From IMG/VR virus record IMGVR_UViG_2773857766_000004, positions 1 through 64,000 of that record: a DNA stretch of 64,000 bases; one strand, written 5' to 3'. A program made the translations under genes and the position numbers. Below the pieces are notes generated by a model that did no database searches, was not told the DNA's origin, and saw only the letters and a program-made list of their open reading frames with translations. Shown here one piece after another: positions 1-64,000 of the stretch (position 1 is its first letter; the number at the start of each line of letters is the position of its first letter). The stretch is from a virus. Lineage: Duplodnaviria; Caudoviricetes.

Positions 1-495
1 TCATTGCGCAAGGGTCCAGCCCTTCCAGCTCTTGGCGCGTCCGCCCTTGATGTTGAGGATGCCGGCCGTCGCGTTGCACCATTCCCCGCCCGTTCCCCTC
101 TTGCCGCCCGTCCGCTTCCAAACGACGTCAGCTTCGGCGAACAGCGCTGAATGGGAGCGCACGAAATCGTAGAGGTTGCGCACCTGGTGGCGCTCGCCGC
201 TGGGCGACACCAGCACCCAGTCCAGCGCATGGACGTTGTCCGGGCCACGCCCGGCTGCAGGTGACTGCTTGGCCGCCGCAGTGGCGGCCGGCTGGGTGCG
301 AGCAGACTGTGCCCTGCGCTCGGGCCGTCGGTTGATGGCGGCAACGTCGGGCCTCGTCCACGTGGGCGAAGCCATTGGCACGCCGTGCTGAGTGCGGCGC
401 TTCGCAACCGTGTGGACTGAAGCGCCGACCTCCGCGGCAAGAGCCGCATTGGGCTTCGCCCAGTCCAGAGCCGCCCAATCAGCGAGCTTGCGCAT
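1..495 (-). CDS. Hypothetical protein, probable DNA-binding (N-terminal HTH-like segment, C-terminal KGW motif)
   Basis: ORF track; NAALAAEVGASVHTVAKRR resembles an HTH; last gene of a 3-gene overlapping operon. Confidence 0.6.
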   Translation of the reverse strand: MRKLADWAALDWAKPNAALAAEVGASVHTVAKRRTQHGVPMASPTWTRPDVAAINRRPERRAQSARTQPAATAAAKQSPAAGRGPDNVHALDWVLVSPSGERHQVRNLYDFVRSHSALFAEADVVWKRTGGKRGTGGEWCNATAGILNIKGGRAKSWKGWTLAQ

Positions 496-706
496 CCAGG
501 GCCGCCTGCGCCTTGCGCTGGTTGAGCGTGGACACGACCCCGGCCCGCATCATCACCAGAATGCCTGTAGCTTTGACCCGCGCCAGCGCGCCGATCTCGT
601 CTCCACGCTGGACCGTGCCCAGCATCTCCCAGCCGGGCACGGCGGCGTGCTGGTACAGGTGCCACGGGCCGCCCGGCGTGATGGTCAGCTTCGCCAGATT
701 GCTCAC
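479..706 (-). CDS. Hypothetical phage protein (75 aa)
   Basis: GTG at 706 after AAGGAG, overlapping the upstream stop; in frame with ORF 479..835. Confidence 0.6.
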   Translation of the reverse strand: MSNLAKLTITPGGPWHLYQHAAVPGWEMLGTVQRGDEIGALARVKATGILVMMRAGVVSTLNQRKAQAALDAQAR

Positions 707-1014
707 CAGACGCACTCCTTGGTGTCCACGTTGTAGTAGTCGCCGTCGCCCCAGGTGGCTTCGAGGAAGGTTTCGATGTCGCCGCGCTCCAGCAGCGCCA
801 CAGTGTCGTTCTTCGTGGCATCGGCCGTCACCCACTCCGGCTCAACGCCAGCCAGCTTCGCAGCTGCAAGGCTGTGGTGGCCATCCAGGACCACACGAAT
901 GACCTGGCCGTCGAACTCGAATTCGGGGGAGACGCTTACCTCGAAATCTTGGGCCGCGAGCTTGGCGGCCACGATGTCGTCGTCGAGGAAATGTTGGCTG
1001 GAGATGGTCTGCAT
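703..1014 (-). CDS. Small ParB/Srx-like N-terminal domain protein
   Basis: VVLDGHHSLAAA resembles the ParB DG(H)HR box; ATG at 1014 after AGGAAAG. Confidence 0.6.
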   Translation of the reverse strand: MQTISSQHFLDDDIVAAKLAAQDFEVSVSPEFEFDGQVIRVVLDGHHSLAAAKLAGVEPEWVTADATKNDTVALLERGDIETFLEATWGDGDYYNVDTKECVW

Positions 1015-1082
1015 TTTTTTTCTTTCCTGCCCCCTCATACGGGGAGGCGCCGGTGGCGACCACTGCGATCACCATGAGCGAA

Positions 1083-1111
1083 ATATTAGTCTCTATTTGA
1101 GACTATCACAA
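1083..1111 (-). promoter_or_regulatory. Sigma70-like promoter with operator palindrome in the spacer
   Basis: Minus strand TTGTGA-17bp-TAATAT; inverted repeat TAGTCTC-N5-GAGACTA at 1087..1105. Confidence 0.6.
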
Positions 1112-1114
1112 GCA

Positions 1115-1384
1115 CTATTTTTCGATCGGTGCCCGGCACGCCTCCAGCGCCACCAGCAGTTGCCCCTCGTACCCCTCGCGCCGCTCGATCTCCGCCATGG
1201 CGGCGCGCACGAAGTCGTCCACCGACACCCCGGTCCGCAACGCCTCCGTGGGCATGACCGGCCGGGCCGGCACCGGCTCGCGGCACTCGACGGGCACGGG
1301 CACCCTCACCTTTACGGTCTCCACGCGCGGCGCGCCCGCGCAGCCGGTCAGCAGGACCGCCAGCATCAAGACGGCCGCCCTCAT
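1115..1384 (-). CDS. o-spanin (Rz1-like lipoprotein)
   Basis: Lipobox LTGC, Pro-rich, last gene of the lysis cassette. Confidence 0.75.
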   Translation of the reverse strand: MRAAVLMLAVLLTGCAGAPRVETVKVRVPVPVECREPVPARPVMPTEALRTGVSVDDFVRAAMAEIERREGYEGQLLVALEACRAPIEK

Positions 1385-1746
1385 GGCCGCGCCCTCCCCT
1401 GCAGCCAGGTGTCCACCCGGTGCTGTGCGCTGGCGCAGGCATCCCCAGGCACCGCCGGCGGCGCGGCCAGGATTGCGTCTGCCCGCTGGTTGTGGGCCAA
1501 GGCCCGGGCGCCGGCGGCGCGGCGCGCGGTCTCAGCTTCCTGCGTGCGCTTGTCGGCCAGCGTGCGCAGCTCGCCTACCGCGGTGCTGCAGGCCTCGGCC
1601 GCACCGCGCACGCCCGCCAGTTCTTGGCCCTTGGCGGACACCGCAGCGCGCGCCTCGGTCGCATCGTCGCGCTCGCCAAGGTATGCCCAGCCGAGCAGCC
1701 CATTGGCCGCCAGGCTGACCAGCAGGACGATTTGCCCGGGCGTCAT
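1381..1746 (-). CDS. i-spanin (Rz-like)
   Basis: N-terminal TM, Ala-rich coiled coil, C-terminal Cys; ATGA-coupled to the lipoprotein gene. Confidence 0.75.
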   Translation of the reverse strand: MTPGQIVLLVSLAANGLLGWAYLGERDDATEARAAVSAKGQELAGVRGAAEACSTAVGELRTLADKRTQEAETARRAAGARALAHNQRADAILAAPPAVPGDACASAQHRVDTWLQGRARP

Positions 1747-1964
1747 GGCTGCCCCCCTGCGCACGCGGCGTACATGCGGACGATGGTCTGCGTGTGCATG
1801 CGGCGCTCCAGGCCGGATGCCCCGGCGCGCAGCTCGGGCAGCGGCGGGCAGTCACGGCGCGCCACCGCGGGCGCGGCCGGCTCTGCCTGGGCGGCCTGCG
1901 GCTCAGGCGGCGCGGTGCTACAGCCGGCCAGCAGCAGGGCCGCGATGATTGGGGTGCGGATCAT
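1743..1964 (-). CDS. Small lipoprotein in lysis cassette
   Basis: Lipobox LAGC, Pro-rich, ATGA overlaps on both sides. Confidence 0.65.
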   Translation of the reverse strand: MIRTPIIAALLLAGCSTAPPEPQAAQAEPAAPAVARRDCPPLPELRAGASGLERRMHTQTIVRMYAACAGGQP

Positions 1965-2374
1965 CGGGGGGACTCCTTGCGGAGGCGCTCGTTGGCGCGC
2001 TGGATGGTGGCGTTGATGGCCTTGCGCTCGTGCTCGGGCACCGCAGGCGGGACGCCCGCGGCCTTGGCCGCTTTGCCGGCCGTGGCCGCAGCTGCTTGCG
2101 CGGTTTCTGCGGCCGTGGCCGCTGTGTCGGCTGCCGCGGCCAGGGTGTCCGCCGCACGCTCCTGCCGGCCGGCGATGATGTCCAGGGCTCGCTGGTGGGT
2201 GCGCTGCAGGCGGTCGATCTCCTGCAACCGGTCCTGCCGCTCGTCCACCAGCAGCACCCGCGCGCGTTCCGTGCCGATCCCGTAGCCGATCCCCGCCCCG
2301 CCGCCCACCAGGACGATCAGGATGGCCAGGGCCTTGATGGTGTCGCGCACCGTGTCCATGTCAGGTTTTCGCAT
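1961..2374 (-). CDS. Membrane-anchored coiled-coil protein in lysis cassette
   Basis: TM segment ALAILIVLVGGGAGIGYGIG followed by an Ala-rich helix. Confidence 0.7.
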   Translation of the reverse strand: MRKPDMDTVRDTIKALAILIVLVGGGAGIGYGIGTERARVLLVDERQDRLQEIDRLQRTHQRALDIIAGRQERAADTLAAAADTAATAAETAQAAAATAGKAAKAAGVPPAVPEHERKAINATIQRANERLRKESPR

Positions 2375-2744
2375 CGACTTGCTCCCGCAGTTGGGTGACC
2401 TGGGTGGTCAGTTCAGCGATTCGGGCCAGCGCCTCTTCGAGTTGCTGCTGGACGGCTGCCAGGCGCCCCTCCATCCGTCCGAGGTTCTGCAGCGCTTCGT
2501 TCCGCTCCTTCGCGAACCCATCGGCGCGCGTCTCGGCGTCGGCGGCGCGCTTGATCGCGTCTTCGAGCAGCTTCTGATAGACGCCGAGCGCGGTGATCTG
2601 GCCGGCGTCGCTGGCCCGCTGCGCTGCTGCGCCGCTCAGGTACTGGCGCAGGTACATCCCGGCTGCCGCGATGGTCCCAAGCGTGCCGCCAACGACCGTC
2701 CACCAGCCGCCGGGCAATGCATTCACTTCTGGCATCGGCATCAC
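2361..2744 (-). CDS. Putative holin-like protein (1 TM plus coiled coil)
   Basis: N-terminal TM; directly downstream of the endolysin candidate. Confidence 0.55.
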   Translation of the reverse strand: MMPMPEVNALPGGWWTVVGGTLGTIAAAGMYLRQYLSGAAAQRASDAGQITALGVYQKLLEDAIKRAADAETRADGFAKERNEALQNLGRMEGRLAAVQQQLEEALARIAELTTQVTQLREQVDAKT

Positions 2745-3157
2745 TCCAGCGCCAGACGCACGGCCTGGTCGATCAGGTCGGCGGGGTAAGGCTGCTGGCC
2801 GTTTTCGTGCTGCACGATGGCCTCGACAAGCAGCGCGAGCACGTCCGGGTGCTCGATGTTGAGCTCGTCACGGACTGCCACATCCATGGCGCGCGCCACG
2901 GCCTGGGCATACGCGCCGGTGTCGTTTTCGACGCTCGGCGCCCAGCGCCCGATGATCGACTCCACCGTGTTGAGCCCGCGCTTGCGGTAGTACGAGAGCA
3001 GCACCTTGGCCAGGGCCCGGAGGCCCCACACAGGCGCCGAGAAAACGACGAAACGGGGGTCGCCGCTCTGATCCTCTGCCATGCCTTGCCAGCGGTCGGA
3101 GGTGCGGTCGATGTTGCCCGGGTTGTTGTTGCGGATCCCGCGAGGGGTGGTGGTCAT
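2741..3157 (-). CDS. Putative endolysin, PRGIRNNNPGNI family (often annotated structural protein P5)
   Basis: RGIRNNNPGNI and IIGRWAPSVENDTGAY motifs; first gene of the lysis cassette. Confidence 0.7.
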   Translation of the reverse strand: MTTTPRGIRNNNPGNIDRTSDRWQGMAEDQSGDPRFVVFSAPVWGLRALAKVLLSYYRKRGLNTVESIIGRWAPSVENDTGAYAQAVARAMDVAVRDELNIEHPDVLALLVEAIVQHENGQQPYPADLIDQAVRLALE

Positions 3158-3174
3158 GAAGATCCTTTGAACGC

Positions 3175-3198
3175 AAAAAAGCCCGCACGCGGCGGGCT
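3175..3198 (-). terminator. Intrinsic terminator between tail and lysis genes
   Basis: AGCCCGCCGCGTGCGGGCTTTTTT on the minus strand. Confidence 0.7.
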
Positions 3199-3220
3199 GT
3201 GGTGGGGTGGTGCAACGAGG

Positions 3221-3850
3221 TCAGGTCGGCCAGCCGGCGGCCTCGTCGATCGCCTCGATCTGCTCGATGTCTGCGGCGGTCCAGGCCAGTTCCTCCAGCC
3301 GTTGGCGCGTGCCCGACAGCGCGCCGTGCACGGATCGGTAGGCCATGTCCAGCGCCACGATCCTTCGCGCCAGCTCGGCGCGGTCCAGGCCGCGCGCCGC
3401 GGCAGCAGCATCGATCCACGGGGTTGCCGCCGCGTCATCTGCCTGCAGGGCTCGGGCCTCTCGGGTCTGCACCGGCCAGCTCTCTCGCTCGGCGCTCGGA
3501 TAGCTGGCCGAGATCGCCGCGGTGCGCCGCTCGTATTCGGAGTTGATCGCCGCGATCTTCATGCCGCGTGCGCGCTGCACGTCGCGGGCTGCTTCTCGCT
3601 CTCGCGCTTCGATTTCTTCGGCCGTGAGCGGCACCACCGCCCAGGTCTGGCGCCACACGCCACCCACCTCCAGCGGTGGCAGCTCCACCGTGCGCTCCGC
3701 CGCCGCGTCATGGGCGGGCTGGGCGGTGGCCTCGACGAGCAGATACCCGTCGGGCGCCGAGAACGGCACCGGGAAAGAGCATTCCGGGTGTCGCGCGATC
3801 ACGTCTTGCTCGGTCAGCGGATACGCCCCCGTCTCGATGTGCAAATACAT
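3221..3850 (-). CDS. Tail fibre assembly/chaperone-like protein
   Basis: Start MYLHIETGAYP at 3850; YPSAERESWPVQTREA motif typical of Tfa/DUF4376-like proteins; follows the fibre genes. Confidence 0.7.
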   Translation of the reverse strand: MYLHIETGAYPLTEQDVIARHPECSFPVPFSAPDGYLLVEATAQPAHDAAAERTVELPPLEVGGVWRQTWAVVPLTAEEIEAREREAARDVQRARGMKIAAINSEYERRTAAISASYPSAERESWPVQTREARALQADDAAATPWIDAAAAARGLDRAELARRIVALDMAYRSVHGALSGTRQRLEELAWTAADIEQIEAIDEAAGWPT

Positions 3851-4527
3851 CACATGTCTCCTGCGTTGTTGGGATAGGAGCGGCCTCCGCCCCACATGAT
3901 TCGCACGGCGCCAGCACCCTGGCGCAGCACTGACCCGGACGGGACAAATACCGTGATCGTGACGGCCTGGCCAGGGACCACAGCCACGTTGTTTTTCCAC
4001 GCGAGCGCGCCGCCTCTCGACCCATTGCTGGTGCTGGTAGGGCCGCCGTTGCCACCACCGTAGGAGCCTCCGAATACGCCACTGGAATCGCTGCCCGGCG
4101 TGCTTCCCGTGCCCTTGAGGCCGACGCCCTTGCCTCCGTAGCCATACGCCCCGCCCGCGCCTCCTCCGCCAGACCCGGCGCCTGCGGCGTTTGGCCAAGT
4201 TGCACCGTTGCCGCCGTCCCCCGTGTAGCCACCAGCACCGCCCCCGCCCCCGGCCAACGGGTCCGCGCCGGGCGTCCCCGTATCCACCCACCCGCCTCCT
4301 GCGCCACCATTCCCGCCTCCGTCGCCGATCCGATCGAAGTTGAGCGCGCGGCAGACGATCACGCCACCGACGACAACCTGGGTGGCGTTGCCGAAGCCGC
4401 CCGTCTCCACGCAGACCATAGAGATCGACTCCACCCCCGGAGGAACGATCCAGGTGGCCGAGGCGAGAAACTCCACCTGGCCAGGTGCTGCGTTGCCCGC
4501 GAACATGAGTTGCTCGATGTCGATCAT
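3850..4527 (-). CDS. Glycine-rich tail fibre/adhesin protein
   Basis: TWIVPPGVESISMVCV, Gly-rich repeats, GAVRIMWG; ATG at 4527 coupled to the upstream stop. Confidence 0.75.
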   Translation of the reverse strand: MIDIEQLMFAGNAAPGQVEFLASATWIVPPGVESISMVCVETGGFGNATQVVVGGVIVCRALNFDRIGDGGGNGGAGGGWVDTGTPGADPLAGGGGGAGGYTGDGGNGATWPNAAGAGSGGGGAGGAYGYGGKGVGLKGTGSTPGSDSSGVFGGSYGGGNGGPTSTSNGSRGGALAWKNNVAVVPGQAVTITVFVPSGSVLRQGAGAVRIMWGGGRSYPNNAGDM

Positions 4528-5441
4528 GGCTGGTAATTGCTCAGTGCGGCGCCGCGCCAGGTCGTACCGCCGTTGCGCGTTGTGAACATGAAAAGGTGCA
4601 CCCGTCCCGTGGTGAGCGACGGTGCGACATTGGCCGGCCACTTGACCGACGCGGGCCAGGTGATAACGCCTCCCCGGTGGTCCACCTCCAGGGCGAATGA
4701 GCCGCGCACACCAGACGCCGGTGGGTTGACGAAGCTGAACGCGGCGTTGCCGAAGATGGTCTGGAAAAAATAATTGGAGTGGTTGCAATCGACCACAAGG
4801 TCGCCCATCTCCAGCGCGTTGCCGCGCAGAGCGCCGGTGTACGAGACGATGCCTGCGAAGGACGGCGACACCTTGGGCGCCAGGGTAGGCAAGTCCGAGC
4901 CCGAGAGCGTCACGGCGCCAGAGCGGCCGTTGACCGACGACACGCCGGCGACCGCGGAGATGCCATCCACCCATGCGCTACCGCTCCATGTCATCACTTT
5001 GTTGGTGCTGGTGTTGTAGTACACCGCGCCGGCCTGCAGGGCTGCCCCCTGGTTGTCGGTGGTCGGCGCGGAGGCCTTGGCCCCAAGGTATCGTTTGTCC
5101 ACCTGCAGCGCCGATGCGCTGGCCGCCGTGGCCGATGCGCTCGCGTTGCCTGCCTGGGTGATGGCCGTGTCGCGCGCAGCCTCGGCGCCAGCGCGCGCGG
5201 CGGCAGCGTTGGTCGCCTGCGTGCCGGCCGTGGTCGCGGAGCCCGCGGCCGCCGTCGCTCGCTCCTGTGCAGCCGTAGCGTTCTGGAACACGTTGGCGGC
5301 CACCGCATTGATCTGCGGCACCATATTGACCTGCGCCGCCACGGTGGCAAAGCCCTTGCTGTTGAAGTCCGCCGGTGTGTCGGTCGGCAGCGGCGCCGGG
5401 GGCAGCGCGTCGATTGCTGGCGGGGATGTGATGTTGGTCAT
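4524..5441 (-). CDS. Tail fibre protein
   Basis: Ala-rich stalk, VSSVNGRSGAVTL, C-terminal ITWPASVKWP domain. Confidence 0.8.
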   Translation of the reverse strand: MTNITSPPAIDALPPAPLPTDTPADFNSKGFATVAAQVNMVPQINAVAANVFQNATAAQERATAAAGSATTAGTQATNAAAARAGAEAARDTAITQAGNASASATAASASALQVDKRYLGAKASAPTTDNQGAALQAGAVYYNTSTNKVMTWSGSAWVDGISAVAGVSSVNGRSGAVTLSGSDLPTLAPKVSPSFAGIVSYTGALRGNALEMGDLVVDCNHSNYFFQTIFGNAAFSFVNPPASGVRGSFALEVDHRGGVITWPASVKWPANVAPSLTTGRVHLFMFTTRNGGTTWRGAALSNYQP

Positions 5442-6349
5442 GTGAGCCCTTCCAGCTCCAGCTCGGAGTCCGAGTAGTCGTAGTAGGAAATCACGATGTC
5501 GAACGACTTGTAGAAGCCGTACACCGTGGTTGATGCGTAGCGCTCGGAGCCCACCCACAGGCAGGGCGTGGCGCGAACCTCAGCCAGGAAGTCGTTGAAG
5601 GAATCCACCTCCGCGGCCGTGAGCAGCAGAGAGAAGCTCGCGCGCTTTGCGAAAGCCCTCTCCACCACCACCACGTCGCCGAACTCAGTGCGTTCCTTGC
5701 GGCTGTAGTCCTGGATGCCCACCCGCGCGCCGGCCTTAACGCCCAGCCCGAAAGTGCGCACTTGGCCAAGCAGCAGCACGCCCACCGCGAGCGTCGCGCC
5801 GCCCATGATGTCTACGAGCACATCTGCGCCCGGGAAGCTCGGCAGATCCATCTGGACAGACTGCGTGGGCATGCGCCGCTCGCCGAAGAACCACTGCCAC
5901 CACCCGGCCGCCACAGGCTGGCGAGAGAGGTCCACCGTCTTGTCGTACACCGTGCCGTAGGCCGGATCGATCACGCGCACGCGCATGCTCGTGGTCCCGG
6001 AGAGGTTCAGGACCGCGAGCGACGTGATCGCCTGACCTGGGCGCAGCCGATACTGGATGCTGGAGGCCTGTGCCGTTTGCGAGCTCACCGACCTGTCGAA
6101 GACCTTCCAGCGGTTGGTCGCGCCGACCTCGGCCCAGAAACCCAAGGTGGTGGTGGGATCCTTGCCGACGTTGCCGTCCTGAGCGCTCTGGTACACCTTG
6201 TGAGTGCCCAGGTGGATGACACGGGCGCCCACCGCGTAGGTGGTGCCCGAGGCCCAGGCGGGATAGTCGGCCTCGGGCACGTTGGTGCTCACGAGCATGG
6301 CCGGGGTGACGGCGATCGGCCGCACCACGGTCAGGGACTTGATGCTCAT
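5438..6349 (-). CDS. Minor tail protein with CBM-like WASGTTYAVG module
   Basis: ATG at 6349 overlaps the tape measure stop; located between TMP and fibres. Confidence 0.75.
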   Translation of the reverse strand: MSIKSLTVVRPIAVTPAMLVSTNVPEADYPAWASGTTYAVGARVIHLGTHKVYQSAQDGNVGKDPTTTLGFWAEVGATNRWKVFDRSVSSQTAQASSIQYRLRPGQAITSLAVLNLSGTTSMRVRVIDPAYGTVYDKTVDLSRQPVAAGWWQWFFGERRMPTQSVQMDLPSFPGADVLVDIMGGATLAVGVLLLGQVRTFGLGVKAGARVGIQDYSRKERTEFGDVVVVERAFAKRASFSLLLTAAEVDSFNDFLAEVRATPCLWVGSERYASTTVYGFYKSFDIVISYYDYSDSELELEGLT

Positions 6350-9300
6350 GCGGTTTGCTCCTCTCGTTGCGGCGGCGTGCCGTCTCCGTCCCATCGCTCC
6401 AGCACTTTCGCGATGCGCGCGTTCAGCCGCAGGATCTCGCCTGCCTGCTGCCGGTTCTCGGCCACCAGCTGCGCCACCAGGCCCTCCAACCGTTCCGACC
6501 GACCGCTCTGCTGGCCCGCGTCGATCGCGGCCATCAGGGCGCGGTTGTCGGCGGCCGGGATGATCCGCTCGCCCTTGTGGACGATGGCCGGCGTGTCGTA
6601 TGGCACGTAGTTCGTGCCCACCGCAAACGCCGGCACGCCCACGCTGGCTGCAGCCTTGACCCAGTCCGAGTAGAAGTACCCGCTGAGGATCGAAAGATCG
6701 TCCAGCGTGCCTCCCGCGCTCCGAATCGCGGTGAGCAACCCGATCAGGTCGCCCGTACCGTCGAAGGAGTGGTACAGGCCCGAGAGCCCGTCCAGCTTGG
6801 CGATCAGCGCCTGATCGATGACCGGCTCGTACCCGATCCCCGCCGTGCCCAGATAGCTCACCCGCCGGTACTTGGCCTCGGGCTGCGCAGGAGCGGTAAC
6901 CGTTCCCGGGTTTGACCCGCCCCACACCGCCCCGGACCCACCGCCCTGCGGCGGCTTCGTCGTGGTCGGCTTTCCCAGCGCGGTTGCCAGCTTGTCGATG
7001 GCACTTGCAACGCTCACCGTTGCATCGAAGGTCCCGTTCGCGATGTCGATCTGCCGGCGCCAGTAATCCAGCATCTCCTGCTGGGCCTTGAGCTGCCGGT
7101 TGATCGTCTCGGTCTGCAGGTCCAGCGCCTTGCCCTGGTCCTCCAGCAGCTTGATTTGCTGCTCCGCTGCGGTCTTCTGCCTGCCGCTGATGCTCTCCAG
7201 GCCGGACAGCATGCCGGCGAGGACCAGACGGTCCCGGTCCTGCTCGAACTGCGTTGCATAAGCCCGCGAGTCCAGCCCGCCGCGGGCGGCCCCAATGGCC
7301 TCCTGCAGTGGCGCCTGGTCAGGCAGGTAGCTGGTGCGTCGCGCCGTCTCCAGCGCGCGCTCCACGAACGCCCAGCCCGCCGCGGCCTGCATGGACGCGG
7401 TGCTCTCCACCTGCCCGTACAACTCGCGCGCATTGCTGCGCACCAGATCGAACACGCCGGTGATGAGGGACAGCGACTCGTCCGCCAGTGCGCGCTGCTG
7501 GCCCAATGCCGTGCGCTGCGCGTCGATGGCCTGGATCTGTGCATTCAGCCGCTCGCTCTCCAGCGTGGCGGCGTTCTGCAGGCGCCCGTAGGCCTTCTCG
7601 CGGTCCTGCCTGAGCTGGGCCGCAGCCGATGCCGCGTCCTCGAGGTCGTAGATGCGCTGCACCAGCTTTGCCAGCTCGGGATCGAGCTTCATCAACGCAG
7701 CGACTTCCTGGCTACGGCGCAGGGCCAGGGCCTCGCGGTCCTTGCCTTGCGCCGTGAGCAGCCGCTGGTACAGATCCACGCGTTTGTCCGCGACCACGGT
7801 CGCGTCCTCCAGATCGTAGATCTGCTGCACCAACCTGGCCAGCGCCGGGTCCAGCTGCATGAGCGCGTCGCGCTCCTGCTTGCGGCGCATCTCGATCACC
7901 GCGCGGTCATTGCCCTGGGCAGCCAGCAGCCGCTCCTCGAGCCCGCGGCGCGTGTCCGCCGAGATTGCCACCTGGTCAAACGCCCCAGCCAGCTGGATCA
8001 GCACGGCATAGGCCTTGCGGCCGGCCTCCGTGTTGAGGTCCTGGGCTTCCACCAGCTTTCGGTACTGCGCGCGGGCGTCGTCGGCGTTGATGTCCGGCAG
8101 CTTGATGTCCACCGTTGCGAGCTGCTTCTCGATCTGCTTGCGGGCCTCGGCGCGCTGTTCCCCCGCACCGTAGAACCGCTGGAAGTAGTCGGCGCTGGCC
8201 GCGGTGAATTTGTCCACCCCACCGAACAGCTCCACCAGCTTGTCCGCCATGTCCCCGCCCTGCAGGCTCGCGGCGTACATGCTGTGGCCGAGGGTCTCGA
8301 ACACGCCATTGGTCGCAGCGAGGCTGGTGGCCAGCCGCGTGATCGTGTCGAGCGAGCTCTCGCCCGCCTTCTGCAGCTTCTTGAAGGCCTCGAGATTCGC
8401 CTGGGCGACCGGATCCACCGGCGCCGCGGCGGCCGCATCGGAGTTCGGCCAGGACAGGTTCTTCCGATCGCTCGCTGCTTCCTGAATGGTGGTGGGCAGC
8501 CCCAGGATCAGGTCGGCCATGCTGATGCCGAGCTTCTCGAACTCCTCCTGCAGCTTTTTCTGCGCGTCCTCCGGGCTCAGGCCCTGCAGGCTGACCTTGA
8601 TCCGCGCGGTGAACTTGTCGAGCGCCTCGCCGCCCAGGCCGAGCACCTTGCCCATCTCCTTGATGGAGGTCTTCATGGCGCTGAACTGGTCCGCCAGGCC
8701 CTTGCGCACCTCCTCATCGAGCTCGCCGTACTTGGTCTTGCTGGACCGAAAAAGCCCACCCTTGTAGTACTGGTAGCTGCGCCCCTCGAAGCCCGCCTCG
8801 CCGCCGAATGTGCCCTCGATGCCGGTGTCCTTGAGCTTGCGCCCGAAGAGCCGATTCACGGCGCCCGAGATGAGCCCAGCGATGGGGCCTACACCCGGGA
8901 TCATCGATGCGATGGCACCGATGGTGTTGACGTACTTGTTGACCTGATAGCCGCCGCTCACCAGCTTGGAGATGCCATAGCCGCTGAATCCGTTGAGCAC
9001 GGATCCTGCGATGGCGCCCGCGAAGTTCGCGCCGCCGGCCTCAAACGCACCTCTGAATGCAGCCCATGACGATGTGTTCATCATGCCCGCGCCGAACTGG
9101 CCCAGCATTTCTTGCATGGCCTCGCTGCCGTAGCGTGCGAGCAAGTCGGAATTCACGATTCTGCTGCCCACGCTGCTCGCGACATTGAAACCGCTGGTGA
9201 CGAAGTTGTAGGCGCTCAGCCCCGCCTGGGCAGCACCTCCGGCGCCGTTCCCGCCGCCAAGGAGAGCGTTCGTGGCGCCGGAGATGACACCCGCCACCGG

Positions 9301-11853
9301 AGCAATGATGGCGCTGATGATCGGTCGCAACACCAGCGTGTTGAACATGTTCTTCAACGTGTCACGCAGGTTCTCGGCGAAACCCTTTCCGCTCTCGAAG
9401 CCGCGCAGCAGCGCGTCCGTCAGCGACTTGTTGATCTCGTCCGCAGTGCGGTCCCAGTCCTGCTGAATGACCTTCGACACGGCCGCCTCGCCCTCGATGC
9501 GCTTGGCCTGCTCGATGGTGTCTCGCGCGCGCCGCTTGGCAGCCCGCTGATCGTCGTCAGCGTCGGGCATCTTGTCGACGGCTGCCAGCTCCTTTGCGAA
9601 CTTCAGCTCCACCTGGCGGAGGGCGATGATCTTCTCCCGCTCCAGGCGGGTGAGCCCGGCCAGCTTGGCCTCGTCCTCATAGATCCGCGCCTGCTCCTGC
9701 GCCGAGCGCAGCAGGTCGTCCGCGTGCGACTGCATCTTCAGCCCCGCGATTTGGTCCTCTGCCGCGCCCAGGCGGCGGATGGCCGCGATCTCGTCATTGA
9801 TCTGGTCGATACGCTGCTGCGACTGCGAGAGCCCCTGCAGGACGGCCTTCTGCTCGTTCAGGCGGTCCACGGTAAGGGCCCGCAGCTCGGTGGAGGACCT
9901 GCCGTACACCGAGGCCTCGTCTTCCAGCGCCTGCGCGCGGGCGTTGATCTTGGCGATGTCGTCCGCAATGCGCACGTTCTCCCGATCCCGCTGCTCCTCG
10001 AACTTGCGCTGGTTGCGCGCCACCTCCAGCACGTGCTCCGAAGCGTTCAGCTTCTCCAGCAGTGCCTGCGCTTCGGCCCGGTGGGCACCGGTCATCTTGC
10101 GCGAGCCCTCCGCCGTCTCGGCCATCAACTTCACGCGGAGGCGCTCCGCCTCATTGAGCTTGCCCCCAGTTGTGATCTCCAGCTGGTTCTGCTCGATCTT
10201 CGTCCGGACAGCAGCGATTAGGCTCTGGTACGCGCTCAGCTCCGCCTTCGCAGCCGCAGTGCCCTTCTTCGCATACTCCTCACGGATGTTTGCCAGTCGC
10301 TCCTCAATTTCGGCGTTGCTCTTGCCCGCGGCAGCTCCCTCGTTGCGTGCCTGGGTCAGCTCCCGCTCCAACTTCACTTTGTCGGAAAGGTACTTTTCAC
10401 CTGCCTTGTCCCAGACCTGTGTGGCCTGCATCTGTTCTGCGCGCTGACGCCCGGCTTCTGCTGCTGCCTTCTCCGCGTACGCGACGCCCTCCAGCGATGC
10501 AGCTTCGGCGCCCAGAGACGCGAGCCGATCCTTCAGCTGCTGTTGCGCGGCCGGGTTGAGCGTTCCGCGGCCGTTCCCGAAGGCGGCACCGCCCTCGGTG
10601 GATCCGAACCCCCGCCCGGAATCCAGCTGTTTTTCGACCGCCGCGATCTCGTCCTTCACCTGCTTTAGCTTGTCCTGGGTGGTCTGTGCGCGGCCCAGGC
10701 CCAGCATGTTGTCCCAGCCCTTCTTCGCAGCATCCGCGACGGCATTCCAGCCACGCTCCAGGGTGCCCAGGTTCCGATCGATCTCTCCGGCGCGGCCGAT
10801 CAGCGCATCCGTATAGGCCTGCTGTGCCACGCGCGCGGCGTCCGTCGTGCGGCCCTGCTCCTCGAGGCTCTTGATCTGGCGGTACGTGCTCTCCGTGAGG
10901 AAGTTCATCCCATCGTTGAGCTTGAGCACGCCGGCCAGCGGATCACCGCGCAGGGAGGCGAATTGCTCAGCGGTTTTGCTGACGGCTTGGCCGGTGGCGC
11001 GCTCGTACTGGACGGCGGCGAGGCTGGCATCGCGCAGCACGTCGCCAGCCACCTTGCCCGTGCTTGCGATGGCGGTCAGCGACTCGGCGGCCTTGCCCTG
11101 GGTGCCCACTACGCCGCTGATCTCCTGGGCATAACCTTTCAGTTCTCCAGCCGTGGTGCCGGCAGCGTTGCCCGTGAGCGTGAGCGCATTGCGATAGCCC
11201 TCGGCCTCTTTGCGGCCCTGGTAATAGGCCAGCGCCAACACGCCAGCAGCGGCGGCCGCGACGTTCAGCGGATTTACGAGGCTCAGCACGTAGCCGCCAA
11301 GCGCGCGCGCGGCGGCCCCGGCGCCGCCGAACATGTCCCGCAGCTGCCCGCCCTGCTGCAGAAGTACTGTCAGAGGAGCCTGGCCGCCCTGCAACGACAC
11401 GATGATGTCGGTGAACTGCGCCGGCACGCCACGCAGCGCCGCAGCGGTCTGCGCCGCGGACACGCCCATCTTGCCCAAGGACCCGGATGCGACGCGCTGG
11501 GCCTCCTCGGCTTGGCGCAACTGCTCGATGTAGGGCTTGAGCACATCGGTATTCGCGTTGCGCTGCCTGGCCAGAGACTCGAAATAGGATGCGGTGCCCC
11601 GTTCGCCAGCCTGCGCTGCCGCCGTAGCGCGCTCAATGCTGGCGGCGATGGACTTGGTAGCGCCATCCATCTTCTGCGCCGCGGCGGGCGCACCGTCGCC
11701 GATGGCCTGGATGCCCTTGGCGGCCTGCTGGCCGGACTGCTGGACGTCCTGCGCCATCTCGCGCACGTCGCGCTTGATCTCGGCGACGCCCTGTTTCACA
11801 CCCGAGGCGTCCACGCCGAAACTCAACTGGGCTTTTCGTTCTTCGTTGGCCAT
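6346..11853 (-). CDS. Tail tape measure protein (1835 aa)
   Basis: Lambda-type motif PAQFTDIIVSLQGGQAPLTVLLQQGGQLRDMFGG; length; follows tail chaperones. Confidence 0.95.
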   Translation of the reverse strand: MANEERKAQLSFGVDASGVKQGVAEIKRDVREMAQDVQQSGQQAAKGIQAIGDGAPAAAQKMDGATKSIAASIERATAAAQAGERGTASYFESLARQRNANTDVLKPYIEQLRQAEEAQRVASGSLGKMGVSAAQTAAALRGVPAQFTDIIVSLQGGQAPLTVLLQQGGQLRDMFGGAGAAARALGGYVLSLVNPLNVAAAAAGVLALAYYQGRKEAEGYRNALTLTGNAAGTTAGELKGYAQEISGVVGTQGKAAESLTAIASTGKVAGDVLRDASLAAVQYERATGQAVSKTAEQFASLRGDPLAGVLKLNDGMNFLTESTYRQIKSLEEQGRTTDAARVAQQAYTDALIGRAGEIDRNLGTLERGWNAVADAAKKGWDNMLGLGRAQTTQDKLKQVKDEIAAVEKQLDSGRGFGSTEGGAAFGNGRGTLNPAAQQQLKDRLASLGAEAASLEGVAYAEKAAAEAGRQRAEQMQATQVWDKAGEKYLSDKVKLERELTQARNEGAAAGKSNAEIEERLANIREEYAKKGTAAAKAELSAYQSLIAAVRTKIEQNQLEITTGGKLNEAERLRVKLMAETAEGSRKMTGAHRAEAQALLEKLNASEHVLEVARNQRKFEEQRDRENVRIADDIAKINARAQALEDEASVYGRSSTELRALTVDRLNEQKAVLQGLSQSQQRIDQINDEIAAIRRLGAAEDQIAGLKMQSHADDLLRSAQEQARIYEDEAKLAGLTRLEREKIIALRQVELKFAKELAAVDKMPDADDDQRAAKRRARDTIEQAKRIEGEAAVSKVIQQDWDRTADEINKSLTDALLRGFESGKGFAENLRDTLKNMFNTLVLRPIISAIIAPVAGVISGATNALLGGGNGAGGAAQAGLSAYNFVTSGFNVASSVGSRIVNSDLLARYGSEAMQEMLGQFGAGMMNTSSWAAFRGAFEAGGANFAGAIAGSVLNGFSGYGISKLVSGGYQVNKYVNTIGAIASMIPGVGPIAGLISGAVNRLFGRKLKDTGIEGTFGGEAGFEGRSYQYYKGGLFRSSKTKYGELDEEVRKGLADQFSAMKTSIKEMGKVLGLGGEALDKFTARIKVSLQGLSPEDAQKKLQEEFEKLGISMADLILGLPTTIQEAASDRKNLSWPNSDAAAAAPVDPVAQANLEAFKKLQKAGESSLDTITRLATSLAATNGVFETLGHSMYAASLQGGDMADKLVELFGGVDKFTAASADYFQRFYGAGEQRAEARKQIEKQLATVDIKLPDINADDARAQYRKLVEAQDLNTEAGRKAYAVLIQLAGAFDQVAISADTRRGLEERLLAAQGNDRAVIEMRRKQERDALMQLDPALARLVQQIYDLEDATVVADKRVDLYQRLLTAQGKDREALALRRSQEVAALMKLDPELAKLVQRIYDLEDAASAAAQLRQDREKAYGRLQNAATLESERLNAQIQAIDAQRTALGQQRALADESLSLITGVFDLVRSNARELYGQVESTASMQAAAGWAFVERALETARRTSYLPDQAPLQEAIGAARGGLDSRAYATQFEQDRDRLVLAGMLSGLESISGRQKTAAEQQIKLLEDQGKALDLQTETINRQLKAQQEMLDYWRRQIDIANGTFDATVSVASAIDKLATALGKPTTTKPPQGGGSGAVWGGSNPGTVTAPAQPEAKYRRVSYLGTAGIGYEPVIDQALIAKLDGLSGLYHSFDGTGDLIGLLTAIRSAGGTLDDLSILSGYFYSDWVKAAASVGVPAFAVGTNYVPYDTPAIVHKGERIIPAADNRALMAAIDAGQQSGRSERLEGLVAQLVAENRQQAGEILRLNARIAKVLERWDGDGTPPQREEQTA

Positions 11854-11925
11854 GGCGCGTCCAGAAATGCGAAGGCCCCGCGGACATCCGCAGGGCCTGA
11901 TGTTGATGGCCCCGCAGGGCCGGTG

Positions 11926-12246
11926 TCAGGAGCCGCGGCTCCCTTTTGCATGTTCCGCGCGCTCCGCGAAGATCGTGAGCGCTTCGGACTCGATCACCTG
12001 GATGTCGCGGAACCGTTCGTCGTATTCCTCGGCGTCCAGCCCGGCGCGGTCCAGCTCATGGAACAGCACGCCGTAGTCCAGCGCGATCGCGCCGGCCATG
12101 CCCACGCGCCACTGGTTGCAGATGCGAGACCACAGGGCGTATGTGGGCCAGTTCTCCGGCCACACCTCGGTCGTCTTGTCGGCATAGTCGCTCCGCTGGA
12201 GCCCCCAGGCTGCGAGCTCCGCATCGCTCGCCTCGGGCTCGTACAT
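11926..12246 (-). CDS. DUF1799-like tail assembly chaperone, C-terminal part of the gpGT-type frameshift product
   Basis: VWPENWP..QWRVGMAGAIALDY motif; lies in the -1 frame of the upstream chaperone. Confidence 0.85.
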   Translation of the reverse strand: MYEPEASDAELAAWGLQRSDYADKTTEVWPENWPTYALWSRICNQWRVGMAGAIALDYGVLFHELDRAGLDAEEYDERFRDIQVIESEALTIFAERAEHAKGSRGS

Positions 12247-12263
12247 GGCGCGAGCGATGCTGG

Positions 12264-12674
12264 TCAGTTTCCCAGCTTGCCCTCGGTGATCGCCACGCGG
12301 TAGGCATCGACGATCGCCTCGCTCGCAGCGGGCAACTCGTCGGAGAGCTGCTGCAGGGATTCAGCGCTCAGTTCCACGTCGAGGTTCCAGCCGACCAGGA
12401 TCCGCAGCATGTACTCGGCGTTGGTGCCCACCAGCTTGTCGAAGTGGTCGCGCAAGCTCCACGCCTTCTCGGCCGCGCCTTCTTCCGCCGTGGCGGCGGC
12501 CTGGGCGCCCTGCTTTTCAGCCTCTGCCCGGATGCCGTCCACCAGCGCGCCGAACTCCTTGCGCGTGCGGTAGCGGAACGTGCATTCGATGGTGCCCTTC
12601 GTGCCGTCCAGCATCGGGATGGAGACGGTCTGCTTGAAGGTCTCGGGGCGCTTGCCCAGAACGATTTTTGCCAT
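12264..12674 (-). CDS. Tail assembly chaperone (gpG-like)
   Basis: Between the tail tube and TMP genes; ends in G GGA AAC TGA. Confidence 0.85.
   Translation of the reverse strand: MAKIVLGKRPETFKQTVSIPMLDGTKGTIECTFRYRTRKEFGALVDGIRAEAEKQGAQAAATAEEGAAEKAWSLRDHFDKLVGTNAEYMLRILVGWNLDVELSAESLQQLSDELPAASEAIVDAYRVAITEGKLGN
12267..12273 (-). other. -1 programmed ribosomal frameshift heptamer GGGAAAC
   Basis: X XXY YYZ just before the stop; the -1 frame reads GGG AAA CTG ACC AGC ATC GCT CGC GCC ATG into the next ORF. Confidence 0.85.
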
Positions 12675-12772
12675 GGTGTTGTGCTTTCGGAGAAGAGAAA
12701 AAGACCCACGCCGCATACGGTCGGCGGGGCATGAAAAAGGGCCCCGAAGGGCCCTGCGGCAGAAGCGGCGGA

Positions 12773-13426
12773 TCAGGTGGCCGACTGGTAGCGCACCGGG
12801 CGGCCCTGCAGCGAGATGGTGGCGCGCACCTGCATCACCTGGCCCTTGGTCAGCGTGGGCGTCTCGTTGAACGACACGTAGCCGTTGTAGAGGATCACGG
12901 AGCCGTTGGGCAGCGTGATCTTGATGGCGCGGATGGCCCGGGCCTCGCCGGCAGCCTTGAGCGCCTGGTAGCCCGGCAGCGTCGGGTCATCGCCGATGCC
13001 GATCTGGATGGACTGCGCGGCGGTCACGGTGGGCAGCTGGCGCTCGTAGTCCTCTTCCAGGAAGGAGAAGTTCGCGAACTGCTGATCGCCGCCGTTGGTC
13101 GTGAACTCGAGGATCTGCGGGATCTGCGTCCAGGCCAGGATCTCGCGCATGGAGCCGGCCGAGGAGCCCGCGGGGAAGCGGTTCACGTCGGCGGTATCCG
13201 TGCCGGCCACCTCGAGGGAGTTGGCGGCCACGTTGCTGGCCTTGAAAATCCGCTCGCTGATCTTCTGCCAGCCGGTCTTCAGCTCGAAGAACGCGCCGTT
13301 GGCCAGGCCGTGAGCCGTGCTGGTGGCGACGCCCGGCGCCGCGTTGGAGATTGCGGTGATCGCCTTGGCAGGGCCGTAGGCGGTTGCGATGGCGACGGTC
13401 GCGCCGTCGGGGAGAGAGACTGCGAT
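12773..13426 (-). CDS. Major tail (tube) protein with ATC at the expected start codon
   Basis: The frame is open 65 codons upstream of the ORF-track start (AVSLPDGATVAIATAYGPAKAITAISNA); AAGGAA-ctatc-ATC-GCA; in-frame TGA shortly upstream. Confidence 0.8.
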   Translation of the reverse strand: MAVSLPDGATVAIATAYGPAKAITAISNAAPGVATSTAHGLANGAFFELKTGWQKISERIFKASNVAANSLEVAGTDTADVNRFPAGSSAGSMREILAWTQIPQILEFTTNGGDQQFANFSFLEEDYERQLPTVTAAQSIQIGIGDDPTLPGYQALKAAGEARAIRAIKITLPNGSVILYNGYVSFNETPTLTKGQVMQVRATISLQGRPVRYQSAT

Positions 13427-13532
13427 GATAGTTCCTTCCCGCCCGTTGTACGGGCGTCAGATATGCGCCCGCGAGGGCAGTTCTCCCGCGTACGCGGGCG
13501 TTGGTGAAAGCCCGTCAGGGCTCGATCTGCAC

Positions 13533-14036
13533 TCAGGCCGCGAAGCCCGGGTGCAATTTCCTTTTCGCGTCCATGTAGGCGGCGTGTGCCTCTTCCGCCG
13601 TAGCGAACATCCCGATGTGGACGAACTTCTTCGCCACCTGGATCCGTGCCCTGAACTTCCCAGACTGCTTACACAGCGCTGCGCCGAGCAGGCCCGAGCG
13701 ACTGTCCACTCGGGCCTGCCGTTTGTTCTGCGCGTTCACGACAGTCCGCACATCGCGGAGATTGGCGATTCGGTTGTCAGAAGGGTCGCCGTTGATGTGG
13801 TCGATTTCGTGCTGCGGCCACACGCCGTGCACGTGCAGCCAGGCCAGCCGGTGCGCGAGCCACTTCTTTCCGCCCAGGCTCACGACCAGGTAGCCGGCAA
13901 GGTTCCCGTGCCCACGCATGTCGGCGGCGTCACCGATCCGGTGGCACTGCGCCGTGCGCGTCCTTCGCGTGAACCTCCCGGTTTGCGGGTCGTAGTCGAG
14001 CGCTGCACGCACGGCCTCTGCCGTCAGTTCGTTCAT
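13533..14036 (-). CDS. Free-standing HNH homing endonuclease with AP2-like domain
   Basis: LDYDPQTG, AHRLAW, IDHINGDPSDNRIANLR, HIGMFATAEEAHAAY. Confidence 0.9.
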   Translation of the reverse strand: MNELTAEAVRAALDYDPQTGRFTRRTRTAQCHRIGDAADMRGHGNLAGYLVVSLGGKKWLAHRLAWLHVHGVWPQHEIDHINGDPSDNRIANLRDVRTVVNAQNKRQARVDSRSGLLGAALCKQSGKFRARIQVAKKFVHIGMFATAEEAHAAYMDAKRKLHPGFAA

Positions 14037-14103
14037 CGGGTGCTCCAAAAACAAGAAAGCCCGCGCGCGGCGGGCTGGTTGGAGGTTGGCCAGAGGCCGG
14101 AAA

Positions 14104-14460
14104 TCAGGTGCGCGCGCCCCAGACGCTGAAGGTCTGCAGCGCGCCGGTCAGCTCGTCGCCGTCGTCGTAGGCCGCCGAGGGCTCGGCCCGCGGAGAGGCC
14201 TGCAGCGCGGTCGATGCGCACAGCGTGTCCTCGATGCCGCGCAGCAGGTCCAATGCCGCCTTCGGCGTGGTTGCCCAGGCGGTGATCTGGATGTCGGCGT
14301 GGCGAGTGCTGGGCGCCGAGTTGTCCAGGAAGCGGATCGACTCGCCGCCGACGTGCTGCCACACCACGTAGGGCGTGGGCGTGTCGTAGGGCGCGGTCTT
14401 CGGGAACACCCGCGGGCATTGCGTGCGCAGCGCAGCGACCAAGTCTTCTTCCAGGCTCAT
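14104..14460 (-). CDS. Tail terminator-like protein (DUF3168-like)
   Basis: Position; TPTPYVVWQHVGG motif. Confidence 0.75.
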   Translation of the reverse strand: MSLEEDLVAALRTQCPRVFPKTAPYDTPTPYVVWQHVGGESIRFLDNSAPSTRHADIQITAWATTPKAALDLLRGIEDTLCASTALQASPRAEPSAAYDDGDELTGALQTFSVWGART

Positions 14461-14987
14461 GCGCCTCCCTTCTGCGCGACGCGGCGCCGCATCTCCGCCT
14501 CGGCGGCCTTGTAGGCCGCGTCCATTGCCGACGCCGCGCCACGCACGAACGCCTTGCCGGGCACGATCCGCGGCGCGGGCAGCGTCAGGTAGTAGGCGTC
14601 CTTCTGCTCGCGCGTGGCGCGCCGGCCGGGGCGCAGCTTGCCGTCCATGCCTGGGCGAACCACCGGGCCCATGCCGTCCGGGCGGTACACGTAGCGCTGC
14701 AGGTAGCCGTACTCCACCAGGTGCCCATGCGGCGCCTTGCGGTGGTTCCAGCTCACGTCGTAGGTGGCCTTGCCGTCGCCGGACTTGCTGGCGCTGTACG
14801 CCTGGTAAATCGATGCTGCCAGCTTGCCCGTCCGGCGCCCCAGCCCGGCGACGTTGCGCTGGACCTGCTCGTAGAGCACCTGGGCGCCTGCCTGCGCGGC
14901 AGGGCGAACAGCGGCTTCGGCTTCATCGCCCAGTTCGTCCAGGTAGCTCTCCAGGCCGGCAGTGTCGGCATTGATCGTGAAACTCAT
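14457..14987 (-). CDS. HK97 gp10-like neck protein
   Basis: TGKLAASI, HGHLVEYG and AFVR motifs. Confidence 0.8.
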   Translation of the reverse strand: MSFTINADTAGLESYLDELGDEAEAAVRPAAQAGAQVLYEQVQRNVAGLGRRTGKLAASIYQAYSASKSGDGKATYDVSWNHRKAPHGHLVEYGYLQRYVYRPDGMGPVVRPGMDGKLRPGRRATREQKDAYYLTLPAPRIVPGKAFVRGAASAMDAAYKAAEAEMRRRVAQKGGA

Positions 14988-15316
14988 CGGCCCACCTCGC
15001 ACACCAGATCGACGTGCTCGCGGCCCGCGACATCCGGCAGCACTGCCTGCACGTCGTAGACCGTGCCACCGTGGAGCACGCGCATGCCCGCGGCCAGGTC
15101 GGTGCGCCAGCGCACGCGGATGGATACCTTGACGGTGGACGCCTGCGCGTCCGCCTTGATGGCACCGAGGCCGGAGAGGGTCTTGATGCTTGCCCAGGCC
15201 TTGCCGACCTCGACCCAGTTCTCGGCTCCCGGCACCGGAGAGCCCCAGGCGTCGGTCGCCTCGCCGCGGCGCTGGATGGTGATGCGCCGGTTCAGGTCCC
15301 CTGCGTCCAGCGTCAT
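14984..15316 (-). CDS. Head closure protein (SPP1 gp16-like)
   Basis: AGDLNRRITIQ and IRVRWRTDL..GMRV motifs. Confidence 0.9.
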   Translation of the reverse strand: MTLDAGDLNRRITIQRRGEATDAWGSPVPGAENWVEVGKAWASIKTLSGLGAIKADAQASTVKVSIRVRWRTDLAAGMRVLHGGTVYDVQAVLPDVAGREHVDLVCEVGR

Positions 15317-15633
15317 ACGAGCACCTTTCTGCGAAGCGGGGCGAGCAGCGTGGTGATCGGGGCCGGCAGCCGGCCGTCGTCGAACGCCTTCTTCTCGTCT
15401 CCGCTCGGGTAGCGGTAGAGGTAGCCGACCAGCAGCAGCACCGCGGACCGCACGATGGGCCGCACCTCGGCGGCCGCGCCCTCCACCACCGGCAGGAACG
15501 GCGATACGCCGTTCAGGTGGAGCACGACGCGCTCGGACGCCGCGGCCAGCTTTAGCGTCAGGTCGCTGTCCGCGTCCGGGCCGTCGATGCGCAGGTGCTG
15601 CTTCACCTGGTCCAGCGTTGCGAGTGGCGTCAT
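15313..15633 (-). CDS. Head-tail connector (HK97 gp6-like)
   Basis: TLDQVKQHLRID and AVLLLVGYLY motifs. Confidence 0.9.
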   Translation of the reverse strand: MTPLATLDQVKQHLRIDGPDADSDLTLKLAAASERVVLHLNGVSPFLPVVEGAAAEVRPIVRSAVLLLVGYLYRYPSGDEKKAFDDGRLPAPITTLLAPLRRKVLV

Positions 15634-16697
15634 ACCGAAACCCCCTTCGTCCCGTCGCGACCGCGCTTCACGGCCAGGCGCCAACCGTCGCAGCCGGGCT
15701 CGCCCGGGTGACCGCGCGGGCTGTCCTTCTGGGCGATGAAGAACGAGCCGCCCCAGGTCACCCCGTCGCCGGCCTCGTACTCGGCGCCCGCCCTGAACAC
15801 GCCCCGGTCCACCAGCGCGGCGACCTTGACGCTCTTGCGCACCTCGTCGCCACTGGAGGTCTTCGCCACGAGGGTGAATTCGCGGCCGTCCTGCTCGATC
15901 TGCAGGTGCGCGATGCCGTCCACCACGCACTCCCAGCCGTGCAGACCCTTGGTAGCCTCGAAGGCGCGCCACAGGCCGCCGGCATGCCGCGCGTACGTGC
16001 CGCGCGGGTAGGTTTTCTCCAGGTCGATTGCTGGCTGCAGCTCCAGCTGCAGCGCGTCGCGGCCGGGCGCGCCGTCCTTCGGCGGGCCGACGGCGGCCAT
16101 CGCCTTGCTCACCGCCTCGTCGACCATGCGCTGCACCTCGCCGACGGGCACGGACTCGCCGTCCTTCGGGCGCGGGATCTCCGCCACCGCGGCCTGCACC
16201 ATCTCCGCGACCATGGGGGCGACGTCCTCGGGCGCCAAGCTCTTGCCGTCTTGCGGCGCCGGGATCTCCTGCACGGCCTTGGCCACCTGCTCGGCGACCA
16301 TGGGCGCCACATCCTCCGGCGTCACGCTCGTGCCGGGCTCGCCATCCTTCGGCCGGGGGAGCGCCGCCACTGCCTTCGCGACCTCCTCCGCCACCAGCGG
16401 CGCGACGTCATCCAAGGTGACGCTGACGCCGGGTGCCCCGTCCTTCGCGGGCGGCAGCTCGCCCACGGCCTTGGCTACCAGCGCGGCGATCGCCTGCGGG
16501 TCGGCATCCTTGCCATCCTTCGGCGGAGGGATCTCGGCAACGGCGGCCTGTACGCGTTGGTCCAGGTCCTTGGTGACGGTCGCGGGCAGCGCCTTCAGGG
16601 CGTCGTCCATCTCCTGCAGCCGCTTGGTCAGCGGCGCCAGCGTGGCGCGCACGGCCTGGATCACGACGTCGGCCAGGGCTTTCAGGTCGGGTCGCAT
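15630..16697 (-). CDS. Virion protein with six PxxDG helix-loop repeats
   Basis: Repeated AVAEIPxPKDG units; C-terminal GWRLAVKRGRDG; lies between portal and connector genes. Confidence 0.75.
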   Translation of the reverse strand: MRPDLKALADVVIQAVRATLAPLTKRLQEMDDALKALPATVTKDLDQRVQAAVAEIPPPKDGKDADPQAIAALVAKAVGELPPAKDGAPGVSVTLDDVAPLVAEEVAKAVAALPRPKDGEPGTSVTPEDVAPMVAEQVAKAVQEIPAPQDGKSLAPEDVAPMVAEMVQAAVAEIPRPKDGESVPVGEVQRMVDEAVSKAMAAVGPPKDGAPGRDALQLELQPAIDLEKTYPRGTYARHAGGLWRAFEATKGLHGWECVVDGIAHLQIEQDGREFTLVAKTSSGDEVRKSVKVAALVDRGVFRAGAEYEAGDGVTWGGSFFIAQKDSPRGHPGEPGCDGWRLAVKRGRDGTKGVSV

Positions 16698-18058
16698 GCC
16701 AGTTCCTTTTCGATGTACGCGGCGAGGGCCTTGCGGTCCTCCTCGCTGATCTCCTCCGCCTCCGCCGGCGGCGTGGCGTCGGCCGGTGCGGCGCCCGCGC
16801 CCGTGGGCGGCAGCTTGTTGAGTCGCACCTCGTGCAGCGGGAAGTCCTGCTGCTGCATATATACGGTGTCGCCGCCTTCCAGCGGCGGCAGGTTCACGTC
16901 GCGCCGCGCCTCGTTGATCGCCTTGATGCTGCCCTGCACGAGCTTGGACAGCACGTCGGCCTGCGTGGCCGGGTCCATGCGCAGCAGGTTGTCCAGCTCC
17001 AGCTCGGTGCGGTAGCCGGCCGGCAGTGCCAGGCCCTCGTCCAGCGCCAGCTCCATCTCCTCGATGAGCGAGTGCAGCGCGTCGTTGAAGTAGATCTGGT
17101 TCAGGTCGCCTACCTTCTGCCCGGCCGGTATCGGCCCGCCGACCTTGAAGGACGGGACGTGGAAGACCTGCGCCACCATCTCGGACGTCAGGGCGATCTG
17201 CTCCTTCGTCTGGGCGTCCGACGCCTTCATGCGGATGGGCTCGTACTTCAGGCCGTCGCCCACCACCGCGACCTTACCCGCGTTGGGCCCGGTGAAGTTG
17301 TCGTTCCAGTAGGTCGCCAGCGTGCGCGCCGTCTCCGTGTCGATCTCGCCCGGCGCCACCAGCAACCCGCTGGGCTTCGCGCCCTGGTTGAAGAACCGCC
17401 GCGAGTCTCGAAGCATCTCCAGACCGCTCGATGCCGGCAGGCTGGCCGCGAACAGCGGCGAGACGCCCACCAGCGGGTGGAACATGCAGTTCATCCGGTC
17501 GTGGATGATCTCCGACGCCGGAACGTAGACGGTGGCCTGCTGCAGCCCGGAGAGGTTGTCTTGGCCGAGCTGGTAAAAGATCGACCCGTCCGGCGCCACC
17601 AGCGGCTGCACCAGGCCCGGGTCCAGGATGTAGAGCCCAGTCACCACTCCGCGGCCGTCGCGCACCTTCAGCGCGTAGGTGTTGCCCCAGACCAGCTTCG
17701 AGCACACCCACCACTGCTTGAACTGGATCTGGTTCTGGTAGTGGTTGGGCCGGCGCAACACCGGCGAGTATGCAGGGTTCGTGGTCTCGGCCCAGATGCC
17801 GGACGGCTTGAGTTCCATCAGCCGCGTGCGCAGCTTGCCGATGTCGTTGTAGATCAGCGAGACGCACGAGAAGACCGAAGGGTACGACAGCACCGTCTCC
17901 GGCCGCACGTTGATGTCCAGCTGGAAGTAGCCGGGCGGCTGGGCCGGCGTGATGTCGTGCCACCCCCCATCGGAGCGCGGGGGCACCAGCCCGCGCGGCT
18001 GCGCCGTGAACAGCCCCTTTAACAGGGTCGCACGCAACTTGGCTGCGAGACCCGTCAC
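16682..18058 (-). CDS. HK97-family portal protein
   Basis: VFSCVSLI, RPNHYQ, GNTY, EIIHDR, GVSPL and INEARR motifs. Confidence 0.93.
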   Translation of the reverse strand: MTGLAAKLRATLLKGLFTAQPRGLVPPRSDGGWHDITPAQPPGYFQLDINVRPETVLSYPSVFSCVSLIYNDIGKLRTRLMELKPSGIWAETTNPAYSPVLRRPNHYQNQIQFKQWWVCSKLVWGNTYALKVRDGRGVVTGLYILDPGLVQPLVAPDGSIFYQLGQDNLSGLQQATVYVPASEIIHDRMNCMFHPLVGVSPLFAASLPASSGLEMLRDSRRFFNQGAKPSGLLVAPGEIDTETARTLATYWNDNFTGPNAGKVAVVGDGLKYEPIRMKASDAQTKEQIALTSEMVAQVFHVPSFKVGGPIPAGQKVGDLNQIYFNDALHSLIEEMELALDEGLALPAGYRTELELDNLLRMDPATQADVLSKLVQGSIKAINEARRDVNLPPLEGGDTVYMQQQDFPLHEVRLNKLPPTGAGAAPADATPPAEAEEISEEDRKALAAYIEKELACDPT

Positions 18059-18297
18059 TTCGCGTCCGCCTTCTTCGATGGGGTCCGCTTCGCAGCAGCC
18101 TTCGCCGGCTGCGTGGTTTCGGCCGCCTTCGTCACGGCAGGCGCCGCTGCGGTCGTCTCGTAGGTGTCGAAGTGCACGGCGCGGCCGAGGGCGCGCAGCA
18201 CGCGCGCATCGCTGCGCGGCGCGTCGAACTCGTCACCAGCCCGCAGCGCGCGGCCGGCGTACGTGAACGACTTCGTGGCTTTCAGGTTCTCGCGCAT
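18055..18297 (-). CDS. Small post-capsid protein (80 aa)
   Basis: ATG at 18297 after AAGGAG; GDEFDAPRSDARVLRALGRA. Confidence 0.65.
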   Translation of the reverse strand: MRENLKATKSFTYAGRALRAGDEFDAPRSDARVLRALGRAVHFDTYETTAAAPAVTKAAETTQPAKAAAKRTPSKKADAK

Positions 18298-18359
18298 GGC
18301 AGCTCCTTGAGGTGAGGGGACCGGGCCCGCAAGCAGGCCCGGCAGGGTGGCCGGCGGGG

Positions 18360-19760
18360 TCAGCCGCCCGCGGCCGGCGCGCCGTAGTCGGCGCCCGTCA
18401 CGAAGGCCACGGCAGAGGCGCGGCGCTTGGCGAAGTTGATGGAGCGCACCACCTTGATGGCGGTGGACTCGCTCTGGAACATCGACGTGAAGTTCGCCGA
18501 GGCGCCCGTGGGCGTGTCCGTCGCACCGGTGGGCGCCGTGTCCTGTTCGATCATGGCCTCGCGGGAGATCGACACCTGCACGCCCGAGTCGCCGATGCGG
18601 TAGATGTCCGACGGCTTCAGCATCACCAGCTGGCCGGCGCCGACGTTGTCGCCGGTGGTCACCGTGTCGCCCAGCAGCGTGCCGCCCGAGGCGTTGATGC
18701 CGGTGAACTCGGGCAGGCCGAGCGCGTTGGTCATCAGCTGCACCGACTTGGCCAGGGACGGGGTGGTCACCAGCTGCAGGCCGTTCACGTTCTTCGCCGC
18801 GATGAACCCCGCGTACAGGGCCTTGATGTCGGCGCGCAGGCCGGCACCGTCCGTGCCAGCGGACGGAATGCCCGTGAGGTCGTTCAGGATGCCTGCCGGC
18901 GAGACGCCCGGCACGGCGGCAGAGGCGCTCAGGAAGGTGTTGTCCACCCGCTGCGAGCTGGCCTCCACGAGCGCGTCGCGCACCAGCTGCTCGGCGGCCG
19001 GGCTGGAGTCGCGCAGCAGCTCGTTGGACACCACGGCCAGTGCAGCGACCTTCAGCGGCGTCAGCGTGACGTTCATGAAGTCGGCCGTCGTGGCAGGGAT
19101 CGCCTTGGACTGGCCGACCCAGTAGGCCGTCGCGGCGCCGTCCTGGCCCTTGATCTGGACGTTCGCGGGCACCTGGCGCAGCGGCAGCTTGTCGTAGACC
19201 GTCTGCGAGTACAGGTACTCGATGAAGTCGCCGGTGTAGCGTTGGTCGATGGCCGCCAGTTCCGCGCCCCACTCGCCCGTGCCCGTGCCGCCGCCCGGCA
19301 CTGCAGCCTTCATGACGTTGATCAGCGTGGGGTTCGACTTGCCCCAGCGCGCCTCAGCGATGGCCAGCGGAGACTGGTCGCCGTCGGACAGGCGCGAGAG
19401 CGCCTTCGCGATCACCATGCGCGTGTAGTTCTGGCCCTTGAACTTCTCGTCGGCATCCTTGTTCATGTGGATCGCCGGGCCCGCGCCGGTGGCGATGGCG
19501 CCGCGCGCGTTGGTCGCGCCCGCCGGGGTCGCGCCGGCGGCGGGCGTGGCCTTGGTCACCTGCAGGGCCTCGAGCGCGCGCAGGTCTTCCAACTCGGCGT
19601 CGATCTGGGCAATGTCGGCGGTCAGACCCTTGAAGGCCTCGCGCTCGCTCTCGTCCTTGGTCCGGCCTTCGTCGAGGGCCTTCTTCTGCACGCCTTCCAG
19701 CTCCAGGGCCTTGGCGGTGCGGGTCTCCATGAGACGCTTGATCTGTTCTTGCAAATTCAC
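18360..19760 (-). CDS. Major capsid protein, HK97 fold with N-terminal delta domain
   Basis: GTG at 19760 after AAGGA; WVGQSKAIP and VSNELLRDS motifs. Confidence 0.92.
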   Translation of the reverse strand: MNLQEQIKRLMETRTAKALELEGVQKKALDEGRTKDESEREAFKGLTADIAQIDAELEDLRALEALQVTKATPAAGATPAGATNARGAIATGAGPAIHMNKDADEKFKGQNYTRMVIAKALSRLSDGDQSPLAIAEARWGKSNPTLINVMKAAVPGGGTGTGEWGAELAAIDQRYTGDFIEYLYSQTVYDKLPLRQVPANVQIKGQDGAATAYWVGQSKAIPATTADFMNVTLTPLKVAALAVVSNELLRDSSPAAEQLVRDALVEASSQRVDNTFLSASAAVPGVSPAGILNDLTGIPSAGTDGAGLRADIKALYAGFIAAKNVNGLQLVTTPSLAKSVQLMTNALGLPEFTGINASGGTLLGDTVTTGDNVGAGQLVMLKPSDIYRIGDSGVQVSISREAMIEQDTAPTGATDTPTGASANFTSMFQSESTAIKVVRSINFAKRRASAVAFVTGADYGAPAAGG

Positions 19761-19777
19761 GGCATGTCCTTTCGGGA

Positions 19778-20356
19778 TCACTTGAGGAATACGACGCCCT
19801 GGCGGGCACCTGGTTGTCCCGAGACGCCGGGAGGGAGGAGCCGCACGACCCGGTCCTGCTTGCGGCCTGTCGCGGCCAGCAGTGCGTTGTCGAGCGACTT
19901 GATGGTGGTGATGGACGCGTCGGCGTTGGCCGGCACGGTGACGGCGGAGAGCTCGAACCACAGCCACTTCGTGTAGCGCATGCCGTAGGTGCCCTCGATG
20001 CGTGCCGACTCGAGCGGCATGAAGCCGACCGACAGGCCCCGCACCAGCTTCGCCTTCAGCATCTGCCAGGCCGTGGTGAGGCGCTCCTTCAGCGGGCCTT
20101 CGTCATCGATCTGGGCGACTTCGCCCTCGACTTCGATCCCCTTCTCCGTCACCCGGGCCGCAGTGACCCATCCGATGGGGTCGCTGTTGTCGTGCTGCCA
20201 GATCAGGGGAATGGGCAGCTTGAACTGCGCGCCCTTGGGTTCCACGATGTCGCCCATCCGATCGGTGCTCGGCGTCGATGCGATGCCCTTGAAGGTCCGC
20301 TTTCCCCCCTCGTCGCTGAGGGCCTTGATCACAAGTGTCGAGTACGCACGTTCCAT
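19778..20356 (-). CDS. HK97-family prohead protease
   Basis: LIWQHD, GLSVGF and ELSAVTVPAN motifs. Confidence 0.93.
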   Translation of the reverse strand: MERAYSTLVIKALSDEGGKRTFKGIASTPSTDRMGDIVEPKGAQFKLPIPLIWQHDNSDPIGWVTAARVTEKGIEVEGEVAQIDDEGPLKERLTTAWQMLKAKLVRGLSVGFMPLESARIEGTYGMRYTKWLWFELSAVTVPANADASITTIKSLDNALLAATGRKQDRVVRLLPPGVSGQPGARQGVVFLK

Positions 20357-20407
20357 GCGGATCCCCTGAAATGAAAAAGCCCGCGCGCGGCGGGCTGGTG
20401 ACGCTCA

Positions 20408-21919
20408 TCAGACGACGAACATCTGGTACTTCGGTGGCGGCTTCGGTGGCTCTGCCATCGGCATCACCCCGACGGCCATGGCCAGGGCCTGCATGCCGTC
20501 GATCCGGCCGCTCGCCTTGGACTTGGTGAACTTGCGGTTCTCGGCCGGGTCCTTGACCACGATCGCATTGGCCGCGCACATCGACAGCACGGGGTGGTTG
20601 GCGTGCTTCAGCTTCTTGGCCAGCAGCTTTTCCTCGAGCGTCCGGATGGCCGGCGACATCGACTGAAATCCCTGGCCGAAGTCCACGAACTTCGCCAGCT
20701 CCTTCTCGGTGAACCCGGCCTTCACCAGCCATGGCCGTAGGTGCCGCATGCCCCAGCGGTCGAAAGCGATCGCCTGGACGTCGTACCGATCGAAAACGGC
20801 GCGCAGCTCGGCGGCCACGTACTCGTACTCGATTGACCGGCCCGGGGTCGTCTTGAGCAGTCCTTTGGATGCCCAAACGTCGTAGGGCACGCGGTCCGCT
20901 CGGGACTTCTCCGCGAGCCCGTCGCCCGGCAGCCAGAAGCTCGGGATCACGTCGCCGACATCGGAGGCCAGCACCAACGCCGTCAGGTCGCTCACGGCCG
21001 ACAGGTCGAGCCCCCCGTACACCTTCAGGCCTGGCTGGTCGTCCGGCTCGGCCCCGTTTTCCTGCCACACCGCCCGCGTGATGAAGGGCGTCTTCGCCTC
21101 CACCCGCTGGTTGAGGATCAGGTTGCGGTAGCCCGCCTCCATGCTCGGCAGCCGCTTGGCGTCCGTAGCCTGCTTGCGGACCTCCTCCTGGTTCATGAAC
21201 ACGTCGAAGTGCGGGTTCGCCGCCCGGATCGCCTTGTCGCTGAACGGGTCCATGTCCATGGGCGCGGTGTGCAGCGCCACTTTCACCCGCGGGTCCGCAC
21301 CCGTCAGCGCGTCGTCGATCAGCAGGCTCAGCAGGTCGGCATCCGTGCGCGCCTGCGTACTGATGATGATCGACAGCGGCCGCTCATGCGCGGCCGATGC
21401 CGTTTCGATCGCCTCGTACAGTTCCGACCGCGGCCCGACCACCTGCCCCAGTTCGTCGTGCACCGAGAACACCGGCGAGAGCCCGTAGGCCGTCGAGGCG
21501 TCCGCAGACAGCGCGCGGTAGGTGGTGCCAAGCTCGGGGCAGACCAGGGTCTTCGCCGACTCCTTCGGGATGACGTACTCGCTCAGTTCCGGCGACATGC
21601 GCACGACCTTGGAGGCGTATCCGTAGAGGATAGCCGCCTGGTCGCGGGACTGTGCTGCGCTGTACAGCTGGCTGTTCGGCTTGGCCTCGGGCCCGCACAG
21701 GTGCAGGAGCAGCAGGAATGCGCTCGTGGCCGTCTTCGCGTTCTTGCGCGCCATGCTCAGGATGAACGTGCGCGTCGGCGTGTCATAGATCTTCCGGATC
21801 CACTCCTTCTGAGGCTTGGTCAGCCGCACCGGCTGCCCAACATGCTTGCCGTCGGGGATACGGCACATCGACTCGATCCAGGCGATGTTCCGCAGCCCCC
21901 TACTTCGGCTTCGCGTCAA
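20408..21919 (-). CDS. terL: Terminase large subunit
   Basis: Walker A-like MARKNAKT, HDELG, GLDLS and RIDGMQALAMA motifs. Confidence 0.95.
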   Translation of the reverse strand: MTRSRSRGLRNIAWIESMCRIPDGKHVGQPVRLTKPQKEWIRKIYDTPTRTFILSMARKNAKTATSAFLLLLHLCGPEAKPNSQLYSAAQSRDQAAILYGYASKVVRMSPELSEYVIPKESAKTLVCPELGTTYRALSADASTAYGLSPVFSVHDELGQVVGPRSELYEAIETASAAHERPLSIIISTQARTDADLLSLLIDDALTGADPRVKVALHTAPMDMDPFSDKAIRAANPHFDVFMNQEEVRKQATDAKRLPSMEAGYRNLILNQRVEAKTPFITRAVWQENGAEPDDQPGLKVYGGLDLSAVSDLTALVLASDVGDVIPSFWLPGDGLAEKSRADRVPYDVWASKGLLKTTPGRSIEYEYVAAELRAVFDRYDVQAIAFDRWGMRHLRPWLVKAGFTEKELAKFVDFGQGFQSMSPAIRTLEEKLLAKKLKHANHPVLSMCAANAIVVKDPAENRKFTKSKASGRIDGMQALAMAVGVMPMAEPPKPPPKYQMFVV

Positions 21920-22355
21920 TCACTTCCCACGGCTTTCGCGCGCGGCCCACGTTCGCATTCGACCGGCCGACCGTCTTCGGGTCCACGGTCGCCTGGCGGG
22001 TGATGCGCAGGCGTGTGGCCAGCGAGGACGCCGAGCGCACCTCGCGCTCGCGCATGGCGAGCAGTCGGTCGTACCTCTTCAGCCCGTCATCGTCCCGCAG
22101 CCATTCGCGGTCGAAGGACTTGATCTCGTCGTCCAGCACCTGGGCCGTGACGACGTGCTGGCAGTACAGGTCCAGCATGTCGCGGTGCGTCTCGGTGAAC
22201 GCAGCCGCGGCGTGATCGTTCACCAGCCGCGCCCACACCACCTGCTCTGCATCGCTCAGGTGCATGCTCGGCGCGAGCCGGTTGGTAGCCACCAACGGTC
22301 CAACCTCGGCCGCCACCGCGACGCTCGCAGCAGATTTTCGGCCTCGTTGTGCCAT
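21900..22355 (-). CDS. terS: Terminase small subunit (P27-like)
   Basis: MAQRGRKS start, LRITRQA end, directly upstream of terL. Confidence 0.8.
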   Translation of the reverse strand: MAQRGRKSAASVAVAAEVGPLVATNRLAPSMHLSDAEQVVWARLVNDHAAAAFTETHRDMLDLYCQHVVTAQVLDDEIKSFDREWLRDDDGLKRYDRLLAMREREVRSASSLATRLRITRQATVDPKTVGRSNANVGRARKPWEVIDAKPK

Positions 22356-22551
22356 CGGATTCACCTTTTTTTCTGGACGTTTAGCTGCGCGAGGGGAACA
22401 GGTCGGTTTCCCAGGAGAACGGGATTTTTTGAGGGACCATCCCCCCCTCCCCGTGGCCCGGGCGGACCCTCTGGCCTCCGGCCGGCCATCGGCCTGGTCT
22501 GCGGGGTGCCCGGCAAGGCCCCTGCCGGCCCGCTGGAGGGCTGATCCCGCC
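22356..22551. other. Probable cos packaging region
   Basis: Non-coding gap between the HNH gene and terS with a G-run and A/T tracts, as in HK97-like 3'-cos phages; exact cut site not determined. Confidence 0.45.
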
Positions 22552-22863
22552 TCAGAGGGGCCAGCCGTCCAACCCCACCGCACGGCGCTGCTGGTAGCCC
22601 ATGTCCTGGGCCGTCTTCTTCGCGTGGCAACCGTCGGGGCCGCAGCACAGCACCTGTGTGTTCGCCTCGGTGTCTTCGCCTTTGCCGCCGTCAGCCTTCA
22701 GCGCCTGTACGTGGTCGAGCTGGAAGCCGCGGCCTGGAATGTCGTTGAACTCGACCAGCTTGCCGCACATTGCGCAGCGTGGATCTCGGGACCACACGTT
22801 CAAGCGGCGGGCCTGCAGTCGGCGCCCGGTAATGCGTCCCCTGGTCGCAATTGCCACCGCCAC
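22552..22863 (-). CDS. HNH endonuclease (HK97 gp74-like packaging cofactor)
   Basis: CAMC..LDHVQAL..N..LC..CHAKKT; upstream of terS. Confidence 0.85.
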   Translation of the reverse strand: MAVAIATRGRITGRRLQARRLNVWSRDPRCAMCGKLVEFNDIPGRGFQLDHVQALKADGGKGEDTEANTQVLCCGPDGCHAKKTAQDMGYQQRRAVGLDGWPL

Positions 22864-22901
22864 TCCTCAAACAAAAAGCCACCCGAGGGTGGCTATTCTG
22901 A

Positions 22902-23105
22902 TCAACCGATTCCCACGAACCCCTTGGGCGCGGGCTTCAGCACAACGAGGTCGAAGATTTCTTCGCGAGGCGTCTTGCCGTCGAACCACTGGCACTTTGC
23001 CGCGCTCTCTGAATACTGGGGCGAGTAGTCTCCGATATCGACAATGGTCATGTCAGGCCCGCCGCTTTTCAGGATGACAACATCACCCTTTTTGAAATCA
23101 CTCAT
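22902..23105 (-). CDS. YodC/DUF2158-family small protein (moron)
   Basis: FKKGDVVILKSGGPDMTI..CQWF; own RBS and a downstream terminator hairpin near 22874..22894. Confidence 0.85.
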   Translation of the reverse strand: MSDFKKGDVVILKSGGPDMTIVDIGDYSPQYSESAAKCQWFDGKTPREEIFDLVVLKPAPKGFVGIG

Positions 23106-23267
23106 CTAGTTCTCCTCTCGCCAACATTGGCGAGACAACTATACAGGCGACCTAGACCGAAGCTCAGTACTTACTGTAGCTTCCCAAATTTTTCCGGTAG
23201 GACGCTCGAACCGCGCGAAAGCCGCTGCGCCCAATGGTAGCGACGGCTCAAGCCGTCTACCCTGCAC

Positions 23268-23762
23268 CTACGGCAGTATCCCCGCAACCAGGGCAAGCAC
23301 CGCGGCGACAAACACCAGCGCCTTTACTACAGCCCTGGCGACTATCTCATCTAACCCCTTGCCCTTCCAACTCTGTCCTGGCATGTCGAGCTGAATAAGC
23401 CCGGCCCACAGCCCCAGGGCACCGGCGGCAAGCCCAAATCGCTTTGCAACCGATAGCCCCGTTAAGCCGAACGGTATGCCGATAACGACTGCGATCGCGC
23501 AGGCTAAGACACCGAAGGCTGCCGGCTTGAATAGCCGTCGTAGAAGAACCGTCCTGGAAAATCCGTGCGCGCCATCCTGCTCGTCGATGTCATCCTGGGT
23601 GGGCCACTCTCCACGTTCGTACTTAGCGCGCAAATCGGCGGCTTTCAGGTTCACCCACAGTGTTTGCTGGATGGACAGTTCAACGTACCGCCTTTTGCTG
23701 AAGACCGAATACAGCAGGGCGGGCACGATCGGGGCCTCTCGGATGGCAGTTGGATCTGGCAT
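23268..23762 (-). CDS. Membrane protein moron (about 3 C-terminal TMs); start uncertain
   Basis: Lower-GC ORF; ATG at 23762 after GGAG; the frame is open to 23897. Confidence 0.6.
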   Translation of the reverse strand: MPDPTAIREAPIVPALLYSVFSKRRYVELSIQQTLWVNLKAADLRAKYERGEWPTQDDIDEQDGAHGFSRTVLLRRLFKPAAFGVLACAIAVVIGIPFGLTGLSVAKRFGLAAGALGLWAGLIQLDMPGQSWKGKGLDEIVARAVVKALVFVAAVLALVAGILP

Positions 23763-24078
23763 AGCTCCAATGTAATAGACGCTACCCTCCGGTGACACGA
23801 TCGTCATCAATATTGGGCTGCCTCTACCGAACCAATCCGCTGCCACAGCCGTGCCGACACTTCGCGAGTTTGGCCTCCTGGCGCTGATCTCGATCATGGC
23901 GATCTTGGGCCTCAGAGCAGCAAAGCATCGAGCGCCGAAATGAGCAGTGTGCCCTCAGCCGGCCACAAGCTAACCACGCCTGAGTGACCATCCGCTATCG
24001 GCTGGAGGCGAGCAAAAACGATTCGCCCTCCTGGCTTTACGATGGAGTTCTCACACAACCATCGCCAGGAGGGCGGAA

Positions 24079-24309
24079 ATGGAAAACGACGCGACGATCG
24101 AAAAACTGCACGGACGCATAGAAGCGTTGCGCGCGACGCAGATCGCTTTGCTGATCGCACTGGCCACGCAAGGGAAGCTAGACCTTGCTGGCATTGCCAG
24201 ATCTGCAAGCAGCTGGGCAAAAAAGTCCTCAGTGGAGGGAGAAGCGCTTGAGGCGCTTAACGCGGAGATGGAAATCCTCGCGGCGTTGGCAGCGATCCCC
24301 ACTCGCTAA
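24079..24309 (+). CDS. Small helical protein, antisense mini-moron
   Basis: AGGAGG RBS within a conserved hairpin leader. Confidence 0.7.
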   Translation: MENDATIEKLHGRIEALRATQIALLIALATQGKLDLAGIARSASSWAKKSSVEGEALEALNAEMEILAALAAIPTR

Positions 24310-24535
24310 GTACGCGGAAGGCCGGTAGCGTCAGCCCATCAGCCAGCGCTGCATACACCGTCTCGGCAATCCCATCGCGGGTAGGTTGCGCTACAGCACT
24401 GCGCTCCTGGTCGAACTTCTCTCCACGCCCGCGCTTCAGCCGGGCGAAGAACTCCGATGCTCTGTAGCGGCGACGCTTCTGCATCTCCTGCACAGCGGGC
24501 GGCGCAACGTCGCCCCAGCGGTACGGCTTGGTCAT
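24257..24535 (-). CDS. Hypothetical protein
   Basis: AAGGAG RBS before ATG at 24535; 3' end overlaps the convergent moron. Confidence 0.45.
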   Translation of the reverse strand: MTKPYRWGDVAPPAVQEMQKRRRYRASEFFARLKRGRGEKFDQERSAVAQPTRDGIAETVYAALADGLTLPAFRVLSEWGSLPTPRGFPSPR

Positions 24536-24648
24536 CTGCGTCTCCTTGGAAGGCGCCACCACCTGGGGCATGGCGTCCCTGGCGGCGATAGAGGCGTGGT
24601 GGATGCGCCCCGGTGGTGACAACTTGGAGCACCCGAACGGGTGCGATG

Positions 24649-24725
24649 TGGTTGCGGTGGTCGGCTTCGAACCGACGACAGGCGGGGTATGAACCCGCTG
24701 CTCTACCTGGCTGAGCTACACCGCG
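24649..24725 (-). tRNA. Prophage tRNA-Met(CAT) with initiator features
   Basis: 77-nt cloverleaf CGCGGTGTAGCTCAG...GCGGG TTCATAC CCCGC...GGTTCGAA...CACCGCAACCA; C1:A72 mismatch; three G-C pairs at the base of the anticodon stem. Confidence 0.92.
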
Positions 24726-24805
24726 GAAACGAAAAAGCCACCTCAAGGGTGGCTTGTGCTTGTCGGGCGCACCTGCGGCTGCCGTTGGGCAACCGCTGGA
24801 AGCGC

Positions 24806-25270
24806 TCACGACTCAGTGTCGCGGGAAATTGGCGCGATTGTGCCAGATCGTGTCAAGCCGCGCAAGCGGTAGGCCGTCATGAAGCTGCGCAGGCCCTCCA
24901 GCCGGTCACGCTCCCAGGCAGCGGGCGCCACGCCCAGCCGGCGGCGCACGGCGTGGTGCGGCAGGCGCTGCGGGATGTAGTAGGCGTGCAGCACGCGCCG
25001 GTACTGCATGGGCACCACGACCAGGGCATGCTGCACGCGGAGCGCGTCGAAGTCGGCCATGAACGGCACCATCGGCTCGTCGCCGCGCGTGGGCGGCGGC
25101 ACGTATTGGCCCTCAGCGCTGGCGCACCGCCGCTTCTGGTAGCGGTCCTGGGCCCACCGGCCGTAGCGCTCCAGCAGCTCGTCGGCCTGGCGCTGCTCGG
25201 CATCCAGGCTGGCCGGCGCGGCGCGCTTGGGAGTCGGGGCTTTCGCCCTCTCGTGGATCTCAACGTACAT
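24806..25270 (-). CDS. Late antiterminator Q-like protein
   Basis: LLERYGRWA..CASAEGQY..VLHAYY; last gene of the right early operon. Confidence 0.65.
   Translation of the reverse strand: MYVEIHERAKAPTPKRAAPASLDAEQRQADELLERYGRWAQDRYQKRRCASAEGQYVPPPTRGDEPMVPFMADFDALRVQHALVVVPMQYRRVLHAYYIPQRLPHHAVRRRLGVAPAAWERDRLEGLRSFMTAYRLRGLTRSGTIAPISRDTES
24837..24865 (-). promoter_or_regulatory. Candidate late promoter pR'
   Basis: TTGCGC-17bp-CACAAT at the 3' end of the Q-like gene, followed by a terminator hairpin near 24733..24755. Confidence 0.4.
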
Positions 25271-25754
25271 GGGCGGCCCCTTCTTGTGGTTGTTGGATGC
25301 CCGCCGGCCACAGGCCGAGGGCGATGATGCGGCGCTGCGTGTCAGCGATCCATGCCGGCTCAATCGCGCGGCGCGCGGCCTTGCTCAGCAAAGCCCCCTG
25401 GTCGAAAAGGCTGTGGCAGCCGGGCGTGCCCGGGCGGTCGGAGCACAGGGGAAAGCTCTCCAGGTCGCAGACCTTGAGCCCCATGCCCTTGCCGGTGTTG
25501 GCGTGCGCGCACTGCGAGAGCCCCGGCATGCCGCAGGCCATGCACGGGAGAGCGGCGACCAGCCGGCGGTAGGCCTCGCTGCGCACCGGTGCCGCCTTGG
25601 GCACGGACGGCGCCAGATCGCCGCACGGCATCACCACCGAGGCCCGGGGCCGCACCTCCGCCATGGCGCGCGCCGCGCGATCGGCAAGCCGCTGCTCCCG
25701 ATCGAGCCCCGGCTCATTGGACCGCGCTGCCCGCCGGAATCCAGTCCGCCGCAT
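25260..25754 (-). CDS. DUF968/Ref-like zinc-binding protein
   Basis: RSEAYRRLVAALPCMACG..AHAN.GKGMGLK..FPLC..CH. Confidence 0.75.
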   Translation of the reverse strand: MRRTGFRRAARSNEPGLDREQRLADRAARAMAEVRPRASVVMPCGDLAPSVPKAAPVRSEAYRRLVAALPCMACGMPGLSQCAHANTGKGMGLKVCDLESFPLCSDRPGTPGCHSLFDQGALLSKAARRAIEPAWIADTQRRIIALGLWPAGIQQPQEGAAHVR

Positions 25755-26014
25755 CACCGGCCGCCCCCTGCCTGCTCCGCAGCCTTGATCCGCTCGAGAT
25801 CTTTCCGGGCGCTCTCCACGACGCCCGGGCCGAGCTGGCGCTGGAAGCGGATGACGCAGCTGCGCAGGTACTTGCTCTGAGCAGGCGTGAGGGGCCTCCT
25901 TGCACCGTTTTGGGCGAGCCAGATCATCGAGTCGATGAACTTGAGGCAGCTGCACCGCGGCGGAAACTTGACGCGGGCGAGTGCGAAAGCGTAGATCCGC
26001 TCGTCTTCGGTCAT
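25754..26014 (-). CDS. Hypothetical protein
   Basis: ORF translationally coupled within the operon. Confidence 0.6.
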   Translation of the reverse strand: MTEDERIYAFALARVKFPPRCSCLKFIDSMIWLAQNGARRPLTPAQSKYLRSCVIRFQRQLGPGVVESARKDLERIKAAEQAGGGR

Positions 26015-26451
26015 TGGCTACCACCTCTTAGATTCTTAGCCCGCCGGAATGGCCACGCCACCATGGCGGCGTCGCGCGCGTGCTCATTGCTCGGCCCGGC
26101 CCAGCCGGTAGCGCGAGCGAAGGCGGAAGCGTCCAGCTTGGCGCCCTTGTTGGCCGGGCTGATGCCGTGCGCTGGGATGCCCAGCTCGCCGCACACCTCG
26201 GTGATCAGCCGGCACCATGCGTCCACCTGGCCGACGTTGCGTGCCATCTTGGCGCTGGCGGCGCCGCTGCGGCCGCGCGTCCAGGTGTGCGACTGCAGCC
26301 GGGAGTCCTCGAACACCACCCGGGCCGGCTGTCGGCCGCGGATGATCCGCTCGATGTGGTGCGGCGGAACGGTCTCCAACTCGGTCAGCTCGCCGTTCAC
26401 GTAGGTGGCCACGCCCGTATGGGCGCCGGGGTCCATCCCGAGGATCAGCAT
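26011..26451 (-). CDS. RuvC-like Holliday junction resolvase
   Basis: ILGMDPGAHTG, VFEDS and HARDAA acidic motifs. Confidence 0.7.
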   Translation of the reverse strand: MLILGMDPGAHTGVATYVNGELTELETVPPHHIERIIRGRQPARVVFEDSRLQSHTWTRGRSGAASAKMARNVGQVDAWCRLITEVCGELGIPAHGISPANKGAKLDASAFARATGWAGPSNEHARDAAMVAWPFRRAKNLRGGSQ

Positions 26452-27584
26452 GCCGACCTCCCGCCCAGTCCCGCGAACGGGCTCGCCACCACGTAGTCGC
26501 GATAACTCCGGCCGGCGCGAGCATCCTGCACCACCGATTTGGTCTTCCCCAGCTGGCGCGCCGGCTCGGCACCCGTCAGGGGGCTGGTGCGGATCAGCTC
26601 CACCTGATCGGGGGACAGCGACCCGACCTTGTGCCGAATGGCGGCCGACACCCGCCGGCCGTGCTTCTCGCCCCCGAATCCGATGGCCGCGAAGGCCTTG
26701 CGCATCGCCGCGCTGCGCGTGACGTGCTTGTGGTGGTCGTGGTTGCAGCAGCCGGGCGTCTCGCACGTCTGGACCAGCGTGTGCCCCTTCTTCAATTCCC
26801 TCCCGTGCACGGCCGTCCACAGCACCATGTCCACCCGGGTGATGTTCCCCTCGTGGCGCACCAGCGGGTGCCCCTGCTTGTTGCGCGCGCCGCTCCACTT
26901 CAAGCAGTCCCCGCCCACGTCCTCGCAACGCAGCAGGATGTCCTGTTCGATCTCGGCGGATGTGCGCACGTAGTCCGGCAGCACGTAGCGCCAACTGCCG
27001 TCCACGCCGCGGATGGCCAGCTTCCCCGCTCGGCGCAGGGCGTGCACCCGCGCTCGGGTGTAGACGCGGCCGCGCCCCGTCAGCTCCGCCAGGTGCTCCA
27101 GCCGCATGGGCTGGTGCCGGGCAATCAGCGCGAGCAGGTCACCGTCGTAGGGCTCGGGCCGCGAGCCCCCGGGCGCGATGTGGCGCTCGAAGGGCACCCA
27201 CTTCCGGAGGCCGTCGAACGCGGCCAGCTTGATCCGCTTCGCCCGCGCCATCCGGCGCAGCACCAGCCCCATAGCCACCTCGGGGGACTTGGCCAGGGCC
27301 GCCAGCTCGCGGGTGCTCATCTCCTGGCCGGCAATGGCCTTGAGGATCTGGGCAGGCTTCCAGGGGCACCGCGCGATCAGCACGTCCACGGCCACCCATG
27401 CGGTGTCCTTCTGGGGCTTCGTGGCGACCGGCCGCGCCAGCAGGCGCTCGCGCGCTTCTTCCAGCACCATCGTCAGGTGCTCAGCGTCCCAGCCCGTGGC
27501 GGCGCGCAACTCGCTCTCGCGGGCGGAGCCCCCAGCGGCCTTCAGCACCTGCATCAGCTGTGCAAGGTTCTTCTTCGTGGCCAT
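26445..27584 (-). CDS. Multi-HTH protein with a degenerate HNH-like zinc-binding domain
   Basis: Several wHTH-like segments, then CLKWSGARNKQGHP..QTCETPGCCNHDH. Confidence 0.65.
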   Translation of the reverse strand: MATKKNLAQLMQVLKAAGGSARESELRAATGWDAEHLTMVLEEARERLLARPVATKPQKDTAWVAVDVLIARCPWKPAQILKAIAGQEMSTRELAALAKSPEVAMGLVLRRMARAKRIKLAAFDGLRKWVPFERHIAPGGSRPEPYDGDLLALIARHQPMRLEHLAELTGRGRVYTRARVHALRRAGKLAIRGVDGSWRYVLPDYVRTSAEIEQDILLRCEDVGGDCLKWSGARNKQGHPLVRHEGNITRVDMVLWTAVHGRELKKGHTLVQTCETPGCCNHDHHKHVTRSAAMRKAFAAIGFGGEKHGRRVSAAIRHKVGSLSPDQVELIRTSPLTGAEPARQLGKTKSVVQDARAGRSYRDYVVASPFAGLGGRSAC

Positions 27585-27781
27585 CAGCGGCCTCCTTTCT
27601 TCAGCCAGCGCTCCCGGCCGGCCTGAACGTCTGCGGGCGCTGGCGCATGCTTGGCGCAGGCGTGCTGCGGCGGGAAGAAAGTCCAGGGCTTTCCGAGCGA
27701 GCAGGCGGCCATACCCTGCTTCGCCATCTCGCGGTTCTGGCGCAGGGCCCAGTGAGTGCAGGTTGCACAGGTCATTGCCAT
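27584..27781 (-). CDS. Small Cys-rich protein
   Basis: CATCTHW..C..C; coupled to both neighbours. Confidence 0.6.
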   Translation of the reverse strand: MAMTCATCTHWALRQNREMAKQGMAACSLGKPWTFFPPQHACAKHAPAPADVQAGRERWLKKGGR

Positions 27782-28242
27782 TTTTGCCGCCCTTCCATGC
27801 CCAGGGCCTGGCGCGCGCTGCGCAGGCTGTAGGGCGTGATCCGATCGCCGGCCGCGGCACGAGAGACGATCGCGCGCGCCCAGTCCTTGCTCCGGTTCTC
27901 GTTGTGCGCGATGGCGCGCTTGAGCCCCGTCTGCTTCGCAATCTCCTCCGCCACTACCCGCTCGGATGCGCGCGGCGCCTCCAGGCGCGGCACCTCGGCC
28001 GGGGGGCATGCGTTCGCCAGGGCGCGGAATTGGGCCACGTTGGGGCATTTCACCGGCAGGTGCCGCAGTGCATGCCGCAACGGCTCCAGGTTGCTCGCGA
28101 AACCGCTGAGCTCCTCCTCCCAGTCGTCCTTGACCAGCGCCATGTCCACGCCGTCCCACTGCCGCAGCCACTCGGCGCCGTAGCGCACGGACAGCTTCGT
28201 GAAAATCAACTCGACAACTTCGCTGAATGCGTGGCCGCTCAT
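27772..28242 (-). CDS. Replication protein P-like helicase loader
   Basis: IFTKLSVRYG..W..CPNVAQFRALA; directly downstream of the initiator gene. Confidence 0.65.
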   Translation of the reverse strand: MSGHAFSEVVELIFTKLSVRYGAEWLRQWDGVDMALVKDDWEEELSGFASNLEPLRHALRHLPVKCPNVAQFRALANACPPAEVPRLEAPRASERVVAEEIAKQTGLKRAIAHNENRSKDWARAIVSRAAAGDRITPYSLRSARQALGMEGRQKWQ

Positions 28243-29210
28243 CGGGCACCTCCTGCCAGACGGGGAGAAGCGGTGCGCGCCGGCACGTCGATGACGCCCG
28301 AATCGCCGGCCATGAACCGTTGGGCCGCGGCAAAGCCCCCGCCGCCGGGCGCCTTCCGCGCCGCCATGGGTGCCACCTCCTCCATGCGCTGGCGGGCCGC
28401 ACGCTGGGCGTAGGTTTCGGTCGGGACGTCGGGGCCCGGGCCGCGCAGCGCGGTGCGCGTCATCGCACCCGGCGCTCCGCCTGCACGCCGCACCCAGTTG
28501 CGCCAGGTCGCCAGCCAGTCGGCCTTGCGGGCGTCCGCGCCGGCCTTCGCATGCCAGTAGTCGGCGAAGCAGTCGCCTTCGCGGCGCACACCATCGGCGC
28601 CCAGGTCCGGCCGCTCCTGCTCGGCCCATGCCGCCCAGTCTTCGGGCAACGTCCAGTCCGCAGGGAGACGCGAAGCAGCGGGAGCACGCTTGGCTGGTGC
28701 TGGCGGAGCCGCAGGCGCAGCGCCCGGCACGGCACGAGCCGCCTCTCCCTCCAGTTCTACAGCAGGTTCTTTTTCTTCTTCTCCTTCTGTATCTGTATCT
28801 GTACGCGTGACTGTCACGGTTGTCACGCGTGACATCTCCGTGACATCGCTTGCGGGGGCTGCGGAGGTCTCCTTCTCCCGCTGGCGCTGCCGCCGCTTTC
28901 GCTCTGCGGCAGTGGTGTCGGCGTCGCTGCGCATCTGGCGGTCGTCCCAGTTCCGGGGCTGCAGCGTCTCACGATCGATCAGCCCCACCTCGTCCAGGCG
29001 GCGCGCGACCTCTTCCAGCGTGCGCAGGTCCAGGCCCATCTTCACGGCCACCTTGCGCAGCTTGAGCGCGGTCGCCTCGTCCTTGTCCAGTAGCCCCTGG
29101 CCCTTCAAGCACAGGAGCGCGATGAAATGCCAGCGGTCCTCGAAGGCCACCAGCTTGAGCGTCTCGTTGTCCACCATCTCGGTGTAGACGCGGAACCATG
29201 GGAGCTTCAT
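28239..29210 (-). CDS. Replication initiator (O-like)
   Basis: WFRVYTEMVDN N-terminus, AERKRRQRQR linker, FADYW..DWLATWRNW C-terminus. Confidence 0.8.
   Translation of the reverse strand: MKLPWFRVYTEMVDNETLKLVAFEDRWHFIALLCLKGQGLLDKDEATALKLRKVAVKMGLDLRTLEEVARRLDEVGLIDRETLQPRNWDDRQMRSDADTTAAERKRRQRQREKETSAAPASDVTEMSRVTTVTVTRTDTDTEGEEEKEPAVELEGEAARAVPGAAPAAPPAPAKRAPAASRLPADWTLPEDWAAWAEQERPDLGADGVRREGDCFADYWHAKAGADARKADWLATWRNWVRRAGGAPGAMTRTALRGPGPDVPTETYAQRAARQRMEEVAPMAARKAPGGGGFAAAQRFMAGDSGVIDVPARTASPRLAGGAR
28765..28850. other. Probable phage replication origin inside the initiator gene
   Basis: Five GTGAC/GTCAC pentamers at about 28807..28845 next to TGTATC repeats and a pyrimidine tract. 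Confidence 0.6.
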
Positions 29211-29365
29211 GCGCGCACCCCTTTCTTGGAATTGCAGGGCCTGCACATCGTCTGGAGGTTGTCCAGCGTCGTCGGGCCACCCTTCGATTCGGGATGGATG
29301 TGATCGCAGGTCAGGTCCTTGAAGCCCCCGCAGCTCACGCACCGGTATTCCTGCTCCCAGTTCAC
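29207..29365 (-). CDS. Minimal 52-aa HNH domain protein, possibly a remnant
   Basis: CVSCG..DHIHPESKGG..NLQTMCRPCNSKK; GTGA/ATGA coupling at both ends. Confidence 0.65.
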   Translation of the reverse strand: MNWEQEYRCVSCGGFKDLTCDHIHPESKGGPTTLDNLQTMCRPCNSKKGVRA

Positions 29366-29640
29366 GCCGCCTCCCACACCCGGAACCCGCCGCGCACCAG
29401 GTCTTCGCCGTTGACCTGCACCACGCGGGCGTGGCCGATGGCGCGCAGATCCGGCAGCCGGCGGTCGATCTGCACCACGGTCAGCCCCGTGCGCGCCTGC
29501 AACTCGTGGGCAGTGGCCGGGCCGGCGGCCAGCGCCTTGATGATCCTGGCGCAGTGGTTGCCAGCGAACGCGGCGGCGCCTTCCGCGGCCTGCACGCTGG
29601 TGAGAGGGTCGTGCGCACGCACGAGGTGAGCGGTGGTCAT
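29362..29640 (-). CDS. Winged-helix protein
   Basis: DPLTSVQAA..TAHELQARTGL..RRLPDL. Confidence 0.7.
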   Translation of the reverse strand: MTTAHLVRAHDPLTSVQAAEGAAAFAGNHCARIIKALAAGPATAHELQARTGLTVVQIDRRLPDLRAIGHARVVQVNGEDLVRGGFRVWEAA

Positions 29641-30119
29641 GCCGGCGCCCTCCCTGCGGTGTCGGCCGCGTACTGAGCATTGAGCTCTACGACCACACCC
29701 TGCATCTCCGCCACCGCCTCACCCACCTCGCGCAGCACCTTGCGCCGATCGTTCTCGCTGATCGACCCATCCGCCAGAGCCTTGGTGACAGCCGTGAACA
29801 CGTCAGCGCATTCTTGGACGGCAGCGAAGGTCGCCGTGCGCAGGCAACGGCGCTCCGCGCTGGCATGAATGACCGGGAGCGCGAGCATCCCTGATCCGAA
29901 GGAAAAGACCGTTCCGAGCCCCTGAGCCCCGGCGCTGCCGGCCTCATGGCACATCGTGGCGATCTCCTCCGCATCGGCCAGGCCCATCTTGTGGCCGGCG
30001 CTGGAGCCGCTCAGCTCCTTGCGGAGCACCTCGTCGGACTTGCCGAGGCGTGCGGCCAGAGCGGCACGGCCGCCGGGGTAGTTGGCGACCATGCGTCGCA
30101 GGGCATCGAGAGAGTTCAT
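29637..30119 (-). CDS. CII-family phage regulatory protein
   Basis: YPGGRAALAARLGKS..LRKEL..ALADGSISEND; position downstream of cro. Confidence 0.75.
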   Translation of the reverse strand: MNSLDALRRMVANYPGGRAALAARLGKSDEVLRKELSGSSAGHKMGLADAEEIATMCHEAGSAGAQGLGTVFSFGSGMLALPVIHASAERRCLRTATFAAVQECADVFTAVTKALADGSISENDRRKVLREVGEAVAEMQGVVVELNAQYAADTAGRAPA

Positions 30120-30307
30120 ATGTCCGGGGCTCCGAGAAATGGACGTGGACGACAGGGGTGGCGGCGGCGACGATGCGGGCATGGACAACAAGACCAGCCC
30201 CAGCACCTCATCCAGCCGTAGCAGCGCGCGCGGCGCGGTGATGGGCGCCCGCCTCTCCCGGGCAGTACGATGGAGCTCTCACACAACCATCGCCTGGGAG
30301 GGCGGAC

Positions 30308-30559
30308 ATGAAACAGGAAGACGTGGAAGCGCTGTTGAGCCGGTACGCAACGCAGATAGACGAGTTGCAGATCGAAGTCGCAGCGCTGGGTACGGCCGTT
30401 CGAGCGCTTCTCGACATGGCACCCGACAAGATCGCCGCTGCGAACCGGTTCACGCAGGTCATGAATGCCTCGCTGCGCGCACCCATGAGCGAAGAACAGA
30501 AAGCAGCCCATTCCGCGAGGCACGAAGCCCTTTTGCTTCGGCTGGTGATGCGTCCCTAG
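30308..30559 (+). CDS. Small helical protein, antisense mini-moron
   Basis: GGAGG RBS within the second copy of the hairpin leader. Confidence 0.7.
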   Translation: MKQEDVEALLSRYATQIDELQIEVAALGTAVRALLDMAPDKIAAANRFTQVMNASLRAPMSEEQKAAHSARHEALLLRLVMRP

Positions 30560-30836
30560 ACATCCTGCGGACAAGGGCCCCGTTCCCGGCTTCGGGGACG
30601 ACCCGCTCGCCAGGGTGGCTGCCGTGCTCTCGTTCCGTGGCGTCCTCGGCATACCGGAAATTCCGCATCGCCGGCACGATCTTCTCGCCCGGGTGGGCAG
30701 CACTGCTGGCCTTCTCGCGACCCGGGCGCCCCGGCGCCGCGTGGACGGCCCGGCACGCTGCCAGCCGGTCGCGCGTGGTGCTGCGCATCCAATCCGGCTC
30801 CCATGTGGTCGTGGTGGTGCTCGTCCAATCAGCCAT
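30459..30836 (-). CDS. Hypothetical protein, possibly disrupted at its 3' end
   Basis: Strong RBS GAGGAGGT before ATG at 30836; protein composition atypical. Confidence 0.35.
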   Translation of the reverse strand: MADWTSTTTTTWEPDWMRSTTRDRLAACRAVHAAPGRPGREKASSAAHPGEKIVPAMRNFRYAEDATEREHGSHPGERVVPEAGNGALVRRMSRDASPAEAKGLRASRNGLLSVLRSWVRAARHS

Positions 30837-30904
30837 GGCTTACCTCCTCCTTGATGTTTTGGTTGGGCACAATCCGGCCATCACCACAGGCGGGAGAGGC
30901 GGGC

Positions 30905-31123
30905 ATGAATTTCTGGCAGCGCTGGAAAGAGAAGCACTGGGACGAGAAGGTCTCGGAGAACGATCCCTCGTCGTCGGTCGTCTTCTTTGGGATACGCAGG
31001 CCGCCATTGCGGCAGGCAGCCCGCTGGTTCGCGAAGCTCTGGGAAGAGCAGCCGCTCAACGTCGTCATGGCGGTTGCGGCCGTCGTGGCATCTGCCGCGG
31101 CGGTCATTGCTTTGCTCCGCTGA
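30905..31123 (+). CDS. Small C-terminally anchored membrane protein, antisense moron
   Basis: MNFWQRWKEKHW.. with a C-terminal TM; RBS GGGAG. Confidence 0.6.
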   Translation: MNFWQRWKEKHWDEKVSENDPSSSVVFFGIRRPPLRQAARWFAKLWEEQPLNVVMAVAAVVASAAAVIALLR

Positions 31124-31388
31124 TTCGCACGCCGTCTGCCACGACGAAGAACTCGACCTTCATTTCCTTGGCGAACTCCGCAGCGGCGTCTCGGAACTGC
31201 CGCTGGACGCTCTTCGACAGCCCGGGCGGAAGCTCGATGCACACCACATCACCAGGCTTGCAGACGATGTGGTCGAACGGCCGCGGCTTCAGCGCCAGCA
31301 ACCGATCAATGCGGCTGCTCTGGCGCATCAGGCCCACCACGAGCGAAACATGCGAGAGGGAGATGAGCAGGGGCCAGAGGTCAGCCAT
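31104..31388 (-). CDS. Hypothetical protein with N-terminal TM
   Basis: RBS AAGGAGG; coupled to the upstream gene. Confidence 0.55.
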   Translation of the reverse strand: MADLWPLLISLSHVSLVVGLMRQSSRIDRLLALKPRPFDHIVCKPGDVVCIELPPGLSKSVQRQFRDAAAEFAKEMKVEFFVVADGVRISGAKQ

Positions 31389-31632
31389 GGCTCGCCTCCT
31401 CCTTGGTGGGGGCGACGCTTTCCGCGGCCTCCCGGCGCTCGTAGCTGCCCATCCCGCTGAAGAGGCTGCCCCACAGCAGGTAGGCGCAACCCACGACTGC
31501 ATGGACCAAACACCAGCGCATGAACCAAACGTCGATCTTCCAAGCCAGAAAAGCCGCCAGCGCGAGAAGCTCAAGGAAGACGAACGCGATGGCGAGCTCG
31601 CCCGGTCGGTGGGTGATGTAGAGCTTGCGCAT
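31381..31632 (-). CDS. Small 2-TM membrane protein
   Basis: Directly after the cro stop; two hydrophobic segments. Confidence 0.6.
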   Translation of the reverse strand: MRKLYITHRPGELAIAFVFLELLALAAFLAWKIDVWFMRWCLVHAVVGCAYLLWGSLFSGMGSYERREAAESVAPTKEEASHG

Positions 31633-31875
31633 TTACGCCACCTCCGACTTGGTGGAAGCGGTCAGCTCGGGCCAGATCAGGTGCCAGTCGTCGGGGCGGA
31701 GGTCTCGGCGGGAGACGGCGCCCGAGGTGGCGCGCTCGATGGCGACGCAGTACGCCGCATCGGGGGTCGTGCCGCGCGCTCGCCAGTTGCTGACCGCCGA
31801 TTGCCCGACGCCGATGGCTTCCGCCAGCTTACCGACGCCGCCGATGGCGCTGATGGCCGCCTCAAGAGGGTTCAT
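31633..31875 (-). CDS. cro: Cro-like (YdaS-family) regulator
   Basis: GGVGKLAEAIGVGQSAVSNW..IERAT..DLRPD; divergent from cI. Confidence 0.88.
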   Translation of the reverse strand: MNPLEAAISAIGGVGKLAEAIGVGQSAVSNWRARGTTPDAAYCVAIERATSGAVSRRDLRPDDWHLIWPELTASTKSEVA

Positions 31876-31889
31876 GTTCGCGATTCCTT

Positions 31890-31954
31890 TCACGAACGTG
31901 ATAGTAAACCAACCACCAATGTGATGCAATCCTTTGACACCATCACGCCCGTGA
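31890..31954. promoter_or_regulatory. OR region: three TCAC-N4-GTGA operators and pR
   Basis: TCACGAACGTGA at 31890, CCACCAATGTGA at 31913, TCACGCCCGTGA at 31943; minus-strand TTGCAT-17-TACTAT (31929..31901). Confidence 0.75.
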
Positions 31955-32616
31955 AAACCATTGCAGAACGCCTGAGAGCCGCAAGAGAACGGGCTGGCCT
32001 CACCCAGCCGGCCCTGGCCCAGCGCGCGAACGTCTCCCAAGGGACGATCGGGAACATCGAATCGGGGCTGCGCAAGCGCCCCCGCGACTTACTTGCTATC
32101 GCTGCCGCGCTGCATGTGTCCCCGTTGTGGCTTGAGACCGGACAAGGCCTTATGCACGGTGACCACGATCAGGCCAACGTTTCGACCGCCCCTGCGTCGA
32201 TGAGGCCGCGCCGCTACCCGGTTATTTCTTCAGTGCAGGCGGGCGAATGGGAGGAGATCGTGGACCAGTTCTCACCCGGGGATGCGGAGGATTGGCAGGA
32301 CAGTCCTGTGGATCTCGGGCCGAACGGGTTTGTGCTGAAGCTGGAGGGCAGTTCAATGACCAACCCCGCAGGTGGTAGAGACAATTTCCCCGAGGGTATG
32401 TATGTGCACATCCACCCAGGAGTTGAAGCTCAACCTGGCGACTATGTGGTGGCGAAGCGCGAAGCGGACAACAAGGCGACCTTCAAAAAGCTGGTGCGCG
32501 TTGATGGTGAGCAGTTTCTTCACGCCATTAATCCAGCGTGGCCGAAGCCCTATATAAAGCTTGAGCCGGGCGACAGAATTATAGGGAAATTAAAGTTTGC
32601 TGGATGGAGTTTTTAA
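31951..32616 (+). CDS. cI: CI-like repressor (HTH plus S24 peptidase); start GTG 31951 or ATG 31924
   Basis: HTH LTQPALAQRANVSQGTIGNIE; QAG cleavage site; GSSM and TFKK catalytic motifs. Confidence 0.93.
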   Translation: MKTIAERLRAARERAGLTQPALAQRANVSQGTIGNIESGLRKRPRDLLAIAAALHVSPLWLETGQGLMHGDHDQANVSTAPASMRPRRYPVISSVQAGEWEEIVDQFSPGDAEDWQDSPVDLGPNGFVLKLEGSSMTNPAGGRDNFPEGMYVHIHPGVEAQPGDYVVAKREADNKATFKKLVRVDGEQFLHAINPAWPKPYIKLEPGDRIIGKLKFAGWSF

Positions 32617-32627
32617 AGGAGAGAGGG

Positions 32628-32963
32628 ATGAGAAGATATTTAGCACTGGCTGCAATGTTTATTGGTTGCACAGCCAACGCAGCACCCCTGCCAAAAATAA
32701 ATGAAGCAGAATTACGCAAGGAATTCACTTCCCTGAAAGACCCGGATAGCGCCAAGTTTCGGAATATAAAGCTTGCAAAAACGGACACGGCGGGTGCGTG
32801 GGTTATGTGTGGTGAAGTAAACGCGAAAAATTCCTATGGCGGATATGCTGGTTTTGGAAGATTTATGGGAATGCTATTCACTGAAGGGCGGAAAACCACG
32901 TACCTCGTGATGACGATCGACAACGATTCCGCAAACGTCATGTGCGAAAAGCACGGTCTGTAA
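32628..32963 (+). CDS. Exported protein, candidate superinfection exclusion factor
   Basis: Signal peptide; LKDPDSAKFRN..CGEVNAKNSYGGYAG motif; immediately downstream of cI; low GC. Confidence 0.75.
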   Translation: MRRYLALAAMFIGCTANAAPLPKINEAELRKEFTSLKDPDSAKFRNIKLAKTDTAGAWVMCGEVNAKNSYGGYAGFGRFMGMLFTEGRKTTYLVMTIDNDSANVMCEKHGL

Positions 32964-32989
32964 ATAAATGCCGCATTGGAGGATGAAAA

Positions 32990-33106
32990 TTGGCTAACGC
33001 ACCCGCACCCGCACCCCAACCACCAGTTCCGCCGCCAACCCCTCAACCGCCAATATCACCACCACCGCCCATGAAAAACGAGTGGATCAGAAAGAGCCTG
33101 AGGTAA
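32990..33106 (+). CDS. Polyproline micropeptide 1 (38 aa, MANAPAPAPQPPVPPPTPQPPISPPPPMKNEWIRKSLR)
   Basis: TTG start 7 nt after GGAGG; below the ORF-track cutoff, translated by hand. Confidence 0.5.
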   Translation: MANAPAPAPQPPVPPPTPQPPISPPPPMKNEWIRKSLR

Positions 33107-33108
33107 AA

Positions 33109-33222
33109 ATGCTCAACCCGACGACAGCAGAAGCGACTCAGTCGCCTCCACCGCCACCGCCACCGTCGCCTCCGCCTCCCATGAAGGACTTTGGGTTTCG
33201 GGATGGCTGGCCAAAAAAGTAA
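33109..33222 (+). CDS. Polyproline micropeptide 2 (37 aa, MLNPTTAEATQSPPPPPPPSPPPPMKDFGFRDGWPKK)
   Basis: ATG 2 nt after the previous stop with GAGG RBS; translated by hand. Confidence 0.55.
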   Translation: MLNPTTAEATQSPPPPPPPSPPPPMKDFGFRDGWPKK

Positions 33223-33732
33223 TCACCGTGCAAGGCAAAAAATGAGCACCACCGCAGGTACAAGGGGGGTACAAATGGTGGCAGCTCGATAGCTCATGTC
33301 CAGCGCCTCTGCTCGATCCACGCAACCCGTCGCGTACTCACGCGCACGGGTGTGCTCGAGTATTAACTCAGCTCTGCGAGTGACGGCAAGGGCGGAGTTC
33401 GAATCGTGCCCTTCCGCTATCCTATCGTCGTAATAATCAATTATGTTCCCCGCAGGGTTGCCGGGAGATAGGCGACGCGAAATTGCCCCGCTCCAGATCA
33501 GCTGGGCCGCAATTCCAAACCAGCTCATCGCGAGCGCAGCCACGGGAGCCCAAGCAACCGGCGTCACGCCGTCAACACCGATCTTTCCCAGGGCATAGGC
33601 ACCCAGCGCGCCGCCACCGCCCACAAGCACCGTCGCGAACTTGTAGGAGCGCTCATAGAAGTCGTCGTAGGTCTGACGCAGCACCGCCATCGTCGCGCCC
33701 GATCTTTTCTCAACGTACTCCAGCTCGTCCAT
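33223..33732 (-). CDS. 3-TM membrane protein (2 TM, soluble loop, C-terminal TM)
   Basis: RBS GGGAGGAG before ATG at 33732; hydrophobicity pattern. Confidence 0.75.
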   Translation of the reverse strand: MDELEYVEKRSGATMAVLRQTYDDFYERSYKFATVLVGGGGALGAYALGKIGVDGVTPVAWAPVAALAMSWFGIAAQLIWSGAISRRLSPGNPAGNIIDYYDDRIAEGHDSNSALAVTRRAELILEHTRAREYATGCVDRAEALDMSYRAATICTPLVPAVVLIFCLAR

Positions 33733-33890
33733 CGACGCTCCTCCCGAGGTTGCCTGTGCATGGCGACATGATGCCGCGTGTTGACTCGCGTCGCGACCCA
33801 GCCCACCCACCGCGGTGGGCTTTTCTACGTCCATCTCAACCATGTTCATTCCTTCGCCCGAGGGAGCGCAGAAGAAATTTTACCCAAATC

Positions 33891-33930
33891 TCACGATTGT
33901 GTTGACACGTCAATTCACGTTCGTGATAAT
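33891..33930 (+). promoter_or_regulatory. pL promoter with OL operators
   Basis: TTGACA(33902)-17bp-GATAAT(33925); TCACGATTGTGT at 33891 and TCACGTTCGTGA at 33915. Confidence 0.85.
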
Positions 33931-34439
33931 TCACCCATCGCAGCCCCAGCTGGCAAGCGATGGGCCTCCGGATCGACGGGAGCCCCAGAGGCTCCTTAAA
34001 ACAGCGAGAGGATGAACAGGTGGCCGCCTGGCCGCCCTGCCCCTGATCCCGTGCGGCAGAAGCAAAAGCACACGCAGCGCACCCCTTTTGGAACGTGCGG
34101 CGACCCACCGGCCCCGAAGCCGGAGGTGGGGAGAACACGGCACCCGATAGTGATCGGGCACGCGGCGCCAGGCCGCCGCGGGAGCCCGTGACAGGGGAAG
34201 AAGTCCGCAACCCTCTTCGGAGGGCCATCACATCGGTCCATTGTCGCGACCCAGGTCGGTGCCAGTTGCAGTGGCCCGATGTGATGGCGACGACAACAAG
34301 CGAGTCAGGCGTCCCTGCCTGTTTCGTCATCAAGAGCGGGGCGGGGGTTCCTGGCCGTGTGCGCAGCAGGTGGAAGCCCTGCCCCCATTCCATGCGCCCT
34401 CCCGTCGAGGGCGTTTCTGTTTTTCAAGGAGCAACCACC

Positions 34440-34607
34440 ATGACAGCAACTCTCACCAAGCCCCTCACCTTCGCCCTCGCAGGCCGCCTCGTGACCAGCA
34501 GCAAGGAGGCCACGGCCATCCTGATCGACGCGATCAGGACCAGAAAGACCTGGCTCGAGCCCCAGGCGCGCAGCGTCCGCGCGAAGTTGCGCGCTGCAGG
34601 ACAGTGA
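34440..34607 (+). CDS. Hypothetical protein, first pL gene
   Basis: AAGGAG RBS before ATG at 34440. Confidence 0.6.
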   Translation: MTATLTKPLTFALAGRLVTSSKEATAILIDAIRTRKTWLEPQARSVRAKLRAAGQ

Positions 34608-34770
34608 TCACCGCGCAGCGCCTGCCCACAGCGGGTGCTGCCCAGTGCGATCCGTCGCATCCCGTTTCAGCCGCGCGCCCCGTCTCCTCCCCCTCCCTCT
34701 CATCTTGGGGCGCACCCAGGCGGCTTTTTCTTCCCCTCCCTCCCCGGCCGGAAGCCGGCACTCGATCATC

Positions 34771-35004
34771 ATGAGCCCCAAAGAAATCCAGGTCGGAAAA
34801 ACCTATGTGAACCGCGGCCAGGGCCGCACGCGCCGCACGGTTATCACCATTGGACCGAAACATGTGCCGCGCTGCTGGCACGGCTGGACGAAGCCTCCAG
34901 CGGGCACGCCGGGTGTGCTCTTCGAGCAGAACGGCCGGCGCGAAAACCTCTACCTCTCCAGCTTCGCTGCCTGGGCCGGCAAGGAAGCCCCCAACGAGGG
35001 CTGA
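34771..35004 (+). CDS. Hypothetical small beta-rich protein
   Basis: MSPKEIQVGKTYVNRG. Confidence 0.55.
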   Translation: MSPKEIQVGKTYVNRGQGRTRRTVITIGPKHVPRCWHGWTKPPAGTPGVLFEQNGRRENLYLSSFAAWAGKEAPNEG

Positions 35005-35155
35005 CACACCATTTCCGGCGTCCTGCTCAGGGCCGCCTTTCCACCGCGCCGGGGGAGTTCTCCTCCCCTCTCTCTCTTCCCCCGGCACGCCCCCTGGGGC
35101 AGCGGTCTTTCTACAACCCGGCCCCGCCCGGGGCCCCAGCCCCACGGAGCCTCGC

Positions 35156-35377
35156 ATGCCTGACGATTTCGTGCTGCCCTACCGCGACCCTGCCGGGAAG
35201 CGTTTCGTGCTCATCGGTCCCAGCTGCTACGGCCCCGTGCCCACCTTCCTGCGGTCGGTGGCCGATGTGCGCTGGCTGCTGCAGCAGTACCGGGCAGACG
35301 GATGCCACGCTGGCGTCACCGCCTGGCAGCGCCCGACGGCCGCGGCGCCGTGGCAGCTGATGCCTGCCGCGGCCTGA
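35156..35377 (+). CDS. Hypothetical protein
   Basis: GGAG RBS before ATG at 35156. Confidence 0.5.
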   Translation: MPDDFVLPYRDPAGKRFVLIGPSCYGPVPTFLRSVADVRWLLQQYRADGCHAGVTAWQRPTAAAPWQLMPAAA

Positions 35378-35509
35378 CGCGCCCACCACCTTCCCAGCCG
35401 GGCCGGGGGCTCTCCTCCCTCCCTCTCTCTTCCCCCTGCAGCCCTTCGATGGGCAACCGGCTTTTTCTCTACCAGCCCGCCTTCTGCGGGCTTTTTTTCA
35501 CCCTGAGCC

Positions 35510-38017
35510 ATGACCGACCCCTACCTCGATTTCCTGCGCAAGAAGATCAAGCTCGCCAACTTCGCCGGCTTCGACGTGGCACCAGAAGAGGTGAACCCGA
35601 AGCTGAAGCCCCACACCCGCGACATCGTGCGCTGGGCGGCCAAGGGCGGGTGCCGGGCGATCTTCGCGAGCTTCGGCTTGCACAAGACCGTGACGGCGCT
35701 GGAGCTGATGCGCTTGGTGGGCACGCACCGGCCCGGTATTCGCGGCATCGTCGCGCCGCTCGGCGTGCGCCATGAGTTCATCGGCCAGGCCGCGGAGCAT
35801 TTCCAGGGCGCCCACGCCATCGACGTGCGCTTCGTCCGCCGGGACAGCGAGATCGACGATGAGCGCACCATCTACCTCACCAACTACGAGGCCATCCGCG
35901 AGGGCAACATCAGCCCCGCGCGGTGGATCGCATCCAACCTGGACGAGGCGGATGTGCTGCGCAGCTACGGCAGCAAGACCTACCAGGAGTTCCTGCCAGC
36001 CTTCGCACCGGTGGAGTTCAAGTTCGTGCAGACGGCCACGCCCAGCCCGAACCGGTACAAGGAGCTGATCCACTACGCCGGATACCTGGGGGTGATGGAC
36101 ACGGGCCAGGCCCTGACCCGGTTCTTCCAGCGCGACAGCGAGCAGGCCGGCAACCTCACCCTGTACCCCCACAAGGAAAAGGAATTCTGGCTGTGGGTGG
36201 CGTCCTGGGCCGTATTCATCCAGCGGCCCAGCGATCTCGGCCACTCCGACGACGGCTACGACCTGCCGGCTCTGGACGTGCGGTATCACGAGGTGCAGAG
36301 CAACTATGAGACCGCTGGCGCCGAGAAGAGCGGTCAGGGGCTGCTGATCCCCGATGTGGCTTTGGGCCTGTCGGCCGCCGCGAGCGAGAAGCGCGCCAGC
36401 ATGCCCGCGCGGATCGACAAGGTGCGCGAGATCGTGAACGCTGATCCGCAGGACAGCTTCGTCATCTGGCACGACCTCGAAGACGAGCGCCACGCCCTGC
36501 AGGAAGCGATTCCGGAGGCCGTGAGCGTGTGGGGCACGCAGGATCTGGATGAGCGAGAGGACCGCATCGTGGGCTTCGGCGATGGCGCGTTCCGGCTGCT
36601 GTCCACCAAACCGGTCATCGCCGGCGCGGGCTGCAATTTCCAGCGGCACTGCCACCGCGAGGTGTTCGCTGGCATCGGCTTCAAGTTCAGGGATTTCATC
36701 CAGGCCATCCACCGCGTGCACCGCTTCGGGCAGACCAAGCCGGTGCGCATCGACATCATCCACACCGAGGCCGAACGGGAGGTGCTGCGCACGCTGCAGG
36801 AGAAGTGGCGGCAGCACGACGAAGTGCAGGCCCAGATGAGCAGCCTGATCCGCACCTACGGCCTGGACCAGCTGGCCATGCATGAGACGCTGGCCAGGAC
36901 GATCGGTGTGGAGCGGCGGGTTGTCAAGAGCGACCTCTTCGAGGTGGCCCACAACGACTGCGTGCTGGAGGCTCGCGAGCAGCCGGAGAACTCGGTGGAC
37001 CTGATCGTGACCAGCATCCCGTTCGCCAACCACTACGAGTACAGCCCCAGCTATAACGACTTCGGGCACACGGAGGGCAATGCGCACTTCTGGGAGCAGA
37101 TGGACTTCTTGACGCCGGAGCTGTACCGGATCCTGAAGCCCGGGCGGATCGCGGCGATCCATGTGAAAGACCGGGTGCTGTTCGGGAACGTGACCGGTCT
37201 GGGACGGCCCAGCATGGACTACTTCCACGAGGAGGCGTCCATGCACCTGCGCAAGCACGGCTTCCACAAGCTGGCCATCGTGACCATCACCACCGATGTG
37301 GTGCGAGAGAACAACCAGACCTACCGCCTGAGCTACTCGGAGATGTGCAAGGACGGCACCAAGATGGGCACGGGCTGCAGCGAGTACCTGCTGGTGTTCT
37401 TCAAGCCCCAGACCGACCTCTCGCGCGGGTATGCCGATGTGCCGGTGGCCCGGGCCAAGGCGGACTACAGCCTCGGCCGTTGGCAGATCGACGCGCATGC
37501 CTACTGGCGCTCGAGCGGCGACCGGCTGCTGTCTGCCGAGGAGATGGCGGCCATGGGCCCGGGCAAGCTGGCGAAGTTCTTCACGGACGACAGCATGCGG
37601 AGGATCTACGACTACCGGCGTCACGTCGCCATCGGCGAGCAGTTGGAGGAGCGCGGCGCCCTGCCCCGCGAATTCGCCTGCCTGCAGCCCGGGAGCCCCG
37701 ACCCGAACGTGTGGACCGACATCGCGCGCATGCGAACCCTGAACGGGGAACAAGCCAACCGGTCCGTCGAGAAGCACATCTGCCCGCTGCAGTTCGACAT
37801 CGTGGACCGCGCGATCGAACGCTGGAGCATGCGTGGCGAGAAGGTATATGACCCGTTCCACGGGCTCGGCACGGTCGGCGTGCGCGCCATCAAGCTCGGC
37901 CGGCGCGCCGGCGGGAGTGAACTGAACCCGGGCTACTTCGCCGACCAGGTGCACTACCTACAGGCGGCCGAGCGTGAGGCCAGCATGCCGTCGCTCTTTG
38001 ACACCCTGGAGGCCTGA
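35510..38017 (+). CDS. SNF2-like helicase fused to an N4/N6 DNA methyltransferase
   Basis: GLHKT, LDEAD, TATP and QAIHRVHRFGQ helicase motifs; DLIVTSIPF and YDPFHGLGT MTase motifs. Confidence 0.88.
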   Translation: MTDPYLDFLRKKIKLANFAGFDVAPEEVNPKLKPHTRDIVRWAAKGGCRAIFASFGLHKTVTALELMRLVGTHRPGIRGIVAPLGVRHEFIGQAAEHFQGAHAIDVRFVRRDSEIDDERTIYLTNYEAIREGNISPARWIASNLDEADVLRSYGSKTYQEFLPAFAPVEFKFVQTATPSPNRYKELIHYAGYLGVMDTGQALTRFFQRDSEQAGNLTLYPHKEKEFWLWVASWAVFIQRPSDLGHSDDGYDLPALDVRYHEVQSNYETAGAEKSGQGLLIPDVALGLSAAASEKRASMPARIDKVREIVNADPQDSFVIWHDLEDERHALQEAIPEAVSVWGTQDLDEREDRIVGFGDGAFRLLSTKPVIAGAGCNFQRHCHREVFAGIGFKFRDFIQAIHRVHRFGQTKPVRIDIIHTEAEREVLRTLQEKWRQHDEVQAQMSSLIRTYGLDQLAMHETLARTIGVERRVVKSDLFEVAHNDCVLEAREQPENSVDLIVTSIPFANHYEYSPSYNDFGHTEGNAHFWEQMDFLTPELYRILKPGRIAAIHVKDRVLFGNVTGLGRPSMDYFHEEASMHLRKHGFHKLAIVTITTDVVRENNQTYRLSYSEMCKDGTKMGTGCSEYLLVFFKPQTDLSRGYADVPVARAKADYSLGRWQIDAHAYWRSSGDRLLSAEEMAAMGPGKLAKFFTDDSMRRIYDYRRHVAIGEQLEERGALPREFACLQPGSPDPNVWTDIARMRTLNGEQANRSVEKHICPLQFDIVDRAIERWSMRGEKVYDPFHGLGTVGVRAIKLGRRAGGSELNPGYFADQVHYLQAAEREASMPSLFDTLEA

Positions 38018-38075
38018 TCCGCCTCGCCCCTCCGAGCCCGCCGCGTGCGGGCTCTTTTCGTTTCTGGAGAACCCC

Positions 38076-38363
38076 ATGGACTTACACCACCCCGCCATGC
38101 GCGACACCACGCAAGCCCCGCCCGCGGAGGCCCCCGGCACGTTCCTAGGCACCGCCGCTCTGGCGGTCCTGGCCTTCGGGCTGCTGATCTGGGCCCAGCA
38201 CGACGACAGCCAGGCCGACACCCGCCACCGGGCAGCCGCCGAGCAGGCCCACGTCGAAGCCGCCGAAGAGCGCCGCGCCGCCGCTGCGGCCCGCGCATGC
38301 GAGCCCGGCACCACCCCCGCCTGGATCGACGCCACCACCGTGCAGTGCCTGCGCGCCCGCTGA
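38076..38363 (+). CDS. Hypothetical single-TM protein
   Basis: GGAG RBS; TM segment; C-terminal Cys pair. Confidence 0.6.
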   Translation: MDLHHPAMRDTTQAPPAEAPGTFLGTAALAVLAFGLLIWAQHDDSQADTRHRAAAEQAHVEAAEERRAAAAARACEPGTTPAWIDATTVQCLRAR

Positions 38364-38418
38364 TCGCCCCTTCCCTCAACCGGCCCGCCGCGCGCGGGCC
38401 TTTTTCATGGAGAACCCC

Positions 38419-38835
38419 GTGGCAAAGCTCATCAACCCCACCCTGCAGGCCAAGCGCCAGTCGGTGGTCGATTTCCTCGCCCACGCCGTGCCGAGCGTGG
38501 CCGAGGAGGCGACCGACGGCCTCAACGACCTCGTGCACGCCACCACCGAAACCGGCAAGGGCGGCGAAATGACCATCAAGATCAAGATGCGCCCTATTGG
38601 CGGCAAGGCCGGCCAGATGGAGATCGAGGCCGAGGTGAAGACGAAGCTGCCGCAGCCCACGCGCGGCAAGACCATCCTCTTCGCGACCGCCGACAACAAC
38701 CTGCAGCGCACCGACCCCCGCCAGCAGACCCTGGACGGCGTCCGCGACGTGAACCAGGAATCCGTCGCCCAGCAGGGTGGGGTGCGCACCGTCGCGCCCG
38801 AGGCGAAGCAGGCCTTGCGCGCCGTCACCCACTGA
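38419..38835 (+). CDS. YfdP-like phage protein
   Basis: ETGKGGEMTIKIK..NLQRTDPRQ; directly upstream of the DUF2303 gene. Confidence 0.7.
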   Translation: MAKLINPTLQAKRQSVVDFLAHAVPSVAEEATDGLNDLVHATTETGKGGEMTIKIKMRPIGGKAGQMEIEAEVKTKLPQPTRGKTILFATADNNLQRTDPRQQTLDGVRDVNQESVAQQGGVRTVAPEAKQALRAVTH

Positions 38836-38871
38836 CCCCCTTCCCCAACCTGTCCACTTCAAGGAGCACCC

Positions 38872-39708
38872 ATGGACATGAACCAGTCCCAGACTGAAAC
38901 CGCGGCGCAGGAAATCATCGCCGCCAGCAACCAGCACATCCGCGACGTGTACGGCACGCCGCTGGTGATCTTGCCGGCAGGCTTCAACGTGCACCTGCTG
39001 CCCCAGCTGCTGGAGGCCCCCACCCGCAAGAAGGGTACGACGGTCCTGAACGATGCAGCGTCGTTCGTGGCCGTGGTGAACGACCAGAAGGGCGAGGACA
39101 CCCGGCTGTTCAGCACCATCGACCCGCCCACCTTCACGGCGGTGTTCAACCACATCGCGGAGGCCGCCGGCTGGGGCGACCACCGCGCGAAGTACAACGC
39201 CCCGCTGGCCCCCGAGTGGGCGGCCTGGACCGGCATGGACGGCAAGAAGCAGAACCAGGTGGACCTCGCCCAGTTCATCGAGAACAACTTGGTGGACGTG
39301 GCATTCCTGGAACCCAAGGATGGGCACCCCGGCAGCCCGGACGGTTCCACGCTGCTGGAGGTGTGCCGCACGCTCGAGGCCAAGAAGAAGGTGGACTTCA
39401 AGTCCGCGATCCGCCTGGCAGATGGCAGCACGCAATTCACGTACGACGAGGACGTGCAGGGCAGCGCGCGCCAGGGCCAGTTGCAGGTGCCCGAGCAGTT
39501 CAGCCTCGCCATCCCCGTGTTCGAGAACGGCGCCAAGTGGCGCGTGGACGTGCGGCTGCGCTACCGCATTCAGGACGGCGGCAACCTGGTGATGTGGCTA
39601 GAGCTGATCCGCCCGCAGAAGGTGATCGAGGGCGCGGTGCTGGAGCTGCGCGAGCAGATCGCCAAGGACACCGGCCTGCAGATCCTGAACGGCACGCCCA
39701 GCTCCTGA
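38872..39708 (+). CDS. DUF2303 (YfdQ-family) protein
   Basis: FTAVFNH, WGDHRAKY, AQFIENN and IPVFENG..RLRYRI motifs. Confidence 0.85.
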   Translation: MDMNQSQTETAAQEIIAASNQHIRDVYGTPLVILPAGFNVHLLPQLLEAPTRKKGTTVLNDAASFVAVVNDQKGEDTRLFSTIDPPTFTAVFNHIAEAAGWGDHRAKYNAPLAPEWAAWTGMDGKKQNQVDLAQFIENNLVDVAFLEPKDGHPGSPDGSTLLEVCRTLEAKKKVDFKSAIRLADGSTQFTYDEDVQGSARQGQLQVPEQFSLAIPVFENGAKWRVDVRLRYRIQDGGNLVMWLELIRPQKVIEGAVLELREQIAKDTGLQILNGTPSS

Positions 39709-39746
39709 GAGAGCGGCCGCCACCAGCGGCCCATGACGGGCTGGAT

Positions 39747-40007
39747 TTATCCGCCCGTCACCTCTCGGACTACATGCTGCCCGTAATGCACGGCGGCGAT
39801 CCGCGCGAGGTCATCTGTCGGATAACTCTGATCCTTGAGCGGGCGCCGATCTACGACCGTCTCGATCCGATGGCCCCCTGCTGGGTGCCGGTCAATGCGG
39901 TAGTAGGCGGCCCAGCTGCCATCGGGCAGTTGCACTGCGTCGCCGTAGACCAGGAAATCCCCCTCTTGCCAAGGATTCAGGGTCGGCAGGTGCTCAACGT
40001 TTTCCAT
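39747..40007 (-). CDS. Small antisense moron protein
   Basis: RBS AAGGAGGT before ATG at 40007. Confidence 0.7.
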   Translation of the reverse strand: MENVEHLPTLNPWQEGDFLVYGDAVQLPDGSWAAYYRIDRHPAGGHRIETVVDRRPLKDQSYPTDDLARIAAVHYGQHVVREVTGG

Positions 40008-40017
40008 GGCACCTCCT

Positions 40018-40305
40018 TCATCCGCGATGGCTGCTGCCGGCGTCAATTTGACGGGCCGCCGCTTCAAATGCCGCGTCCCTTGCCGCACGCGCGGTCGGGT
40101 AACCCGAGCTGGGGAGAGGGACCTTCACATCTTTGCCGTTTTCCCCCACTACGTACGCGTGAGCGATGAAGTCATCCGAGAGGACGTTCCACCCGAGATG
40201 CACTCGGATCCGGCTTCCTTTGTAAGGCGACTCCCATCTTTGGGGCGATTCTTCGGTGCCAATCTTGACTGGTCGGATCCGGTCGTCAGAACTTACGATT
40301 TTCAT
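40018..40305 (-). CDS. Small antisense moron protein
   Basis: RBS AAGGAGGT before ATG at 40305. Confidence 0.7.
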   Translation of the reverse strand: MKIVSSDDRIRPVKIGTEESPQRWESPYKGSRIRVHLGWNVLSDDFIAHAYVVGENGKDVKVPLPSSGYPTARAARDAAFEAAARQIDAGSSHRG

Positions 40306-40484
40306 CTCCACCTCCTTGGTTGAGCATCGAGTATGACCGAATACACCACCGGCGGGCGAGCGCCTCATACTTTTGGGCGAGGGCCGCGAGCCCGCCTGAT
40401 CGCCCCACCCCACCAGCCCGCCATGCGCGGGCTTTTTTCATTCTCCCGAGGACACCATGCCCGCACCGAAGAAGGAAACGTGAC

Positions 40485-40880
40485 ATGAACCTCCGCCAGC
40501 TGAAGAAGCAGGACAGGCGCGCCGCCGCGCTGATGATCGGCGCGGGCGATTTCTCCCCTGACGCCTTTGGCCCCGGCCGCGATGGCCGCTGGCATGTCGA
40601 ATGGCGGTGCAGCTACGAATACGACGAGTGGGACAGTTGCCCAGCCTGGGAAAAGTGGATGGGCATGCGAGCGTGGGAGCACCCCAGCGCCTGCGCGTGG
40701 TACGGATTCGATGACCGCACGGGCGAGCCGATCCCAGAGGACCAGCGCCCGCGCGGCATGCGACCCCACGAGGCCCGCGAGTTCTACGCGCTGCGCGCCC
40801 CCGCCGGCTTCCGCTGGCGCGGCCGCCGCGTGGTGCCCGTGGACAAGCACGGCGCCATGGTGCGACGCGCAAGGCGCTGA
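40485..40880 (+). CDS. Hypothetical Trp-rich phage protein
   Basis: AAGGA RBS before ATG at 40485. Confidence 0.6.
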   Translation: MNLRQLKKQDRRAAALMIGAGDFSPDAFGPGRDGRWHVEWRCSYEYDEWDSCPAWEKWMGMRAWEHPSACAWYGFDDRTGEPIPEDQRPRGMRPHEAREFYALRAPAGFRWRGRRVVPVDKHGAMVRRARR

Positions 40881-41117
40881 ATCCCCGCCGCCGCGGCGGA
40901 CACCAGGATGATGAGGTGGAGGGGGTCGATCGCTATGAAGAGCTGCATACCGGTTCCTTTCAGAGCCCGCCGCCAGGTGAACAGCACCCAGTCCGGCGCG
41001 ACTTGTTCCCACTGTTCCACCAAATCTGAAAAACAGGCTGCGGCACGATTTCAGACTTGACAACCCACTGATACCACCTGGCCCGCCGCGAGCGGGCTTT
41101 TCCTTTTCGGAGCCCGC

Positions 41118-43127
41118 ATGAAGCGTGACGCCTTCACCCTCCCGCTCGCATTCCCCGGCGAGCTGATCATCGACAACTTCGCGGGCGGCGGCGGCACGTC
41201 AACCGGGCTGGAGGCCGCATTCGGCAGGCCCGTGGACATCGCCATCAACCACGACCCCGAGGCGCTGGCCATGCACGCCATCAACCACCCGCACACCCAG
41301 CACCTGTGCGAGAGCGTGTGGGATGTGGACCCGATCGCCGTGACCGGGAACCAGCCGGTGGGCCTCGTGTGGCTGTCGCCGGACTGCAAGCACTTCAGCA
41401 AGGCCAAGGGCGGCACGCCGGTGGCGAAGCACATCCGCGGCCTGGCCTGGGTGGGCATGCGCTGGGTGGCGCTCTGCAAGCCCCGCGTGCTCATGCTCGA
41501 GAACGTCGAGGAGTTCCAGACCTGGGGCCCGCTGCTGGTGGGAGCCGACGGCACCGCCCGCCCGGACCCCGCGCGCAAGGGTAAGACGTTCCAGAGCTTC
41601 GTGCGGCAGCTGCGCGCGCACGGGTACGCAGTGGACTGGCGCGAGCTGCGCGCCTGCGACAACGGCGCGCCGACGATCCGCAAGCGCCTGTTCTTGATCG
41701 CGCGCCGCGACGGCCTGCCGATCCAGTGGCCCGAGCAGACGCACGCCGCGCCCACCGATCGCCGCGTGCTCGCCGGAAAGCTGGCGCCCTACCGCACGGC
41801 GGCCGAGTGCATCGACTTCAGCCTGGAGGCGGCCAGCATCTTCGACCGCCCGCGGCCGCTGGCCATCAACACCCAGCGCCGCGTCGCTAAGGGCCTGTTC
41901 CGGCACGTCCTGACCAGCGCGGCCCCCTTCATCGTGGGCGTGGGCGGCAGGATGGGCCAGAGCCCCGCGCGCAGCGTGCACACGCCCGCGCAGACCATCA
42001 CGGCCAAGGCGGACAGCTGCATCGCGCAGCCGGTGCTGACGCCCTACATGGTCAATACCCGCAACGGCGAGCGCGCCGGCCAGCAGCCCCGCGTGCGCAG
42101 CGCCCAGGCGCCGTACTGGACGGTGACGGGCCTAGGATCACAGGGCGCGCTGGCGGCGCCGGTGATCGCCCCGCTACGCGGCACCAGCGAGCAGCACCTG
42201 CAGTGCGACGATGCCCGGGAGCCGCTTTCCACCGTGTCGGCCGGCGGCACGCACCACGCCCTGGCCGGCGCCGTGCTGGCGGCCGCGATCGTCACCAACA
42301 CGACCGGGCACCCGGGCGCGACGGCGGACACGCCGCTGGCGACCATCACCACCGGTGGCCACCATGCCATGGCGGCGATGCACATTACGAAGTTCAACAC
42401 GGGCTCCGTGGGTTCCGGCCTGGACGAGCCCCTGCGCACCGTCACGGCCGGAGGAACGCCCAGCCGCCCCAGCACCGGTATCCAGATGGGCATGGTGTCC
42501 GCGTTCCTGGAGCAGGCCAACGGCGGGTTCTACGACGGCGACGGCCGGCCCGTGGGAGCCCCGGCCAGCACCATCACCAGCAGCGGCGCGCAGCAGCGGC
42601 TGGTGACGGCCTACCTGGTCAAGTACTACAGCGAAGGCGGCCAGGACAGCGCCTGCGGCGCGCCGATGCACACCGTGCCGACCAAGGCCCGAATGGGCCT
42701 CGTGCAGACCGTGCAGGTGCCGGCCGACTGCCTGGCGCCGGAGCACCAGGCCCGCGCGCGGCAGTGCGCCGAGCTGCTGCACACGCACCTGCCCGAGCAG
42801 TTTCCCGACCCGGCCGGCCTGGTGCTGATGCAACACGCTGGCCAGTGGTGGGTGCTGGTGGACATCACGCTGCGCATGCTCAAGCCGGTGGAGCTGTTCC
42901 GCGCCCAGGGCTTCCCCGAGGACTACGTGATCCACGAGATCCCAGACCCTGCCCTGCTCTTCGCGGGCGGGAAGCAGGCGGCACATCCGCTCGAGGTGCC
43001 GCGCATCCCGCTCACCGCCACGGCGCAGGTCCGCATGTGCGGCAACAGCGTCAGCCCGCCGCAGGCCGAGGCCCTGGTCCGCGCCAACTTCGGACACGAG
43101 ACGGCCTGGATGGCCGTCGCCGCATGA
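41118..43127 (+). CDS. Orphan C5-cytosine DNA methyltransferase
   Basis: DNFAGGGG, SPDCKHFS, ENVEEF, RKRLF and CGNSV motifs; internal EPLxTVTAGG repeats. Confidence 0.93.
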   Translation: MKRDAFTLPLAFPGELIIDNFAGGGGTSTGLEAAFGRPVDIAINHDPEALAMHAINHPHTQHLCESVWDVDPIAVTGNQPVGLVWLSPDCKHFSKAKGGTPVAKHIRGLAWVGMRWVALCKPRVLMLENVEEFQTWGPLLVGADGTARPDPARKGKTFQSFVRQLRAHGYAVDWRELRACDNGAPTIRKRLFLIARRDGLPIQWPEQTHAAPTDRRVLAGKLAPYRTAAECIDFSLEAASIFDRPRPLAINTQRRVAKGLFRHVLTSAAPFIVGVGGRMGQSPARSVHTPAQTITAKADSCIAQPVLTPYMVNTRNGERAGQQPRVRSAQAPYWTVTGLGSQGALAAPVIAPLRGTSEQHLQCDDAREPLSTVSAGGTHHALAGAVLAAAIVTNTTGHPGATADTPLATITTGGHHAMAAMHITKFNTGSVGSGLDEPLRTVTAGGTPSRPSTGIQMGMVSAFLEQANGGFYDGDGRPVGAPASTITSSGAQQRLVTAYLVKYYSEGGQDSACGAPMHTVPTKARMGLVQTVQVPADCLAPEHQARARQCAELLHTHLPEQFPDPAGLVLMQHAGQWWVLVDITLRMLKPVELFRAQGFPEDYVIHEIPDPALLFAGGKQAAHPLEVPRIPLTATAQVRMCGNSVSPPQAEALVRANFGHETAWMAVAA

Positions 43128-43164
43128 CCCCGCCCCACAGGGCACCACAACACAGGAGGCCGCA

Positions 43165-43557
43165 ATGGCTGAATACCTCATCGCCCACGTCGGGCACACC
43201 GGAAAGTGGGACGAGCATATTTGCTGGTGGAAGCCTGAGAGCAAGGGCTACACGATCTGCACCGCGAAGGCTGGCCGGTACACCGCCGAGAAGGCGCGGG
43301 AAATCTGCACCAGCTCCGAGTGCATCGCCGTGCCAGCAGAAGCGGCCGAAGGCCTGGCACGCACGACACCCTACTTCTGGCAGTCCAACGGCTCGCTCGC
43401 GAAGCTCTACGACGGAGGACCGCATACCCCCGTCGAGAACAGCAGCAGGGCCTGGACCAAGCTCAAGGCTGATGCCCTGGTCATCGGGAAGTACGCCAAG
43501 CCCACGCCCATGGCGCCGTCCCGCGCGCGGGCAATCTACCTGGAGCCCCAGCCGTGA
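43165..43557 (+). CDS. Hypothetical phage protein
   Basis: AGGAGG RBS; WWKPESKGYT..AGRY. Confidence 0.7.
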   Translation: MAEYLIAHVGHTGKWDEHICWWKPESKGYTICTAKAGRYTAEKAREICTSSECIAVPAEAAEGLARTTPYFWQSNGSLAKLYDGGPHTPVENSSRAWTKLKADALVIGKYAKPTPMAPSRARAIYLEPQP

Positions 43558-44201
43558 AGGAGCGCCCCATCCTCTTCAGCGCGCCCATGGTGCGCGCCCT
43601 GCTCGCGGGGTCGAAGACCCAGACGCGACGGCCCCTCAAGCCCCAGCCAGCACCGAACCATCCTCATGACGGCGGCACGAAATGGGTGCTGAAAGACGGG
43701 CTGCATGTGCCCGTCGGCAGCGTCGGGCACCTCTCCGTGCGCGAGAAGCAGGGGCTGCGCTGCCCCTACGGCCAGCCGGGCGACCGGCTCTGGGTGCGCG
43801 AGGCCTGGCGCACTGTTGCCGAGGCCGATGCACTTCCGCCTCGCGACCTGAACGAAGCGCACCGCATCTGGAATGAGGCCGATGCGCCGCATCAGCCGGG
43901 CGCGGGCAAGCTACGCCCGGGCATGTTCATGCCCCGCTGGGCCAGCCGCATCACGCTGGAGATCACGGCCGTGCGCGTCGAGCGCCTGCAGGACATCAGC
44001 CGCGAGGACGCCATGGCCGAGGGCATCGTCATCCAGCCCGATGGCGGCTACGGCCTCGCCGACACCACCCACTACCACGCCACCGACCCGCGGCAGAGCT
44101 ATTTCTCGCTGTGGGAAGCCATCAACGGCCCGGGCAGCGTCGAGGCCAACCCCTGGGTGTGGGCCGTGACGTTCCCCGCGGTGGGCCCAGGCCATGGGTA
44201 G
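43554..44201 (+). CDS. Phage ASCH/PUA-like protein
   Basis: ERPILFSAPMVRALLAGSKTQTRR..GDRLWVRE..MPRWASRI..NPWVW. Confidence 0.8.
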   Translation: MKERPILFSAPMVRALLAGSKTQTRRPLKPQPAPNHPHDGGTKWVLKDGLHVPVGSVGHLSVREKQGLRCPYGQPGDRLWVREAWRTVAEADALPPRDLNEAHRIWNEADAPHQPGAGKLRPGMFMPRWASRITLEITAVRVERLQDISREDAMAEGIVIQPDGGYGLADTTHYHATDPRQSYFSLWEAINGPGSVEANPWVWAVTFPAVGPGHG

Positions 44202-44412
44202 GCGCCGCCGCTTCCGCTGGACCCGGAAGACCTACCGGGAGGCCCACCGCGCCGCCCGGGTCTTCGACGGCTACGGCTTCATGTACCACGACGAGCCGCC
44301 GATGGTGGCCCGATTCCGTGAGCTGTGGGAAGCACACCCCCAGCACGAAGACCCTCTCACCCGACCACTTTGGGCGCGCCGGCCGCCCGGCGATGACGAC
44401 GTCCCTTTCTGA
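44194..44412 (+). CDS. Hypothetical protein
   Basis: Coupled ORF ending DDDVPF. Confidence 0.55.
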   Translation: MGRRRRFRWTRKTYREAHRAARVFDGYGFMYHDEPPMVARFRELWEAHPQHEDPLTRPLWARRPPGDDDVPF

Positions 44413-44421
44413 AGGATCAAC

Positions 44422-44646
44422 ATGACCACCAATACCGACACCACCGACCACACCGCCGCCCGCACCACCTGGGTGGAGCAATGCGCAGCCCGATTCATTT
44501 TCCGAGGCGGCCTCGATGCCGCCGGGGCGACGGATTTCGCGGAAGCCTGCGCCGAGCAAGAGGCCGACATCAACGGCCCGGACCCAGCCGAATGGGAGAA
44601 GCCGGAAGACGTCGCCGACGAAGACATGAGCTGCTGGGGAGAATGA
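44422..44646 (+). CDS. Hypothetical acidic protein
   Basis: AAGGA RBS; acidic composition. Confidence 0.6.
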   Translation: MTTNTDTTDHTAARTTWVEQCAARFIFRGGLDAAGATDFAEACAEQEADINGPDPAEWEKPEDVADEDMSCWGE

Positions 44647-45899
44647 GCATGGACACCAACAACACGGCCGCCCGCGGGGCGGCATCCCAGCCCGATGCGC
44701 TGCGTCTGGCAGACGCCTTGGCCGAGCAAGCAGAGGTCCACCAAGCGAATGCACGGGACTGGGATATGCGCCCAGAGGACACCGCAAACTGGCGGTACTA
44801 CGAGACGTGCAGAGACGCCGCCGCCCAGTTGCGAAGCCTGCACGCCCTCACCACCGCAGCCCCGGCCGCCCAGGAGGCCGAGCCCGCCTTGGACGACTCC
44901 GAGGTGGACGACCTCGCCCGTGGCGCGTTCGAGACCGCCATGTCCTACGGCGTGGATTTCGACGCCTTCCGGCGCCTCGCAATGGAGGTCCGCCGCCGCT
45001 GTGCCGCTGCGCTCCCCCAGGCGGATGCGGGAGCCACAGCGATTGCGTCCGACATCTCGGCTGATCTGGAGCGGAGCGACTGGACCGCAGAAGAGGCCCT
45101 GCGCTGGTACGCCGCCGGCAAGCACTACGACACCGTGCCCAACGGGGACGGCACCAGTAGCGCACGCATCCTCGACAACGGCGCCGTGGCGAGCAATGCG
45201 CTCAAGTCTCTCTCCCGCGAGTATGCCGAGCACAAGGGCGACGTGGCGCTGCAAGAGGTTGCAGCAGCGCCCCAGGCACCCGCCGCAGCCACCGCCGCGG
45301 CCCTGGAAAAGGCATGGCGTGCCGGCTGGGCCGCGTGCCGCGACGCGGAGTACGTCGGCGAAGCCGCCGAGGACGAGGCATGGGGCGCCAGCGCTACCAA
45401 TGGGCTCGCCGTCGACATCGAGCAGCAGGCGCCCGCCGCAGGGGCAGCGCCGAGCGATGCGGACACCGTGGACCTGGTGGGCGTTCGCGCAAGCGGCGAG
45501 CACGTCAACCTCGGCAAGATGCCAATGCCGCCCAGCATGAAAGCCCGGGACATCGCAACGTCGCAGTTCGGGGGCTTCCAGGACGGAGACGGCTCGGACG
45601 CTGAGCTGTGTTTCGGCGCGATGGAAGAACTGCTGTCGTGGCTCACCAAACAGGGCTGGGGTGCCGCTGCCCCTGCTCAGGAGGCAGCACCGCTGAGCTA
45701 TTCCGAGCTGCTGGAGATCCGGCGCGCAATGGATGACTTCGAGGACTGCGGCGAAACGGACGTGGACTACAGACTGCTGCTGCGAGCCGCACTGGCCGGC
45801 TATCTGGAGTGCATGCGGTTCCGGCCGCTGAACCAGTCGCTCTTGGACCTGGAAACCGCGATCGAAGCCGCCCGCGCGCGGAAGGAAGGCGGATCGTGA
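44643..45899 (+). CDS. Mosaic multi-module hypothetical protein
   Basis: ATGA coupling; modules separated by AAPAAQEA-type linkers. Confidence 0.65.
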   Translation: MSMDTNNTAARGAASQPDALRLADALAEQAEVHQANARDWDMRPEDTANWRYYETCRDAAAQLRSLHALTTAAPAAQEAEPALDDSEVDDLARGAFETAMSYGVDFDAFRRLAMEVRRRCAAALPQADAGATAIASDISADLERSDWTAEEALRWYAAGKHYDTVPNGDGTSSARILDNGAVASNALKSLSREYAEHKGDVALQEVAAAPQAPAAATAAALEKAWRAGWAACRDAEYVGEAAEDEAWGASATNGLAVDIEQQAPAAGAAPSDADTVDLVGVRASGEHVNLGKMPMPPSMKARDIATSQFGGFQDGDGSDAELCFGAMEELLSWLTKQGWGAAAPAQEAAPLSYSELLEIRRAMDDFEDCGETDVDYRLLLRAALAGYLECMRFRPLNQSLLDLETAIEAARARKEGGS

Positions 45900-46099
45900 A
45901 GAGCCCCACCAAGGGCCGCCCTCGCCTCACCTTCGCCGACCTCGCCGACCTCGCCGTCGTGCGGTGCATGGTCTGCTACAAGGACAAGCCAGAGGAGGGC
46001 GCCCGCCCCTTCCGGGCCCACAGCGTCTGCGCGGACTGCGTGCGCCAGGTTCACCAGCGCGCCGCGGCCCGGGCCAACGCGCCCGCGCCGCCGGGATAG
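45896..46099 (+). CDS. Small zinc-finger protein
   Basis: CMVC..CADC; GTGA coupling. Confidence 0.5.
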   Translation: MKSPTKGRPRLTFADLADLAVVRCMVCYKDKPEEGARPFRAHSVCADCVRQVHQRAAARANAPAPPG

Positions 46100-46203
46100 C
46101 CCCGGCGCACCCCACAACCCAGCCCGCCACCCGGCGGGCTTTCTTCTTTCCGTGGCTCTACCGCCACAATTGCCCGCCTTCCGGGGCGCGCCTGGAGACC
46201 CGC

Positions 46204-46446
46204 ATGGAACCCGACCTTTCCGACGATGAGATCGACCGCATCTGCGCCGGCCTGACCCAGAGCGCGGCGAAGGTGCGCTACCTGCGCACCCTGGGTCTGC
46301 GCGTGGACCGCCGGCCGAATGGCCGACCGCTGGTGGCGCGCGCCGAGTGGGAGCGCCACTACGCCAATCGCCAGGCGCCGCAGTCCGTAGCCAACCCGGC
46401 GCCGCCCAGCAACGGGCCGCGCTGGAAAACCGCAGGGGTGGGGTAA
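46204..46446 (+). CDS. DUF4224-like excisionase candidate
   Basis: LSDDEIDRIC..RYLRTLGL..RPNGRPLV; directly upstream of the integrase. Confidence 0.75.
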   Translation: MEPDLSDDEIDRICAGLTQSAAKVRYLRTLGLRVDRRPNGRPLVARAEWERHYANRQAPQSVANPAPPSNGPRWKTAGVG

Positions 46447-46452
46447 CGCAGG

Positions 46453-47523
46453 ATGGGAAGAACACGCGACCGAGCCAGCGCCGCTGGCCTCTTGCCCCGC
46501 ATGGAAGCGCGCCCGTGGTCGGACGGAAAGACCGTCACCTATCGCTACCACCCGGTGGGCAAGCGGCCGATCAACCTGGGCACGGACATGGCTGCCGCGC
46601 TGCGCAAGGTCTTGGACATGAACGGGCAGCCGGGCGGTGGCCCCGATCCCACCGGCACGCTGCGCTGGGTATGGGAGAGCTTCAAGGCCAACAGCCCGCG
46701 GTGGAAAAAGTACGCGCAGACCACGCGGGACGACTACGAGATGGCATGGAAGCAGCTGGACGATCGGCTGGGCCACATGCATGTCGGCGAGATCACCACG
46801 GCCATCGTCGCCCGCTACATCCACGTGGAGCGGGCGGACGCTCCGCGGCGGGCTGATATCGAGAAGAGCCTGCTGTCTCGCCTCTTCGGCCACGCCATCA
46901 TCCTCGGCCTGTGCGCGGTGAATCCCACCACAGGCGTCGAGCCTCACGGTAGCGAGTCGCGCACGGTGGCGGTCAATCCCGCCGTGCTGGGCCGCTTCCT
47001 GGCTTGGCTGGAAGAGCAGACGCCTCAGCGCCGGATCATCGGCATGGCCGCCGAGTATGCGAGCTTGGCAGGTAATCGGAAGGTGGAGTTTCTGCCGCTG
47101 CGCTGGACGCAGATCGACGAGGTGGCAGGGGAAGTTCGGAGCCCGCGCGCCAAGCAGCGCGGAAAGATGCGGGGCGAGGTGATCGAGGTCATCAGGATCA
47201 CCCCGAACCTGCAGAGGCTGATCGACCGCCTCAAGGCGCTGCGCGCTCAACGCGGCGTGGACTGCCTCTACGTCTTCCCGACCCGAGACAACAACGCCTA
47301 CACCGCCCGGGGTTTCAAGACCCTCTGGCAGCGCTGCGTGCTGCTGGCGATCGAGCAGGGAGTGATCTTGAAGGAAGACCGGTTCACCTTCCACGACCTT
47401 CGCGCCTACTACGCCACGATGCACAAGAAGGACCGCGGACACCTGCCTGACATGCACAAAAATGCAGCAGTCACGGCCCAGGTTTACGACCGCTCAAGGG
47501 AGGTCCCGCGCGAGGCCCTTTGA
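46453..47523 (+). CDS. int: Tyrosine integrase
   Basis: GNRKVE (R), FHDLRAY (HxxR), MHKN..VYDR (H/Y); adjacent to a tRNA. Confidence 0.93.
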   Translation: MGRTRDRASAAGLLPRMEARPWSDGKTVTYRYHPVGKRPINLGTDMAAALRKVLDMNGQPGGGPDPTGTLRWVWESFKANSPRWKKYAQTTRDDYEMAWKQLDDRLGHMHVGEITTAIVARYIHVERADAPRRADIEKSLLSRLFGHAIILGLCAVNPTTGVEPHGSESRTVAVNPAVLGRFLAWLEEQTPQRRIIGMAAEYASLAGNRKVEFLPLRWTQIDEVAGEVRSPRAKQRGKMRGEVIEVIRITPNLQRLIDRLKALRAQRGVDCLYVFPTRDNNAYTARGFKTLWQRCVLLAIEQGVILKEDRFTFHDLRAYYATMHKKDRGHLPDMHKNAAVTAQVYDRSREVPREAL

Positions 47524-47554
47524 GACAATATTCCCACCGTGGGAATAAAACGAG

Positions 47555-47589
47555 AAAGCCGCTACAACTTTAATAGCTGCAGCGGCTTT
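47555..47589. terminator. Bidirectional terminator between int and tRNA-His
   Basis: AAAGCCGCT..AGCGGCTTT inverted repeat. Confidence 0.6.
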
Positions 47590-47596
47590 GCTTATC

Positions 47597-47673
47597 TGGG
47601 GTGGCTGATGGGACTCGAACCCACGACGACAGGAATCACAATCCTGGACTCTACCAACTGAGCTACAGCCACC
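47597..47673 (-). tRNA. tRNA-His(GTG), integration site of prophage 1
   Basis: GGTGGCTGTAGCTCAGTTGGTAGAGTCCAGGATTGTGATTCCTG...GGTTCGAGTCCCATCAGCCACCCCA; 8-bp acceptor stem with G-1. Confidence 0.97.
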
Positions 47674-47724
47674 GTAGCCTTGAATTATAGCCGGATAAAA
47701 ACCCCTCCGGCCATGTTCACAGCA

Positions 47725-49653
47725 TCAATTTTCCGCGGCGGGGGTGCCGTCGCCCGTCGGGCGGGCCACCTTGAACTGGACCTTGAAGCGATCCTTGAGC
47801 AGTTCGTAGTAGGCCATGGCCTCGGCCTGGGCCTCGGCTTCGGCGTACTGCTGATGCTGCTGGCGGGCCACGGCCGGGTCCGACGGGTCGCGCGGCACGA
47901 TGCGGGTCACCTTGACGACGGCGTAGCCCTGGGCGCCCAGGGGGGTGCCGGCGAAAGCGGGCAGCGTGTCGGCATTCACCTGCAGGGCGGCGTCCACCAC
48001 GGGGCGCGGCTGGCCTTCGGGCTTGTCGCGCGAGATGGTGACGAGGTTGCCCAGGCCGGTGGCGCTGGCCGGCGCGGCCTTCCAGGCGGCCAGCCTGGCC
48101 TCGCCTTCCTTGCGTGCCAGTTCGGCGGAGCGATCGGCCACGAACAGCTCGCGCACGCGGGCCTTCACCTGGTCGAAGGCCGGGGTGGAAGCCGGCGTGT
48201 AGGCAGCGACGCGGCCGGCCACCAGGGTGCTGGGCGCCGTTTCGATGGCTTCGGTGTTGCGCTTGTTCTGCACGGAGTCGGCGGCGAACAGCGCCTCCAG
48301 GAAGCGGCCGTTGGCCAGCGGGCCCTGGGCGCCGGGCAGCGGCGTGCGCGCGACGCCGCTGGCTGTCTGCACCTTCAGCTTGAGCTTGTCGGCCACGGGC
48401 TGCAGGCTGTCCGCCTGCTCGTACACGGTGTTGGAGAACACCTCGGCCAGTTCGGCGAACTTGCGTTGCGCCTGCTGCTGCTTGGCTTCCGTCTCCAGCT
48501 TGGCACGCACTTCCTCGAAGGTCGGCTGCCTGGGCGTCTTGACGTCGTTGAGCTGGATGATGTGGTAGCCGTACTCGCTTTCCACCAGGTCGCTGATGTC
48601 GCCCTTCTTCATCGAGAAGGCGGCGTCCTCGAACGGCTTGACCATGTCGCCGCGCTTGAAGAAGCCGAGGTCGCCGCCGGAGGGCGCGGAGCCGGTGTCC
48701 TGCGAATTCTTGCGGGCCACCTCTGCGAAGGTGCCGGGCGCCTTGCGCACCTGCTCCAGCAGCGCCTGCGCGCGGGCCCTGGCCTTCTCGCGGTCGGCGG
48801 CGGGGGCGTCCTTGGGGGCATTGATCAGGATGTGGCTGGCGCGGCGCTCTTCCTTGCCGGCGAGGCGCTCCAGGTTTTCCTTGTAGTAGCTGCGCAGGTC
48901 GTCCTCGCTCAGCGTGATGCTGGCGCGCACGGCGTCCAGGTCGAGCACCACGTACTGCACGTCCGCATGCTCGGGCTGGCGGAACTGCGCTTCGTGGGCC
49001 TTGTAGTAGGACTGCAGTTCGTCGTCGGTGGGCGCGACCTTGGCGGCGAAGTCCTTGGCGTCGAAACGGGCGACCTGGATCTCGCGGCGCTGGTAGAGCG
49101 CGTCCAGCGCGAGGCGCGCCGGCTCCTGGCCAGCGAACGCGGAGCCCAGCACGCCGCCCATCACCTGGCTGAGGGAGAGTTCGCGGCGTACGTTGGATTC
49201 GAAGCCCTCGGGCGTGAGGCCCTGCGAGCCCACCAGTGCGCGATAGGCCTCTGCGTCCAGCGAGCCATCGGGGCGCTTGAGCGCGGCGATGGCGGGAATG
49301 CCCTGCAGCGTGCGGGCCAGCTGGGCGTCGCTCGTGACCAGGTGCATCTTGACGGCGGCGGCCTGCATCACGCGGTCGCGCACCAGGCGCTCCAGCGTGG
49401 CGTAGCGGGCGCGGGGCGAATCCAGCAGCCTGGCATCGACCGAGGGCGACTGCGCGCGGATGCGGTCGGTTTCCATCCGGTGCGCGTTGTCCCAGTCATC
49501 CTGGGTGATGTCATGGCCATCCACGCGCGCCACCACGGCGCTCTTGCTGGTGAAGTAGTTCCGGTCGATGCCCACGAGCACAAACGACGGAATGATCAGC
49601 AAGAACAGCACGATCATGACGACCTTGGAGTGCTTGCGGATGGATTCGAACAT
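47725..49653 (-). CDS. ppiD: Periplasmic chaperone/peptidyl-prolyl isomerase D (host gene)
   Basis: N-terminal TM, SurA-N domain, parvulin motifs RASHILI, SQDTGSAPSGGDLG and YGYHII. Confidence 0.93.
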   Translation of the reverse strand: MFESIRKHSKVVMIVLFLLIIPSFVLVGIDRNYFTSKSAVVARVDGHDITQDDWDNAHRMETDRIRAQSPSVDARLLDSPRARYATLERLVRDRVMQAAAVKMHLVTSDAQLARTLQGIPAIAALKRPDGSLDAEAYRALVGSQGLTPEGFESNVRRELSLSQVMGGVLGSAFAGQEPARLALDALYQRREIQVARFDAKDFAAKVAPTDDELQSYYKAHEAQFRQPEHADVQYVVLDLDAVRASITLSEDDLRSYYKENLERLAGKEERRASHILINAPKDAPAADREKARARAQALLEQVRKAPGTFAEVARKNSQDTGSAPSGGDLGFFKRGDMVKPFEDAAFSMKKGDISDLVESEYGYHIIQLNDVKTPRQPTFEEVRAKLETEAKQQQAQRKFAELAEVFSNTVYEQADSLQPVADKLKLKVQTASGVARTPLPGAQGPLANGRFLEALFAADSVQNKRNTEAIETAPSTLVAGRVAAYTPASTPAFDQVKARVRELFVADRSAELARKEGEARLAAWKAAPASATGLGNLVTISRDKPEGQPRPVVDAALQVNADTLPAFAGTPLGAQGYAVVKVTRIVPRDPSDPAVARQQHQQYAEAEAQAEAMAYYELLKDRFKVQFKVARPTGDGTPAAEN

Positions 49654-49681
49654 GGTTTCGATCTTTCAGTGGCGACAAAAG

Positions 49682-49707
49682 AAAAGGCGAACTCTCGTTC
49701 GCCTTTT
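49682..49707 (-). terminator. Host terminator downstream of tRNA-Val
   Basis: AAAAGGCGAAC-TCTC-GTTCGCCTTTT. Confidence 0.75.
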
Positions 49708-49713
49708 GATCGG

Positions 49714-49760
49714 TGGTGGGTGCTGACGGGGTCGAACCGCCGACCTACGCCTTGTAAGGG
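49714..49760 (-). repeat. 3' fragment of tRNA-Val(TAC), att core of prophage 2
   Basis: CCCTTACAAGGCGTAGGTCGGCGGTTCGACCCCGTCAGCACCCACCA; the D arm and 5' acceptor strand are absent. Confidence 0.9.
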
Positions 49761-49777
49761 ATTAGACTACCCTTGCA

Positions 49778-49790
49778 AATCAATAGGTTA
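49778..49790 (+). promoter_or_regulatory. IHF-binding consensus in the att arm
   Basis: AATCAATAGGTTA matches WATCAANNNNTTR, 17 bp from the att core. Confidence 0.6.
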
Positions 49791-49844
49791 GAAGCCTTGC
49801 CAACTAGCCAGTGCCACCCACGGCGGGCAACTTAGAATTTTACT

Positions 49845-51008
49845 TCACCGCCCCGGATCGCCCTTTGGTTCTGCGGGGCTACCGAAGCCCCCCATGGCGC
49901 ACATGTTCTGGGCCACCAACGACACGTCCGGCACCGACGAGACCGGCGCGCCCTCTTCCTTCTGCTGCGTGCCCGGCCCCACCAGCTCGTCCAGCAGCGC
50001 CCTGACGCTTCGGCCCAGTGTCAAGGCCTGAGCGGGATCGCCGGTCAGCATAGGACCGACCGCGCCCACCAAGATGGTGGTGAGTTCCTGGCGCTGTGCG
50101 GCGCGAGTGTCCAGCTTGATGATCTCAGGGCCGGCGACAGGCTTGGCGTCCAGCAACGTGTAGCTTCCCTCGAATGCCTGCGCCGGCGAGTACGACAGGT
50201 AGCCGTCCGCGTACTGCACGTAGTAGCCGCCGGGCTGTGGCCGGTGCTTGTTCACGTACTCGGCTGACACCTCGAACGGGGGGTATTCCTGCTCCTCGGG
50301 GTAGATCATGGCCCCATAGGAGGAGGAGCACGAAAGCCCCGTGCGGTCCGGGTTCGGGTTGTGCGCGACATCCTTGATCTTGAGGGCCCACACGTGCTTG
50401 TGGCTCTGGTACCGGGGCAATTCTTTGGAAATCTCCATGGTCTTCAAGCCCCCGGTGGTGAGGGGTGCGCTCGGCCCGGCTGCCGCCAACTCCTCGGCGG
50501 TCGGCGTCCACCCCTGGTTGCGGCCGGCTTCGGCGATGCACTCGCGCGAATGGCCGAAGCCGTCCGTGGACATGCAGCGCTCACCCTTGCAGCGCACCTG
50601 GGCGTGGAGCTTGTCGCGCAGCCGGAAGCCCAGCAGCGGCCAGATCTTCGCCACGGCATTCTCCTTGGCGATCCGGCGGCCGATCTCGGCGTTGAAGTTC
50701 TCGGGGCTGGCGCAGGCCGACTCGCCCGTCACCGTGAAGCCGTTGCGCAGTCGCAGAACGCAGAAGGTCAGCAGACCGAGCGAACCGGGCGCCTCGAAGG
50801 TGAACGGTCGAAGCACACCGTCCGGCGATGCCGCGTTGTAGCCAGCGCCCGCCACGCCATCGAAGGCCGTGAAGTAGTGCTCGCCGACGATCTCGGCCTC
50901 GATGTCGGCCGGCGTGACGCGCGGCGCCACGCTGGCGCGGGCCTGGATGTCGCGCTCGAGGGCGTCGGGGCCGGGGTGGCGGACGGAAAGGGTGATGGGG
51001 TCGTTCAT
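49845..51008 (-). CDS. Multidomain protein: N4 Gp49/Sf6 gp66-family domain plus a GYYVQYADGYLSYSP domain
   Basis: LTFCVLRLRNGFTVTGESACASPENFNAEIGRRIA..IWPLLGF; ATG at 51008 coupled to the o-spanin stop. Confidence 0.8.
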   Translation of the reverse strand: MNDPITLSVRHPGPDALERDIQARASVAPRVTPADIEAEIVGEHYFTAFDGVAGAGYNAASPDGVLRPFTFEAPGSLGLLTFCVLRLRNGFTVTGESACASPENFNAEIGRRIAKENAVAKIWPLLGFRLRDKLHAQVRCKGERCMSTDGFGHSRECIAEAGRNQGWTPTAEELAAAGPSAPLTTGGLKTMEISKELPRYQSHKHVWALKIKDVAHNPNPDRTGLSCSSSYGAMIYPEEQEYPPFEVSAEYVNKHRPQPGGYYVQYADGYLSYSPAQAFEGSYTLLDAKPVAGPEIIKLDTRAAQRQELTTILVGAVGPMLTGDPAQALTLGRSVRALLDELVGPGTQQKEEGAPVSSVPDVSLVAQNMCAMGGFGSPAEPKGDPGR

Positions 51009-51310
51009 GGTGTGCTTCCTTGGGTGCCGGCATCCGGCCGGCTCGGGTTGATGGGGGCGCGGCACGCTTCCAGGGCCGTGAGCAGCTCGCCCTCGTAGCC
51101 CTCACGCCGTTCGATTTCGGCCTGGGCGGCCTTGGTGAAGTCGTCGACGGTCGCGCCGGCTCGAAGCGCATCGGTGGGCATCACCGGCCGGGCGGGCACA
51201 GGCTCCTGGCACTCCACCGGCACCGACACGTTGACCCGCTGGATCTCCACGCGTGGCGCGCCCGCACAGCCGGCCAGCAGCGCCGCCAGGATCAGGACGG
51301 CCGCCCTCAT
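51005..51310 (-). CDS. o-spanin lipoprotein
   Basis: Lipobox LAGC; close homolog of 1115..1384. Confidence 0.78.
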   Translation of the reverse strand: MRAAVLILAALLAGCAGAPRVEIQRVNVSVPVECQEPVPARPVMPTDALRAGATVDDFTKAAQAEIERREGYEGELLTALEACRAPINPSRPDAGTQGSTP

Positions 51311-51672
51311 GGCCGCGCCCTACCCAGCAGCCAGGCGTCTACCCGATGCTGCGCGCTGGCGCATGCATCGCCGGGCACGGCCGGGGGCACTGCAAGGATG
51401 GTGTCGGCCTTGCGGTTGTGGTCTGCGGCACGGTCCGCGGCCGCGCGCCGGGCTGGCGCCGCAGTCTCCGCTCGCTTGTTCGCGAGCGTGCGCATCTCGT
51501 CCACGGAGGCGCTGCAGGCCTCGGCCGCGCCGCGCACGCCCGCCAGCTCCTGGCCCTTTGCCGACACCGCGGCGCGCGCCTCGGTCGCAGCGTCGCGCTC
51601 ACCCAGATACGCCCACCCGAGCAGCCCATTGGCCGCCAGGCTGACCAGCAGGATGATCTGCAGAGGCGTCAT
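51307..51672 (-). CDS. i-spanin
   Basis: TM plus coiled coil; close homolog of 1381..1746. Confidence 0.78.
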   Translation of the reverse strand: MTPLQIILLVSLAANGLLGWAYLGERDAATEARAAVSAKGQELAGVRGAAEACSASVDEMRTLANKRAETAAPARRAAADRAADHNRKADTILAVPPAVPGDACASAQHRVDAWLLGRARP

Positions 51673-51935
51673 CGCAGCGCCTCGCAGTCCTTCCTGTCGC
51701 GATAGCCAGACTGCGCCGAGGCGTAGCACGCCCGGCGCTCTCCGTCGGCCCGGGCGTCCTTCTGCCCGCACTGCTCCAGCACGGCGCCTGCATCGATGTA
51801 CCAGGCCGGCGCCAGATCCGCCTCGCTGGTGGCGATCTGCAGCAGGGTGCATGCCTGATGGGCCGTGCTGGTGGGCACCACCGTACAGGCAGAGAGCGCC
51901 AGGGCAGCGCATACAGCGATCGCAAAGTTCTTCAT
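51669..51935 (-). CDS. Cys-rich lipoprotein in lysis cassette
   Basis: Lipobox LSAC, four further Cys residues, GGAGG RBS. Confidence 0.7.
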   Translation of the reverse strand: MKNFAIAVCAALALSACTVVPTSTAHQACTLLQIATSEADLAPAWYIDAGAVLEQCGQKDARADGERRACYASAQSGYRDRKDCEALR

Positions 51936-52564
51936 GGTGTCAACCTCCATTCACGGCAGATTTCGTCGTTGCTGTCGCCGCGGAGCTGCAGCCCGGGCAG
52001 TACCGTGGACACGCCGCGCACGGTGCCGCGGTTCCAGCGGGGGTTCTCCCGGCACGCGCCCTCGAGGTCGCCACGGTTGGCCTTCGCGCGCATGGTGCTG
52101 CCCTCCAGCGCCTGCGGCCCCTTGTTCCACACGAAGTCGATGAACGTGGCCTGAGCGAAAGCGTCGTAGGTGGGCCAGTGCCGCAGCAGCCGCGCCGCGT
52201 CGCGCTCGGCCTGGATGTACCGGGCCCGCTCCAGTTGGTAGCAGTCGGCCGGGCTGTAGTAGCGCCGGGCGTCCACCTCCGGGCCGGTGACGCCGTTGCA
52301 CACGGTCAGCGGCTGCCCGCGGCCTGCGCGGTCGATGTAGGGCGTGCCGATGTGCCGCCCGCTGGACTCGTATTCCGATCCCATGACCATGGCGATCTTC
52401 ACGGCCGGCGACGTGCCGGGGTCGGCAGCCACGGCCTGCACGTATTCATTGCGCTGCGCGGCGTCGGTGGCGTGCTGCGCAATGTAGGTGCCGCCGCCCA
52501 GGCCGGCCAGCAGCACCAGGGCTGCCAGCTTCTGCGCCAGCTGGCGCGGGACGCGGCTGGTCAC
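51932..52564 (-). CDS. Phage lysozyme (GH24-like), probable SAR endolysin
   Basis: N-terminal Gly/Ala-rich hydrophobic segment; E..PYID..TVCNGVTG, FVWNKG and PGLQLR motifs. Confidence 0.88.
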   Translation of the reverse strand: MTSRVPRQLAQKLAALVLLAGLGGGTYIAQHATDAAQRNEYVQAVAADPGTSPAVKIAMVMGSEYESSGRHIGTPYIDRAGRGQPLTVCNGVTGPEVDARRYYSPADCYQLERARYIQAERDAARLLRHWPTYDAFAQATFIDFVWNKGPQALEGSTMRAKANRGDLEGACRENPRWNRGTVRGVSTVLPGLQLRGDSNDEICREWRLTP

Positions 52565-52863
52565 TCGTCCACCTCGAGGCGGCCCAGGTCCGTGTCCTCA
52601 TGGAACACCGGCACGCCCGTGGCGCGCATCACGTCCATGCGCATCTGCCGCTCGCTCTCCCAGCGTTCGTACTCCTTGGCCTGTCGCCTGTTGGCCTCGC
52701 GCTTGTAGTACCAGGTGATGAGCAGGCCGATCACGGCGACGGCCGCGCCGACATAGGCCGCCAGGTCCGCCGCCGACATTTTCCCGGCGACAGCCACGGA
52801 TCCACCGATGATGGTGGCCTTGTTGCCGGCGGCGCCGATGGCTTCGAGGGTTTCGGTTTTCAT
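52561..52863 (-). CDS. Holin
   Basis: Two hydrophobic segments and a charged tail (WYYKRE); directly upstream of the lysozyme. Confidence 0.8.
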   Translation of the reverse strand: MKTETLEAIGAAGNKATIIGGSVAVAGKMSAADLAAYVGAAVAVIGLLITWYYKREANRRQAKEYERWESERQMRMDVMRATGVPVFHEDTDLGRLEVDE

Positions 52864-52903
52864 AGGCCCGGATCATTCCGGGCCGGCGCGGTTCTGACGA
52901 ACC

Positions 52904-53425
52904 CTATACGGGGGCGAACCGCGCCGCCGCGGCCCGGAGGACGCACGGATCGAAGCGCTCGGGGTCCGGGAAGCCGGCCGCCGCGGCCACCGCTTCCGAG
53001 CATGTCCAGCGCGAGGCCTTCTGAGGGATCGCCCACGCGACGAAGCCGAGGACCAGCTGCCAGTCGTAGAGCGCACCCTGGTGCTCGAGGAACCACCGCG
53101 CCGCCCGCTGCGCGTCGCCGGGCAGCGGAAGCAGCTCCCACCGGGCCGGCTCCAACACCACCCTCTTCAACCGGACACCGCCTGTCCGCCCGGCCCGGCG
53201 CGCCGAGTGCACGGGCACCGGCTCGGCCGCCACGCTCGACCCGCACCACAGAGCCCCGTCCGGGCCGGCTGCGCACGTGCCGTCGGGCATGAGCGCGTCC
53301 ACGCCGTCGCCTGGCTCGAATACCAGCTCGGTGTGGCTGTACGGGCCGCCCAGGCGAAAACGGATGGCGCGGTTGGCCAGGCCCTGGAGCCCCGGGCGGG
53401 TGCCGGTGTAGGAAGCAAGCAGCAT
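52904..53425 (-). CDS. Permuted papain-like (NlpC/P60, YiiX-type) protein
   Basis: YSHTELVF..GALYDW..WTCSEAVAAA, His before Cys. Confidence 0.7.
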   Translation of the reverse strand: MLLASYTGTRPGLQGLANRAIRFRLGGPYSHTELVFEPGDGVDALMPDGTCAAGPDGALWCGSSVAAEPVPVHSARRAGRTGGVRLKRVVLEPARWELLPLPGDAQRAARWFLEHQGALYDWQLVLGFVAWAIPQKASRWTCSEAVAAAAGFPDPERFDPCVLRAAAARFAPV

Positions 53426-53427
53426 GG

Positions 53428-53982
53428 TCAGTCCCTGTGCACGGTGTGCAGCTCGTCTTCCACGGACACCGGCCAGCCGCCGGTGAAATCGTAGGCGCCA
53501 GGATCGGCAGAAGCTTCCATGGCGACGCGGTGTGCTTCGGCAGCCGCGAACACCGCCATGTCGCTCGCTGCGGTGGCGTTGAAGATCGACAGGGCCAGGG
53601 CCGGCGTCATGGTGACGAACACAGGCGGCGGCGCCGAGGTGAGCGTCTTCCATTGGATTCCGGCCGGCATGGCCTGCCCCATGAGCATCAGGGACATCTG
53701 CTGGATGCGGCTGGCGTCATCGGAGTGGAACCAGTTCTCCCCGATCTTCACGCCCAGGTACTTGCGCCGGTCGCGCTCGGCCTTGATCCGCTCCCACACC
53801 TCCGTGGCTGGCACCGGATCTGCAGGCTCGGGCACGCCGCCAGCCGCAATCCATGCCATGTAGGCGATGTAGTCCGGATTGGTATTGGGCGCCATCGGTG
53901 AATCAGACGTTGGTATGGTGGACCGAACACCGTCGTCCCAGCGATACACGATATTTTCACGGGTTAATTGGTATATGCTCAT
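53428..53982 (-). CDS. DUF4376-like tail fibre assembly protein
   Basis: NPDYIAYMAW..WERIKAERDRR..WFHSD..WKT motifs. Confidence 0.8.
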   Translation of the reverse strand: MSIYQLTRENIVYRWDDGVRSTIPTSDSPMAPNTNPDYIAYMAWIAAGGVPEPADPVPATEVWERIKAERDRRKYLGVKIGENWFHSDDASRIQQMSLMLMGQAMPAGIQWKTLTSAPPPVFVTMTPALALSIFNATAASDMAVFAAAEAHRVAMEASADPGAYDFTGGWPVSVEDELHTVHRD

Positions 53983-54812
53983 GCGTACTGCCCGCCTGTA
54001 AATTTCGAGCCCACAGAATTACCGGGCAAATAGCTTTCCCCCGCACCGTTCACGAAAATCGCAGAATTCGCGAAGACGTTGTATTGGACTCCCGTAGCTG
54101 TTCCGCTGTAGGTATTTTCATTAACTCGCAGAAGCGACAGGCAATCGGCATAAGCAAAAGATGTGGAAAAGTTCGGCGTTCCGGCTAGCGTGATGGTCCA
54201 ACCTGCGCAAATAATTTTCGCACCGTTGGAGGCATACCAATGCACCCGTGCGGATCCGCTGATTTTGTATCCCCGCAGTATAATTGTCCCTGAGCAATTA
54301 ACATGAAAATTGCCGCAAGCGCCGAAATCAATATCCCCGGCTGACAGCTGACTTCCAATATCCACAGATATTGCATTTCCGCCGAACGTGCTATCGGAAC
54401 TGCTCAGCTTGATTCCTGATATGGTGTACTTCCTGGACCCGGCTGGAACATTGATACATGACCCGCTTGCGGTACTAATGCTCGTCGCGGCGGCGCCCGC
54501 GCCCACGATGGCGACCGCGCCTGATCCGATCGGATCTCGTGTTTCAAAAGGCGCGAAAGCCCCGCTGCCGATTGAAATCGTGACGTCGTTGTTTCCGCAA
54601 TCAAGACTGGAAACTACGTTAATGGCCTTTTGAATGGTCAGGAAAGCGCCAGCACTGGTGTTCACCAACCCGGTGTTGCTGTCGCTTCCATCGGTGCGGA
54701 CGTAGTAGGTCCGCGCGGCCGACAGCCTCTCGCGCACGTCTTGGAGCGTGTCACCGGCAGGCAACTGCCGGACGCGCCCGCCCACCCTGACCAGAGGCCG
54801 CCGTACTGCCAT
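53979..54812 (-). CDS. Tail fibre/spike with low-GC beta-helix-like C-terminus
   Basis: YYVRTDGSDSNTG..AFLTIQKAI; GC drops after about 54630. Confidence 0.75.
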   Translation of the reverse strand: MAVRRPLVRVGGRVRQLPAGDTLQDVRERLSAARTYYVRTDGSDSNTGLVNTSAGAFLTIQKAINVVSSLDCGNNDVTISIGSGAFAPFETRDPIGSGAVAIVGAGAAATSISTASGSCINVPAGSRKYTISGIKLSSSDSTFGGNAISVDIGSQLSAGDIDFGACGNFHVNCSGTIILRGYKISGSARVHWYASNGAKIICAGWTITLAGTPNFSTSFAYADCLSLLRVNENTYSGTATGVQYNVFANSAIFVNGAGESYLPGNSVGSKFTGGQYA

Positions 54813-54813
54813 T

Positions 54814-55344
54814 TCAGAGGATCACGTAGCCCAGATCGTCCGTCACCAGCTCGGTCGCGCTCTTCGCCGTGCCGAGCTCCTGGCAGACCTTGCCCGCGTT
54901 GGCGGTGTCGGTGCCGTCGAGGGGCGCGGAGATCACGCCGCCCGCGGTGCCCAGCCAGTACGTGGCGCCCGGCGTCAGCCCGGTCAGCGCGGCATTGGTG
55001 GTGTCGAGGGGGTATGCCGTGCCGCTCGCTCCGAAGGACACGGCGTCCTTCACGTAGCCGTTCGCCTGACGGCCGTTGCTGTTGTCCGCAAGGCGCATGT
55101 TCAGCGCGCCGGCATTGGCGTGGAAGTTCACGAACTTGCCGGCGCCAATGGCCTCGCTGGCCGGGGCGATCGTCGTGTTGGCTCCGATACCGGACGGCAG
55201 GAGGGTGGTGTCGATCCGGCCGTCGGGCCCGGTCGCCACCAGCTTGCCCGCGTCCGCCGCACCGGCGGAGACGGCGAGCCCGAAGAGCTGGCGGGTCTTC
55301 CCGGCGATTCGGGAAAGGTAGCCCTGGGTGGGTTGAGTTGCCAT
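54814..55344 (-). CDS. Virion structural protein (fibre/cement-like)
   Basis: ASEAIGAG, LTGLTPGATYWL and QELGTAKSATEL motifs. Confidence 0.7.
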   Translation of the reverse strand: MATQPTQGYLSRIAGKTRQLFGLAVSAGAADAGKLVATGPDGRIDTTLLPSGIGANTTIAPASEAIGAGKFVNFHANAGALNMRLADNSNGRQANGYVKDAVSFGASGTAYPLDTTNAALTGLTPGATYWLGTAGGVISAPLDGTDTANAGKVCQELGTAKSATELVTDDLGYVIL

Positions 55345-55348
55345 GGTT

Positions 55349-55849
55349 CTACTCCAGTGCGATGGGGTCTTGAAGGTTGAGAAGAAGGCGGGTCGGCGAC
55401 AGCGCCGTGCCGATCAGCACATCGAAGCCAACCGCGGGCGCGGCGGTGGTGAGAGCTCCACCGAGCCCCAGATAGATGCGTTGTCCTGGCGTCCAGGACC
55501 AGGCGGAATCCGTGATGACACCCGAGCGCTGCACGTTGATGGGCTGGCCAGGGTCGGCAGCCGTGAGCGTGATACCCAGCAGCAGGTACACGTGGTCCTC
55601 GTCGTCCTTGTCCAGCGCGTACACGCGGCCGGCCGCGTCTTCCCACGCGGCGATGAGGGCGGAAAGCGTGGAGCCGGCGACGCGCGACACGGTGGCGCCA
55701 CCGGCTGGGCCGACTTCCCCGCGCGGGCCGGGTGGACCCTGCTCGGCGTCGGCCACCACCTGGATGACCTCCACCTCTTCGCGCAGCACGGAACTGTCGG
55801 CCTCCTGCGCCAGGATGGTGGTGACCTCTTCCACCAGCACATCAGCCAC
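55349..55849 (-). CDS. Virion structural protein with a short collagen-like segment
   Basis: QGPPGPRGEVGPAG; WSWTPGQRIYLG; similar in style to the downstream gene. Confidence 0.7.
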   Translation of the reverse strand: MADVLVEEVTTILAQEADSSVLREEVEVIQVVADAEQGPPGPRGEVGPAGGATVSRVAGSTLSALIAAWEDAAGRVYALDKDDEDHVYLLLGITLTAADPGQPINVQRSGVITDSAWSWTPGQRIYLGLGGALTTAAPAVGFDVLIGTALSPTRLLLNLQDPIALE

Positions 55850-56201
55850 GCGTCACCTCCTTGGAGACGCCGATGGAGCCCTCGGCCAGGCGGGTGACAT
55901 CGCCGCTGGGGTGCACGATCTCCAGATCCCACACGCCAGATTCCCAGCCCATGGCCGCGGTGGCCGCGTCGCTCAGGTACAGGTCCACCGTGCCCGATGC
56001 GCCGCCCAGCGTGATGCCACCGTTCTCGGTGGTCAGGTCTGCCAGCGTGGTCGGGGTCTCCTTTTCCAGGCGGACCTGCATGCGCGCCGTCGCGCCCGTC
56101 AGGTCGATGGGCGCGCCGGTAGGGGACTCCCACCGCAGGCGTTTGCGGAAGGTCGCGCCCTGGTAGATAGTGAGCTTCTTGAGCTTGGCCGGGGTGGACA
56201 T
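55842..56201 (-). CDS. Tail fibre adaptor-like protein
   Basis: IYQGATF..IDLTGATARMQVR..WDLEI..EG.I.VSKEVT. Confidence 0.7.
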   Translation of the reverse strand: MSTPAKLKKLTIYQGATFRKRLRWESPTGAPIDLTGATARMQVRLEKETPTTLADLTTENGGITLGGASGTVDLYLSDAATAAMGWESGVWDLEIVHPSGDVTRLAEGSIGVSKEVTRG

Positions 56202-56240
56202 GCCGGGCAGTTTCCCGCCCGGCAGCCACCTCGCCTAACC

Positions 56241-59200
56241 CTATGCTGGGGCCTGCCCTGCCTCGCGCGCTGCTTCGCGCATCTGCTGGCGCAGGGCCTT
56301 CGGCGCGGTGTCGGCGATCCGCTGCGTGCGGTCCTTGCCCATCTCGCGCACGCGCTTCCACACGTCCGGCATCTTCACCACGATCGGCTGCTCCGGATTG
56401 TTTCGGTTCCAGTCAGCCAGACGTTCGCGCGCCTCTGCAAGCGCCGCATCGTCCTTGCGGAAGAGCGCATCCGCCCACTGCGCCTTGATCTCGCTGCTGG
56501 TCTGCGTGTAGAAGGTCTTCGTGCGCTGCATGAAGCTGTTGGCCTCCTGCACCTCGGCCACGCTCTTGGGCTGGAAGCCCAGGAACTTCGCCCCCGCCTC
56601 GGCCAGCGTGGTGTCGATGACCTTGTAGCCCTTCTTGTCCTTATAGATTCCGGTCGCTGCCATGTCCACGCCCTTGACCGCGTTGCGCACCGCGGTCGGC
56701 GCCACCTCCAGCGCTGCGCCCCCCGCATCCCCTGTGAGTAGCTTGCGCCCCGCGGTGAAGCCCCGCGCAATCAAGTCCCCCGCCGGGCCGGCGACTTCCA
56801 GAAGATCGCGCTCGCGGTTCTGCTTCGACAAGAGCAGCCCGGTACCGGGGAGCAGGTTGCCCAGGCCCATACGGCCCGACACGTCCACTGGCGCACCAGG
56901 CAGACCGGAGACACCCTGCTCAACGAAATCGGCGATCTCCTTGCCCATCACGTCCGCCAGCAGTTGCTTGCGCCACTGCTTGCTGCTCAGGTTGTAGCCC
57001 ATCATCTGGGCCGCCCCGTCGATCAGATCCTCGGCGTCTTCCATGAAAGGCAGGCCGCCTGCGCCCGACATGAGCAGCAGCATGGCGATGGCCCAGCCCA
57101 CGGCCCGCTTTCCTTCCGGTCCGCCCTGAGTCCACATGCGGTGCATCAGCTCCAGGTAGGACACGCTGTAGGTCTTGAAAGTGTTGTGGGTGATGAACGG
57201 CATGCCGTTGCGTCGCGCCACCCATGTGCTGGTCCCTGGAACGATCGGGCACCAGACGCGGCCTGTGTAACGGACGCGCTCCGATTCCTTCACCGAGTAG
57301 CGTCCGTTTTCGGTTCTTTGCGATTCGCGGATCAGCACCTTCCGGCAGCTCGGACCATGCTTGCTCACTCGGAAACTCTTGCCCAGGATGGTCAGCGCCA
57401 TCTGGAAAGTCTCCAGCGTCTGCCCCGGGTTCTGGATGAGGCACCGCTGCCCGGCGGCCGACTCAGAGCCGTCCCCCTCGATCATGCGATCGACCAGCAA
57501 TTCAATCTGGGCCTTCGTCATCCGCATCAGCAATGCCGGGGTGAGCTGCTTACCGGGCAGCATCTTGCGCAACACTGCAGCGCTGCTTTTTTTGATGTTG
57601 AACCGGATGTGCGCGGCATTGCCGCCGACGTAGTTCCAGGTCGTTTCGGTGTATTCGAGCCCGGCTGCGTCGAGGTCAGCACGGATCAGGTCTGCTGTGC
57701 GCCCTTCGTTCTGATACAGCTTCAGCGCGCCGCCCCATTCCTCTCGCCCGCGGTTCTTCTTCGTGAACCACCCTTCCGTGACCACCCAACCCAGCACCCG
57801 CGCCTGGGCGTCGGTGATGGGCTCGCCGGTTGGCAGGTGATCGAACGGCGCGGCAGTGGGAATCTGAACCCGGTGAGACGCCGGGATGTCCTGCGCTTCG
57901 GCCACCCCCAACTCCCAATGCGTGGTCCCCCGCTGCGCCCCTTTGGTCCGCTTCCTTTTGTAATGCACCACTCGATGGTCTGGGGTCATGAGCATGTCCA
58001 GCGTCTTGGACTTCGCATGCACCATTTCACCATCGTGATCGAAGATGTGCACCGACGCCATCGGAGCCCAGATGAGCCGCTCTGTGGTCATATCGAACGA
58101 TGCGAGCATGTCGCCCGGCACCAGGTGGTCGGGGCCGACCCATCCGCGCTGCGTCAGCGCTTCCGTGGTGTCGTCCACACAGAAAAGCGCTCCCCCCACA
58201 GCCCCCCGCGCGAAGCGGGGTTTATTCGCTTTCGAGTACACGAACTGCGTCTCCAGCACCGCCTTGCGGGCGAAGTTGGAAGGCTCGGCCATGCCCTGCT
58301 CCTTCGCCATCCGATACGCGGCGATGAAGGTGCTGCGGCGGTTGAACTGTTCGGCCAGGGCGAAGGGCTGACCCCACGCCACCTTCACGCGCTCCCAGTT
58401 GTTGGCCACCGCGGCGCGTGCGTCGCCCACCTTCGTTCCGTCGCCCGTGCGGAGCGACCCAGTGCCGCGTGCCTGCGACATCAGCTGATGGATCTCCTGC
58501 GGGGACACCACACCATCCTCCTCCGCGGACTGCATCGCGGCAGCGAGGTCGGGCTCGTACTGAAAGCCCTTGCGGCTCATGTCCTTGAGGGCGCGCGCCA
58601 TCTGGGCGCCGGCCTTGCGCATGCCGCCAAACTGAGACAGCCACGGCATGGTGATCTGGAACGGTTGCATCATGTTCACGGCGGCGGACGCTACCGAGCC
58701 TCCCAGGTACTGGGCGAACAGCATGCCGCGCACGGCCTGGCCCTCCTCCTGGGGATTGGCGATGTAGTCGCGCAGCCCCATGGCCAGGTCTTTCAGCTCT
58801 CCCTGCTCCTTCGGGATGGCGTTGATTGCGCTCTCCATGGTGCCGGCGTTCAGTCCGCCAGCGCCCAGGCGGGCATTAGAGTACACGAAGCTCGCCAGCA
58901 CGCGGCCCACGTCCTCGCTGTACCCCGCGACCCCCTTGCGGTGGATCAGGCGCTTGAGCGCGCTGTGGTTGTTCTTGGCCAGTTGCAGGTAGGCCTGAAA
59001 TGCCTTGTCCTTCGGGTCGTCGCCCTTGCCGTCCAGCCCCAGCATGCTCCCGAACATTTCCAGGCTCTCGGGGGTGACGCCCGCGAACAGCTTGAATGCG
59101 TCCTGGCTCATGGTGCCCTGGGTGACGGTGGCGCCGGGGAACTGCTTTTCCATCTCGGCCTTCATCCGGTTGGAATCGGCCTTGGTCTCGAACATGCCGA

Positions 59201-62200
59201 AATATTGGCGATCGCCCGCGGCGTCCACCACATCCACCGTGTAGCGGCCGAAGCGCGACAGCGGGGCATAGCCCTCGTCCATCAGCTGCTGCGCCCTCTC
59301 CTGGGCTTTCACCACCGCGTTGTTCAGCTTCATCAGCCGTTCGGACCATTCGGGCCGATCCCGGGCGTCGTCCATCAGCGTGCGGGTCAGCAGCTCCACG
59401 GCATCGTCAAGGGTTTCCTGCGCCAGCACCGCGTCGCGCATGCCCGCGTACTCATCGCCCAGGCTGCGCAGCATGTCGGCGCGCGCCGTCATGTCGATGG
59501 AGCGGTCGATGGCGGCCCGGCCCTCTTGGTAGAGGCTCACCTGGTTCGCGTCGAGCCCGAACATGGTTTCCAGCTCCTTCTGGCTCCACACCACGCCGGC
59601 CTTGAGCACCCGGCTGTTGAAGCTGGTGTTCACGTTGGCCTCGTACATGCCCACGGGCAGGCCCTGCCAGGCGGTCAGGATCTTCGGGTCCAAGCGGCCG
59701 CCGCGCAGCAGCAGTTGGGCCTTCTGGTCGGCCGGCAGATTCTGGTACTTGGCCGTGAGGTCATCCAGCAGCACCGGGGTGCCGTCGATGTCCCGCGCCC
59801 ACATCAGCGTGCCCTCGAACAGCGGGCGCGCCACGGCCTTGTTGTCGGCCGCGGTGATCGGCTTCTTGGTCAGGTCGCGCCAGCTGTCCACGCGCGGCAG
59901 GAGGCGCGGGGCCATGTCGGCCGCGTCGTTGCCCAGCATGGACACGTCATCGATGAAGCGCTGGGCCGACTCGAACACCGGCTTGAACGCGGGCGCGCGC
60001 TCGGCCAGGTGGCGCATCGTGCCGATCGTCTTGTCCCAGAGCGACACCTTGCCGGGGTGGCTCATCGTCTGCGTGATCTGGTCCAGGGCCGAGTCCTTCA
60101 GCGCGGCGATGCGCTCGCGGCTGAACATCACATCCGGACCGGCCCCAGTTTGCGGCAGATCGGCCTCAGTTTTATAATTGGCGCGGAAGCCGGAAACTCG
60201 CTGTACCACCCCAGGCAATTGGAGCCTGGCCGTCGTGGCGAGTTGCCGGCTTTCTTTTTTGTTCGCAAACTGCAGCAGGCCGTCCCGGATCCAGCGCGTG
60301 AACGTGCGGTCCGCGTTGTCCTTCGGGTAGGCGCTGGGCACATAGACCACCTCGGCCCGGTTGCTGGCGCCGTTCGGATCGACGGCCACCACCACCGGGT
60401 TGCCGCGCACCACCAAGCTCGTCACCACCACCATCCGCCCGGGCTGGGTGTCCGACTTGAACACCATCACGGGATTCGACAGCAGCTCGCCCAGCCGCTC
60501 CAGATCCGCGCGCGGCACGCCGTGCTCGAAATGCATCTTGGCGAGGAGGTTGCGGTTCGTGACCACCGGCTTGCGTACCACGCCCAGCGCCTCGAGGGCC
60601 GCCGGCGTCTCGATGCCGAGCGGCACCTGGGCGCGCAGCGCGCGTTCGTCGTTGTTCAGGCCGGCGGTGATGGCCGCACGCACCTCGGCCGCGAACCCGG
60701 ACCGGGCTTCGTCCTGCGCCAGGCTGTACTGCATGGCTGCCGAGCCCATGCCGCGCTCGCGCGCCGCGGCGGCCCGTTCCACCCAGTTGCGCGCCGGCAG
60801 GATGTAGGCCTGGATGATGTCCGCGTCGCGCAGGCGCAGGCTCCCGAACCCGGGCACGTGCTCGCGCAGGAAGTTGCGGATGGCAGCGACGGCCCGCTGC
60901 ACGAAGGACAGCTGCGGATTCTTCTCGGCCATCTCCGCCAGCACCTCCTCCGCCGCCCGGGCCCGGCTGATGCGGTCCACGCCGCGCATGCCGTACTCGG
61001 CCATCTTGGCATCCACGTCAGCGCGGCGCATGGTGGCCACCTGGTTCAGGATCTTGTCCAACTCCGGACCGAAGAGCCCCCGCAGGCCGTGGTGGCCGGC
61101 CACCTCGTGGTACAGCACGCGCGCGGCATCCTCCGGCGTGGTCAGGCGCGATGCCATCAGGTACGCCTTGCCGCCGAAGTAGAACCCCTCGGGTGCACCA
61201 TGGGCGCCACCTGAGCGCTGGCGCGTGTCCGCGTCGCGCACGCGCTGGGGAATGATGGGGTCGTTCAGGTCGTAGGCGACCACCACCTCGGGGGCGTTCT
61301 GCCAAGCCGCCACGATCGGGCTGACCGTTGCGCGGATGGACTCTACGGCCTGCAGGCGGGCCTCGGGGGAGAACCCATCACCCTTCCCCATGATGCGCAG
61401 CAGTTCCGCCGCCATGCCCGCGCCCAGGTCGTCTTGGGCGTATCGACGAAACAACGGCTCGCTCTCAGCGGGGCCTCTCTTCCGCGCGTTGTCGCGGTTC
61501 CGCGCGGGCGCAGAGGGCTCATGGGAAGCAGCGGCCGGGGCCGGCGCGGGGTCCACCTCCATCCGGCCAGCCGGGCCCGTCGCATAGTTCACCTTGGAGG
61601 GTTCGGTCCCGTGGGTGCGTTCAACCGCGCCAGCCTTGTCCGCCCACGCGCCACTCCCGTCCTTCTGCACCTCGCGCACGGTGACGCTCCAGCGCCCATC
61701 CGCGTCCGCCGGCTGGTAGCTGACCACGCGATCGAACCCGCCGCCGTATCCCCGCACAACGTTGCCGGGGGCGAAGTAGGCGGCGCGGCGCTCCTCGGCC
61801 TCCCGCGCTTCGCGCACGGCCTTGCTCTCGCGCTTGGCCTTCGCGTCCTTCATCTTCTCGGGCACGGTCTTCGGCTTGGCTGCCGGGCTCGCTTCACCCG
61901 CCGCGGCGGGTGTTGCAGGCGCGGCGGCCTTTTCCGCCTTCGCGCGTTTCATGCGTTGCGGCACCGTCTCTGCCGCCGCTGGCGGCGCCGGGGGCGCAGC
62001 AGATGCGCTCTCCGAGGCCGGCAGCGCTGGCGCAGGTGCCGGCGCTGTTTCCGCATCCTTGTCGGGGGCTGGGCCGGCCTCCTCCGCCGCCGCCGTGGGC
62101 AACGCGTCGCCGGCAGCCGGGGCCGCGGCCGGCTTCACTGTCTTGGCAGGGTCGCGCACCCAGTCCTTGAATTCGTCCTGCGTCATCTGGGTGATCCCGC

Positions 62201-64000
62201 CCAGCCCCGTCCAGCCCTTCTCGTAGTTTCCGAGGTAGGTGCTGCGGGCCTCGGCCTCATCGGCCGCGCCCATCACCACCTTGTGCTCGTCGAATGAACC
62301 ATCCTTGTTCACCTGGTCCACCACGAACACCGGCAGGGCCGAGTCTTCGGCGCGATCGGTCATGAACACGTCCACGTGGTCCTTGTCCGCACCCTTGGTC
62401 CCCTTGATGTAGCCGTAATGGTTCTGCAGGGGAGGCCATTCAGGCCGGCGGCGCGTGCCGGCCGGATTCTCGATGCTGATGTCGTGACCGTTGATGCGAG
62501 CGTGGCCCTTCCGATAGTTGCCGGCCAGCTTCTGGGCCTCGGTCGGCTCGGGCAGGTCGTTGCTCAGGCTGGTGGCCGCCTCTTGCGCCGCGGCTTGCGC
62601 CACAGTGGGCGCAGATACCGGAGCAGCAGCTGCGCGCGCGGCACGGGCGCTGGTGCCAGCAGCCTTCGGCGGCACCCTCGCCTCGGCGGCAGCCGGCACC
62701 GGCTGGGCGTCCAGCGGAGGGAACGTGGTGCCGCGCGCCATGGCGACGGGTGCTGCAGGTGCTGGCGCCGGCGCGGCGGCGGCCTCCTGCACAGGCGCGA
62801 TCAGGTCGGCAATTTTGCGCTTCAGATCGCTGTTCAGGTTCTCCCACTTGGCGCCCGCCAGGTTCTTCTGCAGGACGGGCTTGAGGCCCTTCAGTTGCTC
62901 GGCAACCACCTGGCGCTGGACGGTAGGCAATCGGGTCCAGGTCTGGCCGGCGGCATCGATGCGCTGGGCGCGCTGGTCCTTGCTTTCCGGCGCTGCTTGC
63001 GCGCCTGCCGCTGTCTTTGCTTGCGCTCCAGCGTCCGCAGTCGTGGTGCCGCCATTGATCAGTGTCCCTTGCGCTGGTGCGCCAGCAGCGGCGACGGCCG
63101 GAGCCTGCGCTGCTGCTGGTGGTTGGGTGCTCGCTGGTTGGGCTTGGGGGCCATCGGTGGTTCCTTTCACGGGGGTGGATTGCTCGGCGGCGCGGGCAGC
63201 CTTGCGGCGCGACAGCTCCTGCGCCAGCTTGATGCGCACGTCGCGGCCCTGGGCGCCGCGGAAGACTTCCGACAGCTGCGCGTCGCTCCAGTTGGCCACG
63301 TCATCGGAACCGGGGATCTCGCCCGTTTCCGGATCCGCGCCAAGAGGTGACCGCGCCGGCTGCTCCTGTTTCTGGGCCTTGCCGCTCTTCTCGCCGGCCT
63401 CGGCCGCCTGTGCCAACGCGGCGGCCTGCTGCATCTGGTCGGAGACGCCGGTATCCACCGCCATGGCGGCGCCGGTCGAAAGCGGGCCGTCGGCGGGGTT
63501 GATCCCCATGCGCACGGAGCGCGGCACCTGGGCGCCCGTGGACTGGTAGATCTCGTCGTCCGGGCTCTCCACCGCGCGCGAGGCCTCCATGTCGGCCTGG
63601 CGCTGCGCCGCGGCGGCGGCGCGCTGCTCGGCCAGGGCGGCGGCCCCGTCCGGCGGTGCAGACTGGGGCCCGAGCACCTCGCCCTGTTCCTGCTCCTGCA
63701 GCATGCGTAGCTGCTCGGCGAAGGCCTCGCTCACCCGCTCAAGCCCGGGATTGCGCGCCGGGGCCTCTGCCGCCGGCTCGTCGCCAGCGGGCCGGGCCGC
63801 GGCGGGATCGCCCTCGCCGACCGCGGCCGCGCGCGGCCGCGCCGCGGCATGGTAGCCAGCAGCACCAGCCCCCATCGCCCCACCGGACAGGGCGCCCAGC
63901 ACGATGGCCGAGTCCACCTGGTCGTACCAGGGCTTGTCGAGCGCGACGTTCTGGAAGATCTGTTCGGCCACGGACTGCGGCAGTTCCTCCAGCAGGCCCT
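56241..64000 (-). CDS. Giant polyvalent internal virion/ejection protein (PLxRFG motif) with intein; 5' end outside the window
   Basis: Frame open past 63971 (GLLEELPQSVAEQ); PPase-like HYGYIKGTKGADKDHVD, zincin-like HEVAGH, YAPLSRFG. Confidence 0.88.
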   Translation of the reverse strand, partial: GLLEELPQSVAEQIFQNVALDKPWYDQVDSAIVLGALSGGAMGAGAAGYHAAARPRAAAVGEGDPAAARPAGDEPAAEAPARNPGLERVSEAFAEQLRMLQEQEQGEVLGPQSAPPDGAAALAEQRAAAAAQRQADMEASRAVESPDDEIYQSTGAQVPRSVRMGINPADGPLSTGAAMAVDTGVSDQMQQAAALAQAAEAGEKSGKAQKQEQPARSPLGADPETGEIPGSDDVANWSDAQLSEVFRGAQGRDVRIKLAQELSRRKAARAAEQSTPVKGTTDGPQAQPASTQPPAAAQAPAVAAAGAPAQGTLINGGTTTADAGAQAKTAAGAQAAPESKDQRAQRIDAAGQTWTRLPTVQRQVVAEQLKGLKPVLQKNLAGAKWENLNSDLKRKIADLIAPVQEAAAAPAPAPAAPVAMARGTTFPPLDAQPVPAAAEARVPPKAAGTSARAARAAAAPVSAPTVAQAAAQEAATSLSNDLPEPTEAQKLAGNYRKGHARINGHDISIENPAGTRRRPEWPPLQNHYGYIKGTKGADKDHVDVFMTDRAEDSALPVFVVDQVNKDGSFDEHKVVMGAADEAEARSTYLGNYEKGWTGLGGITQMTQDEFKDWVRDPAKTVKPAAAPAAGDALPTAAAEEAGPAPDKDAETAPAPAPALPASESASAAPPAPPAAAETVPQRMKRAKAEKAAAPATPAAAGEASPAAKPKTVPEKMKDAKAKRESKAVREAREAEERRAAYFAPGNVVRGYGGGFDRVVSYQPADADGRWSVTVREVQKDGSGAWADKAGAVERTHGTEPSKVNYATGPAGRMEVDPAPAPAAASHEPSAPARNRDNARKRGPAESEPLFRRYAQDDLGAGMAAELLRIMGKGDGFSPEARLQAVESIRATVSPIVAAWQNAPEVVVAYDLNDPIIPQRVRDADTRQRSGGAHGAPEGFYFGGKAYLMASRLTTPEDAARVLYHEVAGHHGLRGLFGPELDKILNQVATMRRADVDAKMAEYGMRGVDRISRARAAEEVLAEMAEKNPQLSFVQRAVAAIRNFLREHVPGFGSLRLRDADIIQAYILPARNWVERAAAARERGMGSAAMQYSLAQDEARSGFAAEVRAAITAGLNNDERALRAQVPLGIETPAALEALGVVRKPVVTNRNLLAKMHFEHGVPRADLERLGELLSNPVMVFKSDTQPGRMVVVTSLVVRGNPVVVAVDPNGASNRAEVVYVPSAYPKDNADRTFTRWIRDGLLQFANKKESRQLATTARLQLPGVVQRVSGFRANYKTEADLPQTGAGPDVMFSRERIAALKDSALDQITQTMSHPGKVSLWDKTIGTMRHLAERAPAFKPVFESAQRFIDDVSMLGNDAADMAPRLLPRVDSWRDLTKKPITAADNKAVARPLFEGTLMWARDIDGTPVLLDDLTAKYQNLPADQKAQLLLRGGRLDPKILTAWQGLPVGMYEANVNTSFNSRVLKAGVVWSQKELETMFGLDANQVSLYQEGRAAIDRSIDMTARADMLRSLGDEYAGMRDAVLAQETLDDAVELLTRTLMDDARDRPEWSERLMKLNNAVVKAQERAQQLMDEGYAPLSRFGRYTVDVVDAAGDRQYFGMFETKADSNRMKAEMEKQFPGATVTQGTMSQDAFKLFAGVTPESLEMFGSMLGLDGKGDDPKDKAFQAYLQLAKNNHSALKRLIHRKGVAGYSEDVGRVLASFVYSNARLGAGGLNAGTMESAINAIPKEQGELKDLAMGLRDYIANPQEEGQAVRGMLFAQYLGGSVASAAVNMMQPFQITMPWLSQFGGMRKAGAQMARALKDMSRKGFQYEPDLAAAMQSAEEDGVVSPQEIHQLMSQARGTGSLRTGDGTKVGDARAAVANNWERVKVAWGQPFALAEQFNRRSTFIAAYRMAKEQGMAEPSNFARKAVLETQFVYSKANKPRFARGAVGGALFCVDDTTEALTQRGWVGPDHLVPGDMLASFDMTTERLIWAPMASVHIFDHDGEMVHAKSKTLDMLMTPDHRVVHYKRKRTKGAQRGTTHWELGVAEAQDIPASHRVQIPTAAPFDHLPTGEPITDAQARVLGWVVTEGWFTKKNRGREEWGGALKLYQNEGRTADLIRADLDAAGLEYTETTWNYVGGNAAHIRFNIKKSSAAVLRKMLPGKQLTPALLMRMTKAQIELLVDRMIEGDGSESAAGQRCLIQNPGQTLETFQMALTILGKSFRVSKHGPSCRKVLIRESQRTENGRYSVKESERVRYTGRVWCPIVPGTSTWVARRNGMPFITHNTFKTYSVSYLELMHRMWTQGGPEGKRAVGWAIAMLLLMSGAGGLPFMEDAEDLIDGAAQMMGYNLSSKQWRKQLLADVMGKEIADFVEQGVSGLPGAPVDVSGRMGLGNLLPGTGLLLSKQNRERDLLEVAGPAGDLIARGFTAGRKLLTGDAGGAALEVAPTAVRNAVKGVDMAATGIYKDKKGYKVIDTTLAEAGAKFLGFQPKSVAEVQEANSFMQRTKTFYTQTSSEIKAQWADALFRKDDAALAEARERLADWNRNNPEQPIVVKMPDVWKRVREMGKDRTQRIADTAPKALRQQMREAAREAGQAPA
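57183..58181 (-). mobile_element. Intein (333 aa) with LAGLIDADG-type endonuclease
   Basis: GALF|CVDDTTEALTQRGW (block A), MTPDHRV (block B), LGWVVTEG and MIEGDGS (endonuclease blocks), VWCP..WVARRNG..ITHN|T (blocks F/G). Confidence 0.92.

Follow-up and report, generated by a model that had tools for sequence, protein, structure and literature searches.

A cassette of convergent proline-rich micropeptide and membrane protein genes, probably a phage-defence or toxin–antitoxin-like module, in prophages and mobile islands

Organization of the immunity region

The window, a 64,000-nucleotide stretch of viral DNA (IMG/VR record IMGVR_UViG_2773857766_000004), carries an immunity block whose left edge is a Cro-like helix-turn-helix (HTH) gene at 31633..31875 on the minus strand (Pfam YdaS_toxin, 4.7e-19, and P22_Cro, 1.5e-08; phrog_35, transcriptional repressor, 3.1e-23). 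On the plus strand lie a cI-type repressor gene with HTH and S24 peptidase domains (31924..32616; Pfam Peptidase_S24, 5.9e-18, and HTH_31/HTH_3; phrog_4, 5.3e-45) and a moron for an exported or lipoprotein-like protein of 111 amino acids, which forms a low-GC island of about 46% G+C (32628..32963; phrog_2320, 8.8e-22; no Pfam match). Two short open reading frames (sORFs) follow in the same direction: sORF1 (32990..33106) starts with TTG and encodes a proline-rich micropeptide of 38 amino acids, and sORF2 (33109..33222), whose ATG lies 2 nt past the sORF1 stop, encodes one of 37. The sORF2 stop codon (33220-33222) directly abuts, with a gap of 0, the stop codon (33223-33225) of a convergent minus-strand gene (33223..33732) for a putative effector of 169 amino acids, a helical membrane protein predicted to have three transmembrane (TM) segments. 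The original prediction, made from the window alone, had proposed two sORFs with Shine–Dalgarno (SD) sequences that the gene track had missed, and a zero-gap meeting with a convergent gene; the sequence and the list of open reading frames contain both. In what follows, the cassette is a unit of about 750 bp (approximately 32990-33742 in the window) that consists of the membrane protein gene and one or two convergent genes, meeting its stop codon, for proline-rich micropeptides of 30–40 amino acids.

Past the membrane gene's 5′ end, the sORF-sense strand carries a GC-rich, terminator-like hairpin followed by CUUUUCU (33800..33829; −15.5 kcal/mol, z −3.76, 0 of 200 shuffles equally stable), which may function as a terminator. 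Divergent promoter-like sites, identified only as consensus matches, lie at 33877..33930: the minus-strand site (33905..33877) points toward the membrane gene and the plus-strand site (33902-33930, 11/12 consensus) toward the rightward genes. The plus-strand site is overlapped by a putative operator, TCACG-N2-CGTGA (33915-33926), two further exact copies of which (31890-31901 and 31943-31954) are found in the cI/cro divergent region, where inverted repeat I1 was called. The three exact copies in 64 kb thus all lie at the two edges of the immunity block (31890, 31943 and 33915); with one mismatch allowed, the palindrome matched six times in 64 kb against 2.8 expected, a count that is not significant. 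The cassette is therefore placed between the cI-type repressor gene and a second, operator-bearing promoter region, which we take to be the slot of rexAB in phage lambda, as had been proposed. No Rfam family matched over 32400-34100.

The borders of the cassette emerged from comparison with a related locus, L004, whose DNA is homologous to the window (74.8% over 735 nt) only within 33012-33742. The moron lies outside this homology and is a neighbour of the conserved cassette rather than a member of it. Its candidacy as a third component was rejected: the proteins encoded upstream at two other loci resemble it only weakly (BLASTP E 0.004 for L009 and 0.79 for L010; phrog_2320 E 0.0026 for L009), so it was not counted in the cassette. 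The type-strain prophage has no homologue of the membrane gene, and its backbone is common to the window only from 35012 on. These comparisons indicate that the cassette is a variable module relative to the type-strain prophage.

Recurrence of the convergent gene pair

Homologues of the membrane protein, ranging from 87% to about 25% identity, were found at 14 related loci (L003, L004–L008, L009–L010, L091–L095 and L105), one of them in a genome of 42% G+C. Clear convergent proline-rich sORFs, one or two per locus, abut or overlap the membrane-gene stop at 13 of the 14; the position of the sORF stop ranges from 14 nt downstream of the membrane-gene stop to an overlap of about 50 nt, and all 15 loci have the genes in convergent orientation. 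The doubtful sORF is that of L091, where the proline-rich frame is the antisense of the Ala/Leu/Gly-rich last helix of the membrane protein. When an automated sORF criterion was applied to the window and to the 13 related loci other than L105, a later find, 12 of 14 loci passed; among control ORFs, 12 of 988 did so, or 12 of 763 when restricted to loci of at least 0.60 G+C. Because L006–L008 are close relatives of one another, the loci represent about 11 independent lineages rather than 14. The original prediction had named homologues lacking adjacent proline-rich sORFs as evidence against itself; the homologues keep them, so this test fails to refute it. One further candidate, L096, was dropped as a homologue, its match (E 4.7e-4) covering profile positions 3-72 only, within a 543-residue frame. 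Searches of phage and plasmid collections, from which records near the window may have been left out, gave no match by DNA or by tblastn with four family representatives, and initial pattern scans with a single protein or alignment A1 gave none in viral or genome contigs.

The cassette occurs in prophage immunity regions and in defence or mobile islands. The window, L005 and L091 each have an S24 repressor gene directly upstream, and L003, L009 and L010 come from IMG/VR proviruses or viral contigs. Neighbouring genes elsewhere encode a PemK toxin (L004), Mrr_cat with nSTAND3 (L008), a caspase-domain protein (L105), an HNH protein (L093) and a serine recombinase (L095). The three loci that adjoin cI could be taken to favour a module for export or communication, in which the membrane protein would serve the peptides as a channel, or would give immunity to them, and the peptides would be released as either protease-resistant signals for the lysis–lysogeny decision or ribosome-targeting, antimicrobial-like peptides; the cassette peptides are proline-rich and mostly net-basic, and some of them may resemble insect proline-rich antimicrobial peptides in composition. 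However, the peptides lack a signal sequence and any hydrophobic stretch (11-residue hydropathy stays below 0 at its maximum), the cassette is found in non-phage defence or mobile contexts as well, and it is not accompanied by a receptor or regulator gene. As such a module would also leave the convergent layout unexplained, we regard it as quite improbable.

Coding evidence for the micropeptides

The window sORFs have the features of genes. An SD sequence, GGAGGA, lies 8 nt upstream of the TTG of sORF1, which specifies 15 prolines among 38 residues, and sORF2, with 13 prolines among 37, is preceded by GAGG. In both peptides a proline tract is followed by SPPPPMK and then by a short aromatic/basic C-terminal tail, the composition originally described. 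Proline codons are mixed in sORF1 (CCA 6, CCC 4, CCG 4, CCT 1) as well as in sORF2 (CCG 5, CCA 4, CCT 3, CCC 1), and just two hexamer repeats, each of three copies, occur in the sORFs. Among L006–L008, pN/pS was 0.18 in the sORF frame, whereas the other two frames gave 2.24 and 1.52. Six synonymous changes and one non-synonymous change separate the sORF2 tail of the window from that of L004. These values, together with the codon counts, uphold the earlier argument for selection at the protein level.

Across loci, 17 of 18 sORFs start with ATG, and SD-like sequences were seen upstream by eye. A core, P-x-P-x-P-(hydrophobic)-(K/R)-x-(D/E), in which the hydrophobic residue is L, M or I, is common to the peptides, which are conserved mostly in their last 12–17 residues; several lineages also share the N terminus M-A-T-N-P. 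No Pfam or PHROG family contains them, and searches against Pfam gave no meaningful match. Neither the window sORFs nor six related peptides (0 of 8) were present in a collection of 15 billion proteins, which indicates that gene callers miss such sORFs. A reading of sORF1 and sORF2 as one frameshifted protein was rejected, as other loci have separate SDs, gaps of 7–13 nt or a TGATG overlap. In L004, a perfect hexanucleotide microsatellite with 9.8 copies makes up the proline tract of sORF1.

That microsatellite, the antisense frame of L091 and the fact that no sORF is annotated are what might be cited for chance open frames in C-rich non-coding DNA, such as a decayed proline-rich linker or a microsatellite. 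We consider this explanation extremely improbable, and the comparative data already contradict it: purifying selection is specific to the sORF frame, the non-proline core and tails are conserved across lineages, ATG starts and SD-like sequences recur, and the automated criterion separates the loci from control ORFs. The sORFs persist in the 42% G+C genome and hence are not a G+C artefact. Taken together, the sequence comparisons indicate that the sORFs are real protein-coding genes under purifying selection. By contrast, sensing of the translation state through polyproline and EF-P, which had been put forward, does not hold as a property of the family, since PPP is present in only 6 of 18 peptides and dependence on EF-P is thus not a family trait.

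A predicted membrane protein with the helix order of PycTM

The membrane gene occupies an open reading frame at 33223-33849 on the minus strand; the conserved start codon, ATG at 33732, has GGAGGAG upstream, is confirmed by alignment of homologues and yields the 169-residue protein. The AF2 model (pLDDT 97.4) consists of helices at residues 3-49, 58-83, 94-106 and 111-168. Kyte–Doolittle hydropathy in 19-residue windows peaks at 1.36 (35-53), 1.48 (61-79) and 2.28 (150-168), so the three hydrophobic segments of the proposed topology were found, with TM1 and TM2 only moderately hydrophobic and both under the classical threshold of 1.6. The protein's family, which carries no annotation, comprises 92 cluster representatives; in it, E8 is invariant and R28 and R119 are near-invariant. 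The window protein matches no family in Pfam (E≤1), PHROG, PADLOC or NCBIfam. SLATT models are included in Pfam-A, and the suggested SLATT relationship found no support: the window protein has no Pfam match at E≤1, and none of the 14 families matched among 56 members is SLATT. A holin is similarly not indicated, as Phage_holin_3_6 matches only 2 of 56 members (best E 0.011) and the gene sits in the immunity region and not beside an endolysin. Foldseek searches of the model against PDB and BFVD returned nothing at E≤0.001. A BAR/F-BAR assignment was rejected because its VIA-align Z of about 12 is below the tool's threshold of 13 for helical folds and reflects generic long-helix bundles.

The known proteins that most invite comparison are PycTM and PucTM of the Pycsar and Pucsar systems (PF18967, ‘pJV1-SpdB3 family 3TM’). 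According to a preprint, these 3TM effectors have a helical cytosolic part and assemble into a hexameric channel, PucTM acting by abortive infection (bioRxiv 10.64898/2026.08.12.744502). The window family is like them in its defence-type genomic settings, in size, at about 170–190 amino acids, and in helix order: a long helix at the N terminus continues into TM1, TM2 follows, and after a loop and short helices a second long helix continues into TM3. This order was matched by residue ranges rather than by superposition (helices of the PycTM model: 23-66, 76-100, 114-119, 122-131 and 134-184). The nearest named clusters in the ESM Atlas have a score of 0.94, with PF18967 on 11–15% of their members. 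In terms of sequence, PF18967 (cut-off 27.2 bits) matched 0 of 56 family members at E≤0.1 and nothing at E≤10 in a six-frame search of the window's own record, and among 401 genomes its five matches above the cut-off and the five matches of the window family fell in different genomes. An hhalign comparison of alignment A2 with six PycTM sequences gave a probability of 1.1% (E 0.051), and one with 26 PycTM sequences gave 18.7% (E 0.0013, 145 collinear columns). Cross HMM searches at E≤0.01 returned 2 of 116 and 3 of 112 matches compared with 0 of 116 and 1 of 112 in reversed-sequence controls, and each PADLOC PycTM model matches 1 of 56 members (E 0.004–0.008). The invariant residues also differ, being E8, R28 and R119 (the last two near-invariant) in the window family as opposed to a P-R pair and one K in PycTM. 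The PycTM likeness that had been proposed therefore stands for helix order: as modelled, the membrane protein shares the arrangement of three TM helices and a helical cytosolic part. Homology to PycTM by sequence is not established.

The two families also differ in their partners. Canonical PycTM loci have an adjacent cyclase, whereas the cassette has none: as had been noted, PF00211 is absent from the window's own 116-kb record; it is likewise absent from all three viral records searched, and none of the neighbouring genes inspected around the cassette is a cyclase. Conversely, a convergent micropeptide gene accompanies the window family, whereas 0 of 6 PycTM genes pass the same sORF criterion. 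One possible explanation for this exchange of partners is that the peptides are activating ligands or sensors, their binding opening the membrane protein as a cyclic nucleotide does in Pycsar and their level rising, or the peptides being released, upon infection. We consider this improbable, as peptides encoded in the cI operon should be on in a lysogen, where permanent activation of a pore would kill the cell in the absence of further control.

RNA and regulatory signals around the sORFs

The window stretch is contained in 16 RNA-labelled runs from several studies, all as unstranded contigs in which DNA carry-over is possible. In one run (X8, one study), a separate contig with adapter sequence on both sides covers 32893..33268, spanning both sORFs, at a depth of 1551.6 compared with 684.6 and 191 for the flanking contigs; this is a weak hint of a discrete, abundant RNA over the two sORFs. 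Runs X1 and X4 yielded one contig over the whole stretch, which is uninformative on transcripts, and X12 covered parts only at a depth of 2–5. The sORF strand is C-rich and G-poor, with a GC skew down to −0.38 over 33000-33199, and the 376-nt stretch has less structure than its shuffles (z +1.56). The final codons of the membrane gene include a minus-strand, terminator-like hairpin with U6 (33261-33246); visual comparison showed no conservation of it in L004, and it was for that reason dropped as a regulatory device.

These features raise the possibility that the sORFs matter through their translation and not through a free peptide, in the manner of leader or arrest peptides that regulate in cis. 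Rho loading would be masked by ribosomes translating the C-rich, unstructured sORF RNA, or else the conserved C-terminal residues would make these ribosomes stall at the stop codon, with a chain of 30–40 residues just filling the exit tunnel. Translation of the sORFs would thereby decide whether transcription of the cI operon runs antisense across the whole membrane gene and silences it; when translation fails, antisense transcription would stop and the membrane gene would be switched on. The skew and lack of structure agree with this reading, as do the concentration of conservation at the peptide C termini, the stop-to-stop abutment or overlap at every locus, which leaves no space for terminators between the genes, and the position of the only strong terminator-like hairpin on the sORF-sense strand past the membrane gene. 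There is precedent in the tnaC leader peptide, which stalls ribosomes at a stop codon beside a Rho site. More generally, the cassette peptides resemble the arrest and leader peptides TnaC and SecM and the ribosome-binding, proline-rich peptides apidaecin and oncocin in being short and proline-rich, with conserved C-terminal residues, about the length of the exit tunnel and beside a C-rich stretch, a likeness of general features and not of compared sequences. They differ from arrest peptides in that the cassette has no downstream co-directional gene to regulate and strong polyproline stall motifs occur in only 6 of 18 peptides. Moreover, two tandem sORFs with their own SDs and the conserved M-A-T-N-P would be superfluous in a leader, and an upstream promoter would be needed in every context, yet contexts vary among loci. 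We judge a purely cis-acting role to be rather unlikely. The conserved peptide C termini are equally compatible with a peptide that acts inside the ribosome tunnel, which weighs against the reading that we prefer below.

Relation to known systems and proposed mechanism

The lambda RexAB system, in which the membrane effector RexB is controlled by the 279-residue RexA, is similar in position, lying between cI and a second operator/promoter region and partly in the cI operon, and in its logic of lysogen-expressed exclusion by a membrane effector and a controlling partner. It has no sequence or family relation to the cassette (no Pfam match at E≤1; no PHROG match), its partner is a 279-residue protein and not a proline-rich peptide of 30–40 residues, and the cassette genes are convergent and found outside prophages as well. 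Type I toxin–antitoxin systems with convergent, 3′-overlapping transcripts include txpA/ratA and bsrG/SR4, and hok/sok excludes T4. Such systems pair a gene for a membrane-acting protein with a convergent unit that overlaps its 3′ end, as is predicted for the cassette; like it, they are small, mobile and often prophage-borne, and, as proposed for it, they work by the loss of a labile inhibitor when transcription is shut off. Their toxins, however, have fewer than 60 residues and a single TM helix compared with 169 residues and three TM helices in the cassette, whose convergent unit encodes conserved peptides under purifying selection rather than a non-coding RNA and has no Rfam match. In type II systems the genes form one operon, whereas the cassette genes are convergent at all loci, and no toxin family matched. 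Protein antitoxins are usually co-operonic with their toxins, so that the convergent layout is unusual for them, a point that stands against the reading we prefer. The literature searched, mostly titles and abstracts, contains no description of such a cassette.

The cassette is probably an undescribed phage-defence or toxin–antitoxin-like module. We tentatively favour, at somewhat less than even confidence, a mobile conflict module of effector and micropeptides, in which the peptides regulate the membrane effector and which could act by abortive infection, by superinfection exclusion or in a toxin–antitoxin-like manner. The effector role would fall to the membrane protein, which would probably form an oligomeric pore, as do PycTM and PucTM with their similar architecture; the micropeptides would be its dedicated protein regulators, most likely labile inhibitors whose P-x-P-x-P-(L/M/I)-(K/R)-x-(D/E) core may bind the cytosolic helical bundle that carries E8, R28 and R119. 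The strand and spacing of the sORFs suggest that they are co-expressed with cI; peptides encoded in the cI operon are expected to be made in the lysogen. The effector would be transcribed from its own promoter-like site beside the second operator, and the predicted, obligatory 3′–3′ overlap of the two transcription units may add a further layer of antisense control or interference. Infection or induction would then cause transcription or translation to collapse, the supply of peptide to be lost and the effector to be freed. The comparisons and models establish that the cassette exists and is conserved, that its sORFs are under coding selection, and what its architecture and genomic contexts are; toxicity, peptide binding, the direction of regulation and the role in defence are what we infer.

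A bolder proposal, which we regard as speculative and rather doubtful, is that the cassette represents a conflict system of a new class, in which a branch of PycTM-like 3TM pores lacks a cyclase and is under the control of polyproline-II micropeptides, genetically encoded, that replace the cyclic nucleotide. The peptides would be plugs or ligands of the cytosolic bundle, or arrest peptides of the exit tunnel, and with the 3′–3′ overlap the cassette would form a suicide switch gated by translation status. If this were true, expression of the effector would read out whether the cell, or the cI operon of the lysogen, still transcribes and translates.

As a module of the kind we favour, the cassette would add an unannotated protein family and a micropeptide family missed by gene callers to the catalogue of conflict systems in prophages and islands, and would show a PycTM-like membrane effector partnered with peptides in place of a signalling enzyme. 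With only two or three genes, it is a system in which a role of the peptide and a role of the RNA are genetically separable. It would also provide a concrete case for the view that many partners in defence and toxin–antitoxin systems are hidden among unannotated sORFs.

Two proline-rich ORFs converge on a membrane-protein gene

The cassette comprises two tandem short ORFs on the plus strand and a convergent gene for a 169-amino-acid membrane protein on the minus strand. sORF1 (32990–33106; 38 amino acids) begins at TTG, the sole start within its stop-to-stop frame, with GGAGGA 8 nt upstream, and sORF2 (33109–33222; 37 amino acids) begins at an ATG 2 nt past the sORF1 stop, with GAGG upstream. 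Sequence and the ORF list confirmed the layout in the original prediction: two ORFs led by Shine–Dalgarno sequences, peptides that both run from a long proline tract through SPPPPMK to a short aromatic/basic tail, and a sORF2 stop (33220–33222) that touches the membrane-gene stop (33223–33225) with zero gap. A codon count bore out that proline codons are mixed in both ORFs, and there are only two hexamer repeats, of three copies each. The membrane-protein gene is preceded by GGAGGAG and starts at the ATG at 33732, which is the conserved start, as homologues begin at the same residue in the alignment. Its product had been read as having three transmembrane segments; three hydrophobic segments are present, but the first two are only moderately hydrophobic.

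Within the last codons of the membrane gene, a hairpin followed by U6 (33230–33300, minus strand; −18.6 kcal/mol, z −2.57) sits 12–17 nt before the stop codon; visual comparison shows no conservation of it in the related locus L004. If this hairpin terminates transcription, the membrane-gene mRNA would be without a stop codon. Another citrulli assembly holds a copy of the membrane protein (P0002) that is 100% identical over 92% of its length, and whose C terminus shifts frame into the antisense of sORF2, through either a real mutation or assembly indels.

Proline-rich sORFs accompany the membrane-protein family

Proline-rich sORFs beside homologues of the membrane gene, proposed as a test in the original prediction, were found: one or two lie on the opposite strand in 13 of 14 related loci (L003–L010, L091–L095 and L105), with L091 counted as doubtful because its only proline-rich frame is read antisense to the last helix of the membrane protein. 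One further candidate locus, L096, was dropped as not credible. In those 13 loci, the sORF stop either falls inside the 3′ end of the membrane gene, giving an overlap of 9 to about 50 nt, or is separated from the membrane-gene stop by 14 nt or less, direct abutment included (gaps of 0, 0, 3, 3 and 14 nt). Because L006–L008 are close relatives of one another, the set represents about 11 independent lineages. L105, from a genome of 42% G+C, still has two sORFs, which rules out a high-G+C artefact. There, the sORFs begin 2 nt past the stop of a Peptidase_C14 (caspase-domain) gene (features at 2178–3167, minus strand, and 1489–1965, plus strand), and 14 nt separate the sORF2 stop from the membrane-gene stop.

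We also applied an automated criterion, a convergent ORF of 25–60 amino acids with at least 20% proline and a stop −60 to +5 nt from that of the gene, to the window and 13 related loci (L105, found later, was left out). It was passed by 12 of these 14 loci, including the doubtful L091; L008 and L094 failed owing to extended peptide tails. Among control ORFs of at least 150 amino acids in unrelated loci, 12 of 988 passed (12 of 763 in loci with G+C of at least 0.60).

Substitution patterns indicate that the sORFs are coding, and we consider it extremely improbable that they are chance ORFs. Pooled pN/pS across L006–L008 was 0.18 in the sORF frame and 2.24 and 1.52 in the other two frames, and between the sORF2 tails of the window and L004 there are six synonymous changes and one non-synonymous one. 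ATG is the start in 17 of 18 sORFs, Shine–Dalgarno-like sequences are visible by eye upstream, and in L004 a shared TGATG contains the stop of sORF1 and the start of sORF2. The peptides align around a common core, P-x-P-x-P-(L/M/I/E/S)-(K/R)-x-(D/E), and several lineages share an M-A-T-N-P N terminus; none of eight peptides looked up in a protein collection was present. Peptide type co-varies with membrane-protein subfamily, which is expected from shared descent and compatible with co-evolution. That the peptides serve as an activating ligand seems improbable to us, and a role in export, signalling or as a bacteriocin slightly more so.

Only 6 of the 18 peptides, from the window, L004 and L003, contain runs of at least three prolines. 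In the L004 homologue of sORF1, the proline tract (5661–5719) is a perfect hexanucleotide microsatellite of 9.8 copies encoding about 20 prolines, which suggests in-frame slippage that alters peptide length between strains. Tract length can therefore vary freely, and the family as a whole does not share a strong EF-P dependence, contrary to the idea that polyproline translation makes these peptides sensors of translation state.

In this prophage the cassette occupies an exchangeable immunity region

At the nucleotide level, the window and L004 are homologous only over 33012–33742 (74.8% over 735 nt), from sORF1 through the membrane-gene start, which places the neighbouring lipoprotein gene and promoters outside the cassette. 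S24 repressors are found directly upstream in three loci, the window, L005 and L091. The upstream neighbour is a HIRAN-TM protein in L003 and a Zn-ribbon-TM protein in L009 and L010, all three from IMG/VR proviruses or viral contigs. Other neighbours are a PemK toxin (L004), an HNH endonuclease (L093), a serine recombinase (L095) and, in L008 (4335–6686, plus strand), a protein of defence-type architecture combining Mrr_cat with an nSTAND3 NTPase (nSTAND3 E 2e-45). Judged from gene neighbourhoods, the cassette is distributed in the manner of a mobile moron, defence or toxin–antitoxin element.

In the window, a cI-type repressor gene with HTH and S24 domains (31924–32616, plus strand) faces away from a Cro-like gene recognized by family matches (31633–31875, minus strand). 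After cI, and before the sORFs, an exported, lipoprotein-like moron (phrog_2320; 32628–32963, plus strand) sits in a low-G+C island, with about 46% G+C in a 66% G+C prophage. The Zn-ribbon-TM proteins of L009 and L010 (phrog_14275) have a weak motif in common with it. Immediately after the Cro-like gene is an 83-amino-acid hydrophobic ORF (31381–31632, minus strand) with no family in Pfam or PHROGs.

Exact copies of the palindrome TCACG-N2-CGTGA number three across the 64 kb: two at the cI/cro region and a third at 33915–33926. Allowing one mismatch gave six sites against 2.8 expected, which is not significant; it is where the exact copies lie that carries the operator argument. The copy at 33915–33926 overlaps a strong promoter-like site (33902–33930, plus strand; 11/12 consensus) and adjoins a weaker one, matched by consensus on the minus strand and aimed at the membrane gene. 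The block of cI, moron, sORFs and membrane gene would thus be flanked by two operator-bearing divergent promoter regions. In lambda, rexAB occupies the slot between two such regions, and the original placement at a rexAB-equivalent position holds on these grounds.

The provirus record is 116 kb long, and Paracidovorax (Acidovorax) citrulli or a close relative is its most probable host. In the P. citrulli type strain, a related prophage matches the backbone from 35012 rightwards only, at 95% identity; its immunity region is different, and it lacks a homologue of the membrane gene. The immunity block is thus a module that has been swapped, through mosaic exchange of the whole repressor block.

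The membrane protein resembles PycTM-type effectors

The window membrane protein has no Pfam, PHROG, PADLOC or NCBIfam family. A word-indexed search gave 8 relatives, and a profile search of 1.84 billion representatives gave 92 at E ≤ 0.001, 51 at E ≤ 1e-10 and 16 at E ≤ 1e-30. The family is rare: credible members were present in 5 of 401 genomes sampled from the host's family and 1 of 401 from its order, and four family representatives used as queries found none in phage and plasmid collections. In one 2,054-amino-acid protein (P0048), ten separate stretches match family profile positions 104–164, which raises the possibility of a repeat protein assembled from the family's cytosolic helix.

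An AlphaFold2 model from a 56-sequence alignment (pLDDT 97.4; helices 3–49, 58–83, 94–106 and 111–168) predicts a long bundle of three helices, one half of it membrane-embedded and the other half cytosolic. E8 is invariant in this alignment and R28 and R119 are near-invariant; by residue number, the model would place all three in the cytosolic half. Foldseek found nothing at E ≤ 0.001 in PDB and BFVD, and VIA-align matches to BAR/F-BAR bundles (Z about 12) fell under the tool's stated threshold for helical folds.

A 2026 preprint (10.64898/2026.08.12.744502) describes PycTM/PucTM as three-transmembrane effectors of the 'pJV1-SpdB3 family' with a helical cytosolic region, which assemble into a hexameric channel and work through abortive infection. 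For comparison we assembled five bona fide PycTM genes, each beside a cyclase, and then enlarged the set. The PycTM-like topology of the original prediction stood at the level of models, which have the same helix order; homology at the level of sequence is not established. The PF18967 profile did not match the window protein or its family; hhalign gave 1.1% probability against 6 PycTM sequences and 18.7%, full-length and collinear, against 26; and cross HMM searches stayed at the level of reversed-sequence controls. In the ESM Atlas, the protein adjoins clusters in which PF18967 (PycTM) is carried by 11–15% of members. PycTM genes adjoin a nucleotide cyclase, whereas none was found in the window's own record, as originally noted, or in three viral records searched; unlike the window family, none of 6 PycTM genes had convergent proline-rich sORFs, looser limits included. 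Thus, the protein looks like a PycTM-type effector in the models, membership is not established, and the system is not Pycsar.

Possible regulation by the micropeptides

The stretch is contained in 16 RNA-labelled runs, whose contigs are unstranded and may include DNA carry-over. In one run (X8, from one study), 32893–33268 forms a separate contig with adapter sequence at both ends and a depth of 1551.6, against 684.6 and 191 for neighbouring contigs, a weak hint of a discrete abundant RNA over both sORFs. This interval is unstructured (z +1.56) and has no Rfam family. The main alternative to the reading favoured below, possible though unlikely, is that the sORFs are cis-acting leader or arrest peptides. 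Their translation would govern Rho access and the entry of antisense transcription into the effector gene; this would account for stop-to-stop contact at every locus, for an RNA that is C-rich and unstructured, and for a conserved C-terminal part of tunnel length in the peptides. Beyond the membrane gene, a strong hairpin followed by CUUUUCU lies on the sORF-sense strand (33800–33829), where any cI-operon transcripts that pass the sORFs would terminate after running antisense through the whole membrane gene.

We tentatively favour a conflict module in which the membrane protein would be the effector and the micropeptides its cognate protein regulators, most likely labile inhibitors made together with cI in the lysogen, with the 3′–3′ overlap supplying a further antisense layer. 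Neither component is named in the family libraries, and a literature search, mainly at title and abstract level, found no description of such a cassette. Membrane-effector modules borne by islands or prophages are an already known kind; what is new here is the type of partner and the gene layout of such a module.
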